Made by a program: the position numbers and the translations under genes
The notes under the pieces: model-generated
Databases searched by the model: none
What the model was told of the DNA's origin: nothing
The model's input: the letters and a program-made list of their open reading frames with translations, nothing else
UHGV virus genome: UHGV-0142988
Reading direction: 5' to 3' (one strand)
Origin: a virus
DNA: 10,260 nucleotides
Shown here: piece by piece, positions 1 to 10,260 of the stretch
Layout: each line of letters opens with the position of its first letter
Numbering within the stretch: the stretch's first letter is position 1

Positions 1-38
1 CGAGTCTCGTGGGCTTCGGAGATGTGTATAAGAGACAG
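1..38. other. Sequencing adapter remnant (Nextera/Tn5 mosaic end, one-base indel) at contig start; artefact
   Basis: Positions 20-38 read AGATGTGTATAAGAGACAG, the 19-bp Tn5 mosaic end, preceded by GTCTCGTGGGCT(T)CGG, the Nextera read-2 adapter with one extra T. Confidence 0.85.
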
Positions 39-42
39 CTCA

Positions 43-238
43 TGTCCGCCCCACACGGACACTTCCCCAAATTTGTCCGTCCACCACGGACACTCACAGA
101 CACAGATGTCCTCTGTACGCACACAACGGACAAAATAATAGTGCAATATACACAACTATTACTGGAAATCAATCCAATAATTGTGCACATTGCACTATAA
201 AAATCAGTTATTTTAGAACATTATGCTCTTGTGTCCGT
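43..238. repeat. Terminal-region short repeats TGTCCG(T)/ACGGACA: two hairpin-capable inverted pairs (~43-61, ~74-92) plus solo copies (~126-132, ~232-238)
   Basis: Six copies of the 6-7-mer within ~200 bp directly after the adapter; the first two pairs are inverted repeats with 5-7 nt spacers. Confidence 0.6.
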
Positions 239-269
239 GTGTGAGAGACACATACAGGGGTGATGTTTT

Positions 270-283
270 CGAACATGTGTTCT
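270..283. promoter_or_regulatory. Candidate LexA/DinR SOS box (Cheo-box-like, cGAAC-atgt-GTTCt), with an overlapping GTTC-tat-GAAC
   Basis: GAAC-N4-GTTC with 5' flanking C, ~17 bp upstream of the predicted -35. This is the only such site I found in the window. Confidence 0.5.
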
Positions 284-299
284 ATGAACAATATGGACT

Positions 300-328
300 T
301 TGAATAAATCTAAATAATTACATATAAT
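300..328 (+). promoter_or_regulatory. Candidate sigma-A-type promoter for the rightward early operon
   Basis: TTGAAT (-35, ~300-305), 17-bp spacer, TATAAT (-10, ~323-328); ~30 bp upstream of a GAGGTG RBS and the ATG at 359. Confidence 0.5.
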
Positions 329-358
329 AATGTTATCAAATGAAAGAGAGGTGAACAG

Positions 359-508
359 ATGACAGATTACGAAGAAAGCTACAAAAATTATCTTGCATGG
401 CTCACTCCACGTGAGCTATTGCATGAATACAAGATCATGCGTTTACCGTGGCGTTATCGGGAACGAAAATGGATCAAAGAAGAAATAGAAAGTAGGTGTG
501 TGTACTAA
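359..508 (+). CDS. Small hypothetical protein (49 aa; MTDYEESYKNYLAWL...), below the ORF-track length cutoff
   Basis: ATG with GAGGTG RBS ~7 nt upstream; first ORF after the promoter; read by eye. Confidence 0.35.
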   Translation: MTDYEESYKNYLAWLTPRELLHEYKIMRLPWRYRERKWIKEEIESRCVY

Positions 509-602
509 TGTTGGATGCTATATTGTGGTTTGGTTTTGGTGCTATATTAATTTTTCCGTATGGAGTTTGGTGTGGGGCAAAATGGTCAGGAGGATATAAG
601 AA

Positions 603-806
603 ATGAAAAATTATTGTGATATATGTTTTACATGTAATGATGCTGAAGTTTGTCATTCATGTAGCCAGCCAGAGATTTGTTCCGAATTTAAAAAGTGTTT
701 TGATCATAAGCCTTATATAATGTGGGAGAAAATGACAAGTTTTGACGATATCATGAGATGTGTTGAGAAATGGAGGGTGTACAATGAGCAGACCGTTAAA
801 CAGTAA
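603..806 (+). CDS. Small Cys-rich protein (67 aa), possible zinc-ribbon-like
   Basis: AGGAGG RBS ~7 nt upstream of the ATG; CxxCxxC...CxxC spacing in the N-terminal 32 residues (seven Cys). Confidence 0.55.
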   Translation: MKNYCDICFTCNDAEVCHSCSQPEICSEFKKCFDHKPYIMWEKMTSFDDIMRCVEKWRVYNEQTVKQ

Positions 807-1041
807 GAAGTCATGGTATAAGGTATATATCAAAGAATTAAATACACCGAATATCATTAAAAGTCAGTGTAAATATAAATGCGATTATCTATTAGTAAAG
901 GCATACACAGGATCAGTCGCAATGGCAATCGTGCAGGACTACGTTGTCGAGTTTGAAGAAAATTTCCGTCCTGTATACTACAACAAATTGGAGGGAGGTG
1001 TTCCTATTGACAACAAAAAAGTCTTATTTGAAGAAGAGTAA
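784..1041 (+). CDS. Hypothetical protein (86 aa from internal ATG; track ORF begins at 760)
   Basis: GGAGGG RBS ~6 nt upstream of the ATG at 784; overlaps the 3' end of the previous gene; protein-like composition. Confidence 0.45.
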   Translation: MSRPLNSKKSWYKVYIKELNTPNIIKSQCKYKCDYLLVKAYTGSVAMAIVQDYVVEFEENFRPVYYNKLEGGVPIDNKKVLFEEE

Positions 1042-1648
1042 ACCACAAGGTCTTATAAGAACAAAAGACGATTATACGCCGCTTGCTCTCGAGTTAACAT
1101 GGGATATGAAAGACGTTAGAAAAGAGTATTCACGGTTAAGATCAATCTGGCGTAAACGTTATGAAAGATTACTGAAATCTGACTATAAAGATATCAACCT
1201 TGTAACGGATCGACCGATCCAACGTTACAAGCAGTTGAAAGATATAACAAGTGATAGAGAACTCTATCACTTGTTATCTGAACTATCAACTATTATAGGA
1301 TCAGATCGAACTACAGTAACAGGATTGAAAAAACGGGAAAAAGAGCAGATGGAACACATCAACGATGTGTATGGAACAGAGTTAAAAACGCACGAAGATT
1401 TATTAAATTTTGGACGTTTCATGGAACAGTTACGGGATTTTGCATCTGATAGAATATACGATTCTGATTTTGCAGTTGATTTATATTCTGATGGTGAAAA
1501 GCTGAGTACGGGCAAAATGTTAGAGCTATACAAGGAATTTTTGAAAACTGGATCACGTAACATCGAAAAATTGAAATCTGGCATAGCAAAGAAAGAAAAA
1601 GCGAAACGTCAGAAGAGGAAAGCAGGCAAACGTAAACGTAGGAGGTAA
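1007..1648 (+). CDS. Candidate terminal protein (~213 aa if started at TTG 1007; track ORF 944..1648)
   Basis: Directly upstream of, and translationally coupled to, the protein-primed DNA polymerase (its stop lies in the polymerase RBS). Strongly basic C-terminal tail KKEKAKRQKRKAGKRKRRR. GGAGGGAGGTG lies ~6 nt upstream of TTG 1007. Function is from synteny, not homology. Confidence 0.45.
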   Translation: MTTKKSYLKKSKPQGLIRTKDDYTPLALELTWDMKDVRKEYSRLRSIWRKRYERLLKSDYKDINLVTDRPIQRYKQLKDITSDRELYHLLSELSTIIGSDRTTVTGLKKREKEQMEHINDVYGTELKTHEDLLNFGRFMEQLRDFASDRIYDSDFAVDLYSDGEKLSTGKMLELYKEFLKTGSRNIEKLKSGIAKKEKAKRQKRKAGKRKRRR

Positions 1649-1651
1649 CAC

Positions 1652-3733
1652 ATGGAAAATCTGTATACTATTGACACATATAATTATAATAGAATACGGA
1701 ATTTACCATGTTTACATGATACTAGGTCTAACAAAGGAAGTAAAAAAGCAAAAGGTTATAAAAATTGTCTGTGTGCTTTCGATATCGAAACAACTAGATT
1801 GGAAGATATCGAGCAGTCAATAATGTATATCTGGCAGTTTTCAATTCTTTTTCTTGATGATTTACATGTTGATACGATAATTGGAAGAACGTGGACAGAA
1901 TTTGAGTTATTTCTTGATAATCTTATGAATGACGATAACTATGCATATTATATGATTTTTGTTCATAATCTTTCATATGAATTTCAGTTTTTGCGTGGTA
2001 TATATACATTTTCACCGGATGAAGTTTTTGCCATAAAATCACGTAGAATATTGAAATGTGAAATGTTAGAGCGTTTCGAGTTTCGTTGCTCATATTTACA
2101 AACTAATATGTCACTAAATACGTTTACCTCAAAAATGAAAGTAAAACATCAGAAATTATCTGGTGAAAAATTCGATTATAGTAAAAAGCGTTTTCCATGG
2201 ACAGAACTAACCGATTATGAAATAAAGTATAGTACATACGACACGATTGGACTAGTTGAAGCAATGTATAAACGTATGATACTGTCAAATGACAATCTAT
2301 ATACACTACCATTAACGTCAACCGGTTATGTACGTCGTGAAACGAAAAAAGCCATGTATGGTTGGTCACGAAAACACAAGGATATATTTCCCACTATAGA
2401 TGTTTTCGATCTGCTAGAGGAGGCGTTTCGGGGCGGAGATACTCACGCTAACCGTTATTACTCAGGAACCGTGATACGTGCATATGGTAAAAATATTCTA
2501 GGAATCGGTTCATATGATAGGTCATCCTCTTATCCTGACGTTGTGTTGAATTGTGTTTTCCCGATGACACGTTTTGTATATATCGGATCAATAGATGAAT
2601 CTGATATAGATAAGAAACTGGATAGAGGAAAAGCACTCTTATTCCGATGTAAAATAACAGGTATTGAGCAGATCGACAAGTATTACGGATCGCCCTATAT
2701 TTCATATTCAAAATGTAGAAATGTTTCATGTGAAACACTTGACAATGGGCGTATTTTAAGTGCTGACTATATTGAAATAACGCTCACTGATATTGATTAT
2801 GAGATAATGAAACGTGAGTACAAATGGAAACATTTTGAAATAACAGAGTGTTATGAGAGTAAATACGGAGCATTGCCAGAACCGTTGAAAGACATTTTCC
2901 GTAAATATTATACTGACAAAACAGAGTTAAAAGGAATCGTGGAACAGGAACTTTTCTACAACTTGCAAAAGGCTTTGCTTAACGCTGGCTATGGAATGAT
3001 GGTTCAATCACCCGTGAAACAGTCGTTAATATTTACAGAATCGGCAGAAAACATATATACAGTTGATGAAAATGTTTCACGTGAAACATTACTCACTAAA
3101 TATAACAGAACAGCTTTCTTGCCTTATCAATGGGGTGTTTGGGTAACAGCATGGGCACGCCAGCGATTGAAAGAGGGTATAAACATAGTTGGAGATCGTT
3201 ACGTTTACAGCGATACGGATTCAGTAAAATATATAAAAGTAAGAGGTGATAATATTGACGAGTTATTTGATAGATACAATTCTGAGAGAAAAGAGCAAAG
3301 TATCTCCAATTCCGCATACGCAACAGACCGTTATGGCGTTAAACATTATATGGGGGTGTATGAATTCGAGGATACGTATACTGAATTCTCCACCATTGGT
3401 ACAAAAAAATATGTCTATAGAACTAAAGATGGAAAACTACACGCAACAATCGCAGGAGTTAATAAAAAGCTTGCACCGGATGAGTTGGAAGAACATGGAG
3501 GAATTGAAGCTTTCAAAACTGGATTTACCTTTTTACGATCAGGAGGAACTGAAAGCGTGTACAATGACGTTCCTTATGGGGATTACACCGTGGAAAATCA
3601 TGTTTTAAAAATTACACAAAATGTAGTTATCAGACCGTCAACTTACACAATAGGAATAACAGATGAGTACCGTAGGATTTTGGCAGACGCAAGAACATTA
3701 AAAGAATTTAAATATACTTTTGACAAAAATTAA
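1652..3733 (+). CDS. Protein-primed family-B DNA polymerase (693 aa)
   Basis: AGGAGG RBS. Exo I FDIETT, Exo II HNLSYEF, Exo III YSTYDTIGLVEAM, motif A YDRSSSYP (Dx2SLYP-like), motif B KALLNAGYG (Kx3NSxYG-like), motif C YSDTDS, KxY in TIGTKKYVY. Confidence 0.95.
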   Translation: MENLYTIDTYNYNRIRNLPCLHDTRSNKGSKKAKGYKNCLCAFDIETTRLEDIEQSIMYIWQFSILFLDDLHVDTIIGRTWTEFELFLDNLMNDDNYAYYMIFVHNLSYEFQFLRGIYTFSPDEVFAIKSRRILKCEMLERFEFRCSYLQTNMSLNTFTSKMKVKHQKLSGEKFDYSKKRFPWTELTDYEIKYSTYDTIGLVEAMYKRMILSNDNLYTLPLTSTGYVRRETKKAMYGWSRKHKDIFPTIDVFDLLEEAFRGGDTHANRYYSGTVIRAYGKNILGIGSYDRSSSYPDVVLNCVFPMTRFVYIGSIDESDIDKKLDRGKALLFRCKITGIEQIDKYYGSPYISYSKCRNVSCETLDNGRILSADYIEITLTDIDYEIMKREYKWKHFEITECYESKYGALPEPLKDIFRKYYTDKTELKGIVEQELFYNLQKALLNAGYGMMVQSPVKQSLIFTESAENIYTVDENVSRETLLTKYNRTAFLPYQWGVWVTAWARQRLKEGINIVGDRYVYSDTDSVKYIKVRGDNIDELFDRYNSERKEQSISNSAYATDRYGVKHYMGVYEFEDTYTEFSTIGTKKYVYRTKDGKLHATIAGVNKKLAPDELEEHGGIEAFKTGFTFLRSGGTESVYNDVPYGDYTVENHVLKITQNVVIRPSTYTIGITDEYRRILADARTLKEFKYTFDKN

Positions 3734-3781
3734 CATATGTGTTATAATTCATGTAAAGAGATATTACAAGGAGGTGATAAT

Positions 3782-4036
3782 ATGAAAATTACACGTTCAT
3801 TAACAGTTAACAAGATCAACGTTATCTGCTACGATCCTGAGAATAAGTGTGAGTTTGTACAGGAAGTTGGTTTGATCGGAAATCTTACTGATGAGCAGAT
3901 CAGCAAAGAGATTAAAAAAAGAAATTTTGGAATTGTTATTGATTGGGAAAGAACATCAGAAGAAACAAAATTATACGGAATGGATGCCGAAGTGTTTTTA
4001 AAAAATGCAATCATTATTAAAGAAAAGGAGAACTAA
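3782..4036 (+). CDS. Hypothetical small protein (84 aa from internal ATG)
   Basis: AGGAGGTG RBS ~6 nt upstream of the ATG at 3782; sits between polymerase and ATPase genes. Confidence 0.55.
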   Translation: MKITRSLTVNKINVICYDPENKCEFVQEVGLIGNLTDEQISKEIKKRNFGIVIDWERTSEETKLYGMDAEVFLKNAIIIKEKEN

Positions 4037-4039
4037 ATC

Positions 4040-4474
4040 ATGGCAAAGAATTATACTATCATTAAATCATCGGGAAACCTTGATACCTATTCAGAATATG
4101 AACTCATCGAGTCACCTGCAATCGTTTCACTTAAAAACGTAGAAAACAAAGGACTTATCTGTGTTGGAGCGTGGGTGAAATATCTTACCACCGACAATAT
4201 CGGAAATGAAATAACCTGCATTTCAGTGCAGGACGCAAACACAGGAGAGGTATTCTCAGGTCAGTCAGCACCTTTCAGAGAAACATTCGAGGCTGTTACC
4301 GATCGTATTTCTGACATGGACGAAGCTCCAGAAATGTTTTTCATCGAGGTTCTTCATAGACAGTCAAAGTCAGGTCGTGATTATCTTATGTGCGCACTTG
4401 TTTCCCCGGATCGTGCTTTTGCCCGCATGGGATATACTGAAAAGAACATTCCTATGCCAGAGCCCCAGAAATAA
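4040..4474 (+). CDS. Hypothetical protein (144 aa); an SSB or DNA-binding role is only a positional guess
   Basis: AAGGAGA RBS before the ATG at 4040; tightly packed with neighbours; no motif recognised. Confidence 0.6.
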   Translation: MAKNYTIIKSSGNLDTYSEYELIESPAIVSLKNVENKGLICVGAWVKYLTTDNIGNEITCISVQDANTGEVFSGQSAPFRETFEAVTDRISDMDEAPEMFFIEVLHRQSKSGRDYLMCALVSPDRAFARMGYTEKNIPMPEPQK

Positions 4475-4475
4475 T

Positions 4476-5525
4476 ATGTTATCGTTATACGAAAATAGCG
4501 GGTATCTATCGATACCCGCTATTTTAGGATATGGACAAAAGTTTAATTACATCTGGGGTGGCCGTGGTACGGGGAAAACTTACGGTGCTCTTAAATACTG
4601 TATTGAACATAAAAAAATTTTTGCTTATATGCGATCATTGCAAACACAAATTGATATGATTAAAATTCCAGAACTTTCACCTTTTAAAAAATTAAATCGT
4701 GATTTAGGATGGTCAATATATCCGAAAAGTGTCGGGAAAAATATTGCTGTGTATTATAATGCAGAAATTGACGAAAATGGTAAAATAAAATATACTGGAG
4801 ATATACTCGGTTATTCCATAGCGTTAAATACATTTGCCAATTTACGAGGTTTTGATGCATCAGACGTTGAGATAGGAATATATGATGAATTTATCCCCGA
4901 AAAACGTGAACGCAAAGTTGAAAATGCTGGATATGCTTTTAAAAACGCATATGAAACAATGAATCGAAACCGTGAACTTGATGGAATTAATCCGATACAG
5001 TTTTTATTGTTTTCTAATTCTGAAAGTTTATCATGTGATATGTTTATAGAGAATAATTTAATGGAAAAAGTATCGAGCATGGATATTAATAAACAATCTA
5101 TGTCTATTATACGTGATAGAGGTATTGGACTTTTTAACTTGTATGATTCGCCGATTTCTGAAAAGAAAAAAGACACAGCTCTGTATAAAATGTCTGGATC
5201 AGATTCAGCATTTAACAGGATGGCACTAGGAAATGAATTTTATTCCGCTGATTATTCAGGAATTAGAAGCATGAACATTAAAGAACTGATACCACTATGT
5301 AAAATGGACGCTATTACAATATATCAGCACAAGAGAAAAGACTTAATATATGTAACACGGCACAGCTCTGGTACACCGCCAGAGTATTCCAATACAGATA
5401 AGGATGTAAAAGCTTTCAGACGAGATTTTATTTATTTATGGGATATGTATTTATCAAACAAGGTGCTGTTTGAGGATATCACAAGCAAGTCCCTATTTGA
5501 GATTTATTTTAAAAATAAATATTGA
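4476..5525 (+). CDS. P-loop ATPase, phi29 gp16-like DNA encapsidation ATPase candidate (349 aa from the ATG right after the upstream stop)
   Basis: Walker A GGRGTGKT near the N-terminus and Walker B EIGIYDEF about 110 residues later. Size and motif spacing fit phage packaging ATPases of the ASCE/FtsK-HerA class. Confidence 0.75.
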   Translation: MLSLYENSGYLSIPAILGYGQKFNYIWGGRGTGKTYGALKYCIEHKKIFAYMRSLQTQIDMIKIPELSPFKKLNRDLGWSIYPKSVGKNIAVYYNAEIDENGKIKYTGDILGYSIALNTFANLRGFDASDVEIGIYDEFIPEKRERKVENAGYAFKNAYETMNRNRELDGINPIQFLLFSNSESLSCDMFIENNLMEKVSSMDINKQSMSIIRDRGIGLFNLYDSPISEKKKDTALYKMSGSDSAFNRMALGNEFYSADYSGIRSMNIKELIPLCKMDAITIYQHKRKDLIYVTRHSSGTPPEYSNTDKDVKAFRRDFIYLWDMYLSNKVLFEDITSKSLFEIYFKNKY

Positions 5526-5671
5526 TTTTGTGTTTTATATCTGATATTATCTTTAATAGAAAGACAAGTGTTCGTGGCACACGTACAACACGTCGGGAGC
5601 GTGGGATCATAAGAATCCAATGTGCATGAGCATGTACAGCTCAAGAATTTGTAACACTTAATCTTTCATCA

Positions 5672-5708
5672 CATATGCAGAGTGTCAAAGCCTGCATATG
5701 TTTTGTTT
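5672..5708 (+). terminator. Candidate intrinsic terminator after the ATPase operon
   Basis: 9-bp stem CATATGCAG / CTGCATATG with an 11-nt loop, followed by TTTTGTTT. Confidence 0.55.
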
Positions 5709-5754
5709 CACGTGAAACATTTATCACCTTTCTTTAATGTTTCACGTGAAACAT
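5704..5754. promoter_or_regulatory. Tandem palindromic operator-like sites: TGTTTCACGTGAAACA (~5704-5719) and ATGTTTCACGTGAAACAT (~5737-5754)
   Basis: Two perfect 16-18-bp palindromes 33 bp apart, directly upstream of a TATAAT-like element (~5774-5779) and the RBS of the gene at 5791. Confidence 0.6.
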
Positions 5755-5790
5755 GTTATATGTTGTGCTAATATATAATGGAGGTGAAAT

Positions 5791-5988
5791 ATGGACGTTA
5801 ACTCATTATCAACTCTTATCAGTAACATTGGTGTGCCTTGCGCCTGCCTTATTGCGACTTTCTATCTTTGGCAGAAAGAAACGGATTCTCACAAAGAAGA
5901 AATGAAACGCATGACAGACGCACTCAACAACAACACTCAGGCACTTACAAAACTCACAGAACATATCACAGGAAGTGAAAAAAAATGA
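5791..5988 (+). CDS. Small single-pass membrane protein, holin-like (65 aa)
   Basis: GGAGGTG RBS; one hydrophobic segment (LSTLISNIGVPCACLIATFYLW) then a charged C-terminal tail; ATGA overlap with the next gene. Confidence 0.55.
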   Translation: MDVNSLSTLISNIGVPCACLIATFYLWQKETDSHKEEMKRMTDALNNNTQALTKLTEHITGSEKK

Positions 5989-6230
5989 CGATTAACTACA
6001 ACAAAAATATCAGAGGTGTGTATATCGTCGCAACGAACACAGGGCCTCTGATGGTCAGGGCAGAGCCTAGTACAGACGGAACAGTTATCGCAGAAATGCC
6101 GAAAAACACAAAATGCATCTGTCTAGGATGCTATTCTGGAAACTGGTATGCAGTCATTTACGAACATGACAGTATCATTTCCACCGGCTTTTCTCACAAA
6201 AATTATCTCAGGAGGGATTATAAGATATGA
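5985..6230 (+). CDS. Stand-alone SH3b-like cell-wall-binding domain protein (81 aa)
   Basis: Pattern GVYIVATNTGPLMVRAEPSTDGTVIAEMPKNTKCICLG...GNWYAVIYEH...GFSHKNYLRR resembles bacterial SH3 domains; no catalytic domain attached. Confidence 0.6.
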   Translation: MTINYNKNIRGVYIVATNTGPLMVRAEPSTDGTVIAEMPKNTKCICLGCYSGNWYAVIYEHDSIISTGFSHKNYLRRDYKI

Positions 6231-6421
6231 CGTTAGACAACTTAATTACACTCATTTCAGCAGGATTCACGAAAGAAGAGATCCTCACAATGTCAGGTAC
6301 AGTCACCCAGCGTGCCCCACAGCCACAGCCACAGCCACAGCCACAGCCACAGCCACAGCCACAGCCACAGCCACAAAATACAAAGCAGAAATTGCAAAAT
6401 CAAGATCTAAATACAAATTAA
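6227..6421 (+). CDS. Small protein with a (PQ)10 linker-like repeat (64 aa)
   Basis: ATGA overlap with the upstream gene; contains the in-frame hexamer repeat. Confidence 0.5.
   Translation: MTLDNLITLISAGFTKEEILTMSGTVTQRAPQPQPQPQPQPQPQPQPQPQNTKQKLQNQDLNTN
6317..6375. repeat. Tandem hexanucleotide repeat (CCACAG) x ~9.8
   Basis: Perfect tandem copies read directly in the sequence; encodes PQPQ... in the 6227 ORF frame. Confidence 0.95.
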
Positions 6422-6608
6422 GTGATATTTTAATTCGTGTAGAAAAAAATAGCCTTTATTTTTATTTGCGTAAATGATTCCTTTACTTTTAGCACTAAAA
6501 GCAAGAAAACTATAATTTTATAATTTTCTTTGTTTAAGGCCAGTAATGTTTTCGGCGTTTCAATTGTCCTCGACGAAGGCCGCTTCCGCGACCTTATCTA
6601 GCCCGTGC

Positions 6609-6965
6609 TCATTGAGAACGATCAACTACCATGTATGTTGGTTGACACAGGCTGCCGCGTTCCTGTAACCAGTAGTAATCAAGATCCGCAACACGCATAT
6701 CCAACCCCGAATCCACACGATTGATCTGTAACCGCAGCCCTACAGTATCTTTGTACGATAAACCAGATTTAACATTGTACTTGTACTTAACCCCGCTTTC
6801 TTCTTCAAAAGATTTGAGATAAGGGGGGATTTGCTTCTGAATTTCTTTCAAACAAATAACTTCCCCATCAATTACGAACGGCTTTTCAGTTTTACCGTCA
6901 GGAATAGTAGCCGCAATTGTGGTTAATGGAACTATCGACAACAGTACTGATAATGCTCTTTTCAT
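6609..6965 (-). CDS. Secreted small protein with N-terminal signal peptide (118 aa from the MKRALS start)
   Basis: AAGGGGA RBS before the internal ATG; MKRALSVLLSIVPLTTIAA is signal-peptide-like with no lipobox Cys; ~20 nt downstream of the partner gene. Confidence 0.6.
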   Translation of the reverse strand: MKRALSVLLSIVPLTTIAATIPDGKTEKPFVIDGEVICLKEIQKQIPPYLKSFEEESGVKYKYNVKSGLSYKDTVGLRLQINRVDSGLDMRVADLDYYWLQERGSLCQPTYMVVDRSQ

Positions 6966-6987
6966 CTGTTCTTCCCCTTGAATATAA

Positions 6988-7599
6988 TCATTGTTTAGAA
7001 CAAATTTGTGTAATGGTTGCATTATGGTTAAATTCAACATCAATTACTTTTATAGTATTATCATTAAGTACAGATACAAAATAATTACTTGACGAATTTC
7101 CGTACTTCCTTGAACCATCTGCTGCAATCTTGTTGAATTTAGCAGTATACACACTATCTTTATCGCCGGGAATTGGCATTCGACTGATTAATTCATTATC
7201 GGAAATAGTATAATAAATTAAAATTCCTTTATCTGAATAGTAACCTGAATCGCTTTTTGTTCCCTGTCGAGTTTGTATTATTGCATCGAACTTATCGCAT
7301 TTATAAACATTGGTTTTGGCCTTTTCAGTACTGGTAGACGTTGAAGCCTTTACATCAGTACTTTTATCTTGTGAAACAACCCCGGAACCGATACCTACCG
7401 AAACGACAAAGACAATAAAACTCATGCCTAACGACGTAATCAAAGTACGGAACTTTCCCCGACCTTTATTTCTGGAATAGTTTGAAACTTTCCTGAAAGT
7501 AAGTACTGCAAGGATCACACAAATGATGAAAACGACAAGCCCGGCCATAAAATCCCTCAAACGTTGTGTATCAAAGGCAATCATAGTATCACTTCGCAA
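6988..7599 (-). CDS. Two-TM membrane protein with Ser/Thr-rich ~130-aa extracytoplasmic domain (203 aa, or 198 aa from ATG 7584)
   Basis: Hydrophobic segments AGLVVFIICVILAVLTF and LITSLGMSFIVFVVSVGIGSGVV separated by a basic loop; TTG start in the track with an in-frame ATG 5 codons later. Confidence 0.6.
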   Translation of the reverse strand: MRSDTMIAFDTQRLRDFMAGLVVFIICVILAVLTFRKVSNYSRNKGRGKFRTLITSLGMSFIVFVVSVGIGSGVVSQDKSTDVKASTSTSTEKAKTNVYKCDKFDAIIQTRQGTKSDSGYYSDKGILIYYTISDNELISRMPIPGDKDSVYTAKFNKIAADGSRKYGNSSSNYFVSVLNDNTIKVIDVEFNHNATITQICSKQ

Positions 7600-7601
7600 T
7601 A

Positions 7602-7624
7602 CATTGATCGATTAAAGCGATCAA
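7602..7624. promoter_or_regulatory. Palindrome ATTGATCG-attaaag-CGATCAAT in a divergent control region (7600-7700) that also carries three ATCAAT copies
   Basis: 8-bp inverted repeat just upstream of the leftward gene start and upstream of the rightward leader. Confidence 0.35.
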
Positions 7625-7699
7625 TTTTTGATTTTCGATCGGTTAAATCTATCAATATCTATTAATTGAAGACAAATCAATAGGTAAAAACGATCAGAC

Positions 7700-8100
7700 G
7701 TTGGTCAGTACTTCGGAAACACCAGAAGTATGGTTTGGGTCTGCCGTTTAAACGCCCTCAGAAAACCGCTAAGGTCTCTTTATCGCATATGGCTTGGGAT
7801 TTCAGCCTTTGGCTAAAATCGCTTTCAGGGGGGCTTCTTGTGCGTTTTGTCGGGAACACCATCATGGAGGGGGATAAATCGGATCGAAGTCGCTTCGCTC
7901 TGGTCAGTACTGGAAGGGTTAGCTTATCTGGCGAGGGAAGATGAATTGCCAGGCTTCATGAAGATGGTTGGTTTTGTGGACAAGAAGAACTGCCGTTTTG
8001 AGTATTCCCCCTCACACCCAACAAACCTACCCATTAGCAAGGGGGAGTACTTTCTCGTAGTATACAGAACGAATAAATTCTTTGTATACTTCCGTTTTAT
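7700..8100 (+). ncRNA. Candidate structured 5' leader / cis-regulatory RNA (class unassigned)
   Basis: ~400 nt without a convincing ORF, visibly more GC than flanks. 12-bp stem (~8001-8012 / 8040-8051, one G-U pair) with a C/A-rich 27-nt loop, then an AT-rich hairpin (~8059-8090) plus U-tract just before the downstream start. The 11-mer TGGTCAGTACT occurs twice (~7703, ~7901). Confidence 0.35.
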
Positions 8101-8111
8101 CCTAAAGCGAT

Positions 8112-8801
8112 TTGATTATGGACGAGAATAATAAAGAAGTTATTGAAATAAGACCAGAAGATAAGGACTTTTTCGCAGAATTTATTGATTGTGAAGGTCC
8201 AATTATCCAAGATTCAATTGATCATAAAAAAATCACCCTCGCACTTGATAAAGCCCACGACATAAGAAAGTTTGAAATAGATCTCTATTGGAAGCGTGCT
8301 ACATACTTCTTCGCATTCTTCACTGTAATAACAGCTGCATTTGGTTATTTGTTCACCCATGACAACTATACTTTCTTAGCCCCTGCACTTGCGATCATTG
8401 GTTCTGTTTTTGCTTTATGTTTTTGTTATGTGAATATCGGTAGTAAGTATTGGCAAGAAAACTGGGAGTTTATAATTGATAAAATTGAATATTATGTCAC
8501 AGGAAACCTTTATAAACTTTTCTTCTTCGAAAACCATAGAACCAAACGCCCATCAGTCACTAAGATTAATATATTTCTAAGCAAGCTAATTATAGCTACA
8601 TGGTACGCTTGCTTTATACTTTCCATGCACCAGATATGGAATCAAAGCATGGTATTAAATGTCTCTTATATTATCCTTACCATATATAGCACTGGAACGA
8701 CATTATATTACTGCGATAAAACTGTTGCAGACATATCGAACAATGATAAAGAATCACCACGATTCTTTAGATTCAGAAATCCTAATTACATAAAATCATA
8801 A
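8112..8801 (+). CDS. Multi-pass (about 4 TM) membrane protein with ~60-aa soluble N-terminal domain (229 aa; probable ATG at 8118)
   Basis: Four hydrophobic segments (ATYFFAFFTVITAAFGYLF; FLAPALAIIGSVFALCFCYVNI; INIFLSKLIIATWYACFILSMH; MVLNVSYIILTIYSTGTTLYY); weak RBS. Confidence 0.65.
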   Translation: MIMDENNKEVIEIRPEDKDFFAEFIDCEGPIIQDSIDHKKITLALDKAHDIRKFEIDLYWKRATYFFAFFTVITAAFGYLFTHDNYTFLAPALAIIGSVFALCFCYVNIGSKYWQENWEFIIDKIEYYVTGNLYKLFFFENHRTKRPSVTKINIFLSKLIIATWYACFILSMHQIWNQSMVLNVSYIILTIYSTGTTLYYCDKTVADISNNDKESPRFFRFRNPNYIKS

Positions 8802-8805
8802 ACAT

Positions 8806-8824
8806 GGGGGCATTTGATGCCCCT
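8806..8824 (+). terminator. Candidate terminator hairpin GGGGCAT-ttg-ATGCCCC just after the stop codon
   Basis: Perfect 7-bp GC-rich stem with 3-nt loop; the downstream U-tract is weak on plus and better on the minus strand. Confidence 0.45.
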
Positions 8825-9065
8825 TGTAAATTGATAATCCGACCTAAAAACACTTTGAGTACTTCATTTGTCAGTACTGTTATCTGTTTGAGCGAAAGCG
8901 AGTAACGGCTTTGGCGTGCTTTCGAGTACTGCGAGAAAAACGCAAAGTTACGATCTGATATTTGGTTTTTATAGAGACTAACAAGCAAAGCGAAGTTAGG
9001 CTCTTTAGATACTGAATATCAGTAAGGCTAATACATTCAAAATATCAGGTGAAAGGCAATATTAT

Positions 9066-9194
9066 ATTAAGTTACGGTTATTCACCCCACTGCATAAAAC
9101 AAGAATAACCTACTGATTTTACGGACTTTTATTTGAATAATAATTCACTAATAATCATGATAACCGTATTTCTTAGTTTTAAGTTACGGTTATA
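9066..9194. repeat. 15-bp direct repeat TTAAGTTACGGTTAT (~9067-9081 and ~9179-9193) with an inverted partial copy ATAACCGTA (~9161-9169)
   Basis: Read directly; lies in a convergent intergenic region abutting the 3' end of the gene at 9202. Confidence 0.7.
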
Positions 9195-9201
9195 GGTACG
9201 A

Positions 9202-9669
9202 TTAAACAATGGTTCGTAGATATGCAATCAGATCTTTCGCTGAGGCATTACTGTTCAATAATTCCTGTACTGCGTTCTTCTGTTCGTCGGTTAATGGCTT
9301 ACCAGGCAATGCTTTCTTTAGTCCACATAGCGTACCACCTTCTTCTACAAACTTATCCAATGCTTTAGCAACTGCGGTACAGGCTAATTTGTACTTCTCG
9401 ATAGATGATTCACTTGCTGCAAATTTCTTCATCTGATCTGAACGGGTTAAGGTAAGATAATACTTAACCTGTACTTTTGAAAGCTCTGTAGCGTGTTTGA
9501 CGATGTAGAAGACATCTTTAACAGGTAACTTGTACTTTCCCAATGATTTACACTCTTGAATCGTCTGGTTAATTATTAGAGTTGCTTCTGATGTTAGGCC
9601 ACTGTAAGTAACACGTTTTAGTGCTTCTTCTAACTTTTTATTGTTATAAATCCTTTCTTTTTTTGCCAT
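9202..9669 (-). CDS. Hypothetical protein (155 aa)
   Basis: Clean ORF with ATG start; protein-like composition; no motif recognised. Confidence 0.6.
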   Translation of the reverse strand: MAKKERIYNNKKLEEALKRVTYSGLTSEATLIINQTIQECKSLGKYKLPVKDVFYIVKHATELSKVQVKYYLTLTRSDQMKKFAASESSIEKYKLACTAVAKALDKFVEEGGTLCGLKKALPGKPLTDEQKNAVQELLNSNASAKDLIAYLRTIV

Positions 9670-9759
9670 GATAAATACCCCTATGGAAGATGTTAATTAA
9701 TATTGGCCTGATGTATTCCTAATACTCAGGCTTTTTATTTAAGAAGAAAATGGGTGGGG

Positions 9760-10026
9760 TTATACTCCACGTACCTTCTTGAACCATTCACGATACTCTG
9801 GCACTTTATTTTTGCGTAAATTGCTAATGAAATCTTGATCGCAATTAACTTTAAGTAAATTACAAATCCTAGCACTTGTCATATCACTTAGTAGGATATT
9901 CTCGTACTGAGAGAATGTTAGTTGAATGAAATTAACCTTTTCTTTCTTTCGAACTGATTTGTTCAATGACTTCCTATTAGTCCTGATTTTATTTTTTGTT
10001 TTTATTTTACCGTTTTTCTTTGACAT
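9760..10026 (-). CDS. Small basic protein with possible C-terminal helix-turn-helix (88 aa)
   Basis: GGAGTG RBS before the ATG; very basic N-terminus (KKNGKIKTKNKIRTNRK) followed by an HTH-like segment. Confidence 0.55.
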   Translation of the reverse strand: MSKKNGKIKTKNKIRTNRKSLNKSVRKKEKVNFIQLTFSQYENILLSDMTSARICNLLKVNCDQDFISNLRKNKVPEYREWFKKVRGV

Positions 10027-10260
10027 TTTGTCACTCCTCTAAATTAAAATTCATCTCATGGTTAACCTCCTACGGCTGTTGTTTATGTTCGATTGGCTAT
10101 ATGTTAACGGGCAAAATTGCCCCAATCAAGGAATAGTTGCAACTTTTTCTTGACAAGATCATTACTATTCAAGTCAAAAAATCATATATCATTTAGGCAC
10201 TATCTTTGGGTAATGACTCCAACTTATTGATAGTGTTTTATGTTCAGATAATGCCCGATG

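Follow-up and report, generated by a model that had tools for sequence, protein, structure and literature searches.

This locus raises the question of what a gap of ~370 bp, dense in hairpins and repeats, does between the stop codons of two convergent genes. It lies towards the right end of the window, the 10,260-nt stretch of UHGV virus genome UHGV-0142988 analysed here. On its left is a plus-strand gene for an 8xMP/RipA membrane protein (8112/8118-8801; Pfam PF24838, E = 3e-28; annotated as RipA in RefSeq), and on its right a minus-strand ORF of 155 aa (9202-9669), the product of which is predicted to be all-helical and belongs to a small, uncharacterised family that includes gp460 of phage RaK2. 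The convergent gene ends and the elements described in the initial annotation are all present: a first hairpin (CGAAAGC at 8893-8899 with GCTTTCG at 8918-8924), a second (AGAGACTAAC at 8973-8982 with GTTAGGCTCT at 8995-9004) that forms the top of a longer imperfect hairpin, the palindrome TACTGA-ATA-TCAGTA (9010-9024), which overlaps the right arm of that longer hairpin, and the 15-mer direct repeat TTAAGTTACGGTTAT at 9067-9081 and 9179-9193, its copies 100% identical and 112 bp apart, with an inverted partial copy, ATAACCGTA, at 9160-9168. By our own estimate, an exact 15-mer pair is expected ~6e-5 times by chance in 370 bp. The plus strand of the whole region folds to -88.6 kcal/mol versus -70.3 +/- 4.4 kcal/mol for shuffled sequences (z = -4.13; 0 of 100 shuffles equalled it), and the minus strand gives z = -2.15. 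Only the supposed echo of the terminal ACGGACA motif was mistaken: this motif occurs five times in the window, always at 55-238 and thus in an unrelated phage-like segment (1-6316), and the nearest thing to it in the gap is a 6-mer match within TACGGACT (9120-9127).

The gap belongs to an integrated island. Bases 6317-10200 of the window are 99.9% identical to a chromosomal island at ffs in ~30 E. coli genomes, and the last 60 bases of the window are IS1. The E. coli island is 9.86 kb long, lies between the copies of a 22-nt direct repeat containing the ffs 3' end, has its integrase gene at the ffs end, and carries no transfer genes of its own. The phage-like segment 1-6316, in which 1313-4050 is 74.5% identical to a 6.8-kb 'Bacteriophage sp.' record, contains a 693-aa ORF (1652-3733), a putative family-B DNA polymerase gene, and begins with 35 bases that we take to be Nextera adapter. 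The join at ~6317 falls within a (CAGCCA)n repeat and is found in no other assembly; to its left, both the E. coli genomes and an independent metagenome contig have other sequence, so the contig may be chimeric at this point. The suggestion that the gap is a partition or recombination site has no support: the island's att sites lie elsewhere and the element has no second copy within the island.

Conservation among relatives was high. In blastn searches of E. coli genomes, the central gap (~8860-9040) was found at 80-90% identity in islands with unrelated cargo, some of them at other integration sites, and in every case downstream of a minus-strand gene for 155-175 aa. It recurs in ~50 Enterobacterales loci from several genera, always between variable cargo and the helical-protein gene (153-175 aa), the stop codon of which is consistently separated from the core by 230-315 bp. 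A search pattern made from the 20 most conserved bases, TTTCGAGTAC-N1-2-GCGAGAAAAA, retrieved 17 IMG/VR loci (all in island contexts), 31 genuine metagenome loci, and seven genuine genome loci, in Kluyvera, Mangrovibacter, Enterobacter, Serratia, Buttiauxella and Dryocola, in addition to four chance genome matches. The gap is conserved more strongly than the adjacent protein, being near-invariant though the proteins are only 20-30% identical. The refuting case named in the initial annotation, unconserved filler in relatives, clearly does not hold, as the gap is conserved across these ~50 loci in several genera.

The limits of the conserved DNA vary on the cargo side. In relatives, conserved non-coding DNA runs 100-200 bp further left. 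Cargo has taken the place of this left extension twice independently, once in the window and once in another E. coli island, and the two breakpoints are no more than 5 nt apart, directly past a small GGCC-N3-GGCC hairpin. One E. coli strain has lost all sequence left of ~9003 to IS1. A GC-rich, terminator-like plus-strand hairpin, GGGGCATTTGATGCCCC (8807-8823), directly 3' of the RipA/8xMP stop codon, is missing from relatives carrying other cargo; it marks the cargo-side boundary, outside the conserved element, and is probably the terminator of the cargo gene. The neighbouring cargo gene is co-directional in many relatives, such that the region is not always convergent.

We regard these loci as a family of small Enterobacterales integrative islands, and the gap as a modular cis-acting part of their backbone. 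Each family island has a recombinase (a tyrosine integrase or a large serine recombinase), between two and four small genes, and exchangeable cargo, mostly of defence type. Gene order is constant: recombinase, small genes, often an HNH gene, the 153-175-aa gene, 230-315 bp of non-coding DNA, the core, and variable cargo. Where present, the HNH genes beside the 153-175-aa gene are of the NUMOD4/HNH_3 or the widespread phage HNH type; the window's own island has none. This backbone, which comprises only the recombinase, small unclassified genes, the optional HNH gene and the 155-aa gene, did not match the core gene sets of described satellite families (PICI, cfPICI, P4-like, PLE and PICMI) when AlpA, Pri-Rep or primase, Sid/Psu/Delta, and capsid or TerS genes were sought. 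The PICMI core, for example, consists of int, AlpA and a primase (PMC10803314). The papers retrieved on RipA/8xMP and on islands at ffs did not describe the island family, and no published description of the protein family or the conserved core was found either.

Alignments of relatives delimit a first domain, the conserved core, at 8839-8950 on the plus strand. It contains three AGTACT palindromes (8858-8863, 8873-8878 and 8925-8930), GAGCGAAAGCGAG at 8890-8902, repeated GAG...GCGAG motifs, and a near-invariant stretch, TTTCGAGTACTGCGAGAAAAACGCAAAGTT, at 8920-8949. No covariation was detected in the core, the conservation of which is purely at the sequence level, and the pairing of the first hairpin (8893-8899 with 8918-8924) is not kept among relatives. 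Indels among relatives that are not multiples of three indicate that the core is non-coding; likewise, two small ORFs (8782-8988 on the minus strand and 8804-8905 on the plus strand) were rejected as coding, as relatives show 1-3-nt indels within the most conserved stretch. Searches for tRNAs and tmRNAs found none, and Rfam 15 gave no match at E <= 1 in 8830-9200 or in seven fuller loci. Real blastn matches of the region or core to phages or PLSDB plasmids were absent at both E <= 1e-5 and E <= 10; three weak PLSDB matches were due to chance, and so was a Serratia plasmid match on inspection. The RNAalifold consensus for core plus hairpin was weak (-3.3 kcal/mol), partly because the hairpin types misalign.

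The second domain is a long imperfect hairpin of 68 nt on the plus strand (8955-9022), with 28-nt arms (8955-8982 and 8995-9022) and a loop at 8983-8994. Five sequence types occupy this position in relatives, and the four that differ from that of the window also fold into a long hairpin. Across eight sequences of the window type, 91.8% of cells were paired, versus 35-49% with slid partners, and three pairs were altered on both sides in a compensatory manner; at 8977/8999, for example, one lineage has C-G and others have A-T in place of the A.G mismatch. The top strand was the more stable one in 38 of the 41 distinct hairpin sequences, an effect of G.U pairs, with mean top-versus-bottom energies of -25.1 versus -16.7 kcal/mol (type a), -29.0 versus -17.8 kcal/mol (type c), and, for two further types, -18.8 versus -16.4 and -22.5 versus -15.2 kcal/mol. 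This strand bias points to a hairpin that works as single-stranded RNA or DNA of the plus strand. No terminator follows it. Two known kinds of structured element were considered and rejected. An integron attC site has RYYYAAC ... GTTRRRY boxes at the base of an imperfect hairpin; here, GACTAAC and GTTAGGC lie 12 nt apart at the hairpin top rather than its base, no IntI is present, and by our own calculation ~0.7 chance matches to this degenerate consensus are expected in a region of this size. A retron was rejected as the island backbone has no reverse transcriptase.

Between the hairpin and the 155-aa gene lie the third and fourth parts of the element, an AT box and short repeats that reach the gene's stop codon. 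An AT box, AATATTATATTAAG (9058-9071; AATATTAATATAAG in most relatives), stands directly left of repeat copy 1, TTAAGTTACGGTTAT (9067-9081, plus strand), the core of which, GTTACGGTTAT, is the putative site for the 155-aa protein. An AT-rich spacer (9082-9158) separates copy 1 from a cluster of an inverted copy 2 (9159-9170, minus strand, with ATAACCGTA at 9160-9168), in a direct/inverted layout shared by other clades, and copy 3, TTAAGTTACGGTTAT (9179-9193, plus strand), which only 8 nt separate from the 155-aa gene's stop codon. At the spacer is an 8-bp stem of GGTTATTC (9076-9083) and GAATAACC (9103-9110). AT content reaches 78% at 9030-9069 and up to 80% at 9130-9169, versus 64% for the window as a whole, although in the commonest clade, that with TGCCGTAAT repeats, the inter-repeat spacer is short and not AT-rich. 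The window-type repeat was found nowhere else in the island, and is therefore a dedicated site rather than a dispersed operator.

Repeats and protein change together. The proteins of 47 loci form seven clusters at >=60% identity, and are only 20-30% identical between clusters, yet alignable over their full length. A distinct 9-11-bp repeat characterises each cluster, in a constant layout: a single copy adjoins the AT box and a further two to five, direct or inverted, extend to the stop codon, giving three copies in the window and three to six in other clades. The motifs are TGCCGTAAT (18 loci), TGTCGWAATT (7), GTACTAATT (7), TCGCAAGAT (6), the window type GTTACGGTTAT (5), GGGCTAAT (2) and AGTYACCCT (1). 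The 155-aa protein matched no family in Pfam, NCBIfam, PHROGs or PADLOC, sequence and fold searches of the PDB gave no match, and none of the recognised initiator families sought (Rep_3, RepA_N, RepA_C and primase-helicase) was matched. Perfect DnaA boxes were also absent, with only unconserved one-mismatch sites such as TTATTCACC at 9078.

This arrangement has a viral counterpart in a lytic jumbo phage. A profile search linked the 155-aa protein to gp460 of Klebsiella jumbo phage RaK2 and its Alcyoneusvirus relatives (E = 1.5e-20); a full-length alignment of gp460 with the window protein gives 29% identity (E = 5e-12), and gp460 was also the best viral match of the predicted fold (E = 1e-7). 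Directly after the gp460 stop codon come four copies of GAATTAGGGACAC, two direct and two inverted, that surround T-rich tracts, with the direct copies lying inside a perfect 36-nt repeat and 83 nt apart. The gp461-gp460 pair is antisense to baseplate genes, between two gp5-like hub/lysozyme genes. This unit of a protein gene followed by 3' repeats thus predates the islands and exists in lytic RaK2 as well; the core and hairpin are missing from RaK2.

Phage and islands also share an oligonucleotide signature. AGTACT is the most over-represented hexamer in the islands, at 7.5-fold over base composition, with 23 occurrences versus 3.3 expected in the E. coli island and only 2 and 1 in the island flanks. 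The window has 10 in 6317-10200 and none in 1-6316. In 50 kb of RaK2, 125 were counted versus 16.6 expected, again 7.5-fold, and the same hexamers (GTACTG/CAGTAC and AGTACT) head the list in RaK2 and the islands, whereas T4 has 0-1 AGTACT per 10 kb. The hexamer was rejected as a phage promoter, since its sites are scattered over coding DNA and do not cluster near gene starts, and as SlmA sites, since G is depleted just 5' of AGTACT. The apparent jumbo-phage link stands on two independent observations made in sequence, namely the homologous protein-plus-repeat module and the shared AGTACT excess.

Taken together, these observations are best explained by a cis site in the island backbone that is dedicated to protein binding. 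More specifically, we tentatively propose, at somewhat less than even likelihood, that the neighbouring protein binds the gap as an origin-like site of the iteron type, which comes into use in the presence of a helper phage. Among the functions initially offered, a replication-related element fits best: repeats co-varying with a DNA-binding-like protein, AT tracts and the layout of the phage homologue agree with it, while the missing initiator family and DnaA box do not. The 155-aa protein would bind the three GTTACGGTTAT repeats (9067-9081, 9160-9168 inverted and 9179-9193), which flank an AT-rich stretch directly after its own gene's stop codon, and the resulting complex would sit beside the AT box, the top-strand hairpin (8955-9022) and the core (8839-8950). 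After island excision, this island-specific protein would mark the DNA and the AT-rich DNA would open, and hairpin and core would act when single-stranded, either as a displaced strand or as a primer transcript. The helper, plausibly a RaK2-like jumbo phage, would supply replication proteins, and the island would be copied and then packaged. Conservation, modular anatomy, the matched change of protein and repeats, the covariation and strand bias of the hairpin, the similarly arranged phage homologue and the common AGTACT signature are direct observations, and binding, unwinding, replication and the identity of the helper are steps that we infer.

This origin-like reading is favoured because the repeats co-vary with the adjacent protein and lie directly 3' of its gene, because AT-rich tracts adjoin them, because the strand bias of the hairpin suits an unwound or transcribed intermediate, because the homologous module has an origin-like position in lytic phage RaK2, and because satellites such as PLE pair their own iteron-binding protein with a helper replisome (PMC7145576). 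Against it, the 155-aa protein falls outside the known initiator families and is small for a Rep protein, neither helicase nor primase genes occur in the islands, no perfect DnaA box is present, and the TGCCGTAAT clade has no AT-rich spacer. The core and hairpin, absent from RaK2, are also not explained in detail by an origin.

Known helper-dependent elements offer partial parallels. In SGI1, likewise an integrative helper-dependent island, oriV lies directly downstream of rep, with iterons, AT-rich tracts, and direct and inverted repeats directly 3' of the needed gene, and is active only when the helper is present (PMC7433901). However, the SGI1 Rep is a RepA_C-type initiator, its oriV has a DnaA box and its helper is an IncC plasmid (PMC7433901), whereas the gap adjoins the gene of an unclassified 155-aa helical protein, has no clear DnaA box, includes a large core and hairpin, and would have a phage as helper. 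PLE, the Vibrio cholerae satellite of phage ICP1, combines a large serine recombinase with a repeat-rich non-coding region, the iterons of which are bound by RepA, and needs the helper replisome (PMC7145576). It differs in that RepA is a RepA_N protein and the origin is not at the repA 3' end, and it shows no sequence similarity to the gap. In T4, oriE and 12-nt iterons lie in the gp5 baseplate-hub region (PMC3016281), where RaK2 has gp461-gp460 and the repeats in antisense. This synteny is circumstantial: no link between the 12-nt iterons and oriE replication activity has been established in T4 (PMC3016281), and the T4 proteins RepEA and RepEB are 45-50-aa proteins unrelated to the 155-aa family. 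Homology of RepEB, of 45 aa, to the 155-aa protein was rejected.

A possible but rather doubtful alternative is that the gap controls transcription and may also specify a structured RNA. In that case, the 155-aa protein would act as a repressor, activator or roadblock at an AT-box promoter or at a junction of convergent transcription, and transcription of the top strand would yield core and hairpin as an RNA serving as antisense, insulator or processing signal. The greater top-strand stability of the hairpin, with pairing kept by compensatory changes, is consistent with such an RNA, as is the fold z of -4.1 on the plus strand versus -2.2 on the minus strand; yet the core has no covariation, the RNAalifold consensus reaches only -3.3 kcal/mol, and neither the window nor the seven fuller loci matched an Rfam family. 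In most clades, a -10-like TATAAG/TATACT adjoins repeat copy 1 on its left, and 9036-9065 contains one promoter-like site, but promoter-like sites are no more frequent than in shuffled sequence (8 versus 8.8) and no terminator follows the hairpin. The repeats lie at the meeting point of opposing transcription units in both RaK2 and the window, although in many relatives the cargo gene is co-directional, and the putative operators would be confined to the 3' end of the regulator's gene, with none elsewhere in the island. A small RNA, as suggested in the initial annotation, is conceivable: the hairpin is biased to the top strand, but no Rfam match and no convincing promoter or terminator were found.

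Packaging offers a different, unlikely explanation, in which the core would be a cos/pac-like signal cut by the helper terminase and the repeats a cosB-like array for an island specificity factor. The model here is the Rpp/cosB system of E. coli PICIs, where a conserved cis core beside island-specific repeats is combined with a small protein that sets specificity (PMC6739421), much as the gap combines a conserved core, island-specific repeats and a small DNA-binding-like protein of a size within the TerS/Rpp range. In PICIs, however, cosN and cosQ match the helper phage and Rpp is a winged-helix protein like TerS (PMC6739421). The gap core matches no sequenced phage even at E <= 10, all 17 of 17 IMG/VR matches being islands, and the protein is modelled as all-helical, with no winged-helix or TerS/Rpp match in the PDB. 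HNH endonuclease genes often adjoin the 155-aa gene, as might suit a packaging module, but they are of homing-endonuclease types (NUMOD4/HNH_3 and widespread phage HNH) and absent from the window's island. By our own reasoning, a second pac-specificity factor would also not be expected among the baseplate genes of a lytic jumbo phage.

Far less probable is an oriT mimic, with the core nicked by the relaxase of a helper plasmid, the inverted repeat folding in the transferred strand and the repeats binding an accessory protein. A conserved sequence adjoining a long inverted repeat of strand-specific stability, and repeats for a small DNA-binding protein, in an island without transfer genes would suit this role; nonetheless, no PLSDB plasmid carries the core at E <= 1e-5 or E <= 10 beyond the three weak chance matches, no relaxase or known accessory family was found, and the protein-plus-repeat module also occurs in a lytic jumbo phage, where conjugation is irrelevant. 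Least credible of all is a decaying, functionless spacer of rearrangement leftovers, which the lost left extension of the window copy and the IS1 deletion left of ~9003 in one strain might suggest, but which the conservation data already contradict, given near-invariant DNA across islands whose adjacent proteins are 20-30% identical, compensatory changes in the hairpin, and one-to-one co-variation of protein and repeats.

Extending the origin-like reading to the whole family, it is conceivable, though rather improbable, that these 8-10-kb Enterobacterales islands form a hitherto undescribed family of satellites of jumbo phages like RaK2 (Alcyoneusvirus and its relatives). In this scenario, the origin-binding protein-plus-repeat module would have been taken from the phage, have since split into seven or more specificities and have been joined to the core and hairpin, and the AGTACT/CAGTACTG signature across their whole DNA, cargo included, would make the helper treat the island as phage DNA, replicate it from 8840-9200 and package it. 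Among the papers retrieved, satellites or islands moved by jumbo phages are described only for Pseudomonas (PMC12595487; PMC12772148). The Pseudomonas islands I23, I44 and I55 resemble the family described here in bearing integrases and defence cargo, in being without transfer genes, and in their jumbo-phage link, but differ in their AlpA, YqaJ and Gp2-like gene set, their size of 20-70 kb and their location at tmRNA; the sections consulted mention no equivalent of the protein-plus-repeat module (PMC12595487). Unlike the transduced Pseudomonas islands, the islands here are tied to jumbo phages by homology and an oligonucleotide signature only.

Many E. coli islands that carry defence genes have no known means of transfer. 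The analysis here defines a recognisable backbone, in which a recombinase is combined with a small orphan protein, the repeats matched to it and a conserved, structured core of 200 nt, as well as a searchable DNA signature, TTTCGAGTAC-N1-2-GCGAGAAAAA. If the gap is a replication or mobilisation handle, it would explain how these islands spread, would provide a natural set of orthogonal protein/site pairs, and would extend jumbo-phage satellites from Pseudomonas to Enterobacterales.

In relatives sharing the conserved core (window 8839-8950), among them L029, L030 and L011, conserved non-coding DNA runs 100-200 bp further to the left, and this extension holds the hairpins GGGCT-N5-AGCCC and GGCC-N3-GGCC/GGTAC-N3-GTACC. 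Cargo stands in its place in the window (8839) and, independently, in a second E. coli island (L002, about 5990), with the two breakpoints lying no more than 5 nt apart. In E. coli ECZP248 (L005 5288-6000), an IS1 inserted at the position equivalent to window about 9003 has eliminated the cargo together with the core and the hairpin's left arm; the repeats are still present, as are the 155-aa gene and the integrase. The profile of the 155-aa family matches seven separate stretches of P0068, a 1138-aa predicted protein on a 7.5 kb ENA metagenome contig, which may thus consist of tandemly arrayed units or result from the fusion of reading frames.

Outside the islands, gp460 of Klebsiella jumbo phage RaK2 is homologous to the 155-aa protein of the window; its gene belongs to an antisense two-gene unit (gp461-gp460; L067 4567-5620, corresponding to RaK2 64801-65854) that is flanked by gp5-like baseplate genes, with GAATTAGGGACAC occurring four times directly after gp460. 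The genomic position of this unit matches that of T4 oriE. RaK2 and the islands also have a compositional signature in common: AGTACT, often within CAGTACTG, is approximately 7.5-fold over-represented across the islands, cargo included (window 6943-8930; L001 7703-17562, the E. coli locus with the ffs island), and an equal excess was detected in RaK2 (L070, RaK2 150001-200000). T4, window 1-6316 and the chromosomal DNA flanking the island show no such enrichment. The sites occur in coding DNA and are not biased in position; each att arm of the island has two to three copies, and the 500-bp non-coding stretch upstream of the RipA/8xMP gene (window 7600-8111) carries three (7707, 7906 and 8046).

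The left part of the window (1-6316) is a phage-like genome. Its 693-aa ORF (1652-3733), as we read it, resembles a family-B DNA polymerase; a 6.8-kb record named 'Bacteriophage sp.' is 74.5% identical to the window over 1313-4050. Positions 1-35 are a Nextera adapter, and ACGGACA occurs five times at 55-238. This part also has long, nearly perfect hairpins at 5687-5771 and 138-198, both of which produced spurious microRNA matches in Rfam. The junction with the E. coli island (about 6300-6380) falls inside a (CAGCCA)n repeat. Since this join is absent from E. coli genomes and from one independent metagenome contig, the contig is possibly a chimera.

At the other end, a terminal part of IS1 (10201-10260) truncates the island at the window's end, leaving the section from the 88-aa gene to the integrase incomplete. 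Just past this end, the island holds an internal, inverted and full attP-like copy (L001 16079-16333; also L002 7388-7649), which, compared with the attL arm, core and attR arm, is 100% identical in L001 and 99-100% identical in L002. As a result, perfect inverted repeats of 139 nt lie on both sides of the integrase gene, and the integrase itself may be able to invert this gene.

Follow-up and report, generated by a model that had tools for sequence, protein, structure and literature searches.

The window, i.e., the whole 10,260-nt stretch of DNA that we analyzed, carries on its minus strand a gene for an 88-aa protein (9760..10026) with a basic N-terminus and a helical C-terminal domain. This gene is preceded by a two-codon minigene, ORF1 (10051..10059, minus strand, as are all features below unless stated otherwise), which reads ATG AGA TGA (Met-Arg-stop), with the ATG at 10059-10057, the AGA at 10056-10054, and the TGA at 10053-10051. 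Ahead of it lies AGGAGG (10071-10066), separated from the start (hereafter ATG1) by the 6-nt spacer TTAACC (10065-10060); the minus-strand sequence across both elements is GTAGGAGGTTAACCATGAGATGAATTTTAATTTAGAGGAGTGACAAAATG. An earlier note on this DNA had reported the mini-ORF with its perfect AGGAGG and 6-nt spacer ahead of the 88-aa gene, and its coordinates and letters proved correct. Including the next base, the Shine-Dalgarno sequence of ORF1 (SD1, AGGAGGT, 10065..10071) matches the 3′ end of 16S rRNA over 7 bp, with a duplex energy of −10.9 kcal/mol with ACCUCCUUA, as compared to −8.6 kcal/mol for the main Shine-Dalgarno sequence (main SD, GAGGAG, 10034..10039), which is located 7 nt before the main ATG (10026-10024). 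ORF1 thus has the layout of a two-codon minigene, namely an SD, a start, exactly one sense codon, and a stop; the intervening AGA codon sets it apart from a minimal “start-stop” ORF, a class that we rejected for it. The pattern AGGAGG-N4-9-ATG-NNN-stop occurred a single time on both strands of the 10,260 nt, while 2000 dinucleotide-preserving shuffles of the window yielded a mean of 0.0145 occurrences, with at least one in 1.4% of the shuffles.

The ORF1 stop lies 24 nt before the main ATG and the two starts are 33 nt apart, with both distances amounting to about one ribosome footprint. ORF1 and the main gene share a reading frame, which is interrupted between them by a second in-frame stop, TAG at 10041-10039. 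Programmed frameshifting or readthrough from ATG1 into the gene was discarded in view of the two in-frame stops and of shifted frames that end quickly.

A feature that the earlier note had missed is a second upstream frame of 7 codons, uORF2 (ATG AAT TTT AAT TTA GAG GAG TGA, 10031..10054), whose start (ATG2, 10054-10052) overlaps the ORF1 stop as ATGA (10054-10051). ATG1 and ATG2 are 5 nt apart on SD1, which is spaced by 4-5 nt from the former (optimal) and by 9-10 nt from the latter. The main SD is contained in uORF2, and the uORF2 stop (ending at 10031) is found 4 nt before the main ATG. The stop/start overlap or near-contact that characterizes translational coupling therefore occurs twice, as ATGA between ORF1 and uORF2 and as a 4-nt gap between uORF2 and the main gene. 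Directly after the ORF1 TGA and before the main SD runs an invariant A/U tract, ATTTTAATTTA (10040..10050), and the RNase E-like RN↓WUU motifs of the leader are confined to 10052-10045, just downstream of ORF1; the tract may act as an S1 or enhancer element or as an RNase E target. A mechanical listing of ORFs also gives a 24-aa TTG ORF that ends at the ORF1 TGA and was likewise absent from the earlier note; lacking an SD and being variable in its upstream portion, it was not retained as a candidate.

Predicted transcription of the leader and the family of the downstream gene

Upstream of SD1, we identified a putative promoter for the 88-aa gene, with a −35 hexamer TTGATT (10124..10129) and a −10 hexamer TAACAT (10101..10106) that are 17 nt apart and together match 8/12 consensus positions. 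Our promoter scan, whose threshold of 9/12 lies above this score, gave nothing within the leader, and the terminator scan gave no terminator-like site; we therefore propose this promoter on the basis of its conservation. In the −10 region, CGTTAACATAT is invariant in 16 relatives, and nucleotide diversity (pi) was 0.067 at 10108-10097 and 0.051 at 10138-10127 around the −35 hexamer, against 0.25 in the variable spacer (10126-10109). The transcript is predicted to start near 10094, and its leader would then take in SD1, ORF1, uORF2, and the main SD. Given the conserved hexamers of the predicted promoter, the leader is probably transcribed from it, which would place ORF1 inside the 5′ leader of the 88-aa gene mRNA.

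Folding of this leader gave a minimum free energy of −9.5 kcal/mol (z = −0.56 versus shuffles) and left the main SD unpaired, and, since the leader has no stable structure, SD1 should be accessible. As the folding was no better than that of shuffles, we dropped riboswitch, attenuator, and SD-sequestration models. Leader-peptide attenuation of the trpL, erm, or cat type was rejected as well, in view of the lack of alternative hairpins and of a terminator-like site. A search of 9600-10260 against Rfam 15 at permissive thresholds returned only chance-level snoRNA/sRNA matches (E ≥ 2.5, far under the gathering scores).

We found 75 homologues of the 88-aa protein. The label “HTH-like,” which the earlier note had attached to the gene, could not be verified: The protein matched no family in Pfam, PHROGs, or NCBIfam, and its AF2 model (pLDDT 83.5, i.e., confident, with residues 1-13 disordered) had no significant fold match in Foldseek searches of PDB and BFVD. 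The practical importance of the leader is limited accordingly. At distant loci, an upstream ORF of 49-73 codons stops −4 to +10 nt from the homologue start in 22 of the 24 distinct cases, a stop-start geometry that the uORF2 stop reproduces at 4 nt. Using tblastn, we searched the intergenic regions between int and the 88-aa gene with RHH-type and EWVKKR-type partners and recovered no credible remnant (best E ~0.02-0.06, with a very small database), and a pseudogenized partner gene upstream of the 88-aa gene was thus rejected. The promoter and leader module had no match in phage and plasmid collections, nor as an exact pattern in viral contigs, which suggests that it is confined to these chromosomal islands.

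Purifying selection on the leader block and its natural variants

Comparison with 16 relatives from several enterobacterial genera revealed a conserved block of 39 nt that reaches from SD1 to the main SD (10034..10072), with 31/39 columns invariant; the earlier note had not recognized ORF1 as the core of this block. With a pi of 0.049, the block (10072-10034) is conserved to the same degree as the first two codon positions of the coding sequence (0.055), whereas pi was 0.236 both at third positions and in the early leader next to the block (Fisher test of the block, p = 3e-5 versus third positions and p = 0.004 versus the early leader). At this rate, the block evolves ~5 times slower than neutral-like sites, and the alignment bears the mark of purifying selection across it, while the flanking leader and the N-terminal codons outside it are variable. 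The leader of this island gene should hence not be treated as neutral intergenic DNA. Within the block, the base before ATG1 and the base after the TGA are the most variable positions, in line with a start/stop model, which leaves both bases free. A 46-aa ORF on the plus strand (9996-10136) was rejected as antisense coding, as codon periodicity is absent from the block and the sequence on either side of it varies.

ORF1 is intact in SD, start, and stop in 8 of just 10 leader haplotypes, which are mutually non-independent; the intact copies come from Escherichia, Enterobacter, Klebsiella, Salmonella, Pluralibacter, Dryocola, and metagenomes. The sole change of the sense codon among these, ATG CGA TGA in L002, still encodes Arg, and both in-frame stops (TGA and TAG) are retained in every haplotype. 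SD1 is kept in all haplotypes except for AGGGGG (L059) and AGGAGA (L064-67), and the main SD is GAGGAT in two of the 10 haplotypes (the L013/L061/L068-73 group) and GAGGAG in the remaining eight. Conservation in relatives, whose absence the earlier note had named as refuting its proposal, is thus found for ORF1. The note's suggestion of a translational control element is favored by this retention, by the purifying selection on the block, and by the existence of two-codon leader minigenes with experimental proof (PMC3262186 and PMC8708949), and its judgement that the element is “likely minor” seems fair to us.

Its other suggestion, a vestigial start, fared less well. ORF1 would then be debris that serves no purpose today, left either by an N-terminal extension that the 88-aa gene once had and that decayed, or as a stub of a lost upstream partner gene. 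ATG1 is indeed in frame with the main ORF, the outgroup homologues (L012 and L014) begin with ATG AGA AGA, partner genes exist upstream in distant relatives, and a leader stub, ATGAGATGA, persists in E. coli S1-INA-02-A without SD1 and without the 88-aa gene. Yet the slow evolution of the block, the two stops present in every haplotype, and the failure of tblastn to find a partner-gene remnant in the intergenic region all argue against decay, no relative has an open frame from ATG1 into the gene, and the proteins equal those of the outgroup in length although ATG1 lies 11 codons upstream. We regard a vestigial origin as exceedingly improbable.

The conservation extends to the TTAAC spacer and to all synonymous positions of uORF2, which are invariant. 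Because the whole block is conserved, including this spacer and these synonymous positions, its conservation cannot be assigned specifically to ORF1. The block might instead be a nucleic-acid signal in which the mini-ORF is incidental, i.e., a DNA operator formed by the palindrome GGTTAACC (10067-10060) paired with a GTTAAC in the −10 region, 42 bp apart, or an RNA enhancer or standby site for the main ribosome-binding site (RBS), with an SD-like landing pad for the 30S subunit and an A/U tract for protein S1. A uORF does not need the invariant spacer and synonymous positions, or the pi of 0.0 at 10048-10037, and the 42 bp between the two GTTAAC sites correspond to four helical turns; moreover, in the LEE4 case, occupancy of the SD, rather than translation, was reported to be sufficient. 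The operator version is weakened by GTTAAC not being significantly enriched in the window (5 found versus 3.1 expected), by variation of the outer palindrome bases (GGTTAACT, GGTTAAAC, and GATTAACT), and by the block not being repeated elsewhere in the window, where we likewise found no further copies of the SD1/ORF1 or A/U-tract motifs. Against either version, ATG1, the TGA, and ATG2 are themselves kept in 8/10 haplotypes, and decay of SD1 is restricted to leaders that lack the ATGs. We consider such a signal unlikely.

Could uORF2 instead encode a functional heptapeptide, MNFNLEE, with ORF1 merely modulating its start? The uORF2 frame is kept and 6/7 of its sense codons are identical in most haplotypes. 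However, the residue at codon 2 differs among relatives (N, S, T, or I), and the stop, TGA or TAA in 6 haplotypes, is lost in the other 4, among them 2 of the 8 that retain ATG2. As the synonymous positions are as invariant as the non-synonymous ones, the constraint seems to act at the level of nucleotides rather than of the peptide, and we give this option next to no credence.

Two natural variants bear on the roles of the starts. In an Enterobacter cloacae-complex lineage (L062 and L064-67), ORF1 reads ATA AGC TGA and both ATG1 and ATG2 are lost, and in L064-67, SD1 has also decayed, to AGGAGA. The sequence of decay is ATG1 and ATG2, then SD1; the A/U tract is retained, as is the main SD. 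This lineage, found on at least 24 contigs with the gene and the main SD intact, retains the TTAAC spacer as well, a persistence after the loss of both ATGs that speaks for the nucleic-acid signal described above. The second variant encodes a 97-aa protein (P0047 and P0085; L061 and L068-73; at least 19 contigs from different samples). Here, uORF2 no longer has its stop, and the canonical ATG has been shifted to another frame by a deletion of 1 nt; ATG2, adjoining ORF1, is left as the only in-frame start of the conserved protein. Read from these sequences, ATG2 is naturally used as a protein start in one lineage, and the “extended” 97-aa homologues represent a true alternative start rather than a gene-calling error. 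With intact nested starts, decayed starts, and an adopted second start, the leader variants provide a handy small test system.

Possible roles of the minigene in cis and known precedents

Our favored explanation, to which we tentatively assign a probability of about 0.4, is that ORF1 opens a leader cassette that is translated and acts in cis on the 88-aa gene mRNA. The strong, unstructured SD (AGGAGGU) would bring ribosomes to ATG1, and, after Met-Arg, these would terminate at the UGA that overlaps the second AUG (AUGA). Reinitiation at ATG2, or a direct start there from the same SD, would then lead to translation of uORF2, which spans both the invariant A/U tract and the main SD, and termination 4 nt before the main AUG might allow reinitiation at the main start. 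The net effect would be positive, in that the main start receives ribosomes while the A/U-rich leader is covered and so shielded from RNase E; we infer this direction, as well as the size of the effect on the 88-aa gene. Homologues elsewhere are translationally coupled to an upstream partner gene, which the cassette would replace in this clade. The proposal builds on features that are well established in the sequences, namely the anatomy of the leader, the strength and predicted accessibility of SD1, the purifying selection, the family-wide stop-start coupling, and the use of ATG2 as a start, and the joint loss of ATG1, ATG2, and SD1 in the E. cloacae-complex lineage speaks for it as well. ORF1 and uORF2 would have to be translated, for which the duplex energy and optimal spacing of SD1, the unstructured leader, and the use of ATG2 give indirect support.

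Several observations run counter to this cassette. With a good SD of its own and an unstructured leader, the main gene has no obvious need for coupling, and the promoter, at just 8/12 consensus positions, falls below the scan threshold. The geometry, with its 24-nt stop-to-start and 33-nt start-to-start distances, suits inhibition as well, the uORF2 stop is dispensed with in one-quarter of the haplotypes that have ATG2, and a successful lineage does without either ATG. A more specific and rather improbable version would be a three-step ribosome relay (SD/ORF1 to uORF2 to gene) as a minimal surrogate for the lost partner gene, which preserves an obligatory coupling and to which AGA, rare in the host, might add a sensitivity to tRNA-Arg(UCU) or Pth.

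To our knowledge, very few bacterial two-codon leader minigenes have been characterized (LEE1, axe-txe, ycbK, and lambda bar), and their action and its direction are still debated. These four are the closest precedents for ORF1, which adds a modest further example to their number rather than a new mechanism. The LEE1/ler leader of EHEC holds a two-codon minigene, AUG AAA UAG, that is positive in cis (Islam et al. 2012, PMC3262186). Its make-up (SD, AUG, a single sense codon, and stop) is that of ORF1, and it, too, precedes a small regulator-type gene on a horizontally acquired island, within the 5′ leader; the LEE1 minigene is conserved among relatives and cis-acting, and its effect depends on where its stop falls with respect to the next start. 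It lies, however, ~124 nt upstream in a leader of ~170 nt, as against the 24 nt that separate the ORF1 stop from the main ATG, and only ORF1 overlaps a further uORF, which extends as far as the main start. A second precedent for the cassette is mg2 of axe-txe, a two-codon minigene acting positively in cis (Kedzierska & Potrykus 2021, PMC8708949), and a third the six-codon mini-ORF of LEE4, whose strong SD, according to the account of Lodato et al. given in PMC8708949, protected an AU-rich leader from RNase E. These share with ORF1 a strong SD and a very short ORF in an A/U-rich leader, as well as a minigene in the same frame as the main gene, and by analogy, the ribosome occupancy proposed to guard those mRNAs from RNase E and to raise downstream translation might operate here too. 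Their leaders differ in having no ATGA-nested second uORF, and their minigenes lie inside or after another gene.

A serious rival to the cassette, although one that we deem somewhat unlikely, is an attenuating ribosome decoy: SD1 would capture ribosomes on the dead-end ORF1, which compete sterically with the main start, and ribosomes translating uORF2 across the main SD would compete with main initiation as well, such that the 88-aa protein is kept low. The greater strength of SD1 relative to the main SD and the spacing of about one footprint are as expected for such a decoy, and the E. cloacae-complex lineage keeps the gene and its main SD without either ATG. In LEE1, a minigene whose stop was 29 bp from the next start was inhibitory (PMC3262186), cutting expression 2-4 fold, as found from up-mutations of the SD and AUG. 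In Bacillus subtilis ycbK, as summarized in PMC8708949, dipeptide mini-ORFs 5-10 nt upstream of another start share one SD with it and interfere negatively. The arrangement resembles ATG1 and ATG2 on SD1 and exactly matches the 97-aa lineage, where ATG2 is the protein start; in ycbK, however, the competing start is that of the main gene and the effect negative, whereas the competing start in the window opens the 7-codon uORF2. Upstream RBSs that occlude a main RBS are on record, as is attenuation of the “start-stop” kind, but the occlusion cases in PMC13285730 span 3-25 nt start-to-start, versus 33 nt here. For a simple decoy, furthermore, the ATGA overlap, the 4-nt gap after the uORF2 stop, and the tight coupling seen across the family would be superfluous, and one lineage uses ATG2 productively. 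Since the other homologues of the 88-aa protein are coupled to a genuine gene upstream, this leader is well suited for testing whether such minigenes deliver ribosomes, protect A/U-rich leaders, or act as decoys.

A further alternative acts in trans. In the manner of the lambda bar minigene, Met-Arg-stop would release peptidyl-tRNA-Arg(UCU) and drain the rare AGA tRNA or Pth, which would link island expression to the translation capacity of the host or harm the host. AGA has been studied for drop-off of peptidyl-tRNA-Arg4 with lambda bar and synthetic AGA minigenes (Guarneros and Hernandez-Sanchez laboratories; PMC2490762), where AGA minigenes accumulate this species, shorter ones more strongly. 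A two-codon ORF with a strong SD that is followed by A/U-rich sequence, here ORF1 and the tract after it, is among the listed features of toxic minigenes, and, like bar, ORF1 sits on an integrase-bearing mobile element and has AGA as its last sense codon. The bar effect, however, is a toxicity in trans upon overexpression in Pth-deficient cells, the promoter here looks weak, UGA-ending minigenes such as ORF1 are reported to be less toxic than UAA-ending ones, and the axe-txe minigene, which matched the toxic profile, proved non-toxic. Two weaker arguments against a tRNA-specific role are the CGA of L002, which is decoded by a different tRNA, and the ordinary usage of AGA in the 36% G+C island (16.4 per 1000 codons, 30% of Arg codons). 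We thus see very little chance of a bar-like role.

For the two stop/start contacts on which the favored cassette relies, further parallels come from an ATGA-coupled 4-aa uORF that precedes glnK in S. meliloti (PMC13285730) and from the “start-stop” sites described by Meydan et al. (10.1101/520783). They share with the window the ATGA overlap, the short gap to the next start, and a strong SD on an ORF too short for a product. As compared to glnK, the window chains two such couplings, from ORF1 to uORF2 and from uORF2 to the main gene.

A nested pair of mini-ORFs ahead of the 88-aa gene

Read from the window, the minus-strand leader of the 88-aa gene (9760-10026, minus strand) is GTAGGAGGTTAACCATGAGATGAATTTTAATTTAGAGGAGTGACAAAATGTCA. 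As the earlier note had described, it holds a Shine-Dalgarno core AGGAGG (SD1, 10071-10066), a 6-nt spacer TTAACC (10065-10060), and a two-codon mini-ORF ATG AGA TGA (ORF1, 10059-10051), all on the minus strand at 10071-10051. The distance to the start of the gene, put there at ~25 nt, is 24 nt from the ORF1 stop to the main ATG (10026-10024, minus strand), and 33 nt when counted from the ORF1 start codon (ATG#1). The pattern AGGAGG-N4-9-ATG-NNN-stop occurred once in the window versus 0.0145 times expected from dinucleotide-preserving shuffles, which makes a chance match unlikely at the scale of the window. ORF1 shares the frame of the main gene, with its own TGA and a second stop, TAG (10041-10039), intervening.

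The leader block, which is under selection (see below), in fact contains a real nested pair of mini-ORFs and is richer than first described. A second start codon (ATG#2, 10054-10052, minus strand) overlaps the ORF1 TGA, forming ATGA, and opens uORF2 (ATG AAT TTT AAT TTA GAG GAG TGA, 10054-10031, minus strand), which traverses both an invariant A/U tract and the main Shine-Dalgarno GAGGAG (10039-10034, minus strand) and ends 4 nt short of the main ATG. With the 3′ end of 16S rRNA, SD1 forms a 7-bp duplex of −10.9 kcal/mol, stronger than that of the main Shine-Dalgarno (−8.6 kcal/mol); its spacing is 4-5 nt to ATG#1 and 9-10 nt to ATG#2. The leader lacks structure (MFE −9.5 kcal/mol, z −0.56) and gave no match to Rfam families, and its RN|WUU motifs are confined to the A/U tract, at 10052-10045.

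Constraint on the leader block and informative lineages

We found 75 homologues of the 88-aa protein. The close relatives collected (83-100% protein identity) came from Enterobacter, Klebsiella, Pluralibacter, Salmonella, Dryocola, and metagenomes; further records of the protein are from Phytobacter, Yersinia, Pantoea, and Morganella. In an alignment of 16 distinct sequences, the leader block (10072-10034) showed a diversity (pi) of 0.049, with 31 of 39 columns invariant. The corresponding values were 0.055 for first and second codon positions of the coding sequence, 0.236 for third positions, 0.236 for the early leader, 0.169 for the first 13 codons of the gene, and 0.267 for the downstream intergenic region. 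Counting variable versus invariant columns, the block differed from third positions (Fisher p=3e-5) and from the early leader (p=0.004). With ORF1 intact in 8 of 10 leader haplotypes (33 loci), the element is conserved in relatives, which is the check that the earlier note had proposed.

Variation within the block concentrates at three sites: the nucleotide preceding ATG#1 (C, T, or A), position 1 of the ORF1 sense codon (AGA, or CGA in the Dryocola locus L002, Arg either way), and the base after the ORF1 TGA, where all four bases were seen. Both TGA and TAA occur among relatives as the uORF2 stop. A bar-like effect in trans via peptidyl-tRNA-Arg appears improbable, given the CGA variant, the UGA stop of ORF1, and the ordinary use of AGA for 30% of Arg codons in the island. 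Since the TTAAC spacer and every synonymous position of uORF2 are invariant too, the constraint acts at the nucleotide level and is not assignable to ORF1 alone. The block might be a DNA or RNA signal in which the ORF is incidental, a reading that we consider rather unlikely: as DNA, it would rely on the GGTTAACC palindrome and the GTTAAC of the −10 region, spaced 42 bp apart, and as RNA, on an SD-like standby site with an A/U enhancer. A functional heptapeptide is the least probable reading of all.

In one lineage (L061 and L068-73; proteins P0047 and P0085; at least 19 contigs from different samples), where the islands carry a large serine recombinase in place of the tyrosine integrase, the uORF2 stop is lost (GAGGATCAA) and the gene has a 1-nt deletion early on. 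The canonical ATG is thereby out of frame, so that the resulting 97-aa protein (MIFNLEDQKNAKY..., L068 3001-3294) can be read only from ATG#2, beside ORF1. This natural evidence points to ATG#2 as a probable working start, which ribosomes would reach through SD1, through reinitiation after ORF1, or both. In an Enterobacter cloacae-complex lineage (L062 and L064-67; P0048 and P0090; at least 24 contigs), for which no integrase call falls in the 3 kb upstream, the leader sequence is AGGAG(G/A)TTAACTATAAGCTGA: neither ATG survives and SD1 is weakened in most copies, with TTAAC, the A/U tract, and the main Shine-Dalgarno retained. The minigenes are thus dispensable, and SD1 decays with them. E. 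coli S1-INA-02-A (L063 4001-4111, a variant island at ffs) retains the promoter and ATGAGATGA and is missing SD1 and the whole 88-aa gene; its leader is a stub, where ~250 nt of AT-rich DNA precede a homologue of the 155-aa gene.

Probable coupling to upstream ORFs and a proposed ribosome relay

In more distant homologues (55-70% identity) and in the nearest outgroup (L012 and L014), the minigenes are absent and a small gene takes their place upstream. At the distant loci (L003-L006, L015-L039), such a partner ORF is almost always present upstream of the match start; it encodes either a 49-aa protein, ribbon-helix-helix-like by eye only, or a lysine-rich "EWVKKR" type of 55-73 codons. In 22 of 24 distinct loci, the partner stop falls −4 to +10 nt from the homologue start, and the family is therefore, in all probability, habitually coupled translationally to an upstream ORF. 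This arrangement suggests that partner and homologue may form a conserved two-gene module, whose geometry uORF2 repeats in the window clade with its 4-nt gap. Neither partner type left a detectable remnant in the intergenic DNA, which leaves an origin of the leader as a partner-gene stub unsupported. A 5-codon uORF at L012 ~850-880 (ATG AGG AAA CAT AAA TGA), its stop overlapping the main ATG (ATGA), is probably due to chance, as the sister L014 has ATA for ATG.

We tentatively favour, at a probability of about 0.4, a translated cis-acting leader cassette with a positive role. It fits the strong and accessible upstream ribosome binding site, the nested ATGA and 4-nt junctions, the purifying selection, and, in one lineage, ATG#2 as a productive start. 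SD1 would load ribosomes, which termination-reinitiation would relay to the main start; the relayed ribosomes would also keep the A/U tract with its RN|WUU motifs covered. Of the two possibilities raised by the earlier note, a translational control element would suit the leader's anatomy and selection, and a vestigial start is very improbable.

By their layout and conservation, the nested mini-ORFs fit into a small, already described class of leader minigenes in bacteria. The two-codon LEE1 minigene AUG AAA UAG is required for full ler expression (PMC3262186), axe-txe offers another two-codon precedent (PMC8708949), and glnK is preceded by an ATGA-coupled 4-aa uORF (PMC13285730). As described in PMC8708949, the strong SD of the six-codon LEE4 mini-ORF shields an AU-rich leader from RNase E. 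Other precedents make an attenuating decoy at SD1/ORF1 a serious rival, albeit a less likely one. In the LEE1 system, a minigene with its stop 29 bp from the next start is inhibitory (PMC3262186), set against 24 nt from the ORF1 stop and 33 nt from ATG#1 here, and dipeptide mini-ORFs of ycbK that share one SD are described in PMC8708949 as interfering negatively. The effect on the 88-aa gene may accordingly be positive or negative, and we favour positive. Thanks to the natural variants and the family-wide coupling context, the mechanism can be tested at little cost.

Putative promoter, island setting, and cargo

We placed a putative promoter at TTGATT (10129-10124)-17-TAACAT (10106-10101) on the minus strand, on the grounds that both hexamer blocks show conservation, in contrast to a variable spacer and a variable stretch of ~25 nt at the start of the leader. 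Its agreement with consensus extends to only 8 of 12 positions, and a consensus promoter scan did not report it. The 88-aa gene may have a transcript of its own, as suggested by a hairpin directly after int. A candidate operator is the imperfect palindrome TCAAGAAAAAGTTGCAACTATTCCTTGA (10126-10153, minus strand), which lies in the conserved block ATTGTCAA...TATTCCTTGATTG and overlaps the putative −35. Position 10157, directly preceding a conserved TTGTCAA block that lies upstream of the promoter, is C in the window and A in every aligned relative and in all 30 of the other copies from E. coli; it is the sole difference from those E. coli copies over the 421 nt compared (9760-10180). A further promoter-like site, TTAACA-17-TATCAT (9668-9696, minus strand), agrees with consensus at 10 of 12 positions and directly precedes the 155-aa gene, so that this gene and the 88-aa gene may not form a simple operon; the ATTAATTAA part of this region is kept in all relatives, and the TTAACA −35 hexamer is replaced in four (L055, L057, L059, and L062).

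The island (36% G+C in the window) adjoins ffs (SRP RNA) in 30 of 5426 complete E. coli genomes, with the order ybaY, MGMT, ffs, tyrosine integrase, ~660 nt, 88-aa gene, 155-aa gene, RipA/8xMP, and more genes in strain 162.2. An IS1 end (10209-10260, running past the window end), 79 nt upstream of the putative −35, splits the 88-aa gene from the integrase and interrupts the last AAAGTACAAAGATAGTGCC repeat; this junction is absent from all 30 genomes, whose match ends at 10208. Between int and the 88-aa gene, the intergenic DNA holds several direct repeats of approximately AAAGTACAAAGATA(C/G)T (L001 13190-13330, minus strand; remnant at window 10196-10208), which could be protein-binding iterons, and in Dryocola (L002) a GTACAAAA unit is expanded to a long tandem array.

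The 88-aa protein matched no Pfam, PHROG, or NCBIfam family. Its AF2 model has a confident helical C-terminal domain (pLDDT 83.5) and disordered residues 1-13. Foldseek against PDB and BFVD returned nothing significant, the best, non-significant matches being HTH-containing and HNH-associated domains, and the label "HTH-like" could accordingly not be confirmed. The promoter-leader-88-aa-155-aa module follows the island recombinase, be it tyrosine integrase or serine recombinase, a placement that hints, speculatively, at a role in the element's own control. The island cargo (window 944-8801) is almost wholly uncharacterised: it includes a RipA/8xMP membrane protein, a 382-aa protein resembling podovirus Gp16 packaging ATPases (Pfam E 2e-8), and 693-aa and 234-aa proteins without a family, the latter with a weak BrxC-like match (E 5e-4). 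The cargo differs in relatives from other genera, with CI-like repressor/HTH_35 modules and a reverse transcriptase among the genes there.
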